Of a stretch of 64,000 nucleotides of DNA, positions 1 to 64,000 are shown in pieces (the first letter of the stretch is position 1; each line of letters opens with the position of its first letter). The stretch comes from Abditibacterium sp. GTDB taxonomy: Bacteria > Armatimonadota > Abditibacteriia > Abditibacteriales > Abditibacteriaceae. The notes below the pieces were generated by a model. It was not told the DNA's origin, did not search any database, and was given only the letters and a program-made list of their open reading frames with translations. The position numbers were made by a program, and so were the translations under genes. Location: assembly GCA_965199495.1 (NCBI GenBank), contig CBDASK010000003.1:4448001-4512000 (forward strand), read 5' to 3'.

Positions 1-1216
1 CCCACAAAAAACGCTCGGAACGCTCGGCGCTACCCACGACGTAACCCGACATCGCTGGCAGATAAGGCGTGGGATCGTAGCCACGGCGCGCGATGAACTG
101 CTGTTTAAATTCGGGCGACCAGTTTTGGCTGCCCATTTCCCAACTGTCGAAGTGCAGAAAAGTCAGCCCGCCGTTTTGATTGTGCAATTCAGGCCCGACC
201 TTTTTGAAAATCGTGCCGACATAATCTTCGAGTTGCGCGGCAACGGCGGGCTTGCTGAATTTATCGCTTTCAAAACCCAGACCCGCTTCGGGCGCCGGGC
301 GCGTGGTCTGCCCAGTCAGCGTGCGGCCAAAGCGCAGAACCGTCCAATTGCCGGCGGGAACATCCCAGGTCAAACGGCCATCGGCGGCCATTTTGGAAGT
401 CAGAACCACAACTTTGGTCGCATCAATTGTTTCGCCCGGAGGCACCGCAGCCGCATCGGTGGAAGGCTCGATGCGCGGCGGCGTGTTGGCCACCGAGGTA
501 TAAGGCGCGCGATAGTAAAGCGCCTTGTGATCGGTATCGCTCAAGCGCGCTTTGCCTGCGGGCGTGGGAAACGCGATAACGGTCTCGTCGCGGTAGAAAT
601 CATTCCATTGCTCGCGCAGTTTTGGCGAGAGCGAGCCTTGGCCGAAATAGGGTTCGCGCGGTTTGGGACGCGGCAAAACCGCGTCGAAGCGCGTCGGGCC
701 GACAATCGCGGTTTCGCTGGAAACCAAGTGCTGCATCGACATTTCAGGTTTGACCCAGGGACCGCCGCTGCCCGCCCAGCCGGGGCCAGTGCCCAGCGCG
801 ATCTCGATGCCCTGTTGTTTGGCCTGCGAGATGGCATAAGCGAAAAGCTCCTGCCATTCGGGACTCATAAACGCGACCGGCCCCTGCGGGACGCCGATGT
901 TGACCGTGAGGAAAATCGCGCCGCCGATGCCCGCTTTCTTCATCGCCTCCAAATCGGTGCGAATGCCCTCGCGCGTGATGTTGCCGTCCATGAAATACCA
1001 GTAGACCCAGGGGCGCGTGTTCGCGGGCGGCGTGACAAAGTTCGTCTGTAACGGAGAGGCAGGAAGCGTAGAAATCGCGGGCGCCGCAGCAACGAGGGGA
1101 TTTACCGGAGCGTTTTGAGCGCACGCGGACAGGTTCATCGCCGCTAAAAGCGCGGGCAATGCCAATGCACCGTGGGTGCTTTTAGCCGGAATTAATCGGG
1201 AAGAAGAGAATTTCAT
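1..1216 (-). CDS. Glycoside hydrolase family 106 (alpha-L-rhamnosidase-like), 5' part; runs off the left edge
   Basis: Not in the ORF track. Manual translation from ATG 1216: signal peptide, then PPANTRPWVYWYFMDGNITREGIRTDLEAMKKAGIGG...GPGWAGSGGPWVKPEMSMQHLV, a typical GH106 N-terminus. Confidence 0.85.
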   Translation of the reverse strand, partial: MKFSSSRLIPAKSTHGALALPALLAAMNLSACAQNAPVNPLVAAAPAISTLPASPLQTNFVTPPANTRPWVYWYFMDGNITREGIRTDLEAMKKAGIGGAIFLTVNIGVPQGPVAFMSPEWQELFAYAISQAKQQGIEIALGTGPGWAGSGGPWVKPEMSMQHLVSSETAIVGPTRFDAVLPRPKPREPYFGQGSLSPKLREQWNDFYRDETVIAFPTPAGKARLSDTDHKALYYRAPYTSVANTPPRIEPSTDAAAVPPGETIDATKVVVLTSKMAADGRLTWDVPAGNWTVLRFGRTLTGQTTRPAPEAGLGFESDKFSKPAVAAQLEDYVGTIFKKVGPELHNQNGGLTFLHFDSWEMGSQNWSPEFKQQFIARRGYDPTPYLPAMSGYVVGSAERSERFLW

Positions 1217-1237
1217 GAAACAATAAATTTGATGATG

Positions 1238-1375
1238 ACAATGTGCGACTTCGAGGTTGAGCAAAGCGGTCAACGGATCGCCGATGTGTCCAACGCCAAT
1301 CGCGCGGTGATGCGCCGGGACGTGGCTGCTACAATCGTCGAGGAATTGGCACACGCCAACCCAACGTATTTTCAC
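1238..1375 (-). pseudogene. Degraded C-terminal remnant of an L-fucose/L-arabinose isomerase family gene
   Basis: Minus strand reads VGVCQFLDDCSSHVPAHHRAIGVGHIGDPLTALLNLEV, resembling my recollection of the family C-terminus (GPAHHxAIGVGH); the rest of the gene is absent. Confidence 0.5.
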
Positions 1376-1400
1376 AGAACACGCATGGAACTTTATATTT

Positions 1401-1583
1401 TTAGGAGTTACGCAGTTGCCCGCACTTGTCATGGGTGCGCGGTGAGGCACGAACGAAGTCGAAGAATCCACCGGTTGCGACGGAGTTTCACGTTTGTCGA
1501 GAGCTACACGTCATGAATTCTTCGACTTCGTTCGTGCCTCACCGCGCACCCATGACAAGTGCGGGCAACTGCGTAACTCCTAA
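1401..1583. repeat. Nested REP-like inverted repeat with perfect 67-bp arms (1401-1467 / 1517-1583)
   Basis: Outer TTAGGAGTTACGCAG...CTGCGTAACTCCTAA encloses an inner TGTCAT...GTCGAAGAAT repeat. Confidence 0.95.
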
Positions 1584-1649
1584 TTTTGTCGCAATTCTCA
1601 GAATATCGAAGTTGACTTTTTGATCTCTATCTTGTCTGTGACGCGCGAA

Positions 1650-1676
1650 GAAACTGCGCGCAATGCGCGCAGTTTC
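1650..1676. terminator. Hairpin, probable terminator downstream of DUF1559 gene #1
   Basis: GAAACTGCGCGCA-A-TGCGCGCAGTTTC. Confidence 0.55.
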
Positions 1677-1789
1677 AAGTTTCTGGCGACCTTCATGGAA
1701 AGCGCGATGTGGTTTTGCGTTTGTAATCCAAAGCGCACCATCAAGTAAATTGAATATCTGCGGATTGGAAACAAAGCGGATTTTAATCC

Positions 1790-2527
1790 TTACGGTGACG
1801 GATTGTAGGTGCCGCTATTTCCCGATTGAGAACCTGGGGTAGAAACATTGTAAACCCCGGCGCTTAGATTGCGAGTCGCACCTCTTATTGCTTTGACGTG
1901 GCCGTCGGCGAAGAGGAAGTTTTGAGTGTCGAGGTGGCGTTGCGCCGCTCCTTGGCGAAACACCGCGAGTCCGGGTGTGGTGGGACAGGCAGTCGCTCCA
2001 CCCGGACACCCCGTTTCCCAACTGTCCGCGTAATCGGCGGTGCCATCAGCCGCCATCACGGTCAACGACGACTGGGTGAGTTGAGCAATGGCCAAACCCC
2101 GATTTTTGTCGACGGGAGCCGGATCGTAGCCAAACATTACGTTGTAACTGTAATCACAGTAGCCGGGCGTGGAAGAGGTCGCACTTTGGGGTGGAGAAGG
2201 GTCGCTGGGGCATTGGAGAATTTGATTGCTTTTGATATAAGGCTGTATCGCGATGAAAGCTCCACCATAACCGTTTCCTCCTGAGGCGTCGGGGTTACCG
2301 TTGTTACGGAGCAAAGGAAATTTCTCGTCGTAATCCTGGGTGTATTGGAGGAAACCGAGGCCGAGTTGCTTGAGATTGCTCTGGCACGACGAGCGACGGG
2401 CGTTTTCCCTTGCACGCGCGAAAACGGGGAACAGAATCGCCGCGAGAATGGCGATAATGGCGATCACGACGAGAAGCTCGATCAAAGTGAAGGCTTGACG
2501 TGCGGGGCGGATGTGAGTAAATTTCAT
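1790..2527 (-). CDS. Prepilin-type N-methylation / DUF1559 / H-X9-DG protein #1
   Basis: [43 protein letters not shown] ... [15 protein letters not shown]. Confidence 0.95.
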
Positions 2528-2553
2528 GAAGTTCCTGTAAAGTAAGATGTTGC

Positions 2554-2628
2554 CATAACGTTATGAGTTTTCAGCGCACCAATGGAAAGTTCGGAGGCGC
2601 TTTGCATTGTCTGCATCATAACGTTATA
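2554..2628. promoter_or_regulatory. Two CATAACGTTAT palindromic operators (2554-2565, 2617-2628)
   Basis: Repeated CG-centred palindrome upstream of DUF1559 #1; LacI-type operator architecture. Confidence 0.6.
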
Positions 2629-2752
2629 TTCTCTGAGTAGGCCCAAATAACAGAGCGCCTCTGATTTCGCGTTAAATCCGTTCGCTGAAATCACAGCTAT
2701 TCTCTGCCCATATAAGATTACACTTTTTGCGACTTTAATAATTGAATTATTG

Positions 2753-3721
2753 ATGCCACTTTTTGAAGATTTCACCGCATCTGAAGCGCCAATCCATCGG
2801 CAGTTTTATGTGCCGCCCGGCTCAAGTGGCGTCGTTGTGTCGCGCATCGCGCGTTTAGAGAGTTTACATTCGCGTTTGCCGGTGGCTTTGCGGCGCGAGT
2901 TTTTCGAGCGTGGCGAAACCACGGGCGATCACCGGCACCTCGATTTCGTGGCACTTTATGCGGTGCGCGGTGGCAGCGGCCTACACATCGTCAACGGCGT
3001 GGCTTCGTCGCTGGCCAAAGGCGATATTTATCTTTTGGCGCCCGGCTCGCTGCACTCTTACCTTCGCTACGAAAATTTAGAAATCGACGCCCTCTATTTC
3101 ACGCCTGGGTTGTTACGCGACGAAGAATTGGAAGCTCTGCGCGTGTTACCGGGGTTTTGGTCGCTGTTTGCCGAAGGTGCGGCCCCGCAAAGTCAGGGCG
3201 ATGATGCGCGTTTGCATCTGCGCCCGGAGGAGGGCAAAACCATCGAAAGCCAGATTGCGGTTCTCCGCAATTTATGGAACGGAACGGACGCGGCGTCACC
3301 GTTGCTGTTGAGAGGAACAATTTTCGCTTTGTTGGTTCATTTGGCTTGGCGCTGGCAAAGGCAGCCATCTACCACAGCCACGCCCACCGAGGGCGCGCTC
3401 GCTCCTGACATCAGCGACGCGGTGCTTTGGTGCGAAGCTCATTTTTCGGAGCCTCTGAGCGTGCCTCAACTGGCGGCGCGCCTGTTTCTGTCGCCGAATC
3501 ACTTCTCGCAACGCTTCAAGCGCGAAGTCGGGATGACGCCTGCCGCGTTCATCCGGCGTTTGCGTCTGGAGAAAGCGCGCGCGCTGTTGCGCGAAACCGA
3601 TTGGTCGCTCGCGCACATCGCCCAAAACACGGGCTTTGCCGATGCCGCTCATCTCGCTCGCGGCTTCCGCGCTTGCTATGGCCTGACACCTCGCACATTC
3701 CGGCGCGGCAAAACCGGTTGA
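2753..3721 (+). CDS. AraC family transcriptional regulator (RhaR/RhaS-like)
   Basis: Cupin N-terminus (HRHLDF...GDIYLLAPGSLH) and C-terminal double HTH; divergent from the DUF1559/GH106 genes. Confidence 0.9.
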   Translation: MPLFEDFTASEAPIHRQFYVPPGSSGVVVSRIARLESLHSRLPVALRREFFERGETTGDHRHLDFVALYAVRGGSGLHIVNGVASSLAKGDIYLLAPGSLHSYLRYENLEIDALYFTPGLLRDEELEALRVLPGFWSLFAEGAAPQSQGDDARLHLRPEEGKTIESQIAVLRNLWNGTDAASPLLLRGTIFALLVHLAWRWQRQPSTTATPTEGALAPDISDAVLWCEAHFSEPLSVPQLAARLFLSPNHFSQRFKREVGMTPAAFIRRLRLEKARALLRETDWSLAHIAQNTGFADAAHLARGFRACYGLTPRTFRRGKTG

Positions 3722-3749
3722 ATTTCGCAACTCAGCTTAGAGAATTTTT

Positions 3750-3860
3750 TGCCAAAATACGCCCGAAGTTTTCTTCGGCGCTACCGGACGGTAGGCCGTA
3801 ATTGTTGGCCAAATCGAAATGGTTCACGCCCAAATCGAAGGCGGTGCGGCATAAATCGCG
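3750..3860 (-). pseudogene. Internal fragment of an aldo/keto reductase (homolog of 9797-10795)
   Basis: RDLCRTAFDLGVNHFDLANNYGLPSGSAEENFGRILA versus RALCRTAFDLGVTHFDLANNYGPPPGSAEENFGRVLA in the intact gene. Confidence 0.85.
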
Positions 3861-3922
3861 TGTGGAAAAACCGGATGCGAGGTAGCGAACTCGGCGTGTG
3901 GACAAATGACATAACTCCAATA

Positions 3923-3960
3923 AAACCCCGCGTTGCAAATCGCAACGCGGGGTTTATTTT
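3923..3960. terminator. Bidirectional intrinsic terminator
   Basis: AAACCCCGCGTTGC-AAATC-GCAACGCGGGGTTT, just after the stop at 3974. Confidence 0.8.
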
Positions 3961-3973
3961 CGGCCAATTTTCG

Positions 3974-5926
3974 CTACTGCCCGTCGGTGCGAAACGGCGT
4001 GGCAGGCAAGCCGGCGGCGTTGTAAAGCGTGGCGCGCGGAAAATCCGACCAGCCAAAGCGCGCGTAAAGCGGCGCTTTCACATCGGGCGAAGTCAGCGTG
4101 ACCGTATTACCAGCCACGACGGGTGTGGCCCAATGGAACTTCATGTCGGCGCCCGCGATGGCGAAAACGCGGCTGGCGTCGCCCTTCAAGTTCAAGCCCT
4201 GCGCGTGATCGAAAGTTAATTGCATCGCGTCGCCCACGGATTTGGCAGCTTTGAGCGTTGGGCCGCTACTTTCGATATTGCGCCCGTAAGTGTGTTCCAG
4301 CACGTTATTGGCGAGGCGCGCGCCCGCTTCCTGCTTGTTGGGGAAATGCACATTGTTTTGTTCGCCCAGATCAATCAGCACGGTTAAATAGGTATTGGGA
4401 AACTTGCGCGCGGTCTGCAACTGCGCCTCGCGCAAATTGGGCCACGCGTTGTTGGAGGGCTGATCTTCGGTCGCATGAAAATTCGCCAGTTGCATGATGT
4501 AAAACGGCGTGTCGGCGCCGAAATGCGCGCGCCAATCTTGAACTAACGTCGGCAAAATCTGGCGATACTGCGTCGCCTCATTCATGTTGTCGGCGTTGCT
4601 TTCGCCCTGATACCACAAAATGCCTTTAATCGCGCCCGGCAAAAGCGGCGCGATTTTGCCATTAAAAAGCACGACCGGTTTGTTGGGGTCTTCCTGCGAT
4701 CTGGGCATCGCGGGCAGAGTTTTCATTTCCGGCCCGACGTGAAATTTCCACGCGCCTTCGAGCGAGACTTTTGTGCCATCGCTCTGCATCGAGATCGCTG
4801 GCCCGGCCATGCCGCCGCCGCCGTTGATGTCGAGTACGCGCACCGCGATGACATTGCGCCCGGCTTTGACCTGCGCGCCCGGCACGACGTAATGGCGTTC
4901 TTTGGTCCAACCCTGATCGGCACCAACGGGGGCGCCGTTCCAGTAAGTCGTGTCGTTATCGTCAATCGCGCCCAGATCGAGCTGCAACGGGCGCCCGGCG
5001 AACGCGGCGGGCACGTTGATTTCGCGCCGAAACCACATCACGCCATCGAAATCGGGAAAGCCTTTGGCTTCCCAGTTGCCCGGCAAATCCATCGTTTTCC
5101 ACGCCGAATCGTCGAAATCCGGCGCCTGCTGATGCGCCATTGTTCCCGGATCGTTGGTTTGCCACCACGCCGACATTTCGTTGGCGTAACGAGTTTGCGC
5201 GTCATCGCCCGGTCTCATCGCGTCCACCGCAGCTTTAAAATCGGGAATTTGCCCCAGCGCCGGGCCACTCACCCACGACTCGCCGGGCGTGCCGCTCCAC
5301 GACGAATCAATCAGGCCAATCGGGACTTTGAGTTCCTTATAAAGTTTGCGCCCGAAGAAATATCCGACGCCCGAAAACGTGCCGACCGTTTGCGGCGAGC
5401 AGACTTTCCAGTTGGCGCCAAAACTCTGAATCGGCGCGCTTTTGATGGCGTTATCCACTTGAAGCAAACGAATTTCGGGATAATTGGCGGCAGCGATTTC
5501 TTGTTCGGGATTGAGCGCGCCGTGAAGATCGTAAGCCATATTCGATTGGCCCGAACACAGCCAGACATCGCCAAACAACAGGTTTTTGCGCGCGGCCACT
5601 TCACCATCGGCGCCCGTAATGTTCAGCGAATGCGGCCCGCCCGCCGCGTGCGACGGCAACGAAACAGTCCAGCGCCCGTCCGCAGCGGCGGTTGCGGTTT
5701 GCGCGGCTTCGTTGTCGAGGCGCACCGTGACTTTGGTTTGCGGCTGCGTCCAGCCCCAGACCGGAATCGCGCGGTCGCGCTGCAAAACCGCGTTATCGGA
5801 AAAAAGTGGATGCACAAACGGCAGGTTTTGCTTGACCTCTTGAGCGTGGCTGCATCCGGCGGCCAACGATAGAGCAAGAGTCGCGGCGATAATTGAGAAT
5901 TGGCGAGTTTTCATGGTTTTCTTCAT
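3974..5926 (-). CDS. Sialate O-acetylesterase family (SASA) carbohydrate esterase with inserted sugar-binding domain
   Basis: GDVWLCSGQSNM, WYQGESN, HFPNKQ motifs and a signal peptide. Start is likely 5926 or 5914; the track start (6025) lies inside a repeat. Confidence 0.9.
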   Translation of the reverse strand: MKKTMKTRQFSIIAATLALSLAAGCSHAQEVKQNLPFVHPLFSDNAVLQRDRAIPVWGWTQPQTKVTVRLDNEAAQTATAAADGRWTVSLPSHAAGGPHSLNITGADGEVAARKNLLFGDVWLCSGQSNMAYDLHGALNPEQEIAAANYPEIRLLQVDNAIKSAPIQSFGANWKVCSPQTVGTFSGVGYFFGRKLYKELKVPIGLIDSSWSGTPGESWVSGPALGQIPDFKAAVDAMRPGDDAQTRYANEMSAWWQTNDPGTMAHQQAPDFDDSAWKTMDLPGNWEAKGFPDFDGVMWFRREINVPAAFAGRPLQLDLGAIDDNDTTYWNGAPVGADQGWTKERHYVVPGAQVKAGRNVIAVRVLDINGGGGMAGPAISMQSDGTKVSLEGAWKFHVGPEMKTLPAMPRSQEDPNKPVVLFNGKIAPLLPGAIKGILWYQGESNADNMNEATQYRQILPTLVQDWRAHFGADTPFYIMQLANFHATEDQPSNNAWPNLREAQLQTARKFPNTYLTVLIDLGEQNNVHFPNKQEAGARLANNVLEHTYGRNIESSGPTLKAAKSVGDAMQLTFDHAQGLNLKGDASRVFAIAGADMKFHWATPVVAGNTVTLTSPDVKAPLYARFGWSDFPRATLYNAAGLPATPFRTDGQ

Positions 5927-5936
5927 CAGGAGTATT

Positions 5937-6233
5937 CCGTAGAGACGCCGATTTATCGCGTCTAAAACGCTTGGTGCGCAATTATTTTCAGCGAATTGAG
6001 CATAGCTTACTCGCATGTTTGTCATTCTGAGCGCAGTGAGGAACGAACGCAGTCGAAGAATCCATGACTCTGAACCAGATCAAAGCGAAGTGAACGTGCA
6101 ACCGATGGATTCTTCGACTGCGTTCGTTCCTCACTGCGCTCAGAATGACAAACATGCGAGTAAGCTATGCTCAATTCGCTGAAAATAATTGCGCACCAAG
6201 CGTTTTAGACGCGATAAATCGGCGTCTCTACGG
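5937..6233. repeat. Nested REP-like inverted repeat with perfect 129-bp arms (5937-6065 / 6105-6233)
   Basis: Outer GTAG-type REP (GTAGAGACGCCGATTTATCGCGTCT) encloses inner TGTCATTCTGAGCGCAG...GTCGAAGAATC. Confidence 0.97.
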
Positions 6234-6245
6234 GGTGAAAATCAA

Positions 6246-9200
6246 CTATTTGCCCAGCGCGCGCAACGCGAATGCACCCGACAGCGAACCGCCCTTCTTC
6301 GCGTTAATCGAATGATCGTCCGTCCAACTTCCGCTTAGGCCGCGCGGCCCGGCGACTTCGCTGCTGGCGAGCAGCAGATTGCTGCCCTGCCCGACATTGG
6401 CGCGGCCCACCAACGAATCATTTTGCGCCAACAACGCCACGCCCGCGCCACTTGAATCGGTTAAAGTCAGCCAGTGCAAATCGCGTTTCGATGCGCGAAA
6501 TTGCACGTCTTTGGCGGTGGCTGTGCCCGTTGGCTCGCCCAAATGTCCGGCGGGATAATCCAGAAAATACGATTCGCGCGACCATTTCATCGTGCCGAAA
6601 TTGGCGGGCACCGCGAGTTTCAAGCCCGATTCCCACAAACGCGTATCGGGCGCCGTCCAATCGAGCGTCCAACTCACGCGCATTTCGGCGTTGGGCGCGA
6701 CATCGTAATTACAATGCAGCGTGCCCAGCGCCGCGCCATCGTCGCCATTTTGCAAATCGCTGACGACGCTCACGCGCAACGCGCCGTTGATGCCGGGCGC
6801 CGTCGTGATGCGCGCGTTTTTGGTGACGGGCGCGGTTTTGGTCTGGAAATAACCTCTTTCATTGCCGCCTTTCAAGCCGCCCAGATTCATGACGGGGCCG
6901 CCCATAAGCAGCGTATTTTTGCCGACGCGCCACGAACGAATCGTGCCGGTGGCTTTGTCGAAAACGATTTCCTGCGCGCTGTTGCCCACGCGCAAAACAT
7001 CGGCGCCATCCACCGAAAAGACCGCATTACCCGCAGGCTTCGCGGCGGGCGGAGCAGCCACGACGACGCCCTGCACCGGCAAATTAGCCGCGACGACGCC
7101 ACTGCCATCGGCGCGCACGAAGTCCAGACGCAATTCCGTCATGCCTTTGGGCGCCGGGAAATTCGCCGTCACGCTCTGCATCGGCGCGCAATTGATTTTC
7201 ATCGCGCCGCTCTTCAGCTTTTTGTCGCCGTTCATCGCCGTCCAACGGCAAGTCAATTCGTTCAAATCGGTGAACGAATAATGATTGGTGATTGGCACCG
7301 CGCCGTTCGCGCCAACGCTGCGCGCTTTGACAGCGATTGGGCTATACGCCATTTTCACGATCCACAATTCGGGTTTGGGCACGCGATACCCGGTCACGAC
7401 GCCTTTGTTGTTTTCCTGACGCAAATGATCGAGGCCGTAATAGAAATCTTTGGTGTGATCGTCGTATTTGTCGGCGACGCCCTGGCCCTGCCATTCCCAG
7501 ATAAACGAACCCATCATTTGCGGCGCGGGATACAACAAATCCCACGTTTTGATCAAGGTTTCCGACCACAAATCCGAAACGCCCGGATCGTATTCCTGCG
7601 CCTCTTTTTCGTAAAATGTGTGCGGATGTTCGGTGTAGTTGACGGGCCAGCGATGTTGCCCGATGTCTCGGTTTTTCACGGAATCGGGGCCGGGATAATG
7701 ATCATCGCGCCACTGTTGGCCGGGCGCCGATTCGGGCGTCTGGCCCGACACAAACGCGGGCCGCGTCGGGTCGAATTTGCGCACCAAATCGAGCGTCATC
7801 TGCGAGGCGATGCCCATCGGGTTTTCGTTGCCCAGACTCCACGCCAAAACGCTGGGCCGATTCTTGTCGCGCGCCAACGTTTCGGTCGCGCGTTGCATCA
7901 AAAACGGCGCATAATTCGGGTCTTTGACCTGATCGTTAATCCAGCAATAGGGCACTTCGTCGAGGATATACATCCCTTTTTCGTCGCACAATTCCAGAAA
8001 ACGCGCGGCGTGATTATAATGAGAAGTGCGCACGGCGTTGATATTGGCCGCCTTCATCATCTTCAAATCTTGCTGCCAGTTGTCTTCGGTCAAAGCGAAA
8101 CCTTTGTCCGACCAAAAATCGTGGCGACAAATGCCAGTCAATTTAATCGGCTGACCGTTCCACAGCACGACATTATTTTTGACCTCAATTTGCTTAAATC
8201 CGAAACGTTGCTCGACGTTCTCGACGGTTTTACCGCCGCTCGAAAGCTGCAACACAACATAATACAAATTCGGCTTTTCCGCCGACCACAATTTCGGCGC
8301 CGTGACGGGCGCGCTCAACGAAATATCCGCCGTTCCATCGGCGCCAATTGTCGCGTTGCCGCTCATTTTCACTCCCGTCGCTTTGCCATCGGCGCCGACC
8401 AAATTCCCGCTCACGCTCACATTTTCGCCCGCATTGCCCATCACTTGCACCTGCGCGTTGAGCGTGGCATCGCGATAATTGGTCGAAAGCGGCGTCGTCA
8501 CCGTCAAATCGCTGACGTGGGTTTGCGGCACACAAATCAGCGAAGTGTCACGATAAATGCCGCCCATCGTTTGATAATCTCCGGTATCGGCGTCAAACGA
8601 AGGCGTCTTTTTCGAGACGCGCACCGCCAATGAATTGCTCTGTCCGGCTTTGACGAAATCGGTCACGTCCACCTGAAACGCGGTGTAACCGCTCTCGTGA
8701 TAACCGGCTTTCTGGCCGTTGACCCAGATTTCGGCGCCGTCCAAAGCGCCGTCGAAATGCCAGTAAACGCGCTGGCCCGCCCAATTCGCGGGCACGTTAA
8801 TATTGCGCCGATAAAGCCCAACGGTGTTATCCACGCTGTCGTAAGTCGGAATCGAATAGCCGAGCATTTCCCAGTTCGACGGCACCGCAATCGTGTCCCA
8901 TTTCGCATCGTTGAACGCGGGCGCGGCAAACGCATCGCGGATCGCGGGCGGCGTGGCTACGGGCGCGGGCGGCTTCCAAATCGTGGTTTGGCCGTTTTCC
9001 GTGATACCGATTTTCATCTCGCGGATACATGCCCATTGCGCGTTGCTGACGCCCGTCACCGTCACGCGCACGAAACGCACGTCGGCGGGCATAATTTTAA
9101 CGGCGCCATCGGTTTGGCCGGGCGCGGCGGTTTCGTCGGCCAAAGTCGTCCACGCGCCTTTGTTATCTTTGCGGCCCTCGACGCGAAATTGATAGCGATT

Positions 9201-9635
9201 CGCCGTGCTTTCCCACGTAATCGCGAGGCTCGACACGCGGCGCACACTACCCAAATCGGCTTCGAGCCATTGCGGAACGTCGGGGCCACTGGCGCACCAA
9301 CGCGTGGCTTCGTCGCCATCGAACGCGTTGATGGGCGGGTTTTCGCCCTGCTGAGTGGAAGCCTGAATGGGAAAAGCGGATTCGGGTTGAAATTCTTTGG
9401 CGGCGTTGATGCTGCCGTGCGTGAGTTGGAATTTCCAATCGCCTGTCACCGGCAAATTCCACGGGTTACGCGCGCGCAATTGGTCGGGCGCGAGGGGCGC
9501 CGCGCTGGGCAACGGCAATGGCACCATGAAGGGAGATACGGCGCCGACATCCTGGGCACGAGCGATCTGTGAAACCGACAAAAGGCAGGATGTCACCAAA
9601 AGTGAACTGGTGATTTTGAAAAAGGATTTTTGCAT
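6246..9635 (-). CDS. GH2 beta-galactosidase-like enzyme with F5/8 (CBM32-like) domain
   Basis: Signal peptide; DGDEATRW F5/8 domain; NINAVRTSHY and WSLGNE motifs; LacZ small-chain-like C-terminus. Confidence 0.9.
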   Translation of the reverse strand: MQKSFFKITSSLLVTSCLLSVSQIARAQDVGAVSPFMVPLPLPSAAPLAPDQLRARNPWNLPVTGDWKFQLTHGSINAAKEFQPESAFPIQASTQQGENPPINAFDGDEATRWCASGPDVPQWLEADLGSVRRVSSLAITWESTANRYQFRVEGRKDNKGAWTTLADETAAPGQTDGAVKIMPADVRFVRVTVTGVSNAQWACIREMKIGITENGQTTIWKPPAPVATPPAIRDAFAAPAFNDAKWDTIAVPSNWEMLGYSIPTYDSVDNTVGLYRRNINVPANWAGQRVYWHFDGALDGAEIWVNGQKAGYHESGYTAFQVDVTDFVKAGQSNSLAVRVSKKTPSFDADTGDYQTMGGIYRDTSLICVPQTHVSDLTVTTPLSTNYRDATLNAQVQVMGNAGENVSVSGNLVGADGKATGVKMSGNATIGADGTADISLSAPVTAPKLWSAEKPNLYYVVLQLSSGGKTVENVEQRFGFKQIEVKNNVVLWNGQPIKLTGICRHDFWSDKGFALTEDNWQQDLKMMKAANINAVRTSHYNHAARFLELCDEKGMYILDEVPYCWINDQVKDPNYAPFLMQRATETLARDKNRPSVLAWSLGNENPMGIASQMTLDLVRKFDPTRPAFVSGQTPESAPGQQWRDDHYPGPDSVKNRDIGQHRWPVNYTEHPHTFYEKEAQEYDPGVSDLWSETLIKTWDLLYPAPQMMGSFIWEWQGQGVADKYDDHTKDFYYGLDHLRQENNKGVVTGYRVPKPELWIVKMAYSPIAVKARSVGANGAVPITNHYSFTDLNELTCRWTAMNGDKKLKSGAMKINCAPMQSVTANFPAPKGMTELRLDFVRADGSGVVAANLPVQGVVVAAPPAAKPAGNAVFSVDGADVLRVGNSAQEIVFDKATGTIRSWRVGKNTLLMGGPVMNLGGLKGGNERGYFQTKTAPVTKNARITTAPGINGALRVSVVSDLQNGDDGAALGTLHCNYDVAPNAEMRVSWTLDWTAPDTRLWESGLKLAVPANFGTMKWSRESYFLDYPAGHLGEPTGTATAKDVQFRASKRDLHWLTLTDSSGAGVALLAQNDSLVGRANVGQGSNLLLASSEVAGPRGLSGSWTDDHSINAKKGGSLSGAFALRALGK

Positions 9636-9648
9636 GAAAATTGAACGT

Positions 9649-9703
9649 TGCCCCTGCGCCGGGGCAATACTTGATTATACCCAAATCAACGTGTTTTCAA
9701 ACG
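9649..9703 (-). promoter_or_regulatory. Conserved promoter (9674-9703) and operator TGCCCCGG-CG-CAGGGGCA (9649-9666)
   Basis: Minus strand CGTTTGAA-N10-TTTGGGTATAAT, then the palindrome; same layout at 13379-13432. Confidence 0.75.
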
Positions 9704-9796
9704 TTGATTTGAGAAATCTTACTTTTAGGCGCGATAGGAACACGACATTTAAAGTCGAGACGTTACTCTGGATACACCAGAGCAAAATTTTCAGCG

Positions 9797-10795
9797 TCAC
9801 GCGGGCGCAATTTCGTCAATTTGCTTCAACTCTTCCGGCGAAAATTCGAGGTTTTTCAAACAACCAACGCAATCTTCGATCTGCGAAGTTTTGCTGGCGC
9901 CGATCAAAACCGAAGTCATCGCGTTGTGGCGCAAAACCCACGCGAGCGCCATTTGAGCCAACGTCTGTCCACGACTCTGCGCGATGTCATTGAGTCTGCG
10001 CACTTTAGCGAGTTTGTCTTCGGTCAGGCTATCGGTATTCAAAAAAGTTTTTGGCTTGGCGGCGCGCGAATCGGCGGGCACTTCGCCGCCCAAATAACGG
10101 CCCGTCAACATCCCCTGCGCCAAAGGCGAAAACGCGATGCAGCCGATGTTTTCGCTTTCCAACGCGGGCAAAACTTCTTTTTCGAGTCCGCGATTAAAAA
10201 TGCTATAACTCGGCTGATGAATCAGCAACGGCACGCCCATTTCGCGCAAAATTTGCGCGGCGCGTTTGGTCTCATCGGCGCCATAATTGGACACGCCGAC
10301 ATAGAGCGCCTTGCCGGTGGCTACTGTGTGGGCGAGCGCGGCCATCGTCTCTTCGAGCGGCGTTTCGCGGTCGGGCCGGTGATGATAAAAGATGTCCACG
10401 TAATCCACATTCATCCGTTTCAGGCTTTGATCGAGGCTCGCAATCAGATATTTGCGCGAACCGTGATCGCCATAGGGGCCGGGCCACATTGTGTAACCGG
10501 CTTTGGTCGAGATGATGATTTCATCGCGGTAAGGCGCCAAATCCCCCGCCAGCACGCGCCCGAAATTTTCTTCGGCGCTGCCGGGCGGCGGGCCATAGTT
10601 GTTGGCCAAATCGAAGTGAGTCACGCCCAAATCGAAGGCGGTGCGGCAGAGCGCACGGATGTTTTCCATCGCGTCAACGCCGCCGAAGTTGTGCCACAAA
10701 CCGAGCGAAACGGCGGGCAATTTGAGACCGCTTTTTCCAGTGCGGTTGAATTTCATCGAGTCATAGCGCGTGGGAGCGGCGAGATAGGGATTCAT
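9797..10795 (-). CDS. gpr: Aldo/keto reductase, L-glyceraldehyde 3-phosphate reductase (Gpr/YghZ) type
   Basis: SGLKLPAVSLGLWHNFG, HFDLANNYGPPPGSAE, STKAGYTMWPGPYG; start taken at MNPYLA (10795). Confidence 0.9.
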   Translation of the reverse strand: MNPYLAAPTRYDSMKFNRTGKSGLKLPAVSLGLWHNFGGVDAMENIRALCRTAFDLGVTHFDLANNYGPPPGSAEENFGRVLAGDLAPYRDEIIISTKAGYTMWPGPYGDHGSRKYLIASLDQSLKRMNVDYVDIFYHHRPDRETPLEETMAALAHTVATGKALYVGVSNYGADETKRAAQILREMGVPLLIHQPSYSIFNRGLEKEVLPALESENIGCIAFSPLAQGMLTGRYLGGEVPADSRAAKPKTFLNTDSLTEDKLAKVRRLNDIAQSRGQTLAQMALAWVLRHNAMTSVLIGASKTSQIEDCVGCLKNLEFSPEELKQIDEIAPA

Positions 10796-10850
10796 GGAAG
10801 TTTGAAATGGGTTCGGCGGCATTCGCTTTTCGCGAAATACCGCCGAAAAT

Positions 10851-12263
10851 CTACTTTTTAGCCGCGTCCAAACGCGGCACGCCTTCTTTGTCGGCCAGCG
10901 CCAGAATGCGCGGTTTGACGATGCTGACCAGCAATTTGTAACCGTCGGCGTTGAGATGCAAACCGTCGCCTTGCAGCAACTTGGGCGCGGGGCCGCCATC
11001 GAGCGTCAGCAGTTGCGAGTGCGTGTCGAGAAAACTGAGTTTCAAAGTGGGCGAATCGTTTTCGTGAACCCATTTGTTGATCAAATAATTGGTTTCCAAC
11101 ACATTGCTTTCGTTGTTCCAGCGCTGCACCGTCGGGCTAATCGAAAGAAAAACAAAGCGCACATTAGGCAATTTCGCGTGGACTTTGGCGACGAACTCCT
11201 GATAATCTTTCAAGACTTGCTGCGGGCTGCGGTTGCCATAAGCCAAGTCGTTGGTGCCCGCGAACATCACGATCATCTTGGGCGCGTAGGGAAAGGTGAT
11301 GTAATCGGTGTAATAGGTGCTCTCGAAGATTTGCGAGCCGCCGAAACCGCGATTGATGACGGGAATTTCGGGGAAATCCTGCTGTAACGAAGTCCAGATT
11401 CGCACGCTCGAACTGCCCATAAACAAGACCGCGTTTTTGGGCGGCAACTGCTTTTTGTCGGCTTCCCAAAACGCGTTGATTTCCTGCGCGCCGCCGCCAT
11501 CTGCGGCTTTGGTCGGTAGCGGATAAGCGGGCGTTGGCGCGCTTGGATCGGAAAGCGCGCTCAGGCTTTCGCCGTTGAACGCGACGGCCAAAACCGGCGC
11601 CTGAAACTTCGAGGTTTCTTTGGGCGCGAAAATGTGCGTTACATCGTCGGTTTTGCTGGTGCCCGCCTCGCGGCGCGTGATGATAAACGTCACCAAACCG
11701 TCGCTATCGCCCTGCAAAAAGTGGAGCATCGCGGGCGAAGAAAACGCGACTTTCTGCCCATTGGTGCCCGTGCCCGTAATGGTGAATTGGCCCAGAGATT
11801 TGACTTTTTTGGTGGTCAAACCGACGGGCGATTTCGGATCGCTGACGGGCGCATCGTTCCACGTCACGGTGTTTTCGCCCCAAGTTTCTTCGGGCAAGCC
11901 GTCATTCAAACCGAAAACGTCGAACGTCCAAATTTTGTCGGGCGGCGAGTTGCCTTCGGCGGGCAACATTTGCAGCGTCACGCTCGCATCGGTCGCGCTT
12001 TTGATGGGCGTCGCCAACTTCGATAGATCGAAGCGCAAATACAACTTGCGCGCGTCCTGAATGTCGGCATCGCCCGCGTTGCGAACGCGCAACAGATTAT
12101 TGCCGTGATTGCCCGTCGCGAACGCGCCACCGCGAATGCTCATATCGGCGCCGCGCCCTTCGTAAGTGCCGATAGTCGTCGGCGTGGCTTGTGCCACCGC
12201 CAGTGCCGCGCATAGTGCGAAGGCGCCAAACAGCGTTGTTTTGAATGGATGTGTTGTGTTCAT
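10851..12263 (-). CDS. Secreted DNRLRE/CBM96-like domain plus SGNH/GDSL hydrolase
   Basis: YLRFDLS...VTWNDAP N-terminal domain; LFMGSSS, NRGFGGS, AGTND, DGLH. Confidence 0.8.
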   Translation of the reverse strand: MNTTHPFKTTLFGAFALCAALAVAQATPTTIGTYEGRGADMSIRGGAFATGNHGNNLLRVRNAGDADIQDARKLYLRFDLSKLATPIKSATDASVTLQMLPAEGNSPPDKIWTFDVFGLNDGLPEETWGENTVTWNDAPVSDPKSPVGLTTKKVKSLGQFTITGTGTNGQKVAFSSPAMLHFLQGDSDGLVTFIITRREAGTSKTDDVTHIFAPKETSKFQAPVLAVAFNGESLSALSDPSAPTPAYPLPTKAADGGGAQEINAFWEADKKQLPPKNAVLFMGSSSVRIWTSLQQDFPEIPVINRGFGGSQIFESTYYTDYITFPYAPKMIVMFAGTNDLAYGNRSPQQVLKDYQEFVAKVHAKLPNVRFVFLSISPTVQRWNNESNVLETNYLINKWVHENDSPTLKLSFLDTHSQLLTLDGGPAPKLLQGDGLHLNADGYKLLVSIVKPRILALADKEGVPRLDAAKK

Positions 12264-12516
12264 AAGTTGAAAAAACTCAACTTGAGACGCTTACAAAAGC
12301 AAATAGATTCGGCAAACGTCGGTTTTGGATTCACAACGAGGAGTTCCGCAACGCCCTTGAACCGCGCGCGAGCAATTCGGCCCATTCCGTGGTTGAGGTG
12401 TTCGAGGGTTTGATTCACACAACCGTAACGCGTTTTCTGCTTGCAAAAACATCTTCCACAACAAACCAACGACACCCCTTCAGGAGTGCCGTTGGTAGAG
12501 TCACTGACTTTCAAAT

Positions 12517-13305
12517 TTAGTGGCGTTCGATCACTTGCTGCCAAGCGTTCGCGCGAGTCGTCAGGTAGGCATTCGCTGGATTGTTGTCAATCATCCACAT
12601 ATTGACGGGCGTGACAGTTTGGGGAATCTTCATCGCTTTGACGTGCCCGTCGGCGAACAGGAAGTTGCTGTTGCCCAGGTGACCCCTAAAGTAAAGCCCG
12701 TCAGCATTGGGCTTATCCGCATTTCCATCGCCCCAGTTGATCCAAGTATCAAGCCACTCATATTCGCCCACAAAAACGGTTTGTGCCGGATTGTTGACAG
12801 CGGCTAAACGCGCGCCTCCATAGGCTCCATCGTTGTTAAGCACGTTTGAGATCGGAGATCCCGGAATGTTTCCATATCCATCAGAGCCGTTGATGGCATA
12901 AGAACAGGTGAATACAGGCGAACCTGCGGGCAAGACAGCCATTCGGCTGGCGCCACTATCGTCTGAGGGGCGAGCGTTGTAAATATTGGAAGGGCAAGAA
13001 AATAACTGCGCGCTCTTCGTATAAGGGAAGGTAACGCGACGCCAAGAGTAGGCATTGTTAAGGTTAGTATCGCTATTGCCATTCCACCGAGAGGCAGGAT
13101 ACCTCTCGTCGTAATCCTGTGCGTATTGCATAACGCCCAGACCGATCTGCTTGAGGTTGCTCTGGCAACTCGCGCGGCGCGCGTTTTCGCGGGCACGCGC
13201 AAAAACAGGGAACAGAATCGCCGCCAGAATGGCGATGATGGCGATCACAACGAGCAACTCGATAAGGGTGAACGCGGAATTTTTCTTAATGGATTTGTAG
13301 TTCAT
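12517..13305 (-). CDS. Prepilin-type / DUF1559 / H-X9-DG protein #2
   Basis: [20 protein letters not shown]...[15 protein letters not shown]. Confidence 0.95.
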
Positions 13306-13378
13306 GATGGATGCTTGCCCCAAGCACGGGTTGAGAAAATTTTGAAGCATGAGCAGATTTGATTTTGCTTCAATTCGA

Positions 13379-13432
13379 TGCCCCGACGCCGGGGCATATT
13401 CTATTATACCCAAATTCAAATGTTTTCAAACA
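13379..13432 (-). promoter_or_regulatory. Conserved promoter (13403-13432) and operator TGCCCCGG-CG-TCGGGGCA (13379-13396)
   Basis: Minus strand TGTTTGAA-N10-TTTGGGTATAAT, then the palindrome; divergent from the LacI gene. Confidence 0.75.
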
Positions 13433-13525
13433 TCAAATGTAAAATATTTTTTTCGTTGATTTTGTTAGGGGTTACGCAATGGGTGAATTGCTCACTACTT
13501 TTCTCCCATTTGCAAAAGGGCTTCG

Positions 13526-14569
13526 ATGCCTCAAACTAACAAAAGAATGAATGAAATCGAAGTGCAATCTAAACCAGTGACTTTAGAACAGGTCGCTCAG
13601 AAAGCGGGTGTGGCCAGTCGCACGGTTTCGGATGCGCTCAAAGGTCAGGGGCGCGTGGCTGCTGCGACGCGCGAGAACGTGCGACGCATTGCGCGCGAAA
13701 TGAACTATGTGCCCAACGCGGCGGCGCGCGCCTTAGCCACCGGGCGCACCGGCACCATCGCCGTTTTGAGCGGGCCGCTCAACGAATCGTATTACTCGAA
13801 CATGGTGCAGCAGTTGGGCGCTCACCTGACCGCCAATGGCTACGAAATGTTGCTGCTACCAACGCAGCGCTCGGTGCGCGATTTGGTGTCGGCCACGCAG
13901 ACCTCTGCCGTGGACGGCCTGATTTTCGTTGGCGTCAGCCATCTGTTGGAAGAGTTCGTGCATCTCAGCGAGCGACATCTGCGACCGTGCGTTTTAATTG
14001 ACATCGCCAATCCCAATTACGTGGATCATATCACGTTGGATTTGCGCCCGGCCACCGAAGCAGTTTTGCGATTGATGTTAAATGCCGGACGCAAACGTAT
14101 CGTTTACATCCTTAATAACCGCGACGAAAACTCTCATATTGAAGTTCGCATGGCAACTTATCTGAACGCAATGGAGAAAAATGGGAGAGTTCCAGAAATC
14201 ATTAATGTGGATACTCATGTGAACTCTACGCAACAGATTTCGGCCATTAAACACTATTTTTTATCCAATGGTTGTCCCGATGCTTTATTCTGTCAAAACG
14301 ACGAAACCGCGATTTATACTTATCGGGCGCTCATGGAATTAGATCAACGCATTCCCGACGATGTTTTGCTTGTGGGTTGCGACGGTTTGCCCACGATGGA
14401 ATTTTTCGAGCCGCCGCTCAGCACGATTGCGCTCCCCACCGAAGCGGTCTGTGCCACAGCCGTCGAATTTTTGCAGCGACGACTCGAAGATGAGAGCCTC
14501 GCCGTGCAGGGCGCCGTGTTGCCGGGCCAATTAGTCGTGCGAAAATCGTTGGGCGCAAACGCGAGTTAA
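13526..14569 (+). CDS. LacI family transcriptional regulator
   Basis: VTLEQVAQKAGVASRTVSDAL HTH, YVPNAAARAL hinge helix, PDALFCQND, PPLSTI; start may be 13547. Confidence 0.95.
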   Translation: MPQTNKRMNEIEVQSKPVTLEQVAQKAGVASRTVSDALKGQGRVAAATRENVRRIAREMNYVPNAAARALATGRTGTIAVLSGPLNESYYSNMVQQLGAHLTANGYEMLLLPTQRSVRDLVSATQTSAVDGLIFVGVSHLLEEFVHLSERHLRPCVLIDIANPNYVDHITLDLRPATEAVLRLMLNAGRKRIVYILNNRDENSHIEVRMATYLNAMEKNGRVPEIINVDTHVNSTQQISAIKHYFLSNGCPDALFCQNDETAIYTYRALMELDQRIPDDVLLVGCDGLPTMEFFEPPLSTIALPTEAVCATAVEFLQRRLEDESLAVQGAVLPGQLVVRKSLGANAS

Positions 14570-14597
14570 ACGCGACGATTTGCCGGTTATAGAACAA

Positions 14598-14634
14598 AAA
14601 ATCCCGCCGCTCCAGAAAGGAACGGCGGGATTTT
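14598..14634. terminator. Bidirectional terminator between convergent genes
   Basis: AAAATCCCGCCG...CGGCGGGATTTT. Confidence 0.8.
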
Positions 14635-14640
14635 CGTCAA

Positions 14641-17268
14641 TTAAACCGCTTTGACTTCGATGCCCGAAAAGGCCGCGCGCGTTTTGCCCGCGTCGCTGCC
14701 CCATTGCCGCACGCCAATCGAGCCAAGCGCAAACGTCGCATCGTTGGCTTCGAGAATGGGCGCCGCGCCGTCGCCGACCCAAACGCGAATTTGAGCGCCT
14801 CTGGCTTCGACGCGCATCGGAACCATTTTGTCGGCCTCGAAATCCATTTTCGCGCTGGCGAGTTGTTGCCAGTTGTTATTGGCGCGCCCCAGTTGAATCT
14901 CGTTATTTTCCGCGCTAATGCCGACGTAATATCCATGATAAGCATCAGCGCCAATCGCCGGTTCGCTCACGCGAAAGAGCAGACCAGCGTTGCCTTTGTC
15001 GCCGACCGAAACGTTGGCGCGATAGATGAAATCGGCGAACTGAGTTTCGGGCGCCACGCACTTCACGCCCGGCGCGCCGCCGGTATTGGGCGCCGCGTGC
15101 AAAACCGCATCGCGCACATACCAGCCACCGCCATGCGCCACAAACGCATCGTGATGACCGTCTTTAAAATCGTCACGAAATGTCGTCACGCGCGGGCGCG
15201 GCGTCCCCAAAACCGGAAAGTTAGTCACGCGCAGCATCTGCGAACCAAACGGCACGAGCGTCACGGTTTCGGTTGGCTCAGTCGAAATTACTGGGCTGAT
15301 CGGCGGGTCGAGCGCCACGACTTCATTGGGCGCCAGCGTCCATTGCGGCAAGCGCCGCGCGCGCGCCGTCATTTTCACCGGCACCGATTTCGGATCGAAC
15401 GGATTGCCGTTCATCTTCTGGCCCACAAAATTGAAATTGGCGGGCGCGGCATCCAACGCGTAATTCCACGGCGATTGCGGCAAAACGCGATACGATTCAA
15501 AACCTTCCAACTTGCCTTTGTCCATGACTTCCCAGTTTTCGTCAATTTTGAGCGAGTAAATCAGGGCGCCGCGCCGAATCGAAACCGAATCGTTGACGCC
15601 CGGCAACACGCGGGTTTGCATCGGGAAACGCACGCTGACGACATCGCCATTTTTCCATTCGCGGTTCAAAACCGCGAATGTGGCCGCCTTGGGCGCCGGT
15701 TGAGCTTTGCCGTTGACTTTAATTTCGGCGTTGGCGCACCAACCCGGCATGCGCAACTTGAGCGGAAACGTCGCGTTCTGGGGCGTCTGCAAAGTCAGCG
15801 TGACGGTTTCCCCAAACGGATAATTGGTCGTTTGCGTCCATGTGACCTTCGTATTACGCGCGCCCACAGGCGCCGTGGCTGTTGTGGGCGCGTAGGCAAC
15901 GACGGCCAAACCGCCGTCGCCCGTCGCGGCCCACGAGTTTTGCGCGAACTTGGGCCAGCCCATGTGGAAGTTGTAGCAGCAGCACGGATAACCCGAAATC
16001 GGCGAGGGCGTGCGGCCATTGTCGTAATCCTGCGTGAAACCGGCGCCGCCTTTGGGCGCAGTCACGTTGTTGGGCAGCGTATAATAAACGTGCTGGTGAA
16101 TCGAAGTCGAAAGCGCGGCGGGCAAAGCGTTAAAGGCCATCGTTTCCAAGTCGTCGCCCATGCGCGCGTCGCCGGTCACGCGAATCGCGGTTTCGTCCGA
16201 CAACATCCGCTCGACAATCGAGCAAGTCTCGACGCCTTGGGTCGAAGAGCGCCCGGACAATTGCTCCGTCCCCGAATTGATGCCCATCGCCAAACCGTGA
16301 TCGCGGTCTAAATTTTCGATGCCCAGCCAGAAAGCAGCCACGTCGTCCGGGTTCTTGGAACGCTGCGAATAAACGACGGGCATTTTCAGCGCCTGGGGCA
16401 CGTTGACGTTGTGCTTGGGCTGATAATCCTCGCCGAATTCCAGAAAGCGATTGTGGATATAAATATCCGTCCACGGATAGGCTTGCTTGGCCAACTTATC
16501 GGCCAATTCCAGCAAAAACGCGTCGCCAGTGCGATTGTAATTCCAGAAAACCGTGTCAATCTGGTCGCCCGCGCGCGACTTGCCCCAATCTTTGATCGGA
16601 CGCGCGTCAATATGATCGTTCATGTGCCGGTGATATTTAGTCAAAAACGGCACGACGCGCGCATCATTGGTCGCCTCTCCATAATCGCGCACGATGTAAG
16701 TCGCCACCATGCGCGGCCACCAATCGTCGTTGGTTTTTGGCCCGAAAAATCCGTCTTCGCGCTGGCTTTCCAAAATCGCGTCCACCCATTTTTGGGCGCG
16801 CGCTTTCAAGTCGGCGTCGTCGAGCGTGTAAGCCAGGGGCAGCAAACCTTTGACGTAATACGGGCCTTTTTCCCAATCTTCGCCGCCTTCTTGGCCCAGC
16901 CACGCCGACTTCTCGACGGCGGGCAACAGTTCGTGCGCGTGACCAGTCAGGCCGTCGCGTTGCAATTGCAGTTGCGTCAAAAGCCAGCCGCTCGCTTGGA
17001 TGCTGCCCAAGGGGAGGGCGCTCATCGGCGCGTTTTGCAGGGGCGCGCGGTTGGGCACGATGCCCGCCCGGCGCGCCGCCAAAGCTCCGGCGACTTCGGG
17101 TTTGGCCGCGACATCGGCGCCCGGCGCGGCATCAAGGCGCGACAAATTGCAACCGCTCAAGAGCGCGCCCGCCATGCCGAGCGCGCTCATGCCGACGAAC
17201 TGGCGGCGCGACAATGCGTTGCCGGTGCCCTCAACGGGCACGAGGGAGAAAACATTAGTTTTTTTCAT
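14641..17268 (-). CDS. GH127/GH146 beta-L-arabinofuranosidase-like protein; Tat signal; C-terminal DUF1080-like domain
   Basis: SRRQFVG Tat motif and LLSGC lipobox-like motif; HNVN, GVETCSIVE, YPCCCYN motifs; start taken at MKKTN (17268). Confidence 0.85.
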   Translation of the reverse strand: MKKTNVFSLVPVEGTGNALSRRQFVGMSALGMAGALLSGCNLSRLDAAPGADVAAKPEVAGALAARRAGIVPNRAPLQNAPMSALPLGSIQASGWLLTQLQLQRDGLTGHAHELLPAVEKSAWLGQEGGEDWEKGPYYVKGLLPLAYTLDDADLKARAQKWVDAILESQREDGFFGPKTNDDWWPRMVATYIVRDYGEATNDARVVPFLTKYHRHMNDHIDARPIKDWGKSRAGDQIDTVFWNYNRTGDAFLLELADKLAKQAYPWTDIYIHNRFLEFGEDYQPKHNVNVPQALKMPVVYSQRSKNPDDVAAFWLGIENLDRDHGLAMGINSGTEQLSGRSSTQGVETCSIVERMLSDETAIRVTGDARMGDDLETMAFNALPAALSTSIHQHVYYTLPNNVTAPKGGAGFTQDYDNGRTPSPISGYPCCCYNFHMGWPKFAQNSWAATGDGGLAVVAYAPTTATAPVGARNTKVTWTQTTNYPFGETVTLTLQTPQNATFPLKLRMPGWCANAEIKVNGKAQPAPKAATFAVLNREWKNGDVVSVRFPMQTRVLPGVNDSVSIRRGALIYSLKIDENWEVMDKGKLEGFESYRVLPQSPWNYALDAAPANFNFVGQKMNGNPFDPKSVPVKMTARARRLPQWTLAPNEVVALDPPISPVISTEPTETVTLVPFGSQMLRVTNFPVLGTPRPRVTTFRDDFKDGHHDAFVAHGGGWYVRDAVLHAAPNTGGAPGVKCVAPETQFADFIYRANVSVGDKGNAGLLFRVSEPAIGADAYHGYYVGISAENNEIQLGRANNNWQQLASAKMDFEADKMVPMRVEARGAQIRVWVGDGAAPILEANDATFALGSIGVRQWGSDAGKTRAAFSGIEVKAV

Positions 17269-17534
17269 GATGTTTGAAGAGATAGAACAGATAGAATTGA
17301 GTCTTGTAAAATTTTGAGGGAGAAACCGTTGTTTAGTGACGCGCCATTTACTTGCGTGGCTGAGGTTAATTGTGCATTTACCGTCAAAAAAGCACGCTAT
17401 GCCGACGAATCGGCATAGCGCGCTCGAATCCTTGCCCTTGCTCTTTAACAGGGACAAGGGCGATTTAGTTCCGTCACCTTCACCGATGCGCCTGACCACA
17501 GGAACGATGCGAAATTGTTCGTGCGGCCCGCGAT

Positions 17535-18296
17535 TTATTTATATCGGTCAAGTTCGGTTTGCAAGTTCGTCTTCGCGTTGTTCACGGCAGCGCCGGTGAG
17601 CGGCCCATTATCGCGCGTCCACATATTGATAGTGCCCGCACCGCCGCCGGTCGAATCAATCGTCGCAAAGGGCTTGAGAGCCTTGACGTGGCCGTCCACG
17701 AACAGATAGTTGGCGGTCGCGAGATGGCCGTTGAAGAACGCGCCATTCAAAGAGGAATTCCCGATTTCGGCGCCCCAACCGCCGCTGCGAGTCTCGGCGA
17801 CCGCAATGGTTTGCGACGTGGAATTGAAGCCAGCGATGGCGAAACCATCCGTCTGGTAGCCGTTGAACGCGCCGACTGGCGGATCGGCGGCAACGTCGCT
17901 GTTGCCACCGTTCGAAGCCGTCGAGTTACAACCGTAACTCGTGGGGAAAGAGGCGCCGTAACCGGTTTGCTTGTTGGAATCGGACGGGCAAACGAAAAGT
18001 TGCGTGCTCTTGATGTAGGGCTGCACCACGTCATACCAAATCGTGCATTGGCCGGGGCCGCCGCCGGTGCAACCGTAACCTTTGACCGGCATTTTTTCGT
18101 CGTAATCCTGCGTGTATTGCAGGATGCCCAAACCGATCTGCTTGAGGTTGGACTGGCAAGAAGAGCGCCGCGCGTTTTCGCGCGCCCGTGCGAACACGGG
18201 AAACAGAATCGCCGCCAAAATGGCGATGATAGCAATGACGACGAGCAATTCGATCAACGTAAATGCGGAACGTGAATTTGAAAAATTTTGTTTCAT
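17535..18296 (-). CDS. Prepilin-type / DUF1559 / H-X9-DG protein #3
   Basis: [11 protein letters not shown]...[15 protein letters not shown]. Confidence 0.95.
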
Positions 18297-18316
18297 GGTT
18301 GTTTCCTACGCTTATA

Positions 18317-18346
18317 AGTATACCCAGCGAAAATCGCGCTTAAACC
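18317..18346 (-). promoter_or_regulatory. Variant of the conserved promoter, upstream of DUF1559 #3
   Basis: GGTTTAAG-N10-GCTGGGTATACT, same spacing as the other copies. Confidence 0.5.
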
Positions 18347-18414
18347 CAAATTCATGTTCGATATGTTAGAATTTATGTCGTATAAGCCAAATTTCGGAGA
18401 AAAATGAATTAACG

Positions 18415-19266
18415 ATGGAAGATCAACAGAAACTATTTGAAGTTTTGAATTACTTCTTAGAGGAGTGCGATTCGCCCGTTGGGCGGTTGTTATGCGGCGG
18501 GACGGCATGTCACGCGGGCATTCCCGCGCGCGCGATGCGGGTGCTTAACGCGTATGCCATCATCGTGCTGGTCGAGGGGAGGGGGCGATTTTTGGACGCT
18601 AATAATTACAGCGCGCCGGTCGAAGCGGGCGATTGTCTGTTGCTCTTTCCCGACGTGGCTCACTCCTACGGGCCGTTGCCCAGTGGCTATTGGTCTGAAT
18701 GGTTTTTGCATTTCGACGGCCCGGCCTTCGATTTGTGGCGCCAGAAAGGTTTGCTCGATCCGCACGCGCCGGTTATCAAAGGTGGCGCTCACGTCATGCT
18801 GGCCGCTTTGCAAGAAATCGCGGCGCGTCACAGTTCGACTCCGGCGCAGCATTTGGCGCGCGTGTGCGATGTTTTGGGCGTTTTGGGGCGGATGCACGGC
18901 GTCGCCTCGGTTCCCACCGAACGCTCGTGGCTCGAATACGCGCGCCACATTTTGGAAGGCGACATCAACGAGAAAAAGCCGATGGAAGCCGTCGCGCACA
19001 AACTGGGCATGAGTTGTTCAGCTTTTCGCGCCCGCTTTTTCGAGGAAAGCGGCGAAACGCCGGGCCGTTTTCGCGCGCATTGTCGCGTGCGCGCCGCGCA
19101 GAGGCTGTTGGAGCGGCCCGAACTTTCGGTAAAAACCATCGCGGCGTCTCTGGGTTGGAGCGACGAATTCGCCTTTGCCAAAAACTTTAAGGCGCTGTGC
19201 GGACAAACGCCGCGCGAGTTTCGCCGCACCCACAAAGCGTCTCAGGAAAACGGCTCAGTGCAGTAA
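18415..19266 (+). CDS. AraC family transcriptional regulator
   Basis: Cupin (GDCLLLFPDVAHSY) and HTH (IAASLGWSDEFAFAKNFK). Confidence 0.9.
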   Translation: MEDQQKLFEVLNYFLEECDSPVGRLLCGGTACHAGIPARAMRVLNAYAIIVLVEGRGRFLDANNYSAPVEAGDCLLLFPDVAHSYGPLPSGYWSEWFLHFDGPAFDLWRQKGLLDPHAPVIKGGAHVMLAALQEIAARHSSTPAQHLARVCDVLGVLGRMHGVASVPTERSWLEYARHILEGDINEKKPMEAVAHKLGMSCSAFRARFFEESGETPGRFRAHCRVRAAQRLLERPELSVKTIAASLGWSDEFAFAKNFKALCGQTPREFRRTHKASQENGSVQ

Positions 19267-19349
19267 GAATCGCCAGATGCTCGCGAAAAATGCAAAAAGT
19301 GCGAGCGAATGGATTCGCTCGCACCTCTCGCACAGAATCGAAAATCGAA

Positions 19350-20471
19350 CTAATAAATCGCGTCTTCGGTTGTGGCGTCGAACAAGTGCGTCTTGTCCAG
19401 ATCAATCGCGACGCGGAGCGGCTGGCCTTCGGTGGCGCGCGTGTCCGACGATAATCCGGCGACGAGTTGTTGCTCGCCCATCGTGAGATAGGCCACGGTC
19501 ATTTCGCCCATCGGCTCGATGACGTCCACTTTGGCTTCGATGGTATTTTTTTCGTTCGCGTCAATGACTTTGGTAATGCTGGCATCGAAAACGTCGCCGG
19601 GGCGCACGCCAAAAATCACTTCTTTGCCAACCCAATCCTTCAATTTGCCATTATATTTGGGCGGCGTGGCGATTTGAAAAGCGCCGGTATCCACGATGAA
19701 TCCGTCGCCATCGGTTTTGAGTTGCGCTTTCAAAAAGTTCATCGAAGGCGTGCCGATGAAACCGGCGACGAACATATTGACCGGATGGCGATATAATTCC
19801 ATCGGCGTCGCGCACTGCTGAATCAAACCGTCCTTCATCACGGCGATGCGCTGGCCCATCGTCATCGCCTCGACCTGATCGTGCGTGACGTAAACCGTCG
19901 TCACGTTGAGGCGACGGTGCAATTTGATGAGTTCGGCGCGCGTCTGCACGCGCAGTTTGGCGTCGAGGTTGGACAAAGGTTCGTCCATCAAAAAGACCTG
20001 TGGCTCGCGCACAATGGCGCGGCCCAGAGCCACGCGCTGGCGCTGGCCGCCCGACAGTTGGCTCGGTTTGCGCTTGAGCAGTTCGGCCAGACCCAACTGA
20101 TCGGACACTTCTTGAATGCGCCCGTCAATTTGCGATTTTTCGGTTTTGCGCAACTTCAGGCCAAAAGCCATATTGTCGTAAACCGTCATGTGCGGATAGA
20201 GCGCGTAGTTTTGGAAAACCATCGCGATGTCGCGGTCTTTGGGCGCCAGATCGTTGACGACCTTTTCGCCGATGGAAATCGTGCCGCCGTTGATCTCTTC
20301 GAGACCGGCGATCATGCGCAGCGTCGTGGTTTTGCCGCAACCCGAAGGCCCGACCAAAACCATAAATTCGTGATCGTGAATCGTCAGGTCAATGCCCTTG
20401 ACAACGACCGTTTCGCCGCCCGTATCGTTGCGGTAAGTCTTAACGAGCTTTTGTAGTTGAACTTGCGCCAT
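19350..20471 (-). CDS. msmX: Carbohydrate ABC transporter ATP-binding protein (MsmX/MalK/UgpC type)
   Basis: GPSGCGKT, LSGGQRQ, DEPLSNLD, TOBE domain; start taken at MAQVQ. Confidence 0.9.
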   Translation of the reverse strand: MAQVQLQKLVKTYRNDTGGETVVVKGIDLTIHDHEFMVLVGPSGCGKTTTLRMIAGLEEINGGTISIGEKVVNDLAPKDRDIAMVFQNYALYPHMTVYDNMAFGLKLRKTEKSQIDGRIQEVSDQLGLAELLKRKPSQLSGGQRQRVALGRAIVREPQVFLMDEPLSNLDAKLRVQTRAELIKLHRRLNVTTVYVTHDQVEAMTMGQRIAVMKDGLIQQCATPMELYRHPVNMFVAGFIGTPSMNFLKAQLKTDGDGFIVDTGAFQIATPPKYNGKLKDWVGKEVIFGVRPGDVFDASITKVIDANEKNTIEAKVDVIEPMGEMTVAYLTMGEQQLVAGLSSDTRATEGQPLRVAIDLDKTHLFDATTEDAIY

Positions 20472-20614
20472 AAGAATTATTATTTGGAAACTTTGGGATT
20501 CCCCAGTGTGACACAAAATACTAATATCGCCAAAGAACTTTATTTTTGCGAAACTGGTCAAAGATTTATTTCTTCAACAAAACGATGTCTTCTCGATTTG
20601 TTTTTCCCACCATA

Positions 20615-23569
20615 ATGCCCCGAAAAATCAAATTTTCAACACTTTCCACCACTTTTGCTTTGCTCGGCAGTGCAGCCACGGCGGCGCCCAGTGCCCACGC
20701 CGCGCCACTAAACCCCGTTGTTATCGGCGGTGCGCGCTTTTCGGTGTTGACGCCCAATTGCATCCGTATGGAATACGATGCGGACGGCAAATTCATAGAT
20801 TTACCGTCGCTGTTCGCCGCCAACAGGGACGCGCGTTTCGATAATTTCAAATTGGAAAAAGAGGGCGCCAATACAGTCATTGATACCGGTGCGATTCGCC
20901 TGAAATACGCGCCCGATGGTCAAACGTTTTCGGCCAAAAATTTGTCGGCGACGATCAAAGATGGCACGAACTGGACGCCGGGCGCCAAAAACGTGGGCAA
21001 TCTGGGCGGCACGCTGCGCACGCTTGATGGCGTGAAAGGGCCGGTGCCGGTTCTGCCGGGCGTTTTGTCGCGCGACGGTTGGGCTTTAATTGACAACTCG
21101 CGCGACCCGCTTCTCACCAAAGATTGGGTCGAGGCGCGGCCTCAAGACGCAGGCAGCGATTGGTATTTGTTCGGCTACGGCCACGATTATCGGGCGGCCT
21201 TGAAGTCGCTGACGAGCGTGAGTGGCGAAGTGCCGTTGCCGCGCAAGAATTTGCTGGGCACCTGGTATTCGCGTTACTGGCCGATTTCGTCGGCGGAATA
21301 TCGCGAGTTCGCCAAAGAATACGAGCAGCACGATTTCCCGCTCGACAACATGGTTTTGGACATGGACTGGCACCGTCAAGGCTGGACGGGCTGGAGCTGG
21401 AACCGCGATTTGATTCCCGATCCGGAAAATCTGATTTCCGATTTGCACAAACAGGGCTTGCAGGTCACGCTCAACCTGCACCCCGCCGACGGCGTGGCTG
21501 CATCGGAAGACCAGTATCCTGCCTTTATGAAAACGTTGGGCGCACCCAACGATGGCAAAACAATTCCGTTTGATGCCGCCGACCAAAAACAAATGAACGC
21601 GCTGGAAACGCAGGTTTTAGATCCCTTGACCAAAGCGGGCGTGGATTTTTGGTGGGTGGACTGGCAGCAATATCCCAACACGCGCGGCATTCCCGAACTG
21701 ACGAATTTGTGGTGGATTAACGAACTTATGTCGCGCTACACGCAGGAAGGCGGACGGCGTGGCGTTTCGTTTTCGCGTTGGGCCGGTTGGGGCGATCAGC
21801 GCCATCCGATTCACTTTTCGGGCGATGCTTCGTCGGACTGGAGTTCGCTGGCGTTTCAGGTGCCGTTTACCGCAACTTCGGGCAACGTCGGTTGTTTTTT
21901 CTGGACGCACGATATCGGCGGACATAACGGCGGGCGCAACGAAGAATCTTATGCGCGTTGGTGTCAGTTCGGCGCGCTTTCGGCGTCATTGCGTTCGCAC
22001 TCGTCGCGCGACGCCGACACCGACCGGCGCCCGTGGAAATATCCCAAATGGGACGAAGATTCGATGCGCGACAGCTTCCACCTGCGCTCGGAACTGTTTC
22101 CCTATATTTATTCCAGCGCCGCGCAAAGCACGCGCGAATCGGTGCCGATGCTGCGCCCGATGTATTTCGATTACCCCGAAACCGAAGCCGCCTATCACAA
22201 TGGGCAAGAATATCTGTTCGGCGACGATTTGCTGGTCGCGCCCATCGCCTCGCCGGGCGTCGGGCCGAATCGCGTGGCGCATCAGGCGGTCTGGTTTCCC
22301 AACGGCAGCAATTGGTTTAACACGTTCACCGGCGAAAAATATCAGGGAGGAACGGACGCGTTATGCGCGGCGGACATCAACGAATTTCCGCTTTTTGCGC
22401 GCGGCGGCGTGCCGGTCGCGATGCAGCCGTATAGCGACCGTATGACGAGCGTCAAAATTTCGACGCTGCGTTTGCGCGCTTTTCCGGGCGCGAACGGGCA
22501 AAGCGGGCGCTCGGAGTTATACGAAGACGACGGCCAGACCAACGCTTACAAAACCGGTGCGTCCGCCCAAACGCCGTTGCGTTATACGCGTAACGGCAAC
22601 CGCATCGAAATCGCGGTCGGCGCGACGCAGGGCAAATTCGCCGGACAACTGCTGACGCGCGCCTATCAAATTGAATTGCCCGCGACGCAGCGCGCGACGG
22701 GCGCTACGCTCGACGGCAAAAGTTTGGCGGTGCGCTACGATGCAGCCACGGCGACCAACACGATTGCGGTTCCGGCGCGTTCGATTGGCGGCAACTTTTC
22801 GGTTTTCGTCATCGCCGCCGATGCCGACGCCACAGTTCTGCGCAACGTCGCGCAGGCGCGCCGCATGAAAGGCGTGACGGGCCGCGATTTCGCGCCGCAA
22901 AATCCGCACGACTTACTCCAAAACGCGCTGGCTGGCCAACTTTCGGGCGCGCAACGCGACGAGGCGTTGGCGGTTGTCGGCGTGGGAATTATCGCGAAAA
23001 ACCAATCGCCAATTTTCGCGCGCGGCGATGTGCGCGACGTGGTTTATGTGCCGTCGGGCGTGTTGGACGAAGCGCCCCACATCGAAACGGTTTCGCGTTC
23101 GAGCGCGACTTTTGAAGTCGGCGGCCAAAAGCTGATGTTGCCCGATCTGTTGGGCGGCGACATCGCGCCCAATGCGACCGTGACGGTTTCGGGCGTCGAA
23201 AACGGTTATGGATTTAAGGGCGCGACCGATAAAATTCCGGGCGGCTATCCCGACAATCGCGACAACGAATGGTCGAGCGGCCAAAAAGTGGGCGCCACGA
23301 TTCGCCTGACGTGGAAAACGCCGCAGAAGATTGATCGCGTCCAACTTTTCGACCGGCCCAACGAAAACGATAACGCGTTGAAATCGCAATTGACGTTCAG
23401 CGACGGCACAACAGTTGAAGTCGGCGCCCTACCCAACAACGGAAAAACGCCCGCCGAAGCGCGTTTTGCCGCCAAAACGGTGACGTGGGTCGAATGGAAA
23501 GCCCTCGAAGTCAGCGACAACACCGAAAACATCGGATTGGGCGAATTCGCCGTTTTTGGCGTGGGCTAA
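20615..23569 (+). CDS. GH31 glycosidase with DUF5110 and C-terminal F5/8-like domain
   Basis: FPLDNMVLDMDWH, DFWWVDWQ, FSGD, WTHDIGGH, LYEDDG; signal peptide. Confidence 0.9.
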   Translation: MPRKIKFSTLSTTFALLGSAATAAPSAHAAPLNPVVIGGARFSVLTPNCIRMEYDADGKFIDLPSLFAANRDARFDNFKLEKEGANTVIDTGAIRLKYAPDGQTFSAKNLSATIKDGTNWTPGAKNVGNLGGTLRTLDGVKGPVPVLPGVLSRDGWALIDNSRDPLLTKDWVEARPQDAGSDWYLFGYGHDYRAALKSLTSVSGEVPLPRKNLLGTWYSRYWPISSAEYREFAKEYEQHDFPLDNMVLDMDWHRQGWTGWSWNRDLIPDPENLISDLHKQGLQVTLNLHPADGVAASEDQYPAFMKTLGAPNDGKTIPFDAADQKQMNALETQVLDPLTKAGVDFWWVDWQQYPNTRGIPELTNLWWINELMSRYTQEGGRRGVSFSRWAGWGDQRHPIHFSGDASSDWSSLAFQVPFTATSGNVGCFFWTHDIGGHNGGRNEESYARWCQFGALSASLRSHSSRDADTDRRPWKYPKWDEDSMRDSFHLRSELFPYIYSSAAQSTRESVPMLRPMYFDYPETEAAYHNGQEYLFGDDLLVAPIASPGVGPNRVAHQAVWFPNGSNWFNTFTGEKYQGGTDALCAADINEFPLFARGGVPVAMQPYSDRMTSVKISTLRLRAFPGANGQSGRSELYEDDGQTNAYKTGASAQTPLRYTRNGNRIEIAVGATQGKFAGQLLTRAYQIELPATQRATGATLDGKSLAVRYDAATATNTIAVPARSIGGNFSVFVIAADADATVLRNVAQARRMKGVTGRDFAPQNPHDLLQNALAGQLSGAQRDEALAVVGVGIIAKNQSPIFARGDVRDVVYVPSGVLDEAPHIETVSRSSATFEVGGQKLMLPDLLGGDIAPNATVTVSGVENGYGFKGATDKIPGGYPDNRDNEWSSGQKVGATIRLTWKTPQKIDRVQLFDRPNENDNALKSQLTFSDGTTVEVGALPNNGKTPAEARFAAKTVTWVEWKALEVSDNTENIGLGEFAVFGVG

Positions 23570-23576
23570 CCGACTG

Positions 23577-23602
23577 GTAGGGGCTTGCCGCGCAAGCCCA
23601 AC
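23577..23602 (+). repeat. Single GTAG-type REP-like hairpin
   Basis: GTAGGGGCTTGCCGCGCAAGCCC right after the GH31 stop. Confidence 0.45.
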
Positions 23603-23913
23603 ATGAGAGCGGATTCCCGTTTTAGGCCGGCGAGTGACTGCATCATGTTCATTTGCTGGAACAGCATTTCAACGCCGACGGGTTTCACCTGACGCTCATG
23701 CGCACACCGGACGAAGTCCAGAATTTGGTCAACGCCTCCAATAATATGTTTGCTACTGTAGCCCTTCGCTTTGGGAAGGGCTACAGCACTCTCGTCGTTA
23801 GAAAATCACTGGGCAAACGCGCTCATGTTGAACTGATTCGTTGTTAGGGTCTGCTCTTTTTTGTTATCAGAAATTCCGCTCTTTTGACATCCAAACAATT
23901 GTTTCCAAAAGGA

Positions 23914-23962
23914 TGTTTGAAAGAAGCGCGATTTGGGTATAATAACTTAGAGATACCGGTAT
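23914..23962 (+). promoter_or_regulatory. Conserved promoter (23914-23943) and ATACCGGTAT operator (23953-23962)
   Basis: TGTTTGAA-N10-TTTGGGTATAAT followed by the palindrome near +1. Confidence 0.8.
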
Positions 23963-24010
23963 TGCTTCCGTAGCACATTTTTATTTTGCCGCATCTTTCA
24001 AGAAACTAAC

Positions 24011-24820
24011 ATGATCTCTTCCCTGAAATCCCCACTTTCCGCACCTAAAAATGCGAAATCCGCGTTCACGCTTATCGAGTTGCTCGTCGTGATCGCCATC
24101 ATCGCCATCCTCGCGGCGATTCTGTTCCCCGTTTTTGCCCGCGCCCGTGAAAACGCTCGTCGTTCGTCCTGTTCCAGCAATCTCAAACAGATCGGTTTGG
24201 GCGTTATGCAATATACACAGGATTACGACGAAAGGATGCCGTCAGGTCGAATCACAGATCAATCAAACTGGGAAGTTGTAATTCAACCCTACGTCAAGAG
24301 CTATCAGCTTTTCGTCTGTCCTTCAAATACTCGTAACACTGTTACAATGTCCAACGGCGGAGATTCTAATCCCGGTGGCCCTTCCAGAACCTTCGTTTCC
24401 TATGCAGCCCCCATTGAGATCTCGCCTAACGGCGCCGCATTTGGGAACATAGGTGCGGCTGGCCCCAGCTTGGCTGATTTTCAGAGCGTTTCACAAACTA
24501 TCATGGTTTGTGAAACCAACACAAGCGACACCGATTTCCGCTTGACTGGCGCTTCATGGGTGGGTCCAACGTCGCAGAACACTGGCAATAACCCAGCCAT
24601 ATTCTCTGGCCATCTCGGAACGACGAATCTGCTCTTTGCTGATGGTCACGTTAAATCAATGAAGCCTATGCAAACGATTCCCAGCGACCCCACTAACAAC
24701 TTTCAAGGTTCTGGTTCTTATAATATGTGGAGCAGACTTAGCGATAACTCGTATGGAGGCAACAAATGGGGGGATCGCGTAACAAATATGCTGAGCAATT
24801 CCACCCAAAAATATCAGTAG
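24011..24820 (+). CDS. Prepilin-type / DUF1559 / H-X9-DG protein #4
   Basis: [11 protein letters not shown]...[15 protein letters not shown]. Confidence 0.95.
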
Positions 24821-24832
24821 GAGTAGCAAATA

Positions 24833-24865
24833 AAAACGCCGCGAGCCAAAAGCTCGCGGCGTTTT
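24833..24865. terminator. Bidirectional terminator
   Basis: AAAACGCCGCGAGC-CAAAA-GCTCGCGGCGTTTT. Confidence 0.85.
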
Positions 24866-24882
24866 CGTTTGTCGGCCCTACT

Positions 24883-26547
24883 CTACTTTGCGCCGAATAC
24901 TTCGACTTCCGAAGTAAACGCGAACTGAACGTGATACCCGGATTCATTGGGATAATGATCGGGATATGTCAATCTCACGTAACGCGTGGGCGTCGCGTTG
25001 AACGAATAGAGATGGCGCTCTTCCGCATTTTGATTGAACACGTAACTGCCGACTTTGGTGAAGTTCTGGCCGTCGCGGCTCAGCGCGACTTCGACGGTTT
25101 TAGTCGAGCCGAATTTGGGCACGCCCAGCCAGACATATTTCACCGGCGTAACCGCGCCCAGATCAATCGTCGCGTTTTTGGGGAATTCGTCTTTTTCGCC
25201 CGACGCGAAAGTGTGCGGTTGTTCGCCGCTCCATGAGCCGTCGGTCAGTCCGCCCGTGCCGTAATCGTAGACGTTGGGGTCGGAAGCCGTGTAAGGTTTG
25301 CCCAGCGCCAGATTCGGCCCGGCGTCGGCGGGCAAACCGGTCGCACTCACTTCGATGGTCACGCCTTCGACGGGCGCGCTCAGACTGTCTATGGCTTGTT
25401 GATAATTATCGTCGGCGCGCTTCAGAGCAGCCACGGCGCCATCAATGGCTGGCCCCTGAACCGGCCCCAACTGCAAATTGCGCCACCAATTGAAGTTGTT
25501 GCCCTCTTTCCAATTGGTCACGTCCCACAATTTGTGCGCCTGTTCGGAATAGGTGCCGGGCACCAGAACGCCCGCGTTTAACTCTTTGTCGCTCCACATT
25601 CCCAAACTTTTACCATTGATTTTCACGTCATAAGTGCCCGGCTTCAAATCGCGCACGCGCAGGTTTTGTCCGGCGACCTTCAAGAATCCGACCGCGCGCG
25701 CGCCTTGCGCGCCGATTTCGCTCATCCATAAGGGCACACGCACTGGTTGTTGCGGCTTAATCTGGCTTTTATCGGCGCCCGTCAATTGCGCGGCGCTCAC
25801 ATCGGCCAAAGGCGGCATCGGCTCGGCGCCCATGCCAACGAGCATCGCGCCGCTCATCACGATGCCGCCGTTTTCGTCGGGATGAACGGCGTCGGGAATC
25901 ATCGAAGAACCGGGGTTCTGGGCTTTGACAGCGGCCCACGCGTCCAAAATCGGATGGAGAATATCAATGTAAGTCGCGCCATACTTACGCGCGATTGCTT
26001 TGTCGGCCTCGCCAAACGCTTCGAGCGTTTTGTTGTATTGCACGTCAATCAACTGGTTCTTCGCGACCCAACCCGGCTGGCGATCATAATCCACTGGCGA
26101 CGGCGAAAACACGATGACGCGAATTTTCTGGTCGGTCAACGCCTTGACGATTCCGTCCATTTTGGCCGTATAATTGGCGAGCATCGCGTCGTCGAGCTTG
26201 CTGTAACGCCCATCGTTCATGCCAAAACAAACCGTGACAACATCGGGTTTGAGCGGCATCACATCGCGGTTCAAGCGGCTTAATCCGTTGTCGGCTTTGT
26301 CGCCCGACCAACCCGCGTTGAAAAAGCGGATGTGGCGTTCGGGATAGCGCGCATAAACGTAATCCTGAAAAGGCCGCGTGTAGTTGTGAAATTCGGTGAT
26401 GCTGTCGCCATAAAAAACCACGCGGTCATTGGTTTTCAGGGGGAAATCGGCGCGCGCGATTTGCGGACAAAGCAGCAACGTGCCCGCGCCGGTGGCTGCT
26501 ATCAGCGTCAGAGGCAATTTCCAACGATTTTGGGGGGAAGTTTTCAT
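24883..26547 (-). CDS. Secreted SGNH/GDSL esterase with C-terminal F5/8 domain
   Basis: FYGDSIT, NAGWSG, FGMND, DAVHP; C-terminal GLTDG...IDLG...RYVR. Confidence 0.85.
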   Translation of the reverse strand: MKTSPQNRWKLPLTLIAATGAGTLLLCPQIARADFPLKTNDRVVFYGDSITEFHNYTRPFQDYVYARYPERHIRFFNAGWSGDKADNGLSRLNRDVMPLKPDVVTVCFGMNDGRYSKLDDAMLANYTAKMDGIVKALTDQKIRVIVFSPSPVDYDRQPGWVAKNQLIDVQYNKTLEAFGEADKAIARKYGATYIDILHPILDAWAAVKAQNPGSSMIPDAVHPDENGGIVMSGAMLVGMGAEPMPPLADVSAAQLTGADKSQIKPQQPVRVPLWMSEIGAQGARAVGFLKVAGQNLRVRDLKPGTYDVKINGKSLGMWSDKELNAGVLVPGTYSEQAHKLWDVTNWKEGNNFNWWRNLQLGPVQGPAIDGAVAALKRADDNYQQAIDSLSAPVEGVTIEVSATGLPADAGPNLALGKPYTASDPNVYDYGTGGLTDGSWSGEQPHTFASGEKDEFPKNATIDLGAVTPVKYVWLGVPKFGSTKTVEVALSRDGQNFTKVGSYVFNQNAEERHLYSFNATPTRYVRLTYPDHYPNESGYHVQFAFTSEVEVFGAK

Positions 26548-26670
26548 GATGGGAAATTTTTGAAGTGGCTCAAAGAGCAAAATAGGCGAAATTTATCTTG
26601 CCAAGCCGTTTGGGGAGCGCCCCTTTTGTTCCGGCAAGATGAATTTCTTCGCTTCTCATATAGACCTTGA

Positions 26671-26898
26671 ATACCGGTATTTTGTGGCGGAGAAGCGAAT
26701 GATCTGCTTGATTTGCCAGTCAGACGGCACGGGCTACTCTTTAGCAATAGAGCGTTAAATCAAAGGCAAGATTCTGTGAAAAAGCAAATAGTAGTCTATA
26801 TCAGCCCACAAACCACAGTGCCCACGTTTACTGATACCGGTATTTCTTTACATTGCCTCCAAATTTACTGTTTAAGAATCACCGAGTTTGGGTATAAT
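26671..26898. promoter_or_regulatory. Two ATACCGGTAT operators (26671-26680, 26834-26843) and conserved + strand promoter (26869-26898)
   Basis: TGTTTAAG-N10-TTTGGGTATAAT in a divergent intergenic region. Confidence 0.75.
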
Positions 26899-26973
26899 AA
26901 TTATCAGAGATAACGGCCTTAGCACTTTTGGAAGTAGCCACCGCCTCTCTTTCATTTTCAAAAACCCCCAATC

Positions 26974-27768
26974 ATGTCCCCCCTCCGTTCTCCAATCACC
27001 GCTCACAAAAGCGCAAAATCTGCGTTTACGTTGATCGAGTTGCTCGTCGTGATCGCGATCATCGCCATCTTGGCGGCAATTCTGTTCCCCGTGTTCGCCC
27101 GTGCGCGCGAAAACGCCCGCAAAATCTCGTGCATCAGCAATCTCAAGCAAATCGGCTTGGGCGTCATGCAATACACTCAGGATTATGACGAGCGCTACCC
27201 ACTGCGCTATTATGGGGGGGCACCCAATGATAATATAAAATTTGCCAACTCATGGCGTCGTCAAATTTTCCCCTACGTCAAAAGCACCCAGCTGTTCCAG
27301 TGCCCCTCCAACACCAGCAATAACTTACTCGCAGACGATAGCATTCCTGCTACTATGTCAGGTGCGAATTTACCTGCGGGTTCGCCACAGTTCTATCGTT
27401 CTTACGCGATTAATGGTGCCAACAGCTTTGGCGGAACCCCACCCTCGGAATACGACCATGCGGCATCGATGTCCCAGCTTGTGAGTAGTTCGGAAGTCAT
27501 CTTGGTTACCGAGATGACCCAAGCGATTGGTTTCACTGGAGATATTCCCGGTTCTATTGATAACTGGGGTAACCCTGATTATGTGTTCAAAGGTCACTTG
27601 AATTTTGTCAACTTCCTGTTCTGCGATGGTCACGCCAAATCGATGAAGGTCATGGCAACGGCAACTCCCAAGAATCTGTGGAGCGGTGAAGATGATGGCC
27701 CAATTCCCAATCCTTCTAATGGTTGGACTCGTATAGTCAACTGGCAAACATTGGTGGACAAGTCGTAA
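26974..27768 (+). CDS. Prepilin-type / DUF1559 / H-X9-DG protein #5
   Basis: [11 protein letters not shown]...[15 protein letters not shown]. Confidence 0.95.
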
Positions 27769-27787
27769 AAAGCCAGTCAACCGAATT

Positions 27788-27825
27788 AAAAACGCGTGCA
27801 TCTTTCCGATGCGCGCGTTTTTTTT
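27788..27825 (+). terminator. Intrinsic terminator
   Basis: AAAAACGCGTGCATC-TTTCC-GATGCGCGCG followed by a T run. Confidence 0.8.
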
Positions 27826-27840
27826 GAATGACAAATCGGA

Positions 27841-27885
27841 TGTTTCAAACGCGCGAGTTTTGGGTATAATCTAAAATACCGGTAT
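27841..27885 (+). promoter_or_regulatory. Conserved promoter (27841-27870) and ATACCGGTAT operator (27876-27885)
   Basis: TGTTTCAA-N10-TTTGGGTATAAT followed by the palindrome. Confidence 0.8.
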
Positions 27886-27974
27886 CTTTTTTATATAAAT
27901 TCTCTGGCGCCGCCGCTTTGGCGTTACGCGTCGCTGCATTTTCAGCGAAACTGGGAACAGTAAATTTCTCAACT

Positions 27975-29042
27975 ATGAACATTCGCAATCTTCTGATGGT
28001 CGCCTCGCTCGTTTTGAGCGTTTTGATCGGTTTGGTTGTCGCGCGCAGTGGCAAAACTGGCAACGCAGCTTCGGGCAATGGGCCGCTCCTCATCGGTTTT
28101 TCGATGGACACGCTCAAAGAAGCGCGTTGGCAGAACGACCGCGACGCTTTCGTCAAGCGCGCCGAAGAACTGGGCGCCAAAGTGGACGTGCAATCGGCCA
28201 ACAGCGATGACACCCAGCAGATGCGCGATGTCGAATCGCTGTTGACGGCGGGCGCCAAAGTTCTGGTGATCGCCGCGCACGACGGAACCGCGATGGCCAA
28301 AGCCGTCGGGCTGGCCGACAAAGCGGGCGTGCCCGTTATCGCTTATGATCGTCTGATCAACAAAAGCGACGTTGACCTTTATATGTCGTTCGATAACGAA
28401 CACGTCGGCGAATTGCAGGCCAAATATGTGGTGGATCATCTGCCCAGCGGTAAAGGCCGCATCGTGTGCATTTACGGTTCGCCCGCCGATAACAATGCCA
28501 AATTGTTCAAGGCCGGACAGGACAAAGTTCTGGCGCCTTACATTAAAAGCGGCGCGATTAAAATTGTGCGCGCCGACTGGGCCGAGGATTGGAAGCCCGA
28601 AAACGCCAAACGCATCACCGACGCGGCGATTACCAGCGGCAAGTTCGACGCGGTTTTGGCGTCCAACGACGGCACGGCGGGCGGCGCGATTCAGTCATTG
28701 TCCGAATCGGGTCTAGCGGGCAAAGTCATGGTGACCGGCCAAGATTCCGAACTCGCGGCTTGCCAGCGCATCGCGCGCGGCACACAGGCGATGACGATTT
28801 ATAAGCCGATCAAAAGTCTGGCCGCGCGCGCCGCCGAAAGCGCCGTTGACATGGCCAAAGGCCGCGCCATCGTCGCCAAAGATGTCACGCCCAACGGCCA
28901 GATTGACGTGCCCTCGATTTTGGAAGATGTTCAGGTCGTCACCAAAGCGAACATGGTGCAAACCGTCGTCAAAGCCGGTTTTCATACTTACGACGAAATT
29001 TATAGCGACGTGCCCGAAAACCAGCGCCCGCCGCGCCGGTAA
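27975..29042 (+). CDS. xylF: Monosaccharide ABC transporter substrate-binding protein (XylF-like)
   Basis: IGFSMDTLKEARWQNDRD, IAYDRLI, DNNAK, ASNDGTAGG, TGQD, MTIYKPI. Confidence 0.8.
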   Translation: MNIRNLLMVASLVLSVLIGLVVARSGKTGNAASGNGPLLIGFSMDTLKEARWQNDRDAFVKRAEELGAKVDVQSANSDDTQQMRDVESLLTAGAKVLVIAAHDGTAMAKAVGLADKAGVPVIAYDRLINKSDVDLYMSFDNEHVGELQAKYVVDHLPSGKGRIVCIYGSPADNNAKLFKAGQDKVLAPYIKSGAIKIVRADWAEDWKPENAKRITDAAITSGKFDAVLASNDGTAGGAIQSLSESGLAGKVMVTGQDSELAACQRIARGTQAMTIYKPIKSLAARAAESAVDMAKGRAIVAKDVTPNGQIDVPSILEDVQVVTKANMVQTVVKAGFHTYDEIYSDVPENQRPPRR

Positions 29043-29060
29043 TCGTAGCAGATTGCGAGT

Positions 29061-29263
29061 GAGTGATATGTTATTCTCTTGCGTTTTTCCCTCACCCTAA
29101 CCCTCTCCCGAAGGGAGAAGGAACTACTCGCCGGAAAGTAAAACTTGCACGAACTCACTTATAAAGTAAGTTCCAGAAACTACAAATTTCCGGAAAGTAG
29201 TTCCTTCTCCCTCCGGGAGAGGGTTAGGGTGAGGGAAAAACGCAAGAGAATGACATATCGCTC
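29061..29263. repeat. Inverted pair of CCCTCACCCTAACCCTCTCCC-type REP elements with about 77-bp arms
   Basis: 29061-29137 / 29187-29263 with about 5 mismatches, inside the xylF-xylG spacer. Confidence 0.9.
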
Positions 29264-29287
29264 TCCGTCCCAATCTAAATCGCAGCC

Positions 29288-30880
29288 ATGACTTCTTTCA
29301 CCAACAACGCCGCCAACAGCAGCCACGCCGCCGTCGAGAATACGGCCGCGCATCCGGTGATTTTGGAAGCGCACCACATCGTCAAGCGTTTTCCGGGCGT
29401 TATCGCCTTGAAAGATGTGACCTTCGATTTGCGCGCGGGTGAAATTCACGCGCTGTGCGGCGAAAATGGCGCGGGCAAATCTACGCTCATCAAAACGCTG
29501 TCGGGCATTCATCCGTTTGGCTCCTACGAGGGCGAACTATTGCTCGATGGCCAGCCGCTCGAAATGCGCTCGACCGGCGACGCCGAGGCCAATCGCATTT
29601 CGGTGATTTATCAGGAATTAGCCTTAGTGCCCGAAATGACGGTCGCCGAAAACATCTTTCTGGGCAACGAACCGCGCCGTGGCTCCTTTATCAACTGGAT
29701 CGCGATGTCGCAGGAATCGCGCAAATTGCTCGACCGTTTTGGAATCAATATTGATCCCGATACGCGCGTCAGCGATTTGGGCGTCGGCCATCAGCAGTTG
29801 GTCGAAATCGTCAAGGCGCTACGCAAAGAATCGCGTCTGCTGATTTTGGACGAACCGACGGCGGCTTTGAGCGAAAGCGAAGTCGAGATTTTGCTCGATA
29901 TTCTGCACGACCTGCGCGAGCGCGGCGTGACCTGCGTTTATATTTCGCACAAGTTGGACGAAGTTTTCGCCATCGCCGACCGCATCACGATTTTGCGCGA
30001 CGGTGAAAGCGTGGTGACGTTAGATACCGATGAAACCAACCGCGCCGCCGTGATTCAGAATATGGTCGGGCGCGAAATCAAAGATTTGTTTCCGCGTCAC
30101 GCACATCATTTCGGCGACGCGCTGCTCGAAGTGCGCGATTTGAGCGTAGCGCCGCCCGAAGGCTCGACGATGCGGTTGCGCGACATTTCGTTCGATGTGC
30201 GCGCGGGCGAAGTTTTGGGCATCGGCGGCTTGATGGGCGCCGGTCGCAGCGAACTTTTGATGCACATTTTCGGCGCGTGGGGCCAGCGCCTGAGCGGAAC
30301 AGTGACGCTCGCGGGAAAATCATTGGATAAAACTTCGCCCTCACGCTCGATTGAATCGGGGTTGGTGATGGTGACCGAAGACCGCAAACGCTACGGGCTG
30401 GTTTTGGACGAAACCATCGGTTTCAATTTGTCGCTTTCGTCATTGGATGAGATGTCGCCGTTTTACTTGTTGGATCAAAATCACGAGTGGACGCACAACA
30501 CGCATTTTTTCAATTCACTGCGCATCAAGGCGCCGAGTCTGGAAAGCATCGTGGGCAAACTGTCGGGCGGCAACCAGCAAAAAGTCGTCTTGGGCAAGGC
30601 GCTGATGACCAAACCCAAAGTCGTCTTTTTGGACGAGCCGACGCGCGGCATTGATGTCGGCGCCAAGTTGGAAGTTTACAATTTGATCAACAAATTAACG
30701 GAAAGTAAACAGGCGGTCGTTTTGGTTTCGAGCGAACTTCCCGAATTGATGGGCATGAGCGACCGCATCGTGATGCTGTGCGAAGGACGCATCGGCGGCA
30801 TCTTCACGCGCAAAGAAGCCACGCAGGAACGCTTGCTGGCGGCGGCGATGGGTGGAGCCGTCGAGCATCCGTTGACGTGA
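29288..30880 (+). CDS. xylG: Monosaccharide ABC transporter ATPase (XylG-like, two NBDs)
   Basis: GENGAGKS, DEPTAAL, EDRK, LSGGNQQK, DEPTRG. Confidence 0.85.
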   Translation: MTSFTNNAANSSHAAVENTAAHPVILEAHHIVKRFPGVIALKDVTFDLRAGEIHALCGENGAGKSTLIKTLSGIHPFGSYEGELLLDGQPLEMRSTGDAEANRISVIYQELALVPEMTVAENIFLGNEPRRGSFINWIAMSQESRKLLDRFGINIDPDTRVSDLGVGHQQLVEIVKALRKESRLLILDEPTAALSESEVEILLDILHDLRERGVTCVYISHKLDEVFAIADRITILRDGESVVTLDTDETNRAAVIQNMVGREIKDLFPRHAHHFGDALLEVRDLSVAPPEGSTMRLRDISFDVRAGEVLGIGGLMGAGRSELLMHIFGAWGQRLSGTVTLAGKSLDKTSPSRSIESGLVMVTEDRKRYGLVLDETIGFNLSLSSLDEMSPFYLLDQNHEWTHNTHFFNSLRIKAPSLESIVGKLSGGNQQKVVLGKALMTKPKVVFLDEPTRGIDVGAKLEVYNLINKLTESKQAVVLVSSELPELMGMSDRIVMLCEGRIGGIFTRKEATQERLLAAAMGGAVEHPLT

Positions 30881-30919
30881 ATCGAGATTCCAACCAAAAC
30901 GCACATCAACCCCAAAATA

Positions 30920-32119
30920 ATGGCTACATCTACTCTTCCTCAAGTTGAAAAAAAACGCGATCTGGCGCCCGAAGTGAGCGACGAGAACAAAGAAACTCCG
31001 GTCGCTTTGCGCGACTTTTCGATGGTGATCGCGATGATCCTCATCTGCGGCTTTTTCGCGTTTTCGTCTCCGGCGTTTTTGAGCGCGCGCAACCTGTCCA
31101 ACCTCACCGTCGAACTTTCGATTACGGCGATTCTGTCGTTGGGAATGCTGCTCATCATTTTGCCGGGCTATATAGATCTTTCCATTGGCAGCGGCGTGGG
31201 GCTTCTGGGCGGCATCTCCGCCGTTTTGTTGTTCCAACACGACTGGCCCGCACCGCTCGCCATGTTGGTTTCGATCTTCGCTGGCATCGCCATCTGGTTC
31301 GGCATGGGCGCGCTCATCGTGACCCAACGCATTCCAGCGTTTATCATCACGCTCGCGGGCTTGCTGGTTTTCAAGGGCTTGCACTGGAAAGTCATCCAGA
31401 ACGCGACGATTCCGGTCACACGCGGCGGCGTGGACAACTTGTATTCGTCGCTGACGACGTGGTATTTGCCGCCGATTTGGAGCGCTCTGCTGGGCGTGGC
31501 TGTGTTCGCCATTATGGTCGTGGGCTCGCTCAAAGCGCGCCAGCGCCGCGAGCATTACAACTTGACCGTTGATTCCAATGAAGTCACGTTTTCGCGTTTG
31601 CTGGTGACGGGCCAACTGATCGCGCTGTTTGTTTTGGTCTGCAACAATTATCAGGGCATTCCGCTTTCGGCGCTCATTTTGGCGGCGGCGAGCGTGGCGA
31701 CCTGGGTTTTGACCCAGCACACACGCTTTGGCCGCTATCTCTATGCCATCGGCGGCAACGAGGAAGCCGCGCACGTTTCGGGCATTCCCGTCGCCAAAGT
31801 CGTGATTTGCACCTTCGCGATTATGGGTTTCATTACCGCGCTGGGCGGCTTCATGCAAACCGCTTATGCGGGCGCTTCGACGACGACGACGGGCGCCCTG
31901 CTGGAACTCGATGCCATCGCCGCGTGCGTTATTGGCGGCACCAGTCTCAAGGGCGGGCGCGGCAATGTCGTGGGCGTTTTGTTCGGCTCGCTGATTATGG
32001 CGACGCTACTCAACGGCATGACGCTGTTGGCCGTCGCGCCCGAAGAAAAATACGTCGCGCGCGGTCTGGTTCTGGCGCTGGCCGTTTGGATGGACGTGCG
32101 CTTGAATCGCGGAAAATAA
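30920..32119 (+). CDS. xylH: Monosaccharide ABC transporter permease (XylH-like)
   Basis: GYIDLSIGS, TRFGRYLYAIGGNEEAA, ELDAIAACVIGGTSL. Confidence 0.85.
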   Translation: MATSTLPQVEKKRDLAPEVSDENKETPVALRDFSMVIAMILICGFFAFSSPAFLSARNLSNLTVELSITAILSLGMLLIILPGYIDLSIGSGVGLLGGISAVLLFQHDWPAPLAMLVSIFAGIAIWFGMGALIVTQRIPAFIITLAGLLVFKGLHWKVIQNATIPVTRGGVDNLYSSLTTWYLPPIWSALLGVAVFAIMVVGSLKARQRREHYNLTVDSNEVTFSRLLVTGQLIALFVLVCNNYQGIPLSALILAAASVATWVLTQHTRFGRYLYAIGGNEEAAHVSGIPVAKVVICTFAIMGFITALGGFMQTAYAGASTTTTGALLELDAIAACVIGGTSLKGGRGNVVGVLFGSLIMATLLNGMTLLAVAPEEKYVARGLVLALAVWMDVRLNRGK

Positions 32120-32136
32120 ACGACCACAAAAACATC

Positions 32137-32967
32137 ATGAAAAAGTTCAATTCTCTTGCCTTGCTGCGCTCTTTCGCTCTGGCTGGCGTCATCGCTGGCG
32201 GCGTGGCTGTTGATTTCGGCTGTCGCTCGCAGGCCGTCGCTCAACCGACGGTAATCGAAGAGAAAGCGCCAGAACCCAAGAAAGCCGACGCGAAAATGTC
32301 GGAAACCGTGCCCGCCGATTCGCCTCATGCGGACGAAATCAACGCGTTCATCGCCGCCGACAAAAAGCAGATGCCGCCGCAAGGCGCCGTTTTGTTCATC
32401 GGCAGTTCGAGCATCCGCTACTGGGACACCTTAGCGCAGGATTTCCCCGAAATCCCGGTCATCAATCGCGGTTTCGGCGGTTCACTGGTCGAAGAAAGCA
32501 CGCGTTATGCCGACCGTATCGCCATTCCGTATAAGCCGAAGATGATCGTGATGTTCGCGGGCACCAACGACCTGGATTACGGCGGCAAAACCCCACAACA
32601 GGTCTTCGACGATTACAAAGCGTTCGTTGCCAAAGTCCGCGCGAGTCTGCCCGGCGTGCGCATGGTTTATCTGGCGATTAGCCCGACCAAGTCGCGCTGG
32701 AAATCCGAAGAGAAAGTTTTGCAGGCCAACCACCTGATTCAGGATTGGATGATTCTGAACAACTCGCCCGAAAACAAGTTGAATTTCATCAACACGCACG
32801 ATCCGTTGTTGACGGCCAATGGTGGGCCGCCAGTGAATCTGGAGCGCGATGACGGTTTGCACTTCAATAAAGAAGGCTACAAAGTGTGGACATCGCTGAT
32901 GAAACCGCAAATTCTGGCGCTGGCCGAAATGGAAGGCGTCAAGCGTTTGGATAAAGACAAAAATTAA
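32137..32967 (+). CDS. Secreted SGNH/GDSL hydrolase, paralog of the 10851-12263 catalytic domain
   Basis: LFIGSSS, NRGFGGS, AGTND, DGLH; start taken at MKKFN. Confidence 0.85.
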   Translation: MKKFNSLALLRSFALAGVIAGGVAVDFGCRSQAVAQPTVIEEKAPEPKKADAKMSETVPADSPHADEINAFIAADKKQMPPQGAVLFIGSSSIRYWDTLAQDFPEIPVINRGFGGSLVEESTRYADRIAIPYKPKMIVMFAGTNDLDYGGKTPQQVFDDYKAFVAKVRASLPGVRMVYLAISPTKSRWKSEEKVLQANHLIQDWMILNNSPENKLNFINTHDPLLTANGGPPVNLERDDGLHFNKEGYKVWTSLMKPQILALAEMEGVKRLDKDKN

Positions 32968-32980
32968 GCTGTAAAAAATC

Positions 32981-33014
32981 AAAATCCCGCGATAAAAATA
33001 TCGCGGGATTTTTT
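32981..33014 (+). terminator. Intrinsic terminator
   Basis: AAAATCCCGCGATA...TATCGCGGGATTTTTT. Confidence 0.85.
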
Positions 33015-33310
33015 GGGGTTTCAAGCAGTGAATCACCTTAAAATGTGGGTCTGGGATCGCGCTTCGCGCGCAACTGTCCGCCTTCGCGGACAAAGTGCAT
33101 CGCAATTGCCTGTCGGATTAAACCGTCAAAATGAAACATACTACGAAATGCGTAACGATAATCTAAGCTGGGCTTACGCGAGTGGGAATGTCTGGGACTC
33201 AAACCGGCAAATTAGCAAAATTAATATCAGTGTTGTATACCATAAGCCGTTCTTCCGACTGAATAGTTTCTAAACTAAAAGCGGTTTCCCCAATTTTCAA
33301 ATTTCAAATA

Positions 33311-35746
33311 ATGCCCAAATCTCTGATTCAATCGGTTCTTTCGACGGGCGCGCGCGCAGTTTTGCCTGTGTTGCTGAGTCTGGGAATCGCCCAATCTTCG
33401 CACGCTCAGACTAAAACCAAACTCATCGTCTGGGGCTTGCAAACCGGGCCGGAATCCGCCGGTCTGGACGCGCAACTCGCCGAGTTTGAGAAGCGCAATC
33501 CCGACATCGAAATTTCGGCGCTCTCGATTGGCGCGGGTTCGATGAACCCGCAGAAGTTGATGACTTCGATTGTCGGCGGAGCGCCGCCTGATTTGATCAA
33601 CCAAGATCGTTTCACCATCGGCGACTGGGCTTCGCGCGACGCGTTTTCGCCACTCGATGAGTTTTTGGCTGCCGAAAAAGGCGGCAAAGACCCGATTAGC
33701 GCCGAAAGTTTTTATCCGGCGGCGTGGAAAGAGGCCGTTTACAAGGGCCACGTTTATGGCATCCCGACCAACATTGACGACCGCGCGCTTTATTATAATC
33801 GCAAGCTGTTTCGCGAAGCTGGCCTCGACCCCAACAAGCCGCCACGCACATGGGAGGAGTTGCAGCAAGCCGCCAAAAAGCTGACCAAAACGCGCAAAGA
33901 TGGCTCGTTTGAACAGATCGGTTTCATTCCCAACTGGGGCAACTCGTGGCTTTATCTTTACGCGTGGCAAAATGGCGGCGAGTTCATGAGTCCAGATGGG
34001 AAAAAATGCACGCTCGATGCGCCCCAAAACGTCGGTGCGCTCAAGTATATGGCCGACTTCTACGATATGTTGGGCGGCTACGACAAAGTCAACATCTTCC
34101 AGAGCGGCTTCCAATCGAATGAGCAAGACCCGTTTTTCACCGGCAAAATCGCGATGGTGATCAATGGTTCGTGGAACTTAAACAACATTGCGCGCTACGC
34201 GCCCGACCTGGACTTCGGCGTGGCTCCTGCTCCGGTGCCCGCCGCGCGCTTGAAGGGCGAGGGCCGCTTCAAGGGCGACGATCCGTTTATTACGTGGTCG
34301 GGCGGCGCTTCGCTGGCGATTCCGATGGGCGCCAAGCATCCCAAAGAGGCGTGGCGTTTTCTGAAATGGATGGTCAGCGAAGAGGCCGCCGTTTTGGGCG
34401 CGAGCAAGCAGAAAGCGTTCAACCTGAGACAGGGCCGTCCTTACGTTTTCGATTTCACCTCGCGTCCCGAAATCAATCAAGTTTTGTTGCAAAAATTCGC
34501 GCCATCTTCCAAGAGCTTGAAAGATGGCCAAAGCGAATTTATTGATTTGCTTAAAGTCTCGAAATATCGTCCGGTCACGTTCGTGGGCCAAACGCTGTGG
34601 GACGCGCATGTGCGCGCCTTCGAGCAAGCCTGTCAGCACGCCCAAACGCCCAAAGCGGCGCTAACCGAACAGACGAATTTGGTGCAAAAAGAACTGAACG
34701 CCGCGTTCGCGCGCGATTCTCTGCCGCTGTTTTCGTTCAAGTGGCCGATCATCACGATTGCCGCGCTGTGTTTGTTTGGTCTGGCGTTTGGCGGCACGCG
34801 CATGAAACAGCAGATCGGCGGTTCGCGCATGGCCAAACAAGAAACAAAAGCCGCCTATCTGATGGCCTCGCCGTGGATTATCGGATTTTTGCTGCTGACA
34901 GCCGGACCGATTTTGTCTTCGATTCTGCTGGCGTTTTCCTATTATGATGTGTTGCACGCGCCACGCTACGCGGGCTTAGCGAACTTTCATACGCTCTTCA
35001 CCGACGACCGCGAATTGATGATAAAAGCGTTTTATAACGCGGGCTATCTGGCGATTATCGGTATTCCTCTGGGCATGGCGACGGGACTGGCGATTGCGAT
35101 GCTTTTGAACATGAAAGTCAAGGGCATGAACTGGTATCGCACGGCGTTTTATATTCCTTCGATTGTGCCCGCAGTCGCTTCGGCGGTGTTGTGGAGCTGG
35201 ATTTTGGCGGGCGATCCGTCCAAGGGCTTGCTCAACGCCGTATGGAGCGCGACTTTGACGCAGTGGTTTGGCTGGTTGCCGCCGGGCTGGTTCGGCGTGG
35301 CTGACTGGGCCAAGCCGGGACTTATCGTTCAGGGATTGTGGGGCGCGGGCGGCGGCATGATTTTATGGCTGGCCGGTTTGCAGGGCGTGCCGTCGAGCCT
35401 CTATGAAGCCGCGCGCATTGACGGCGCGAGCGGCTGGAAACAGTTCCGCCACGTCACGCTCCCGATGCTTTCGCCCTATATCTTCTTCAACTTGATTATG
35501 GGCACCATCGGCGCGCTTCAAGAGTTCGACCGCGTTTACGTTCTGGGCGGCGGATCGGGCGGTGCCGGGCCATTGGATTCGATGTTGGTGCCGGTGCTTT
35601 ACCTGTTCAACAACGCGTTCCGCTTCTTCAAGATGGGTTATGCCAGCGCAATTGCGTGGGTTGTGTTCGTGATTATCCTCATTCTGGCGCTGATTCAGTT
35701 CTGGGCGCAGAAATATTGGGTGCATTACGAATCGGATAAAAAGTAG
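33311..35746 (+). CDS. Fused carbohydrate ABC substrate-binding protein and permease
   Basis: Signal peptide, SBP family 1 domain (LYYNRKLFREAGLDP...PPRTWEEL), then a TM domain with EAA loop LYEAARIDGA. Confidence 0.9.
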   Translation: MPKSLIQSVLSTGARAVLPVLLSLGIAQSSHAQTKTKLIVWGLQTGPESAGLDAQLAEFEKRNPDIEISALSIGAGSMNPQKLMTSIVGGAPPDLINQDRFTIGDWASRDAFSPLDEFLAAEKGGKDPISAESFYPAAWKEAVYKGHVYGIPTNIDDRALYYNRKLFREAGLDPNKPPRTWEELQQAAKKLTKTRKDGSFEQIGFIPNWGNSWLYLYAWQNGGEFMSPDGKKCTLDAPQNVGALKYMADFYDMLGGYDKVNIFQSGFQSNEQDPFFTGKIAMVINGSWNLNNIARYAPDLDFGVAPAPVPAARLKGEGRFKGDDPFITWSGGASLAIPMGAKHPKEAWRFLKWMVSEEAAVLGASKQKAFNLRQGRPYVFDFTSRPEINQVLLQKFAPSSKSLKDGQSEFIDLLKVSKYRPVTFVGQTLWDAHVRAFEQACQHAQTPKAALTEQTNLVQKELNAAFARDSLPLFSFKWPIITIAALCLFGLAFGGTRMKQQIGGSRMAKQETKAAYLMASPWIIGFLLLTAGPILSSILLAFSYYDVLHAPRYAGLANFHTLFTDDRELMIKAFYNAGYLAIIGIPLGMATGLAIAMLLNMKVKGMNWYRTAFYIPSIVPAVASAVLWSWILAGDPSKGLLNAVWSATLTQWFGWLPPGWFGVADWAKPGLIVQGLWGAGGGMILWLAGLQGVPSSLYEAARIDGASGWKQFRHVTLPMLSPYIFFNLIMGTIGALQEFDRVYVLGGGSGGAGPLDSMLVPVLYLFNNAFRFFKMGYASAIAWVVFVIILILALIQFWAQKYWVHYESDKK

Positions 35747-35785
35747 AGTTGCGGAGAACGTAACATTTAATTTCCACAAAAAATT

Positions 35786-37117
35786 ATGACATCTCTTGTC
35801 TGGCTGATCGCCATTGTTCTGGGCGTCGTGGCGCTCGTTGTTCTGGTGAGTTCCTTTGTCGCGTCCATTCGCGCGGCGCAAATGCCACTTGTTGGCCTAA
35901 GCGCCCTCCTCAACGCCGGATTTTTCGCGACGCTGTGGCTCATTCCCAGCGCCTACATCATCGCGCTGGTTTCGTTGCTAATGATTCCGCTCGCGCTTTT
36001 GCTGGTCAAGCGCGGCACGCGCAACGGCGCGCAGGCGCAGCAGGTCACCAAACTTTCGGCGGCGCATTGCACCCTGATGGCCGGTTCGCTGATGTTTTTG
36101 ATTCCGTTCGCGTGGCTGATTTCGACTTCGCTCAAGCCCGACGACGAGCAGGCGGCATTTCCGCCGATCTGGATTCCGACCCAGCAAATTACGTCGGGCG
36201 CCGTCAAGATGACCGACGGCAAACCCGCGCCGGTTTCGTGGTGGATGAAGGGCACGCCCAAAGAGCAACCCGTCGCCGAAGTCGCCGATTTGCCATCGGG
36301 CAGCATCATGGTGCAACCGCTCGCGCTGGAATCAGGCGTTAAAATTCCCGATGAAGCCTCGAAAGCGCAGGGCGCGACCTTTGAAGCCACGCCGGGCGAG
36401 TTGGAAAAAGTTCGCGCCGTCAACCCGCGCTGGCAGAACTACGCCGACGCCCTCGAATTTTTGCCGCCAGAAACCCATTACGGCTTGACGTTCCTGATGA
36501 ACACGCTGTTTCTCACGCTGATGTCAGTCATCGGAACCGTGATTTCGTCGTCGCTGGTCGCCTACGCGTTCGCGCGTTTGCGCTGGCCGGGCAAAAATTT
36601 GTTGTTTGTGGTTTTGCTGGCGACGATGATGGTGCCGGGCGCCGTCACGTTGATGCCGCAGTTCTTGATTTTCCGCAGTTTGGGCTGGGTTGACACGCTC
36701 TTGCCACTGTGGGTGCCCGCGTTTTTTGCGGCGCCATTCAACGTGTTTTTGCTGCGCCAGTTCTTCATGTCAATCCCCGGCGAACTCGAAGACGCCGCCA
36801 AAATTGACGGTTGCGGCCCGCTCGCGATTTACTGGCGCATCATGTTGCCCCAAGTCAAACCGGCTTTGGCCGCCATCAGCATTTTGAGTATCATGGGCGC
36901 ATGGAACAACTTCCAGGGGCCGCTGATTTACGTCTCGTCGCCCGAAAAGATGCCGCTCGCCTACGCGTTGCAGCTTTACCAGCAACAGCACGGCGGCGAA
37001 CCCGGCTTGCTGATGGCCGCTTCAACCTTAGTCGTGTTACCGATTATCGTGCTGTTCTTCTTCACGCAACGCTACTTCATCGAGGGCGTATCGTTTAGCG
37101 GCATGGGCGGACGATAG
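35786..37117 (+). CDS. Carbohydrate ABC transporter permease with extra N-terminal TMs and a loop insertion
   Basis: AYAFARL, ELEDAAKIDG, AWNNF. Confidence 0.9.
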   Translation: MTSLVWLIAIVLGVVALVVLVSSFVASIRAAQMPLVGLSALLNAGFFATLWLIPSAYIIALVSLLMIPLALLLVKRGTRNGAQAQQVTKLSAAHCTLMAGSLMFLIPFAWLISTSLKPDDEQAAFPPIWIPTQQITSGAVKMTDGKPAPVSWWMKGTPKEQPVAEVADLPSGSIMVQPLALESGVKIPDEASKAQGATFEATPGELEKVRAVNPRWQNYADALEFLPPETHYGLTFLMNTLFLTLMSVIGTVISSSLVAYAFARLRWPGKNLLFVVLLATMMVPGAVTLMPQFLIFRSLGWVDTLLPLWVPAFFAAPFNVFLLRQFFMSIPGELEDAAKIDGCGPLAIYWRIMLPQVKPALAAISILSIMGAWNNFQGPLIYVSSPEKMPLAYALQLYQQQHGGEPGLLMAASTLVVLPIIVLFFFTQRYFIEGVSFSGMGGR

Positions 37118-37181
37118 ATGGAAACAGCGCGGCCAATGATGCAGCCACGTCGCCCGCGCGGTCTTCTAAAGAACCATCTCA

Positions 37182-37226
37182 AAATAAAAGAGCCGCTTCC
37201 CGTTTTGGGAAGCGGCTCTTTTATTT
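37182..37226. terminator. Bidirectional terminator
   Basis: AAATAAAAGAGCCGCTTCCC...GGGAAGCGGCTCTTTTATTT. Confidence 0.85.
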
Positions 37227-37303
37227 CTCATTAATCTTCATGCTCTAAAGTGTCTGCATTTGGCTGTCTCGCACTTCTGCCGAATCTGGTTTGCATCCGT
37301 ATT

Positions 37304-38719
37304 TCACTTCGCCAACTTCATCTTCTCCATCAACTGGCGTTGCTGCTCATCCATCTGGCGCCGATAGGTCTGCCATCGCGCCTCTTCCAAACCCTGTAAA
37401 TGTTTGGGCCACCATTGCGCGCCCACTTCGGCGACTTGCTCTTGCCGGGCATCGAATGCGGAGCGCGGCAGAACTGGCCCCAATTCCGAAACGAGGCGCG
37501 CCAGTATCTGATGAGCACCAAAAGCGACATCGCCTTGCGGGTCGCGAAGCGCGACGAGCAGATAAGGCACGCTACTTTCGTCAGCCAACTTACCGAGAGC
37601 CTGAATTGCGGCTCGCCGAGTGGTTTCGCTCCGCATGAACAATGCTTCGTTGAGCATAGGCAACTCCTCGGCATCGTGCGTTTGACCAGCTTTCAATTCG
37701 ATGGAATCTTTGGCTTCGGCGCGGGAATGTTTGCCCGCTAATTCATCGTGCCACCAGGAAAAGAACAATTGTCGCTCGCCCGTCTTTTGTTTCTCGAACT
37801 GATCTGAACTGAAATTGTTGGGCACCGCGGGCAAAATATCGTGCAAAACGGCGCAACTATAAGGCGCGACAAACTTCTGCGGGTCTTGATCGTATAACGC
37901 CAGTAACAAGAAAGGAACCGAATCTCTTGTCGCCATGTTGGACAACGCCATGACCGAGTTCAACCGGATGCCGCTGGGAGAAGCGAACATCGCTTTTTCC
38001 AGAAAAGGTTTGGCCTCTTTGACTTTATACTCGCTGATTAGCGGACCCGATGCGCCCCCAAAGGTGAAACTCTTAGCACGAGCCACGATCATTGGAATGG
38101 CAGAAACTTGCTGGTTTCGAGCGAAGTTTGATAACGCAGCATCAGCAATATAATCATCTTTATCGTTCACGTAGCGAGCCAGAAATTGCATCGCGGATTT
38201 GGTGCGAAACTGTGATAGCAAGAAAACGGACAGCTGACGCAGAGAATCCTCCTCGCATCCTTTGGCAAGAATTCGCTCGACGTTTTGCTCTGGCGTTAAG
38301 CTCTCGTCTACGAGCGAAATCGCGGCTTCGGACAATGGAACCAAAGAGGCACATTCGGTCCTGAGCTTAAATCCCTCTTTATCATCTGGAATCAGAAGCA
38401 CAAGAAAATTGTCTCCTTCTCTGATTCTGAACGAGAAAAATAGATTACGATAGTAATCCCTGTCTATATCCCACCGAGGATTGAGCGAAATTTTCTGTGG
38501 AGCCTCGCCTTTGATACTCTTCTTGAGAGACAGAACGATCTTCTCGCTTCGATCAAAGTAAGTCGCGTTAGGATCCTCCCCCTCTTCGGCTTGAGCAATA
38601 GCAATGACAGGTGTAGAACGGACAACCGCATCGAAGCTTGAAGGATTTAAAATTCTTGCAAAACTGCTTCCTGTGCCGAGTAACACAGCACAGAGAACAA
38701 AGAAAGTCAATTTGAACAT
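37304..38719 (-). CDS. Secreted HEAT/PBS-lyase-like repeat protein
   Basis: Signal peptide; repeats such as RRAAIQALGKLADESSVPYLLVALRD and IRLNSVMALSNMATRDSVPFLLLALYD. Confidence 0.7.
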   Translation of the reverse strand: MFKLTFFVLCAVLLGTGSSFARILNPSSFDAVVRSTPVIAIAQAEEGEDPNATYFDRSEKIVLSLKKSIKGEAPQKISLNPRWDIDRDYYRNLFFSFRIREGDNFLVLLIPDDKEGFKLRTECASLVPLSEAAISLVDESLTPEQNVERILAKGCEEDSLRQLSVFLLSQFRTKSAMQFLARYVNDKDDYIADAALSNFARNQQVSAIPMIVARAKSFTFGGASGPLISEYKVKEAKPFLEKAMFASPSGIRLNSVMALSNMATRDSVPFLLLALYDQDPQKFVAPYSCAVLHDILPAVPNNFSSDQFEKQKTGERQLFFSWWHDELAGKHSRAEAKDSIELKAGQTHDAEELPMLNEALFMRSETTRRAAIQALGKLADESSVPYLLVALRDPQGDVAFGAHQILARLVSELGPVLPRSAFDARQEQVAEVGAQWWPKHLQGLEEARWQTYRRQMDEQQRQLMEKMKLAK

Positions 38720-38875
38720 TTGATATGGTGTTCCGCAAAGGGAATTAGGAAGCGGTTTTCCGACCTTTCGAGGTTAGCAAAGTTGCTTTTGCGAAAAATG
38801 AACCCTCATTTTCAACAGGAGTTACGCAAATGCTTCCAACCGTAGGTAGCGGCCTTTTATGAGATGCAACCGTGC

Positions 38876-38973
38876 CGTAGAGACACCGGCTTATCGTGTC
38901 TAAAATGTCAATGAACGCCACAAGGTTAAAGCAAATCCGGCGTTTTTAGACACGACAAGTCGGTGTCTCTACG
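38876..38973. repeat. GTAG-type REP doublet (REPIN-like)
   Basis: CGTAGAGACACCGGCTTATCGTGTCTAAAA ... TTTTAGACACGACAAGTCGGTGTCTCTACG. Confidence 0.9.
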
Positions 38974-39024
38974 ATACGGCGGCGCAATCCACAACAATAA
39001 TTATCAGCGAGGCTTAACGCAACC

Positions 39025-39060
39025 AAAAAGCGCCGTTCCCCATTGGGAACGGCGCTTTTT
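39025..39060. terminator. Intrinsic terminator
   Basis: AAAAAGCGCCGTTCCC...GGGAACGGCGCTTTTT. Confidence 0.85.
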
Positions 39061-39074
39061 ACATTCCAGCAGAC

Positions 39075-40793
39075 TCATTTCGCTAACGAAATGCCCGCGA
39101 TTTTGACGTTGGGATTGTTCGGCAAAGTCAGGCTTTGCACCGTCTTATTCGCGTCGAGCGCGAAACCATAGGAATACATCGAGAACGAGCGCGGGTCATT
39201 CGTGCCGTCCATCATGACGCGGCCTTCGGTTTTGATGGCGCGGGTTTCGCCGGGAAAGCTCTGTGGCGCATACCAATCGCTGAAGTTTTGCACCAGAGTT
39301 TGTTTGGTGCCATCGGCGTAATTCACCACGAATTCCTGCGCGCGTTGACCGCCTTCGACTGCGGCGCCCAGCATCCACAACGACGCATATTTGCCCGATG
39401 GCAAATTCACCGTCGCGCCGTTGGCCGTCACGATGTTGTTGACGCCGGGCGTGCCCAGCTTGAAATTCACGTTTTTGGAGGTGACCATCGCGCCGACATC
39501 CTGGGACGAAAACGCCGCGCCGCCGCCATCAAAGCCTTTATCGGCGCCAAATACGGAGCCAGCTTTCACGAAACCCAAAGCATTGAAAGTTTTGGACAGA
39601 TCAACTGCTACGCTCGAATTGGGCGCGACAACTGGCAACTCGCGCGGTCTGTCGGCCAGAGCCACCGGTGGCGTAATCACACCTTTGGGATCGGCTTTAT
39701 AGGCGGCCAAAAACTCCTGCCACAGCGTCGGCGCATCTTTGCCGGTATATTCTTTCCATTTTTCCGGCGTATAGCGGCCAAAGCGCGTGTCGGCATTGAG
39801 CTTGGTGACCAAACGCGAATCGTAGTGCAATTCGCACCACGCCAGAAATGCGCCGGTCGTGCGATACGAATCGTTGTAGTTGGACTTGTCCGTGATATTG
39901 TAGGTAAAATTCTGCGGCTCGAACTTGACCCAGCGCAGATAATCGGCGGTGCCCTCGATGAGCCAGACCGGATTGTAGGCGCTCATCGCCTGGACGACGT
40001 GCGCGACTTCGTGAACCGTCAGGCCGGTGTCATCGGGATGCGCGCCCGCCCACGCAGTGTTAACCGTCATCTCGCCGCCGCCGGTGGCTGCTACGCCCGT
40101 CACGTTGGGGCCGGTACGATAAAAAATGTTGACCTTGTTGGGCGTGATGAAATTATCGGTGTAAAGCACCGCTTCCATTTCGGGCCAGAACTCCATCATC
40201 TGCTTGTCGGCTTTGGCGGCCCAGACTTTGAGGTTGGCGGGCACTTCGTTGCCCTCGAAGGGACGACCGGCGCCCCATTGAACGTGCGAAATTTTGGTTG
40301 GAGAATCAAGAGTAATTTCGCGAATTATCAACGACGCCAAGCCGGTGCCCGCGTTGATTTTGATGCGCAACGCCATAATCGCCTGATTGTTCAAGTTGCC
40401 CGTCGCCACGCCTTTACTATCGAAAGTCGCGGCGCGTTTGTAGGTTTTGCCATCGGTCGAAACTTCGACATAACCTTTGGTCAGCAAGTTGTCACCGTCG
40501 GCGTTGCCAGTTGTAATGGTCATCGAACGCACGGGCAGAGGCCGCGAAAACAGAACGGTGAAATCGTCGCCATCGCCCATGCCATAAACCGTTTTGTAGT
40601 AGGAATTTTGATCGCCATCCATCGCCAGTTCGGCGCGGTTAGCGCGCATCGAGGGCATCGTGGAATAGAGCGTTGCCTCGGTTTCGGGGGGCGCAGCCAT
40701 TGGCATTGCCACCGGTGCGGGTGCGAGCGCGTTTTGCGCGTGGCAACTCGAAGTCAGTCCGGCCAGAGCAGCGAGAAAAAGGATTTGTTTCAT
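39075..40793 (-). CDS. Probable lipoprotein: F5/8-like domain, BSP-family HEXXH metallopeptidase and C-terminal beta-rich module
   Basis: LTSSC lipobox-like motif; TVHEVAHVVQ and WLIEGTADYLR. Confidence 0.75.
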   Translation of the reverse strand: MKQILFLAALAGLTSSCHAQNALAPAPVAMPMAAPPETEATLYSTMPSMRANRAELAMDGDQNSYYKTVYGMGDGDDFTVLFSRPLPVRSMTITTGNADGDNLLTKGYVEVSTDGKTYKRAATFDSKGVATGNLNNQAIMALRIKINAGTGLASLIIREITLDSPTKISHVQWGAGRPFEGNEVPANLKVWAAKADKQMMEFWPEMEAVLYTDNFITPNKVNIFYRTGPNVTGVAATGGGEMTVNTAWAGAHPDDTGLTVHEVAHVVQAMSAYNPVWLIEGTADYLRWVKFEPQNFTYNITDKSNYNDSYRTTGAFLAWCELHYDSRLVTKLNADTRFGRYTPEKWKEYTGKDAPTLWQEFLAAYKADPKGVITPPVALADRPRELPVVAPNSSVAVDLSKTFNALGFVKAGSVFGADKGFDGGGAAFSSQDVGAMVTSKNVNFKLGTPGVNNIVTANGATVNLPSGKYASLWMLGAAVEGGQRAQEFVVNYADGTKQTLVQNFSDWYAPQSFPGETRAIKTEGRVMMDGTNDPRSFSMYSYGFALDANKTVQSLTLPNNPNVKIAGISLAK

Positions 40794-41030
40794 GGGAGGG
40801 TTATCAAATTAAAATGCCCGCTTTGGTATAGCTAAAAAATCGGGCTTTCACAATACCAATATCAATTCGTAAGACAACTCTTCTGTGTTTCAGATTCACA
40901 TAAATTTCAAATTTTCGCCGCATTGTTCCGCATTCCGTCTGCGCGCTATAAACTTATCGTGACGGATTTCTTCGGGCCAATTCGCGCAACCAGAACAGAA
41001 AAAATCGTTCAAAAATCCGTCTAATTTAAG

Positions 41031-41040
41031 ATACCGGTAT
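41031..41040. promoter_or_regulatory. ATACCGGTAT operator upstream of the GH76 operon
   Basis: Fifth intergenic copy of the palindrome, 27 bp before the ATG. Confidence 0.7.
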
Positions 41041-41067
41041 TGATTATCGGTTAAACTTTCATTAATC

Positions 41068-42786
41068 ATGCAATACCAAAACTCTTCTCTGTTAGCAAAG
41101 TGCAGCCACGTCGTCGTTGGCATGACGATAGTGGCGGGCGGAGCTTTGCTCGCTCCGACGCCCGCGCACGCCAACTACGAACAAAAGGCGCTCGAAACGA
41201 CCGATTACATTCAGCGCGCGTTCTACGATCCCACTGCCAAGCTCTATCGCCCGACGGCGCCGATGAAACCCGATGGCTTGCCCTATGAAGTGATGTGGGG
41301 CAACGGTTTGGAACATTCGGTTTTGACTTTCGCGACCAAATACGATCCGCAGAAATACAAGCCGGTGCTTTACGATTTCAGCCAAAGTTTGCGACGATAC
41401 TGGGACAAAGACGCGCCGATTCCCGGATTTGACGCTTATTTCTCCTCGCCGACCGACGACGATAAATACTATGACGACAACGCGTGGCTGGTGTTGAGTT
41501 TCGTCGAGGCTTATGACGTGACCAAAGACAAGCAGTTTTTGACTTGGGCCGAGCAGACACAAAATTTCGTGTTGAGCGGCTACGACGACAAACTGGGCGG
41601 CGGACTTTATTGGCACCAGCAGAAAAAAGACGGAAAAAATACCTGCGTCTCTGCTCCGGCGGCGGCGGCGGCGCTCGATTTGTATCGCGTGACCGGCGAC
41701 AAAACCGATTTGAATCAGGCCACGCAGCTTTATAACTGGACGTGCAACAAGTTGCAGGACACCGATGGTTTGTTCTTCGACAACATCAATCTCAACGGCG
41801 AAATCGGCAAAGCCAAATTCACCTACAACACGGCTTTGATGCTGCGCAACAACGTCGAATTGTATAAAGTGACCAAAGACCAAAAGTATCTGAAGGAGGC
41901 GCGCCGCGTGGCCGATGCTTCGCTGGATTACTGGACGGGCACGCAGGGCAAATTTGGCGACGATCCCAAATTCAACAACTGGCTGTGCGATGCGCTGTTA
42001 GCGACCTACCGAGTCACTGACGATGTGAAATATCTCAACGCCGTGCGCCGTCACGCCGATTACGGTTATCGCAATGGCCGCGATGCCAGCGATGGCGGCT
42101 ACTGGAATAACTGGAGCGCCACCAGCCACGCGCCCGACGAGCGCAAAACCGTGATAGAAAACGCTTCTGCCGCGCGCATCTTCTGGCTTTTGGCGCCCTA
42201 CGACGATTTGGACGAATTGCGCGTCAAAGTTTCGACGGCACTCAAACAAGGCGATCTCAAAAGCGCGACGAATTATTATCAGCAACTCATCGCCTCCGAT
42301 TCGAGCGTGATGCCACGCACCATCCCCGTCGTGCCAGTCTCGGTTCCGGCGCCTCAGACTTGGAAAATGACGTTTGCCGCGCCACCGCAAAATTGGATGC
42401 AACCCGGCTTCAGCGATGCCAACTGGCAGAGCGCACTCGGCGCGTTCGGCGGCAAAATGGAGGGCGGCCCGCAGATCACATCCAACTGGGAGGGCAGCGA
42501 CATTTGGTTGCGTCGCACCTTCAATCCGGGCAATCTGAGCGCGGAAGAGTTGAAACAATTGGTGTTGCGCCAATATCACGACGACGGCATCGAGATTTAT
42601 ATCAACGGCGTGCTGGCCTATGAAAACGCGGGCGCGACGCACGAATATAATAACGTTCCCATGTCGGATGCGGCCAGAGCCGCGATTAAGCCGGGCGCCA
42701 ATAACCTGCTGGCCGTTCACTGCCACGACGGCGGCGGCGACAAACATATGGATGTCGGCATTTACCGTTTGATTCCGATGCAGTAA
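41068..42786 (+). CDS. GH76 (endo-alpha-1,6-mannanase-like) with C-terminal sugar-binding domain
   Basis: YYDDNAW catalytic motif, GGGLYW, KNTC, FTYN. Confidence 0.9.
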   Translation: MQYQNSSLLAKCSHVVVGMTIVAGGALLAPTPAHANYEQKALETTDYIQRAFYDPTAKLYRPTAPMKPDGLPYEVMWGNGLEHSVLTFATKYDPQKYKPVLYDFSQSLRRYWDKDAPIPGFDAYFSSPTDDDKYYDDNAWLVLSFVEAYDVTKDKQFLTWAEQTQNFVLSGYDDKLGGGLYWHQQKKDGKNTCVSAPAAAAALDLYRVTGDKTDLNQATQLYNWTCNKLQDTDGLFFDNINLNGEIGKAKFTYNTALMLRNNVELYKVTKDQKYLKEARRVADASLDYWTGTQGKFGDDPKFNNWLCDALLATYRVTDDVKYLNAVRRHADYGYRNGRDASDGGYWNNWSATSHAPDERKTVIENASAARIFWLLAPYDDLDELRVKVSTALKQGDLKSATNYYQQLIASDSSVMPRTIPVVPVSVPAPQTWKMTFAAPPQNWMQPGFSDANWQSALGAFGGKMEGGPQITSNWEGSDIWLRRTFNPGNLSAEELKQLVLRQYHDDGIEIYINGVLAYENAGATHEYNNVPMSDAARAAIKPGANNLLAVHCHDGGGDKHMDVGIYRLIPMQ

Positions 42787-42860
42787 GTTGATAGTCAATT
42801 TAGTTCCCCATGTGCCTTGCGAGTCAATTCCGATTCGCAGGGCACGTTCATATTTTTCGC

Positions 42861-45131
42861 ATGAAATTCTTAGTTCCCCTCGCTGGCGTTCTCGCCCTCT
42901 CTTTTGTCTCCACAACCGCGAATTCCGCTTTCGCACAGACCAACTGGAAACCCGCCAATGGCCCGCTCATGACGCGCTGGGCCAAAGATGTTTCGCCGAC
43001 CAACGCCCTACCCGAATATCCGCGCCCACAGTTGGCACGCAAAAACTGGCAGAACCTCAATGGTTTGTGGCAATACCAACCCGGTGCCGAAGGCGACGCG
43101 GTGCCATCGGGCCAGAAATTGTCCAGTCAAATCATGGTGCCGTTTCCCGTCGAATCGGCGCTGTCGGGCGTCATGGAACATCACGACCGATTGTGGTATC
43201 GGCGCGATTTCACTGTTCCGCCCGCGTGGAATGGTCAGCGCATTAAATTGAATTTCGGCGCGGTGGATTACGAAGCCGAGGTTTATGTCAACGGCGAAAG
43301 CGTCGCTATCCATCGCGGTGGCTACGAGCCGTTCTCGCTCGATATTACGGATTATTTGAAAGGTAATGGCCCGCAGGAACTGATCGTGCGCGTCTTCGAT
43401 GCGACCGACAAAGCCGGAGAACCGCGCGGCAAGCAGACGCTCAATCCCGGCGGCATCATGTATACGCCAACGACCGGCATCTGGCAGACCGTCTGGCTCG
43501 AACCCGTCGCGCGCACCTCGATTGAAGGTATTCATATGGTGCCCGATATTGATAAGGGCATCCTGAAATTTACCGCGACGGTAGATTCGGCGACGCCAGC
43601 GACTTTGGTGACGGTTCAAATCAAAGACCAAGGCAAACTGCTGCGCACGATTTTGGTGAAGCCCGGCGTCGAAGTTTCGATTCCGATGCCCAAAGCGATT
43701 TTGTGGTCGCCCGAACATCCGTTTCTCTACGACATTGACGTGACATTGCGCAACGGCAAGCAGACCGTTGATCAGGTTTCGAGCTATTTCGGAATGCGCA
43801 AAATTTCGCTGGGCAAAGTCAACGGCATCACGCGTATCATGCTGAATAATGCGCCGGTGTTTAATATGGGGCCGCTCGATCAGGGTTTTTGGCCCGATGG
43901 ACTTTACACCGCGCCGACCGATGACGCGCTGAAATACGATATTGCGGCCGAGAAGTTGATGGGCTTTAACATGGTGCGCAAGCACATCAAAGTCGAGCCA
44001 GCGCGCTGGTATTACTGGGCCGACAAATTGGGCATCATGGTGTGGCAGGATATGCCTTCGCCCAACTCCTATTTGGGCAACGCGCCGCCGGTTGATAAAG
44101 CCGCCTTCGAGAAGCAGATCGAGAAAGTCATAGAGGCGCACTGGAATTCGCCCGCGATTATTTCGTGGGTCATGATCAACGAAGGTCAGGGCGCCTACGA
44201 CGAGCCGAAGTTTGTTGCAATCGCCCGCAAAACCGACGATTCGCGTTTGATTAACCGGCATAGCGGCGGCGGCAATGACGGCCCGCCCAAAGGCGAAGTC
44301 GGCGATATTGACGACGTTCACGTTTATCCGGCGCCCGGCGCGCCCAATCCCAGCCCGAATCAGGCGATTGTCTGCGGCGAATATGGCGGCATCGGTTTCC
44401 CGATCAAAGGCCATATGTGGAAGAACGAAAACTGGGGTTATACCAAAGTTTCGACGCCCAAAGAGATGGAAGAGCAATACGGCGAATATACGGGAATGCT
44501 CAAGCAAATGATGGACGAAAAAGGGTTGAGCGGCGCGGTTTATACGCAGACAACCGATGTCGAAGTCGAAACCAACGGTTTGATGACCTACGACCGCATC
44601 TTCAAATGCGATCCGGCGCAAATTGCGCTCGCCAACCGTTTTGGCTATCCGCAACCGACGTATCTGCCGATTGCGGCGGCTTCGATTCCCCAGCCGCAAA
44701 CTTGGAAGACGACAACAGATGCGCCGCCCGATAGTTGGAACCAGCCGAACTTTGACGACAGCAATTGGCAAAGCGCACCCGGCGCGTTCGGCGGCAAAAT
44801 GGAAGGCGGCCCCAAGATTAACAGCCCGTGGAATTCCAGCGATATTTGGCTGCGTCGCACGTTCCAAGTCGGCAATCTGAGCGCGGCGGAAATTGATCAA
44901 TTGGTATTGCACCAATATCACGACGATGGCGTCGAGATTTATATCAACGGCGTTTTGGCCTACAAGGACGGCGGCGCAACCCACGATTATACCAACGTGC
45001 AAATCTCGCCGGAAGCCAAAGCCGCGATTAAGCCGGGCGCAACGAACGTTTTGGCGGTTCACTGCCACGATAACGCTGGCGACCGGCACGTTGATGTCGG
45101 TCTCTATCGTCGCATTCCGCCAACGAAGTAA
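42861..45131 (+). CDS. GH2 glycosidase (possibly beta-galactofuranosidase-like) with C-terminal sugar-binding domain
   Basis: PEYPRPQL...NLNGLW, VPFPVESALSG, LDQGFWPDG, RKHIKVEP, INEG, GEYGG. Confidence 0.85.
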   Translation: MKFLVPLAGVLALSFVSTTANSAFAQTNWKPANGPLMTRWAKDVSPTNALPEYPRPQLARKNWQNLNGLWQYQPGAEGDAVPSGQKLSSQIMVPFPVESALSGVMEHHDRLWYRRDFTVPPAWNGQRIKLNFGAVDYEAEVYVNGESVAIHRGGYEPFSLDITDYLKGNGPQELIVRVFDATDKAGEPRGKQTLNPGGIMYTPTTGIWQTVWLEPVARTSIEGIHMVPDIDKGILKFTATVDSATPATLVTVQIKDQGKLLRTILVKPGVEVSIPMPKAILWSPEHPFLYDIDVTLRNGKQTVDQVSSYFGMRKISLGKVNGITRIMLNNAPVFNMGPLDQGFWPDGLYTAPTDDALKYDIAAEKLMGFNMVRKHIKVEPARWYYWADKLGIMVWQDMPSPNSYLGNAPPVDKAAFEKQIEKVIEAHWNSPAIISWVMINEGQGAYDEPKFVAIARKTDDSRLINRHSGGGNDGPPKGEVGDIDDVHVYPAPGAPNPSPNQAIVCGEYGGIGFPIKGHMWKNENWGYTKVSTPKEMEEQYGEYTGMLKQMMDEKGLSGAVYTQTTDVEVETNGLMTYDRIFKCDPAQIALANRFGYPQPTYLPIAAASIPQPQTWKTTTDAPPDSWNQPNFDDSNWQSAPGAFGGKMEGGPKINSPWNSSDIWLRRTFQVGNLSAAEIDQLVLHQYHDDGVEIYINGVLAYKDGGATHDYTNVQISPEAKAAIKPGATNVLAVHCHDNAGDRHVDVGLYRRIPPTK

Positions 45132-45135
45132 CGTC

Positions 45136-45262
45136 AAAGTCTGAATGCCCCGGAGAGACACTGATTTATCGTGTCTAAAACGTCGAACTGGCTTCAAATT
45201 TAGTAAGCCCATTACCGTTTTAGACACGATAAATCAGTGTCTCTCCGGGGCATTCAGACTTT
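45136..45262. repeat. GTAG-type REP doublet (GGAG variant) with perfect 47-bp arms
   Basis: 45136-45182 / 45216-45262. Confidence 0.95.
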
Positions 45263-45297
45263 AACCACTCATAAAATATCGCTATCCTCAAACACCA

Positions 45298-47364
45298 ATG
45301 GCCCAATCGCTCCATGTCCCCTCTGGCGAAGTCGTTGATTCGCCCACGCCAACAGCAGCCACGGCGCGCGCTGGAGGCGTGACGTTTCGCGTGGTCGTTC
45401 TCTGTTTGCTGCTGGCCTTCGCCTTCGGCTATTTACTGCCGGTCATTGATTACAAGCTCTACAACACGTTTTTGGGCGCGACGCACTTGCCGCCCGGCGC
45501 GGTCGGCGTGTTGATGATTTTGTTATTGGTCATCAATCCGTTGTTGAAGTTGCTCTCGAAAAATTGGGCATTTTCGCGCGAAGAATCGCTGACGGTTTAT
45601 ATTTCGTGCCTGTTTTCCAGCTTGGTGCCCGGACACGGCGCCGAAACTTTGATCGTTCCGTCGCTGGTCACGCCGTTTTACTACGCGACGCGCGAGAACA
45701 AATGGCTCGACTGGCTGCAACCCTATCTCAAACCGTGGCTGACTCCGGCGCTCAATCCCGATCATAGCTACAACGCGGCGGTCGCGAACGGTTGGTTCAA
45801 CGGCTTGCAACCGGGCGTAGCCATTCCGTGGGGGGCGTGGCTGATACCGCTCGCCGTGTGGATGAGCATGGTTTTGGTTTCGTATGGCATGATGGCGTGC
45901 CTGAGCGTGATACTGCGCCGCCAGTGGGCGGGCAACGAAGCGCTCGCATTTCCGCTTTTGCGTTTGCCGCTCGAAATGGTCGAGCAATCCACGACTTCGG
46001 TTCGTGGCAACGACGGCGTTTCGTTCTGGCGCAACAACTTGATGTGGTGCGGTTTCGGCCTCGTCTTTTTCATCCAAACGATTCGCGGCTTGCACACCTA
46101 TTTCCCCGATGTCCCCGATTTTCCGCTCGATCTCAATTTGAATCCGTATCTGAGCGAACCGCCGTGGAATCAGATGGACGGCATTTACGTGCAGATTTTT
46201 CCCATCGCCATCGGCATTACTTATCTTTTGTCGTCGGAAGTAGCTTTGTCGCTGTGGACGGGTTATTGGTTCATCAAGCTGCAATATATCGTCGCTTATT
46301 ATTGCGGCTATCGCGTTTCGGGCTTGCCGTCGTCGGGCTTTTCCTATGGCAAGGCGTTCGCGTTTTTTCAGGTTCAGGGCGCCTACTGGATGTATGTCGG
46401 ATTGCTGATGTGGACGGCGCGCCATCATCTGCGCGCTGTCTTCTTGCGCGCCATCGGACGCACGCCAGCCGATGCCGAAGAACACACCGAGATGATGAGT
46501 TATCCGTTCGCGTTCTGGGGTTTCGTGACGTGCTTTGCGATTCTCACCGGTTTCGCGGTTTTGGCGGGCGTGCGCCTCGACATCGCCTTGACTTTATGGA
46601 TTTGCTATCTGGCGTTCGCCATCGCTCTGACGCGCGTGGCTGTCGAAGGCGGTTTGCTGATGCTGCTCCATGATTCCGCGCCGATTGGCGCTCTGGCGCG
46701 CCTGCTGCCGGGCGGCGGAGCGGGCTGGCTGTCGCTGAAAAACGGATTGATGCCCGCCGCGCTGATTCAGGACGGTTTTATTATCCATATGCGCGGTTTT
46801 ATCACGCCGTCGTTTTTGCACGCATTTAAACTGGCGCACGATCAAAAAATCGCGCCGCGCCGTTTGGGCGGCTTGCTGACGGGCGTGATTTTCATCTCGG
46901 TCGTGGTTTCATGGATAACCTGCGTTCATTTGGGCTACGACAATGGTGGACTGACTTTAGCCAACACCGGGTGGTCGAAGGTGCTGTCGAACAAGTCCAT
47001 CGAATTCGTGACGACGATGACGAACGATCCCAAAACGTCGTCTTCGTTCAACATTTTCTGGTTTAGCTTCGGCTCGCTCATCACCTTTGGCATGATGTTC
47101 GCGCGCGCGCGTTTGAGCTGGTTTCCGTTCCATCCGGCGGGCTATCTGATGAGCCTGACGTGGCCGGGCGCGGCGCTGTGGTCTTCGATTTTTATCGGTT
47201 GGATCGTTAAATCCATTATCATGCGCTACGGCGGCCCCGATACGTATCGTCGCGCGACGCCGTTTTTTCTGGGCTTAGCTCTGGGCGATGTCGCCAGTGT
47301 TTTACTGTGGCTCGCCATTGACGGCTGGCAAGGACATACACTTCATATGTTGATGCCCGATTAA
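45298..47364 (+). CDS. Polytopic membrane protein, DUF6785/DUF6784 (OPT-like putative transporter)
   Basis: Many TM segments; LRRQW..E.LAFPL, WFPFHPAGY, RYGG...YRR..PFFLGL. Confidence 0.7.
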   Translation: MAQSLHVPSGEVVDSPTPTAATARAGGVTFRVVVLCLLLAFAFGYLLPVIDYKLYNTFLGATHLPPGAVGVLMILLLVINPLLKLLSKNWAFSREESLTVYISCLFSSLVPGHGAETLIVPSLVTPFYYATRENKWLDWLQPYLKPWLTPALNPDHSYNAAVANGWFNGLQPGVAIPWGAWLIPLAVWMSMVLVSYGMMACLSVILRRQWAGNEALAFPLLRLPLEMVEQSTTSVRGNDGVSFWRNNLMWCGFGLVFFIQTIRGLHTYFPDVPDFPLDLNLNPYLSEPPWNQMDGIYVQIFPIAIGITYLLSSEVALSLWTGYWFIKLQYIVAYYCGYRVSGLPSSGFSYGKAFAFFQVQGAYWMYVGLLMWTARHHLRAVFLRAIGRTPADAEEHTEMMSYPFAFWGFVTCFAILTGFAVLAGVRLDIALTLWICYLAFAIALTRVAVEGGLLMLLHDSAPIGALARLLPGGGAGWLSLKNGLMPAALIQDGFIIHMRGFITPSFLHAFKLAHDQKIAPRRLGGLLTGVIFISVVVSWITCVHLGYDNGGLTLANTGWSKVLSNKSIEFVTTMTNDPKTSSSFNIFWFSFGSLITFGMMFARARLSWFPFHPAGYLMSLTWPGAALWSSIFIGWIVKSIIMRYGGPDTYRRATPFFLGLALGDVASVLLWLAIDGWQGHTLHMLMPD

Positions 47365-47402
47365 ATTCAGTTCTCTCCACTCAATTTCGACAAAATCTTC
47401 CA

Positions 47403-48848
47403 ATGAAACCTCTCGCCTTACTCTGCGGTTGCGCCGCCGTGGCTGCTTGCACCCGCACCATCAGCCACGCCGCGCCGCAAGTGGCTCCTTCACCAATGAA
47501 CTCTTCCATCTCTTTCCCGACCGTGCGCGTCGCGCCCGAAAAACGCCATTTCCAAAGTCCGGCCATCGAAGCCGCCATCAGCGAATTTCAAAACCATGTC
47601 GCCGATCCAAAATTGGGCTGGCTTTTCAATAACGCTTTCCCCAATACGCTCGATACCACCGTCACACTCGAAACCGAGAATAATCGGCCCAGCACCTACG
47701 TCATCACCGGCGACATAGACGCGATGTGGCTGCGCGACAGCAGCGCGCAGGTTTGGCCTTACCTGAAGTTCGCCAAACGCGACCCGAAACTGCAACAGCT
47801 CATCGCGGGCGTGATTAATAAGCAGACGCAATTCGTTTTGAAAGACCCTTACGCCAACGCGTTTTTCAACGATCCGACCGAAGTTTCGCAGTGGCAGAGC
47901 GACCACACCAAAATGACGCCCGGCGTTCACGAGCGCAAATGGGAAATTGATTCGTTGTGCTACCCGATTCGTCTGGCTTACAATTACTGGAAAACGACCG
48001 GCGACACCGCGCCGTTTGATGAGAATTGGAACCAGGCAATTCGCGCGACGCTGCAAACCTTTCGCGAGCAGCAACGCAAAGAGAATCGCGGGCCGTATCG
48101 CTTCCAGCGCAACACCGCTCAAGCAACCGATACCCAGCCGATGAGCGGCTACGGTTATCCGGTCAATCCTGTCGGTTTGATCAGTTCGGCGTTTCGGCCC
48201 AGCGACGACGCGACGATTTTTTCGTTTCTGGTGCCGTCCAATTTCTTCGCCGTCGTCAGCCTGCGCGAAGCCGCCGAAATGCAGGACACCTTGCCAACCG
48301 GCGATAAACAATTGGCGAACGAACTGCGGGCGCTGGCAAGCGAAGTCGAGACGGCGCTGCAAAAATATGCGATTGTCGAGCATCCCAAATACGGCAAAAT
48401 TTACGCGTTTGAAGTGGACGGTTTCGGCGGCCATTTGCTGATGGACGACGCTAATGTGCCGAGTTTGTTGTCGTTGCCCTATCTGGGCGCAGTCAAAGCC
48501 GACGACCCGATTTATCTCAACACGCGCCGTTTTGTGCTTTCGACCGACAATCCGTTCTTTTATAAGGGCACCGCCGCCGAAGGCATCGGCGGCCCACACG
48601 TCGGACAAGACATGATTTGGCCGATGGCGATCACCATGCGCGCGCTGACCAGCCACGATGACAACGAAATTCGGGCGGCGATTCAAATGCTGAAAAATAC
48701 CGATGCGGACACCGGCTTTATGCACGAAACCTTCAACAAAAACGATCCGTCCAAGTTTTCGCGCTCGTGGTTCGCGTGGGCCAACACGCTGTTTGGCGAA
48801 CTGCTGTGGAAAACCTATCAGGAAAAACCGGGGTTGCTCAAAAATTAA
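47403..48848 (+). CDS. GH125 exo-alpha-1,6-mannosidase
   Basis: FPNTLDTT, ITGDIDAMWLRDS, HERKWEIDSL, FRPSDDA, DDANVPSLL, RSWFAWAN. Confidence 0.93.
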   Translation: MKPLALLCGCAAVAACTRTISHAAPQVAPSPMNSSISFPTVRVAPEKRHFQSPAIEAAISEFQNHVADPKLGWLFNNAFPNTLDTTVTLETENNRPSTYVITGDIDAMWLRDSSAQVWPYLKFAKRDPKLQQLIAGVINKQTQFVLKDPYANAFFNDPTEVSQWQSDHTKMTPGVHERKWEIDSLCYPIRLAYNYWKTTGDTAPFDENWNQAIRATLQTFREQQRKENRGPYRFQRNTAQATDTQPMSGYGYPVNPVGLISSAFRPSDDATIFSFLVPSNFFAVVSLREAAEMQDTLPTGDKQLANELRALASEVETALQKYAIVEHPKYGKIYAFEVDGFGGHLLMDDANVPSLLSLPYLGAVKADDPIYLNTRRFVLSTDNPFFYKGTAAEGIGGPHVGQDMIWPMAITMRALTSHDDNEIRAAIQMLKNTDADTGFMHETFNKNDPSKFSRSWFAWANTLFGELLWKTYQEKPGLLKN

Positions 48849-48926
48849 GCGGAGCGACTCGCAATTCAAAGCGCAAACAGCGACAGGAGTCAGGTTTTGG
48901 CACGCCTTTGGCTTTTCCGTGGTTTC

Positions 48927-49283
48927 ATGTCCAACACCGACAAACAACAAGAAACCTTGGAAGAGTTCCGCAAAGCCGTCAACATGGCGCCCAAAGAACT
49001 GGAAGACTTTCTCAAAACCGACGAATCGAAAAAAGTCGGTTACAAAGGCGAAGATGGCGACGACGAATCGAAAGAATCGGTCGGCCACCAATCGGGCGAG
49101 CGCATCGTCGAGATTCTGCACCGCCACAAAGCCGATTATACCGACGACGATTACGATCACATGAGAAAAGTCGTCGGCTACGTTCACCGACATCTGGCGC
49201 AAAAGCCGAGCAAAGAGGAAATCGAAACTTCCAATTGGCGTTACTCTCTGATGAACTGGGGACACGACCCGTTGAAGAATTAA
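48927..49283 (+). CDS. DUF3140 family protein
   Basis: VNMAPKELEDFL, ESVGHQSG, HMRKVVGYVHRHLAQ, WRYSLMNWGHDP. Confidence 0.85.
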   Translation: MSNTDKQQETLEEFRKAVNMAPKELEDFLKTDESKKVGYKGEDGDDESKESVGHQSGERIVEILHRHKADYTDDDYDHMRKVVGYVHRHLAQKPSKEEIETSNWRYSLMNWGHDPLKN

Positions 49284-49335
49284 AAACAAAACTCCCGCTT
49301 CGATGGAACGAAGCGGGCGTTTTGGTTTGTAGCGA

Positions 49336-50202
49336 CTATTTTACCGGGCCGCGCTGTGGCAATGGTAGGACGTGAAAACCGGATGACGGTTCGCCCGGCT
49401 TGCCGGGAACGGGCAACGGCATATTGTAGAACGGCTGACCGTTGAACTCGCGTTTTTCCCCGTTGGGCAACGGCTGAAGGCGCCCGAAGTTTTTCGGCCA
49501 GGTAAAATCGGGGGCGATACGTGGCAATGTCCGATCTCGCTCCGACAAAAAAGGGACGCCATCGAACGGAGGCGGAACAACGCGTAAATCTTTGGAAGGC
49601 GGCAGCAAATCGAAGCGCTGCCAGGTGCCATCGGGCATTTGAAAATAATTTGTCGGGCCGTTGGTCACAATGGGTTTAGCGGCGAAGAAATAGGTGCCCG
49701 CCGCCGATTTCCATTTTTCAATCGCTTCGCCACGAATCAGCGCCTCGCTCACATCATCGAACGCGTCGTCTTTGACGGCGTTGAAAATAAACGAACGCGT
49801 TGTGGCCGGAAGAAATTTAATTTCGGGATCGATGACGATGCGAACGCCCAAAACTTTGGCGAGTTGGCGCAACGCCTGACCAGTGTCTTGCCGCACGATT
49901 TCGATGGCGAAATTTGACTTCGACGTTTTCAGCCGCGTGCCCGCCGGTTGGTTCTGATCGAAATGGGGAAAAGATTCGCTGGCATCGGGAAACAATCCCA
50001 ACTGAATTCTATCCTTCTTGTCCACCTGAACGCTCCCGCCATCGCGTCGAGGCGCGAACGCGTCAGGCGCGCGCAGTAGCGGCCCAAAATCAGGGGCGTT
50101 CTTTAGTTGAACGCCGTAATCGTCATCGGCAACGAACTGAGCATTGGCCGTGGCTGCCAATGCAGCCACGGCGGCAAGGGCGATTAAAATTGGGGTTTTC
50201 AT
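49336..50202 (-). CDS. Secreted hypothetical protein, tandem paralog 3
   Basis: MKTPILIALAAVAALAATANAQ signal; IDP, GTYFF and KREFNG.PFY motifs shared with neighbours. Confidence 0.8.
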   Translation of the reverse strand: MKTPILIALAAVAALAATANAQFVADDDYGVQLKNAPDFGPLLRAPDAFAPRRDGGSVQVDKKDRIQLGLFPDASESFPHFDQNQPAGTRLKTSKSNFAIEIVRQDTGQALRQLAKVLGVRIVIDPEIKFLPATTRSFIFNAVKDDAFDDVSEALIRGEAIEKWKSAAGTYFFAAKPIVTNGPTNYFQMPDGTWQRFDLLPPSKDLRVVPPPFDGVPFLSERDRTLPRIAPDFTWPKNFGRLQPLPNGEKREFNGQPFYNMPLPVPGKPGEPSSGFHVLPLPQRGPVK

Positions 50203-50210
50203 GTCTTTGG

Positions 50211-50990
50211 TTATTTGGCCAAATCCGATTGAGGCAAACCGGGGATATAATAAAATTCGTGTCCGTTGAACTCGCGCTTTTGCCAGTTCGGTTGCGGCTC
50301 GACGGACCGACCAAAATAATCCTTTGGGTTTAAACCTCCGTTGGGATAAACAAACGGATCATAGCGCGGATCGTTGAGCAACTTTTCGCGTTCAAGTTGA
50401 TACTTCTTTCCTTGTTCGTCCAAATCTTGCATTAGCTTCTCAATCGCGCGATTGGGCACCGCCGCAAAAAAGTATGTGCCCGCCGACGATTTCCACATTT
50501 CAGCGCCGCCGATTTTCAACAAATCTTCCCAAGTCGCGGCGCGCACAACTGCGAGACTATAACGCGAGTTCTTCAATACCGGATCAATTACGGCATTTAT
50601 GCCCATAACCGACGTTATGGTAGCCAAAACATCAAACGTACTTTGGCGTACAATCTCAGCTTGAAAAATCTCGCCGCGATAGGTTTGCAAAACCCGAATT
50701 TTGGTGCCAGCCGCTTGAGCCGTATTGAGCTTTGGATAAGCGGGCAACTTTGGATCAAACATCAACTGAACGTCTAAAGGCAGTTTGTCAAGCGGAATCG
50801 GTAATTCACCTGTCCATTGCGGCGGCACGAACTCTTCACCATTCAACTGAATCGGTGCGTGGAATAATGGGCCAATATTAGGAATATCTCGCAACGGAAC
50901 ACCGTCGTTGTTATTCGGAACTGTTTGCGCGTTCGCCGTGGCTGCCAGAGCAGCCACGGCGCCAAGGGCGAAGAGAATTTGGGTTTTCAT
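50211..50990 (-). CDS. Secreted hypothetical protein, tandem paralog 2
   Basis: Same signal peptide; C-terminus PQPNWQKREFNGHEFYYIP. Confidence 0.8.
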   Translation of the reverse strand: MKTQILFALGAVAALAATANAQTVPNNNDGVPLRDIPNIGPLFHAPIQLNGEEFVPPQWTGELPIPLDKLPLDVQLMFDPKLPAYPKLNTAQAAGTKIRVLQTYRGEIFQAEIVRQSTFDVLATITSVMGINAVIDPVLKNSRYSLAVVRAATWEDLLKIGGAEMWKSSAGTYFFAAVPNRAIEKLMQDLDEQGKKYQLEREKLLNDPRYDPFVYPNGGLNPKDYFGRSVEPQPNWQKREFNGHEFYYIPGLPQSDLAK

Positions 50991-51009
50991 GTTGTTGTTT
51001 TTCCTTGAT

Positions 51010-51738
51010 TTATTTGGCCGATTTCGGTTGAGGCAGATTGGGAATATAATAAAATTCGTGGCCGTTAAACTCGCGTTTTTCCCAGTGCGGTTGCGGTTCT
51101 ATCGGTCTTCCCATCCGATCTCTGGGATTTAACCCACCGCGCGGAATTACAAACGGGTCGAAATTTGGGTCTTGTCGCAGTTTTTTTTGTTCAGTGGCGT
51201 AATCGTTAGGTTGTGAACTGTAATTGGATGGAATTTTGAGGTTCAAACCAGTGGGTTTGTCACCGAAAAAATAAGTGCCCGACGGTGATTTCACCATCTC
51301 GACTCCAAAGTTGAACGAAGCCAATAATTCGTCCCAACTCAAACCCCGGAAAACTTGTGTGATAGTGAGTTCCTTTTCGAGTTTTGGATCAATAACAGCG
51401 CGCACGCCCATGACATCGGTAATCTTTTTTAAAATAGCCGCCCGACTTTGTTCGTTGGCTTCGAGCTGAAGAATGTCGCCCTTCAGGCTTTTCAACACGC
51501 TCAATTTTAATTTGTCATTGTTGGCGAATCTACGTTTGGGAACTGGCGGCATTTCAGAACCGAAAAGAGGATTTTGTTCAGAGTGCCCAATCTCAATTGA
51601 AAGGCGAAACGATTCGCCGATGTTGGGAATATCTTTCAATTGAACATTGCCGTTTTTGCTGTCGGCAGTTTGCGCATTTGCCGCGCCCGCCAATGCAGCC
51701 ACGGCGCCCAGGGCGATTAAAATTTGAATTTTCATCAT
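51010..51738 (-). CDS. Secreted hypothetical protein, tandem paralog 1
   Basis: Same signal peptide; C-terminus PQPHWEKREFNGHEFYYIP. Confidence 0.8.
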   Translation of the reverse strand: MMKIQILIALGAVAALAGAANAQTADSKNGNVQLKDIPNIGESFRLSIEIGHSEQNPLFGSEMPPVPKRRFANNDKLKLSVLKSLKGDILQLEANEQSRAAILKKITDVMGVRAVIDPKLEKELTITQVFRGLSWDELLASFNFGVEMVKSPSGTYFFGDKPTGLNLKIPSNYSSQPNDYATEQKKLRQDPNFDPFVIPRGGLNPRDRMGRPIEPQPHWEKREFNGHEFYYIPNLPQPKSAK

Positions 51739-51827
51739 AATTTTTCTTATGCAATTATAACGAAATCAAACCAAAAATCAAGGGCGGCGCCGCACGGGTT
51801 TCAATGCGTTTAAACTTGGCACTTCAA

Positions 51828-53423
51828 ATGGCCGAACCTACCGAAAACGAAATCATCGCCGGACGCCGCGCGCGTCTGGAACAATTGCAAGCCGATGGGC
51901 GCGATCCGTTCGCGCAAACTCGCTTCGAGCGCACGCATTTGGCGGGCGAAATTCACTCGAATTATCCCGAACTCGACGGGCACGACGTGCGCGTGGCTGG
52001 TCGCATCAAGACCAAACGCGGACAAGGCAAAATCTCGTTCGCCGATTTATATGACCCAACCGGCAAAATTCAGGTCGTCGCGCAAATTGATAAATTGGGG
52101 GACGAGAAAATGACCGAATGGCTCAGTTTGGAATTAGGCGATATCGTCGGCATTAGCGGTCAGGTTTTCCAGACCAGACGCGGCGAAACCTCGGTGGCGG
52201 TTTTGGATTTCACATTGCTCGCGACGGCGATTCAGCCGATGCCGGATAAATATCACGGCTTGCAAGATGTCGAACTGCGTTATCGCCAGCGTTACGCGGA
52301 TTTAATCGCCAACGACGAAGTCGTCGAATTGTTCCAAAAGCGCAGCGCCATCGTGCGCGAAATGCGGCGGTTTTTGGACGAGCGCCATTTCATGGAAGTC
52401 GAAACGCCGATGATGCAAGCCATCGCGGGCGGCGCTTCGGCGCGCCCATTTGTGACGCATCACAACGCGCTCGATATGCCGCTTTACCTGCGCATCGCGC
52501 CCGAATTGTATCTCAAGCGTTTGGTCGTCGGCGGGTTGGAGCGCGTTTATGAAATCAATCGCAACTTCCGCAACGAAGGCATCGACACCACGCACAACCC
52601 CGAATTTACTATGATGGAGTGTTATCAGGCGTTCGCCGATTATCACGACATGATGGATTTGACCGAAGCGATGATTAAGCACATCGCGGGCGAGGTCAAC
52701 GGCACAACCGTTATTAATTACGACGACCACGAAATTGATCTGAGCCAAACATGGAAGCGCGCTTCCATGCAGGAATTGGTGCGCGAGAAAATCGGTTTGG
52801 ATTTGAGCGGTTACGCGCTGATTGAGGCGTTCGAGGAACACGTCGAAGGCGAGTTAATCGAGCCGACGTTTGTGATGGATTTTCCGGTGGAAAATTCGCC
52901 ACTCGCCAAGAAAAAAGCCGACGACGAACGGTTTACTTATCGCTTCGAGTTGTTCATCGGCGGCGCCGAAATCGGCAACGCGTTTTCGGAATTGAACGAC
53001 CCGCTCGATCAGGCCGAACGCTTCAAGGCACAGATGAAGGCCAAGGCCAAAGGCGACGAAGAAGCGCAGAGTTATGATACGGATTATCTGCGCGCGCTGC
53101 AATATGGATTGGCGCCATCGGGCGGATTGGGCATCGGCATTGACCGTTTGACGATGCTGCTCACGGGGCAAAACTCGATTCGCGAAGTGATTCTGTTTCC
53201 CTTGCTCAAGCCCGAAATGAACACTGTGGATTCGAGCGCGATTGAAGCCGAATCTTACAACAAGAAAAGAGAGATTCTCACCATCAAATGGAAAAGTGGG
53301 CCGATTTACGCGTATTATGGCGTTGGCCCGAAGGTTTATCGCGAGTTCGAGCAAGCCGAATCGCGCGGCGCGTTTTTGAATGGCGAAATCAAAGGAAAGT
53401 TTGAGGAAGAGAAATTGTTTTGA
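51828..53423 (+). CDS. lysS: Lysine--tRNA ligase (class II) with C-terminal KTSC domain
   Basis: [41 protein letters not shown]; tail VDSSAI...Y...L.I....G.IY.Y.GV....Y......SRG.F.N..IKG. Confidence 0.95.
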
Positions 53424-53429
53424 TCGTTT

Positions 53430-53537
53430 TTCATCGGTGGAGACGCCGATTTATCGCGCCTAAAACGTCGAACTGGCTTCAACCAATTGGCACGCGATAC
53501 ATTTTAGACGCGATAAATCGGCGTCTCTACGGATGAA
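53430..53537. repeat. GTAG-type REP doublet downstream of lysS
   Basis: GGAGACGCCGATTTATCGCG...CGCGATAAATCGGCGTCTCTAC; spacer start CGTCGAACTGGCTTCAA is identical to the 45181 copy. Confidence 0.9.
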
Positions 53538-53652
53538 CTAATTCAACAAAAAGGCGCGACCTCTTTGCAGGGCTTCACTCTAAAAATTGGGGCGTTGCCT
53601 TATAATATGCTGTGCCCTTTTCCGCGCCTCGAAAAATGGGCCGTTTACGCTG

Positions 53653-55875
53653 ATGGCTTCCACTCACTCAACTCAAACTCCGAATCAAGAACCGCTTGAT
53701 TCTCCCACCAACGCGCTGAACGCTTCAACTACGGGCGCGCCCGCAATCGCGTTCGATACGTCGGCGGATTATAGTATGCCGCCGTCCAAATTAGATCAAT
53801 GGAGCGCCTCAAAATGGCGGCCTATTGCCGCTTTTGGCGGCGCGCTTTTGATCGGCGGCATTCTGCTGCCGCTCACCATTCAGCGCGGCGACAGCACGGT
53901 TGCGCCCCAAGTCGTTTCGAGTTGGGAACTGTCGCTACCCGCTTCCTCGACGATGGTGACGCAACTTTCGGTGGCGCCGGGCAAGCCGATTCGCGGCCAG
54001 GTCGCGCCCGTGGCTGATATCACCGGCAAAGCGCCCGTCAGCGGCGCGGTCGCGCGCTGGGCGGTGCAACCCGGAACTTCGGTGCAGGCCGGTCAAAACG
54101 TGGTGCAGATTTCGAGCGGCGCGGCCTCGGCGGCGCCCTTGCCCGGCGAATCTCAACAAATCGAGGCCGAGCAACAACAGACCGCCGCCGCCGACGATCA
54201 GTTGGCGCTCTCTAAACGCCTGACGACGACGCAACAGAAATTGGCCGACGCGCAGGCGCGCGTCGAACGGGCGCAGGAAAACATCGGCAAAACGCGCGCG
54301 CTCATCGCCAAACTGCGCGCGGGCGGCGCGGCGCCCGCCGATGTGCCGCCGCCAGCGCCGCGCCGCCAAACCGCCAAAGTCAATTCAAATGTCGCGACAG
54401 CCAAGGCGGCAACCAAAGACGCTCAGGCGAGTTTCGACGGCATCAAGGCGCAACTCGACAGCGCGCGCGCCGACGTGAGCGCATCGCAAAAGTCGCTGGC
54501 ACCGCTCCAATCGCGGTTGGACGACGCGCAGAAAAACGTGGCTACAATCGAGGGGAAATGGGACGGCAGTCTGGCGAGTGCCTCGGACGTGCAGGCCGCG
54601 CGTTCGGCGCGCGACAACGCCAAAAGCACGCTCAAAAGCGCGACGACGCGTTTGGAAACGGCACAAAAACAGATTCCCGCTCTGGAAAAACAGTTGGCCA
54701 CGCGCGAGCGCGCCGTTGACGACGCGCGCCGCGCCGAGCGCGCCATTATCGCCAGCGTGCCCGCCGAAACGCCCGAAGACGCGCCCGTTTCACGCGCTGG
54801 GGGCACCGGAGAGGGCGCGATGTCGGTCGAAGCCGCCGCCAAACTGGTGCAGGACGCGCTGGACGAAAGCCGCGCCGCCACGCGCGAGGCGGATCGTCTG
54901 CGCGCGCAGGTGGATTTGTATCAGGCGCAGGCGCAGAAATCGAACCAGCGCATCACGAGCGCGACGCAGGAATTGCAAACCGCGCAACAGGATTCGCAAG
55001 CCCAAATGGTTCAACGCGTGCCGCGCGTGCGTTTCACCGCCGCCCGTGCCCCCGCCAACGGCGTTGTCGTCTGGATCGCCAGCTTGGCTCGCGAAGTTGG
55101 CGCCGGACAATCGGTCTTTGGAATGTCGAGCGGCAAGACCTATCGGGCGCGCTTTGAAGACCGCACCGGCGGCTGGAAAAACGCGCGCGTCGGCCAAGTC
55201 GTCAACGCTTTGTTGGCGCCGCCCGCGCCCGTCGTGCCAACCGTGACGGCGCCGCTCGCCAAAGCACCCTCGGCCAACGCCGCCGGTTCGCCACCGATGC
55301 CAGTTTTGGTTTCGCCCGCGCCCGCAACGGCTGCGCCCCCAACAGCAGCCACGCCGACGCCCGAATTGAGCGGTGCCAACGCGGCGGAGCAAGGCGCGAC
55401 GCCGGTGAAGGTGCGATTGACGCGTATCGCGCCACCCGAAAAACCCGGCGACCCGGCGATTTTGGAAGGCGAGTTAGTCGGCGACAACAAATCCGCCGGG
55501 CCAGATTTTCGTTTGTTGGCCTCGCTTCCAAACGTCGGCGCGCCCACTATTTTGACCGTGCCCGATTCGGCCTTGGTGCAGCGCGATGGCGTGTGGATGG
55601 TCGCGGTTATCGAAGCGGGCGCGGGCGACAAAACCGAGCCACAAACCGAAGTCACGCCCGCGCCCGATAAACCCATTGAAGCTGCGACACCCGAAGCCGC
55701 CGGGGGAACCTTGGAGTGGCGCACCGTGCAGGTCGGCGAGAGTGACGGCATCGCGCGCCGCGTCAACGGCGGCTTGAAAGCGGGCGAGCGCATCGTCACC
55801 GATCCGCTTCCCCTGCTCGCACAGGCGCCGCCCGAATCGAAAGCGATGCCCCACGTCAAATTGGCGCTGAGCTAA
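53653..55875 (+). CDS. Membrane-anchored long coiled-coil protein resembling an HlyD/RND membrane fusion protein
   Basis: Single TM, APVSGAV..W.V.PG..V.AGQ lipoyl half-motif, long coiled coil, VPDSAL, GLKAGERIVT. Confidence 0.65.
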   Translation: MASTHSTQTPNQEPLDSPTNALNASTTGAPAIAFDTSADYSMPPSKLDQWSASKWRPIAAFGGALLIGGILLPLTIQRGDSTVAPQVVSSWELSLPASSTMVTQLSVAPGKPIRGQVAPVADITGKAPVSGAVARWAVQPGTSVQAGQNVVQISSGAASAAPLPGESQQIEAEQQQTAAADDQLALSKRLTTTQQKLADAQARVERAQENIGKTRALIAKLRAGGAAPADVPPPAPRRQTAKVNSNVATAKAATKDAQASFDGIKAQLDSARADVSASQKSLAPLQSRLDDAQKNVATIEGKWDGSLASASDVQAARSARDNAKSTLKSATTRLETAQKQIPALEKQLATRERAVDDARRAERAIIASVPAETPEDAPVSRAGGTGEGAMSVEAAAKLVQDALDESRAATREADRLRAQVDLYQAQAQKSNQRITSATQELQTAQQDSQAQMVQRVPRVRFTAARAPANGVVVWIASLAREVGAGQSVFGMSSGKTYRARFEDRTGGWKNARVGQVVNALLAPPAPVVPTVTAPLAKAPSANAAGSPPMPVLVSPAPATAAPPTAATPTPELSGANAAEQGATPVKVRLTRIAPPEKPGDPAILEGELVGDNKSAGPDFRLLASLPNVGAPTILTVPDSALVQRDGVWMVAVIEAGAGDKTEPQTEVTPAPDKPIEAATPEAAGGTLEWRTVQVGESDGIARRVNGGLKAGERIVTDPLPLLAQAPPESKAMPHVKLALS

Positions 55876-55878
55876 AAG

Positions 55879-55989
55879 AAAATTTAGAATTTCACGTAGA
55901 GCGCATTGAAATTATTGATCAATTGCTGAACCAATTTTAAGGTGTTTTTCTCTGCGGCCCCGCGCGCTCTGCGTGAAATTTTAAATTTT
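55879..55989. repeat. Imperfect inverted repeat (TTCACG.AGAG...CTCTGCGTGAA type)
   Basis: AAAATTTAGAATTTCACGTAGAGCGC ... GCGCTCTGCGTGAAATTTTAAATTTT. Confidence 0.65.
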
Positions 55990-56135
55990 TCGCGTTTAAT
56001 CCAAAGATTCGATAAACCTCAAATAAAACCGCTTGCCGACGATGCACAAGTGAGCGAAACTGCCAGCCATCTCAGCCATCCAAAAGGGGAAGCAACCTCT
56101 TTAAATCTTCGTTCGTTGAAAGCATCAATTCCGTC

Positions 56136-57272
56136 ATGTCCGCTCCCAAACCTCTGCTCGTCCTGTTAGTTCCCGCATTTTTGGCCGTGCCCTGCGCGCT
56201 TGTCACCTCGGCCAGCGCACAGGAAAAAACCGCGCCCGCCACTTCTACCGATGCCTCGCTGACCAAAACGGCGAGTCCCGCCACGACAATCGCGCCGCGC
56301 CAGAGTTTGCCCGCGTTTACTTCGGTCAAATTGAGCGTTGCGCCGGTTTTGGCCACGCCAACGACGGCGCGACAAACCCTATTGACGCCGCCTGTGGCTG
56401 TGAAAACGAGCGCGATTAAAGAAGCGGCGTTGCCCGCGCCAGCGCTCAAAGTGCCGGTGGCTGCATGGAGCGCCGCCGAACGCGCGCAATTGGTCACATC
56501 CACGTTAGCTTCGGCAACGCCGCCAATCGTGAAGCAGCGCCGCGCTTTTGCCGCCGCCGTTTCGCTTTCGACTTCGCCAGACACGCCCGTAAAGCTGGCC
56601 CCACAAGTTTCGGTCGCGCCCGAAACAACAGTTGCGGCTCCCGTCAGCGTTTCGGTTATGGCGCCTTTGACGGCGCCCGTGACAGCCCCAGTGGCTGCTG
56701 TGGCGCGGCCCTCGATTTTGGCGTCGCGTGAAGCCCGTGCGCGCGAAGTCGCGCTCGCTCGCATGGACGCCCAACTCGCCGGAGCCGAAGGCCGTCTGGA
56801 TCGCGCGCAATCAAGATTGACCGAGGGCCAGCGCCAACTGGGCAACGTCAGCAACCTGCTGCAAAGCGCGATGCTTTCTTCGGGCGGTAGCGGTCTGCAT
56901 CCGTTCGTGCGCGTAGCGCAGCGTTATCTGGGCACGCCCTATGTTTGGGGCGGCGAGTCGGCGCGCGGCTTCGATTGTTCGGGTTTCATCATGCGCGTGA
57001 TGCGCGATCTGGGCTATAAAGCCCTGCCGCACTCCGCCGCCGAGCAATTCAACTATGGCCAGCCGATTTCCAAAGGCTTGCTCCAGCCCGGCGACATCGT
57101 GTTTTTCGCCAACACCTATAAACCCGGCATCTCGCACGTCGGCATTTATCTGGGCGGCGGACGCTTTATTCACGCCGCCAACTCGCAGGTCGGCACCATC
57201 GAATCGAACCTCAACTCGCCCAAATGGGTCGCGCATTACGCGGGCGCGCGCCGCTTGATGAAAATGAGTTAA
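56136..57272 (+). CDS. NlpC/P60 (C40) cell-wall peptidase
   Basis: YLGTPYVWGG...FDCSGF, PGDIVFF, HVGIY, FIHA. Confidence 0.92.
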   Translation: MSAPKPLLVLLVPAFLAVPCALVTSASAQEKTAPATSTDASLTKTASPATTIAPRQSLPAFTSVKLSVAPVLATPTTARQTLLTPPVAVKTSAIKEAALPAPALKVPVAAWSAAERAQLVTSTLASATPPIVKQRRAFAAAVSLSTSPDTPVKLAPQVSVAPETTVAAPVSVSVMAPLTAPVTAPVAAVARPSILASREARAREVALARMDAQLAGAEGRLDRAQSRLTEGQRQLGNVSNLLQSAMLSSGGSGLHPFVRVAQRYLGTPYVWGGESARGFDCSGFIMRVMRDLGYKALPHSAAEQFNYGQPISKGLLQPGDIVFFANTYKPGISHVGIYLGGGRFIHAANSQVGTIESNLNSPKWVAHYAGARRLMKMS

Positions 57273-57308
57273 AGGTCGTGGAGAGTTTGGGAAAGCGAAA
57301 ATTGGCCA

Positions 57309-57337
57309 TTGACTGTTTTTCTCGTCTTCTGTATCCT
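57309..57337 (+). promoter_or_regulatory. Sigma70-type promoter for the tRNA pair
   Basis: TTGACT-N17-TATCCT. Confidence 0.65.
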
Positions 57338-57351
57338 GTTTCCCGTTCCAT

Positions 57352-57424
57352 GCGGAAGTAGCTCAGTTGGTAGAGCATCAGCTTCCCAAGCTGAGGGTCG
57401 CGAGTTCGAGCCTCGTCTTCCGCT
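57352..57424 (+). tRNA. tRNA-Gly(CCC), CCA not encoded
   Basis: Canonical cloverleaf: GCGGAAG/CTTCCGC acceptor stem, anticodon loop TT-CCC-AA, TTCG in the T-loop. Confidence 0.95.
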
Positions 57425-57470
57425 TTTTGATAGGAATTGAAGCCCAAATTTCGATTTTTATCGCTCCCCT

Positions 57471-57541
57471 GCGGGAGTAGCTCAGTGTTAGAGCGCCCTT
57501 CGTCCAGAAGGGAAGCATTGGTTCGATTCCCGTCTCCCGCT
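57471..57541 (+). tRNA. Non-canonical tRNA-Gly(TCC)-like gene
   Basis: Perfect acceptor, D and anticodon stems; anticodon loop CG-TCC-AG; D-loop AGTGTTA lacks GG; T-stem ATTGG/CCCGT is mismatched. Confidence 0.8.
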
Positions 57542-57552
57542 TTTTAGAAATC

Positions 57553-57581
57553 AGCGCGCCGAAAATATCGGCGCGCTTTTT
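57553..57581 (+). terminator. Terminator of the tRNA pair
   Basis: AGCGCGCCGA-AAATA-TCGGCGCGCT-TTTT. Confidence 0.8.
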
Positions 57582-57641
57582 CTTCGTCTGGCTGCTCGAA
57601 AACCGGGAGAGATTTTCGCTTTTAAGCGTCGTTAGTTTCCA

Positions 57642-58070
57642 ATGCCCGCGCTCTCGCACGACCGTGACGCGATTTTCACGCGTCCGGTTGCCGTCCAACT
57701 AACTTACAACGACTTCCCCGATTTCTACGCGCTACTGGGCGCCGAACATGACGCGAGCGCCCTTGACATCGAGACCGCCATCGTCGAGCGCGGCGCCGAT
57801 CTGCTGGCCGCCAATTTTTCGCGGCGCGGCGGCAGCGAATTCATTCGGCTCATCGAACGCTACCTCAACGATTTTCGCCCAATTCTGCTCAACGCCGACA
57901 ACCGTCGCCGCTACGACGAACAGTTGGCGCGCCATCGCCATCGCGACGCCAACGCGTTGCCCTACTCCGATTGGCGCGCGCGTTTGCCCGCGCCCCAACC
58001 AGCCACGCCGCCCGCGCGTGGCTGGCGCGCGCGGCTGAGACGCGCATTTTTGGAAAGCGATTATCTTTAA
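57642..58070 (+). CDS. J-domain-like protein lacking HPD
   Basis: DFYALLG...AS..DIE.A and ILLNADNRRRYD resemble the first and last J-domain helices; start uncertain. Confidence 0.5.
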   Translation: MPALSHDRDAIFTRPVAVQLTYNDFPDFYALLGAEHDASALDIETAIVERGADLLAANFSRRGGSEFIRLIERYLNDFRPILLNADNRRRYDEQLARHRHRDANALPYSDWRARLPAPQPATPPARGWRARLRRAFLESDYL

Positions 58071-58183
58071 AGTGGCAAGTTTCAGGTGGCAAGTAACAAG
58101 TTGGTAAAAAGCCGCCACAAACGCATACTCTATTGGTTCTTTTTCGCTCCTGCCACCTGAAACCTGACACTTGACACCTGATA
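58071..58183. repeat. Inverted arrays of degenerate 7-bp tandem repeats (STRR-like)
   Basis: AGTGGCA AGTTTCA GGTGGCA AGTAACA ... TGCCACC TGAAACC TGACACT TGACACC. Confidence 0.75.
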
Positions 58184-58187
58184 AACT

Positions 58188-59465
58188 ATGGCCAATCCGC
58201 TCCGTGACTTACTTTTCGGCACCGTTGCCGCGCCCAAAAAACCTCTGGCCGATTCCATCGTGCCGCGCCGCTCGTTCGCCGATGTCATCCTGCCCGCCTC
58301 GACGCATCAAGCGCTCGAATGGGCTTTGATTCAAATTAAAAAAGCCGATCTGATTTTCGAGCAATGGGGGCTGGGCGAGCGCCATTCGAGCGGCAAAGGT
58401 CTGGCGTTCAACTTCGCCGGGCCGCCCGGCACCGGCAAAACGATTTGCGCCGAAGCCATCGCGCACGAACTGGGCAAAGCGTTGTTTATCGTGCGCTACG
58501 CCGAAATGGAAAGTTTGTGGGCGGGCGAAACCGGCAAAAACGTGGCGGCGGTTTTTCGCGCCGCAACCGAATCGGACGCGGTTTTGTTTTTCGATGAAGC
58601 CGACGCCATCGCCTCGCGGCGTTTTGGCAGCGTAACGCAAGGTTATCAGCGCGAATCGAACGCGGTCGTCAACGTTTTGCTCAAAGAATTGGAAGATTTC
58701 GCGGGCGTGGTGATTTTCGCCACCAACATCGCCAGCAACTTCGACCCGGCGTTCGAGCGGCGCATCCGCACGCACATTCTGTTCGATATGCCCGATGCTC
58801 CGGCGCGCGAGAAAATCTGGAAAGTGCAATTGCACGCCGGAAAAACGCCTTTGGCCGACGATGTCGATTTCAAAAAGTTGGGCGAGGACTACGCCGTGGC
58901 TGGTGGCGACATCAAGAACGCCGTTTTGAAAGCCGCGCAGATGGCCTCAGCCGAACCCGGCCCCGACGCCGCAAAGAAGATTCATCAACGCCATTTCATC
59001 GCGGGCATCGAAGAAGTGAAAGCCTCCAAACGCGTGATGGAACAGTCCATTATTGACGGCGACGGCAGCGCGCGCCCGCAGATGGATCAAAACGTGATGG
59101 CCGGGATTTCGGCGGCGTTTGAACAACTGGCGCAAAACGATCAAAACATGGGCAACGATTTGCGCGCGACGATGGAGCGCAGCGAAATCATGGAGCAACA
59201 GTTGGCCTCGATTCCCGAAATCTTGAATCGGTTCGAGGAAGCGAACACCGCTTCGCGCGTGGCTTTGAAAGACGAATTGAGCGCGCGTGTTGATGGAATC
59301 GGCAAAGATGTCAACGAGAAATTCACCGACATCAAAGCCGATTTGGCGCGCGGCGACGAACGCGGAATGTCGGCGGCGGGTCAACTCAAAGTCGCTTTAA
59401 CAGTCGGAGTTTTAGGGTTAGTCGCGGGCTTTGGCGGGCTAATCGTGGCGCTAATGTCGAGGTAA
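58188..59465 (+). CDS. AAA+ ATPase with C-terminal coiled coil and TM anchor
   Basis: GPPGTGKT, FFDEAD, ATN, FDPAFERRI; hydrophobic C-terminus. Confidence 0.85.
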   Translation: MANPLRDLLFGTVAAPKKPLADSIVPRRSFADVILPASTHQALEWALIQIKKADLIFEQWGLGERHSSGKGLAFNFAGPPGTGKTICAEAIAHELGKALFIVRYAEMESLWAGETGKNVAAVFRAATESDAVLFFDEADAIASRRFGSVTQGYQRESNAVVNVLLKELEDFAGVVIFATNIASNFDPAFERRIRTHILFDMPDAPAREKIWKVQLHAGKTPLADDVDFKKLGEDYAVAGGDIKNAVLKAAQMASAEPGPDAAKKIHQRHFIAGIEEVKASKRVMEQSIIDGDGSARPQMDQNVMAGISAAFEQLAQNDQNMGNDLRATMERSEIMEQQLASIPEILNRFEEANTASRVALKDELSARVDGIGKDVNEKFTDIKADLARGDERGMSAAGQLKVALTVGVLGLVAGFGGLIVALMSR

Positions 59466-59496
59466 ATCCGAGTTCCGGTGTCATAGCAACAACAGC

Positions 59497-59566
59497 GGGG
59501 CTAACGCACCCTTCCAATCGGCGGAGTTCATAGAAAGACGATTGATTGGAAGGGTGCGTTAGCCCC
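59497..59566. repeat. REP-like inverted repeat with 23-bp perfect arms
   Basis: GGGGCTAACGCACCCTTCCAATC ... GATTGGAAGGGTGCGTTAGCCCC. Confidence 0.75.
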
Positions 59567-59646
59567 CGCTCCAAGCGAAGCGCCTGCTCCAAAATTGATG
59601 GGCGCAACACGTCTGTTCAAAACGCGTTTCACGCCGTATAACCAAC

Positions 59647-59685
59647 AAAAACGCCGCGCAGTTTTTCTGACTGCGCGGCATTTTT
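59647..59685. terminator. Bidirectional terminator
   Basis: AAAAACGCCGCGCAG...CTGCGCGGCATTTTT. Confidence 0.7.
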
Positions 59686-59699
59686 GTTTCAAACCATAT

Positions 59700-60452
59700 C
59701 TACTCAACGGCCCTGTCTGCGCCGGGCGAGTCATGTAAAGCCACGCGAAAATCGGTGCTTTTCTTCTGGCCGCGTTCGTTGTAAAGCACAACCGAATAAA
59801 CCAAATCCTTGACTTGCGTTCCTGCGGGCACAGCGAACACGATGTTAAACGGAATCGCCGCGCCCGGCAAGGCATAACGGCCAACGGGCGAACCTTCATC
59901 GGAGGTTACATCGTAAGTCTTGGGCTGATAGGAACCTTCATTTTGATCGGTCAGCGAAGTATTCATACCCCAATCAATGACGCTACTGCCCGACGGAAAG
60001 GCGAATTCGGCTTTCTGGGGCGTGCCATTTTTCAGGCGGCACGAAACTACGATTAAATCATTGCCAGCTTCCGATTCTTCGGCATCTTTGCCCGCGTGGC
60101 TATCGGGATATTTGCGAACCCATTGTTTGGTGCGCGTCACGCCGGTCACGGTAAAACGCCATTTGCCCGAAAACAGCTCTTCGCCCTGATCGCCCTTGAG
60201 CTTGTTGGCGACCTGATTGGCTCCACCCGCCGGGCGCAAAGTAATCTGTCCGTTCGCCACCGACTTTTGCATCTTCAACGCACGAGCCACGTCGTCGAGC
60301 GGCACCCACGTTTTGCCGCCAATCACGCGCGTTTGCGTATTGACAACGTTGCCGTTGATGCTCAATTTGATGGCGCCCTGCGCCCACGCCACACCTGTAA
60401 AGATAATTGCGCTTGTGGCGAGCGCGCTCCCCCATGCCATTTGTTTTTTCAT
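59700..60452 (-). CDS. Secreted protein: copper-amine-oxidase-N-like stalk plus DUF4352-like domain
   Basis: Signal peptide; IGGKTWVPLDDVARAL; IVFAVP. Confidence 0.55.
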   Translation of the reverse strand: MKKQMAWGSALATSAIIFTGVAWAQGAIKLSINGNVVNTQTRVIGGKTWVPLDDVARALKMQKSVANGQITLRPAGGANQVANKLKGDQGEELFSGKWRFTVTGVTRTKQWVRKYPDSHAGKDAEESEAGNDLIVVSCRLKNGTPQKAEFAFPSGSSVIDWGMNTSLTDQNEGSYQPKTYDVTSDEGSPVGRYALPGAAIPFNIVFAVPAGTQVKDLVYSVVLYNERGQKKSTDFRVALHDSPGADRAVE

Positions 60453-60616
60453 TGTTTCTCTCCTTAAATTCGTTCGTCACGAATTCAGCTATTATCTTTC
60501 CATATTCACGAGAAATTCGCAATTGACACGCGACAAGCGTTTCAGCCATCTTTTTTCCACCTTCGTTGAGTGCTGACATCGAGTAAAATTTAAGGCGATC
60601 CCCAGGAGGATTTCTC

Positions 60617-61588
60617 ATGCCCGTTGATACCGGACTTAAAACTTTCATCTTCTTTGTCGTGCTGATTATCGGCGGCGTTGTGTCGTCGGTGCTGTGGAAC
60701 CTCAATCCGCTTTTGGGCGCGTTCATGGGCATCATCACTTTCTTCGCGGCGTGGCTGATCGCGTCGGCGGTGCGCATGATCGCGCAATGGGAAAAAGCCG
60801 TGGTTTTGCAACTGGGCAAATATCAAGGCCTCAAAGGGCCGGGCCTGTTTTTCATCACGCCGCTCGTGCAAAGCGTTTCGCGCGTCATTGACACCCGCGT
60901 GATTTCTTCGACCTTTAACGCCGAAGGCACAATCACCGCCGATACCGTTCCCGTTGACGTGGACGCGGTTTTGTTTTGGCGCGTCTTCAACGCCGAACGC
61001 GCCGTTTTAGAAGTGCAGGATTACGCGCAATCGGTCGGCTGGGCCTCGCAAACCGCGCTCCGCGACGTGATTGGCCGCTCCACATTGGCAGATATTTTGT
61101 CGAGCCGCGACAAAATTGACAGCGCGTTGCGCACAATTATTGACCGGCAAACCGAGCCGTGGGGCGTGCGCGTCGAGAGCGTGCAAATCCGCGACGTGAC
61201 GATTCCCGATGCGCTCCAAGACGCCATGAGCCGCCAAGCACAGGCCGAGCGCGAACGTCAGGCGCGCATTATTTTGGGCGAATCGGAAACCCAAGTCGCC
61301 GCCAAGTTCATGGAAGCCGCCAAGCTCTACGAACAGTCGCCGACCGCTTTGCATCTGCGCGCGATGAATATGCTATACGAAGGCATGAAAGACAAAGCCT
61401 CGACGATCATCGTGCCCTCGTCGGCCCTCGAAACGATGAATCTGGGCGCGATTAACATGGCGGCGTTGCAAAACCAATTGCAAATTGACCCGAAAACGCC
61501 GGTGCAAGCACCCGTTGCGGTTCGCACGCCAACAGCAGCCACGCCGCCCGCGCCGCCGAGCGGCGGTTATTTGCCGGGGCAGATTTAA
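60617..61588 (+). CDS. SPFH/stomatin (slipin) family protein
   Basis: QWEKAVV.LG, GPGLFF, QTALRDVIG, WGVRV, QAQAERERQA. Confidence 0.92.
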   Translation: MPVDTGLKTFIFFVVLIIGGVVSSVLWNLNPLLGAFMGIITFFAAWLIASAVRMIAQWEKAVVLQLGKYQGLKGPGLFFITPLVQSVSRVIDTRVISSTFNAEGTITADTVPVDVDAVLFWRVFNAERAVLEVQDYAQSVGWASQTALRDVIGRSTLADILSSRDKIDSALRTIIDRQTEPWGVRVESVQIRDVTIPDALQDAMSRQAQAERERQARIILGESETQVAAKFMEAAKLYEQSPTALHLRAMNMLYEGMKDKASTIIVPSSALETMNLGAINMAALQNQLQIDPKTPVQAPVAVRTPTAATPPAPPSGGYLPGQI

Positions 61589-61602
61589 TTTCGCCGATGT
61601 AA

Positions 61603-61660
61603 AAGCGAAATAACAGCAAAGGGCGCGACAATTGTCGCGCCCTTTGCTGTTATTTCGCTT
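61603..61660. terminator. Perfect 58-bp palindrome between convergent genes
   Basis: AAGCGAAATAACAGCAAAGGGCGCGACAA|TTGTCGCGCCCTTTGCTGTTATTTCGCTT. Confidence 0.8.
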
Positions 61661-61697
61661 CGCTCCACCGCACAGGTGCGAAGAAGCTCCGTCTCGT

Positions 61698-62423
61698 TTA
61701 TTGCTGCGGTTTTTCAACCGCGAAATCTTCCGGTTTTTCCTGCGGTTGCCAGCCCAAAATTTCGAGCGTCGGTTGCAATTCCATCTGTTCTTCGGGCGTT
61801 TTCGAGGTCGCATTTACAATCGCGTAACCGATCCCCTCTTTCTCGATGGCGGCGCGAAAAACGCCGACGGCATCGCGCGGGGAAAGCCAGATATTGCGCA
61901 TGCCCTGATAGGCCAAACGCGGCGAATCGTATTCTTCAAACGCGCCCAGGCGCAAAGCGATAAATTCCAGCCCGTATTTATCGTGATAATAACGTCCCAG
62001 CGTTTCGCCCCAGACTTTGGTCACGCCATACATCGAGTTGGGGCGCGGCAACGAGACCACATCCATTACGCCCGATTCGCCGCGCCGGTTAAAACCGACG
62101 GCCTGAATCGAAGACGCGAAGACCACGCGGCGCACATTTTCCAAGCGCGCAGCTTCCAAAACGTTGAAAACGCCGATGACGTTGGGATCGAGCAACTTTT
62201 CCATGAAGGGCGCTTCGTCGCTGGTCGCCGCCAGATGAACGACGACATCAACACCGCGCATGGCGGCGCGAAGCGGCTCGATTTCGCTCATATCGCCGAC
62301 GAAACTTTGCGGTTCGGGCGCTGGCTTCAAATCGAAGGTCGCCAGATCGTAGCAATCGCGAAACGGGCCGACCAGATGCGGCCCCAAACGCCCCGAAGGG
62401 CCAGTCAATAAAACTTTTAACAA
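61698..62423 (-). CDS. NAD-dependent epimerase/dehydrogenase (uronate dehydrogenase-like SDR)
   Basis: TGPSGRLG, VVHLAA, VVFASS, YGVTK, WLSPRD. Confidence 0.8.
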   Translation of the reverse strand: MLKVLLTGPSGRLGPHLVGPFRDCYDLATFDLKPAPEPQSFVGDMSEIEPLRAAMRGVDVVVHLAATSDEAPFMEKLLDPNVIGVFNVLEAARLENVRRVVFASSIQAVGFNRRGESGVMDVVSLPRPNSMYGVTKVWGETLGRYYHDKYGLEFIALRLGAFEEYDSPRLAYQGMRNIWLSPRDAVGVFRAAIEKEGIGYAIVNATSKTPEEQMELQPTLEILGWQPQEKPEDFAVEKPQQ

Positions 62424-62426
62424 ATC

Positions 62427-62957
62427 CTAATTTTCTCCCAGTGTCGCTTGAATAAGCGGCAACAGTTTATTGGGTTTCCACAATTGGCGGTCATTGTCAT
62501 AAAACTCGCCGTTGATAAAAACCGTCGGCGTGCCGTGCGCGCCACTGCGATGCCCGCTTTCGACCGATTCTTCGACGCTCGCGCGCGTTTCGGGCGCCTT
62601 CATCGCTTCGGTAAATTCGGCGCGCCCAATGCCGACCTGCGCGGCATAACCGATCAAATCCTCATCTTCGAGCATTTTTTGGTTGGCGAACAACAAATCG
62701 TGCATTTCCCAGAACGATTCGCCACTGGCTTCAGCGGCTAAGGCCGCACTAAACGCGTGCGGATGAAGGTCGGACAAAGGGAACGCGCGGAAAATCAGGC
62801 ACATTTTCTCGCCTAATTCGGTTTGTAATTGGTTGAGCAAAGGAGCGAGGGCGCCCGAATACGGGCACGCGAAATCGCCGTAATGAACGACAACAAGCGG
62901 CGCATTCAAATCGCCGCGCGCGTGATCGAGCGGCAGAGGTTGGGGAGTGAGAGACAT
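62427..62957 (-). CDS. DsbA-family thioredoxin-fold protein with a CxxS motif
   Basis: YGDFACPYS, FPL...HP.A..AA, GTPTVFING; start taken at MSLTP because the track start lies inside a REP. Confidence 0.8.
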   Translation of the reverse strand: MSLTPQPLPLDHARGDLNAPLVVVHYGDFACPYSGALAPLLNQLQTELGEKMCLIFRAFPLSDLHPHAFSAALAAEASGESFWEMHDLLFANQKMLEDEDLIGYAAQVGIGRAEFTEAMKAPETRASVEESVESGHRSGAHGTPTVFINGEFYDNDRQLWKPNKLLPLIQATLGEN

Positions 62958-62998
62958 AGAAAAGGATAAAAGTCGGCGGTTTTGTAGAGTTACTGCGG

Positions 62999-63099
62999 CC
63001 CGTAGAGACACCGATTTATCGTGTCTAAAACGTCGGACTTGCCGCAACAGCTGCGGGTTCATTCACGTTTTAGACACGATAAATCGGTGTCTCTACGGG
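62999..63099. repeat. GTAG-type REP doublet with perfect 35-bp arms
   Basis: 62999-63033 / 63065-63099. Confidence 0.92.
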
Positions 63100-63135
63100 G
63101 CTGAAACCCTGCCAAAACACACGCAGAAATATTGT

Positions 63136-64000
63136 TCAGTTTTGCAGAAGTTGTTTAACGAACGCAGCGCCGCCCGCGTTTGCGTTTTCGTCGAGCCAAT
63201 TTTGCAGCAACGCGCGCGATTCGTCGGGCGAAACGCCGCCCAAAAAGCGGGGGAAACGCGCATCGGGCGTGCGAATGCCCGAAACACGAGCCACGCCGCC
63301 GTTGAACGGCGCTTTGAGCGCATAAATCACGCTTTCGATGCCCGCTTCCAGCGCGGCGCCCGCGCACATTACGCACGGTTCGAGCGTCGTCACCAAAATC
63401 GCGCCTCGGTCGTCGGGCGCAAGTTTGCCGGCGGCATCGGCAAACGCCATCATCTCGGCGTGCGCGACGTGGCTGTTTGTCGCGTGCGCGCAATTCCAGC
63501 CGCGCGCCATAATTGCGCCGCTTCCATCGGCGATAACCGCGCCAATCGGCATTTCGCCGTTGTTCTCGCCTTCGCGCGCGGCATCGAGAGCGGCGCGCAT
63601 TAATTCGTGGATTTTCTCGTCGCTCCACTTGACCGAACCCGGCGAAGCGATCTCCATTGCTTTGTCGAAATCATCGCACAAGTCGGCCAGCGTCGGGTAA
63701 ACCGCGCGCGCTCCGGCCTCGCGCAAATCGGCGGGTTCGTGTTGGCCATCGCCCACGCAAAAGCAAGCCACGCCCGCCTCGCGACAGGCGCGCGCATCGT
63801 AAATCGTGTCGCCGACAAACGCGCAGGCGAGCGGCGGTAATCCCAATTTTTGCGTCGCCGCGCTGATAATATCGGGCGCGGGCTTGCTGGTTTTGGCGTC
63901 GTCGCTCGTCACAATCGTCGGAAACAATTCGCGCCATTTCACGCCGCACGACGCTTCAACCGCGTCCATCACGCTGCTTTCGCCCGAAGTCGCGAGCGCG
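63136..64000 (-). CDS. HAD-family hydrolase fused to a TadA-like nucleoside deaminase; 5' end beyond the window
   Basis: KPAPD and FVGDTIYD (HAD), then HAEMMA and TTLEPCVMC (Zn deaminase). Confidence 0.8.
   Translation of the reverse strand, partial: ALATSGESSVMDAVEASCGVKWRELFPTIVTSDDAKTSKPAPDIISAATQKLGLPPLACAFVGDTIYDARACREAGVACFCVGDGQHEPADLREAGARAVYPTLADLCDDFDKAMEIASPGSVKWSDEKIHELMRAALDAAREGENNGEMPIGAVIADGSGAIMARGWNCAHATNSHVAHAEMMAFADAAGKLAPDDRGAILVTTLEPCVMCAGAALEAGIESVIYALKAPFNGGVARVSGIRTPDARFPRFLGGVSPDESRALLQNWLDENANAGGAAFVKQLLQN

Follow-up and report, generated by a model that had tools for sequence, protein, structure and literature searches.

Non-proteinogenic glycine tRNAs

Staphylococci contain non-proteinogenic (NP) glycine tRNAs, designated NP1-NP3 in Staphylococcus aureus and tRNA-Gly Ia/Ib in S. 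epidermidis, which act as donors for the transferases FmhB/FemX, FemA and FemB, and it is in staphylococci that this donor arrangement has so far been described. In the cited sections of a study whose tree covered selected Gram-positive bacteria, the NP lineage is present only in staphylococci, its T-loops have UGC or UGU in place of UUC, and its T-stems contain A49-U65, U50-A64 and A51-U63 (PMC7826273). Positions 18-19 are given as UU or CU in the relevant part of a second study (PMC4574755), and the hallmarks listed in an excerpt of a third include the loss of G18-G19 and an additional C-G38 pair, by which the anticodon loop is made shorter (PMC13443448).

A second tRNA-Gly(UCC) gene in Abditibacterium

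The window (the whole stretch of 64,000 nucleotides analysed, from Abditibacterium genome G000) contains a tRNA-Gly(CCC) gene and, starting 46 nt behind it, an extra tRNA-Gly(UCC) gene. The locus was compared with those of two sister genomes (G011 and G004) and a metagenome contig (L144), and is organized as follows:

56136..57272, + strand: NlpC/P60 peptidase gene (PF00877), the ancestral neighbour of tRNA-Gly(CCC)
57309..57337, + strand: candidate sigma-70-type promoter, putatively serving both tRNA genes, with a 17-nt spacer; same hexamers in G011
57352..57424, + strand: canonical tRNA-Gly(CCC) (ARAGORN; Rfam RF00005, 70.2 bits), identical in G011 and G004
57425..57470, + strand: unconserved inter-tRNA spacer of 46 nt (69, 109 and 29 nt in G011, G004 and L144)
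57471..57541, + strand: extra tRNA-Gly(UCC), probably of non-proteinogenic type, 71 nt (ARAGORN tRNA-Gly(tcc); Rfam RF00005, 47.0 bits; parsed structure)
57553..57585, + strand: intrinsic terminator-like hairpin of 10 bp with a T tail (hairpin proper 57553-57577), nearly the same in G011
57642..58070, + strand: ORF of 142 aa matching nothing in Pfam or NCBIfam, conserved in position at each of the four extra-tRNA loci
58188..59465, + strand: AAA ATPase gene, likewise syntenic in all four loci

A preliminary description of this DNA had proposed that the two tRNA genes share a promoter and terminator, and candidates for both are present and are kept in G011. The sigma-70-like promoter lies upstream of tRNA-Gly(CCC) (one found, against a mean of 0.2 in shuffled sequence), and the hairpin, with one found against a shuffle mean of 1.0, is on its own no better than chance. 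The adjacent NlpC/P60 peptidase gene had also been pointed out, but the adjacency carries no weight. The same gene is found upstream of tRNA-Gly(CCC) in genomes G001, G006, G007 and G008, all of which lack the extra tRNA, so the neighbour is uninformative and has no support as a functional partner.

The extra gene is redundant for decoding. A canonical tRNA-Gly(UCC) is encoded elsewhere in the genome (C3:4190290-4190360, minus strand, between Pro and Arg tRNAs), which rules out the extra copy as the only reader of GGA, and canonical Gly-GCC and Gly-CCC genes are present as well. The glycyl-tRNA synthetase (GlyRS) of G000 is of the dimeric, alpha2 type, and a search of the genome for GlyQ gave no match.

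Structure of the extra tRNA

In a standard tRNA the elbow is held by pairing of the D-loop with the T-loop, and U33 is the U-turn base of the anticodon loop. The extra tRNA-Gly(UCC) scores well above the RF00005 cut-off of 29 bits, with one non-standard T-stem pair flagged. Its acceptor (7/7), D (4/4) and anticodon (5/5) stems are all Watson-Crick, and the glycine identity elements G1-C72, C2-G71, G3-C70, C35, C36 and U73 are all in place; CCA is absent from the gene. The D-loop contains a single G (G18, U19), the GG dinucleotide being gone, and the anticodon loop reads C32 G33 U34 C35 C36 A37 G38. The T-stem consists of A49-U65, U50.G64, a U51xC63 mismatch, G52-C62 and G53-C61, and closes a T-loop of the normal UUCGA type. 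In the minimum free energy (MFE) fold C32-G38 is paired and the T-stem is largely open. Parsing thus recovers every anatomical feature listed in the preliminary description.

Canonical bacterial tRNA-Gly(UCC) shares with this tRNA the 71-nt frame, the short variable loop, the acceptor stem and the identity elements, whereas the window allele is without U33, G19, A/C38 and the 51-63 pair; the canonical elongator features (U33, G18-G19 and a paired 51-63) are all missing. It differs at 16 sites from the nearest canonical Gly-UCC of the family. Among 15 distinct canonical family sequences that were parsed, 14 have G51-C63 and one has C51-G63, and all have GG. A base other than U at position 33 occurs in just three of the 66 default ARAGORN calls in the genome, the other two being a Stop(tta) call and an apparently spurious Phe(aaa).

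The resemblance to the staphylococcal NP tRNAs is substantial. Both are extra UCC copies alongside a canonical one that keep glycine identity, lose the D-loop GG, have an extra C-G38 pair (C32/G38, in all four copies of the Abditibacterium tRNA) and a weak 49-51/63-65 region with A49-U65, and occur in hosts with a Fem transferase and a dimeric GlyRS. Unlike the staphylococcal tRNAs, the window allele has a pyrimidine mismatch rather than A-U at 51x63 and U.G at 50-64, keeps G18 where they have UU or CU, and has G33, and the staphylococcal UGC T-loop is found in the G004/L144 allele only, the window allele having UUC. The setting differs too: another phylum, a single copy, one Fem gene, and presence in 3 of 27 family genomes. 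The window allele differs at 25 and 27 positions from two NP-type tRNAs of contig L131 (labelled staphylococcal-type from their match to published features), more than from the canonical family tRNAs, and does not group with such tRNAs on a poorly resolved tRNA tree. By its T-loop, its bases at 18-19, its 50-64 and 51-63 pairs and its lineage, the extra tRNA is outside the staphylococcal lineage, and its function is probably like that of NP1-NP3, by analogy with the features in common.

Conservation and divergence among relatives

A one-mismatch Gly-UCC pattern applied to 27 Abditibacteriaceae-level genomes shows G000, G011 and G004 to be the only ones with a second Gly-UCC, and a C32/G38-type pattern recovers the same three among 401 genomes of the phylum. 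These three form one clade on the FemX tree (support 100/100). The fourth copy is that of contig L144, and all four sit behind tRNA-Gly(CCC) and ahead of the same two ORFs.

The copies in G004 and L144 are identical (0/71 sites), while 36 of 139 four-fold degenerate sites in the two downstream genes differ (binomial p 6e-10) and the spacers are not alignable. The G000 and G011 copies differ at 3/71 sites, compared with 35/155 four-fold sites (binomial p 2e-5). Between G000 and G004, 24 of the 71 tRNA positions differ and yet 19 of the 21 stem pairs hold. Six compensatory pair changes are seen, comprising Watson-Crick swaps at 11-24, 27-43, 29-41, 30-40 and 49-65 and the tertiary pair 15-48, and random placement of the changes gives such pair retention with p 2e-4 to 3e-3. 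Syntenic copies in sister genomes, low tRNA divergence and compensatory pair changes exclude random decay or an assembly error; to judge from these comparisons, the extra tRNA is under purifying selection. The preliminary description had named random decay in related genomes and sole decoding of GGA as outcomes that would count against its proposal, and neither holds.

The same data bear on the idea of an uncharged regulatory or decoy RNA, or a scar of integration at tRNA-Gly. The gene did arise beside another tRNA-Gly and in one clade only; however, it is full length, its stems covary, all glycine identity elements are present in both alleles, and no integrase is found among the neighbours scanned, which leaves this explanation extremely unlikely.

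A more complex relationship is seen between the two alleles, G000/G011 (the window allele) and G004/L144. All four copies have C32/G38, and what both alleles keep are the features expected to work against translation: no GG, G38 and, facing C63, a pyrimidine (U, C, C and C). G33 is specific to the G000/G011 allele and is not a lineage-wide character. The G004/L144 allele has A18 G19 in the D-loop and a UGC T-loop. At the elbow, G18/U55 is retained and G19 lost in the window allele, and the G004/L144 allele keeps G19/C56 and has A18/G55, so that, from standard structure, each allele is predicted to break one elbow contact, by U19 in the window allele and by A18/G55 in its sister. Divergence between the alleles (24/71) exceeds that of the four-fold sites of G000 and G004 (36/137), and simple descent under constraint therefore does not explain it; the excess suggests that the tRNA was replaced, converted or changed in a burst.

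One could also propose that the lineage was once a functional donor and that the G000/G011 allele, through drift or through partial conversion by the neighbouring gene back to a more normal tRNA, now serves little purpose. Its G33, normal T-loop and open T-stem in the MFE fold would fit such a history, as would the three changes between G000 and G011 (two of them in the T-stem) where tRNA-Gly(CCC) has none, and the bases at 7, 9, 11, 15, 24 and 66, which are the same as in the neighbouring tRNA-Gly(CCC). Against this, three changes in 71 sites is far below the neutral rate, G33 is common to G000 and G011, the 50-64 pair and the 51x63 mismatch survive the changes, and a base other than U at position 33 recurs in other tRNAs of the same type. 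We consider a fading allele quite unlikely.

Predicted affinity for EF-Tu

Additive T-stem energies for EF-Tu binding were taken from the available Table 2 of PMC3239215. Calculated values for the 15 canonical family Gly-UCC tRNAs range from -10.7 to -11.2 kcal/mol. For the pair of staphylococcal-type tRNAs on L131 the value is -9.5 kcal/mol, equal to the figure published in the portion of PMC3239215 consulted. The window tRNA is given no total because U-C and C-C pairs are absent from the table; its first two T-stem pairs sum to -0.1, compared with -0.7 in the canonical copy. In the part of the same source cited here, every measured replacement of G51-C63 weakens EF-Tu binding, by 0.2 to 1.1 (PMC3239215).

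These positions matter for a reading in which the extra tRNA, like the genome's other spare tRNAs, is an accessory decoder or a nuclease-resistant reserve for GGA/GGG codons. Several unusual spare tRNAs are indeed present, phage-borne Gly-UCC with G38 exist, and an altered anticodon loop could in principle evade anticodon nucleases. The conserved changes, however, fall on precisely those parts that translation needs, namely the pair contacted by EF-Tu, the elbow and the U-turn base, and glycine tRNAs need tight-binding T-stems according to the sections available of PMC7826273. A role in decoding is very unlikely. The extra tRNA is real, selected and probably non-translating.

Candidate transferases

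The preliminary description had called for a search for Fem-type transferases, and one is present. The FemX gene of G000 (C3:4620342-4621433, 363 aa; PF02388, E 9e-55) is unlinked to the extra tRNA; its best match in the PDB is the S. aureus lipid II:glycine glycyltransferase 6snr (E 2e-44), with Weissella FemX behind (2e-28), and it scores below the NCBIfam cut-off for alanine-adding FemX. PF02388 is found in 26 of 27 family genomes. The FemX tree (27 rows, with G023 left out for an in-frame stop, G019 as a fragment and G018 for want of a match) indicates vertical inheritance and no grouping with Streptomyces proteins. Since FemX is vertical and occurs in 26/27 genomes compared with 3/27 for the tRNA, no co-gain links the two, and a co-acquired Fem gene is ruled out. 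The 23 FemX-bearing relatives without the extra tRNA tell against an essential role for it.

FemX of G000, G004 and G011 keeps family-ancestral motifs that are also present in genera without the extra tRNA. We note that ten other members of the genus share two substitutions in conserved FemX motifs, not seen in those three; a change of substrate preference in that sister clade is possible. Separately, G011 carries two further FemAB-like GNAT genes about 2 kb apart (G011:C4:33012-35887), which are not seen in G000 or G004. The host MurE carries a DNPR motif, which we take to be typical of DAP.

Might a non-translating glycine donor serve some other acceptor, through another GNAT/Fem-fold enzyme, an aminoacyl-phosphatidylglycerol synthase or a Mom-type DNA-modifying enzyme? 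The features of the tRNA indicate a role off the ribosome without identifying an acceptor. Besides FemX, G000 has an MprF-type gene, two further PF13480 proteins and a weak PF13480 match on a protein that reads as a probable Leu/Phe transferase, and phage Mu Mom uses Gly-tRNA in the cited part of PMC13219725. However, MprF, which had also been put forward for a search, was found in G000 but in only 12 of the 27 family genomes, and no copy was detected in G004, a genome 92% complete; it is therefore unlikely to be the sole partner, and we reject it as an obligatory one. The strongest of the other PF13480 proteins also occurs in G009 and G012, both without the extra tRNA, CDPS searches gave no match in G000, G004 or G011, and no clade-specific acceptor enzyme was seen among the candidates tested, a set outside which Mom lies. 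Another acceptor is thus unlikely. Among the tRNA-dependent wall or lipid transferases tested, FemX is, as judged by homology, the only one both common to all three genomes and with a glycine-specific best match. Its pairing with the extra tRNA is a proposed one.

Counterparts in Streptomycetaceae, other Actinomycetes and phages

An exact-match scan of GTDB returned nine matches, too strict a measure to count the tRNA type, one of them in Streptomyces sp. CA-111067, which also holds a canonical Gly-UCC. The C32/G38 pattern is present in 121 of 251 Streptomycetaceae genomes. On reading the individual sequences, at least 116/251 lack GG and have a UGC T-loop, and five have C33 with GG kept; 116 is a floor, because both of two rechecked non-matching genomes carry a close variant. 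tRNA-Gly(GCC) is close by in all ten loci examined, at which default ARAGORN called three correctly, called one as Trp and missed six. Examples are L135:1501-1572 and L150-L159.

The Streptomycetaceae type shares with the window allele the absent D-loop GG, C32/G38, a pyrimidine/purine anticodon stem and canonical tRNA-Gly neighbours, and shares the UGC T-loop with G004. It differs in its length of 72 nt, A51-U63, a bulged T-stem, retention of U33 and its position adjoining tRNA-Gly(GCC). Six variants differ from the window allele at 16-19 positions and a seventh at 23, so that the allele is equidistant from the Streptomycetaceae type (16-19) and the canonical family (16), and the relevant forks of the tRNA tree have support of about 40. 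The Abditibacterium tRNA may have arisen by convergence or by transfer from Actinobacteria, which a tree of this resolution does not tell apart. The preliminary proposal of a convergently evolved, non-proteinogenic glycine donor gains from redundancy, selection and the presence of Fem, while its word 'convergent' is not separable from transfer.

Streptomyces walls have a glycine bridge. The parts of PMC4052509 cited here describe FemX and VanK of the Streptomyces family as users of aminoacyl-tRNA. Among Actinomycetes, 15 of 201 genomes are pattern-positive (eight of the Streptomyces type and seven of a second type), and FemAB is present in 15/15 of these compared with 103/201 overall (E 1e-18; the count includes the unpublished genomes G661, G669, G678 and G689, all pattern-negative); we attach no p value, because the positives represent about two lineages and not 15 independent cases. 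The second type, exemplified by G803:C4:790517-790589 and occurring in six other genomes of 3.6-4.2 Mb, combines C32/G38 and U51-A63 with an unusual T-loop; FemAB is present in each of the seven genomes, and both of the two checked have a canonical Gly-UCC.

Five other genomes with a C32/G38 Gly-UCC, taken from the exact-match scan, were searched for FemAB. FemAB was not found in the Arcobacter genome or the Actinomycetota bin, a Pedosphaera bin gave weak matches, and the Alistipes copy sits among phage tail-like genes. Such a Gly-UCC, with a calculated T-stem energy of -8.3, is seen in an Alistipes-associated prophage with those tail-like genes (L137:1501-1572) and on three viral contigs (L132-L134). 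A phage origin for the Abditibacterium tRNA was considered and rejected: the window allele gives full-length matches of only 73-74% (E 0.01-0.04) and the G004 allele none.

A plausible role for the extra tRNA

The most likely scenario, to which we assign a probability of roughly 0.6 given the anatomy, redundancy and selection of the tRNA, the presence of FemX and GlyRS, and the recurrence of such tRNAs alongside FemAB in Actinomycetes, is that the extra tRNA-Gly(UCC) is a ribosome-avoiding glycine donor for FemX. It would be co-transcribed with tRNA-Gly(CCC), processed and supplied with CCA, after which the alpha2-type GlyRS would charge it by way of the intact acceptor pairs, U73 and C35/C36. 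Weakened 49-51/63-65 pairs, which set the affinity for EF-Tu, the loss of one elbow pair, and an anticodon loop closed down by C32-G38 and G33 would, by published rules, let the charged tRNA escape both EF-Tu and the ribosome. The Gly-tRNA would then supply FemX, predicted from homology to add glycine to the peptidoglycan precursor, and the tRNA would be an optional booster gained by one clade rather than an obligatory part of the pathway. Counted against this donor reading are the UUC T-loop and G18 kept by the window allele, its mismatch in place of A51-U63, the excess divergence between the two alleles, a FemX far more widespread in the family than the tRNA, and the C32/G38 Gly-UCC found in genomes with weak or no FemAB matches and among phage tail-like genes.

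A broader reading, on which we are evenly divided, is that glycine tRNAs dedicated to a non-translating role recur among bacteria with Fem transferases rather than being peculiar to staphylococci, and are found in the Abditibacterium clade, in most Streptomycetaceae (where gene finders often miss them) and in the second actinobacterial lineage, and all feeding peptidoglycan side-chain synthesis. The Abditibacterium example would consist of two alleles, each disrupting the elbow in a way complementary to the other and both carrying a pyrimidine-51xC63 mismatch directed against EF-Tu. If so, splitting of the glycyl-tRNA pool between ribosome and wall would be a general strategy, with counterparts in Armatimonadota and Streptomycetaceae, and pyrimidine-51xC63 would be a new natural candidate EF-Tu antideterminant. 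How Fem enzymes obtain aminoacyl-tRNA outside staphylococci also becomes testable in Streptomyces. On this reading the walls of Armatimonadota should carry a glycine side chain, of which we found no report in the open-access literature. That literature likewise yielded no description of such tRNAs in Abditibacterium/Armatimonadota or Streptomyces; the Streptomyces type may already be in print, subscription literature lying outside the search.

Other tRNAs and minor observations

Also in the window, on the minus strand between 49336 and 51738, is a tandem array encoding three paralogues of 242-288 aa that look secreted and resemble one another at both termini. A Pfam scan of one of them gave no match.

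Among the various other unusual tRNAs of G000, we note genes for tRNA-Leu with a short variable arm (type I) at C3:1551844-1552003 and C3:3473050-3473125 (minus strand), with anticodons UAA, CAA and UAG. Short-arm tRNA-Leu(UAG) is also present in relatives L023, L026, L038, L041 and L042, and Streptomyces coelicolor has a type I tRNA-Leu(CAA) according to the accessible part of PMC6614811. Further spare, divergent tRNAs called by default ARAGORN lie at C3:4061305-4061537, 4263025-4263096, 4284143-4284216 and 4309188-4309380, and include a Glu/Trp/Ala cluster, an extra Trp, a UUA 'stop' anticodon call with a base other than U at 33, an extra Tyr, and Ser.

Two further genomes have irregular tRNA-Gly(CCC) genes. 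In G015 a degenerate second copy (L059:2721-2793) lies 1.2 kb behind the intact one and resembles an integration scar. In L047/L060 (G041:C68:21117-21190) the gene has an extra base in the anticodon arm and is called with a four-base CCCC anticodon, possibly reflecting a frameshift suppressor or an assembly error.
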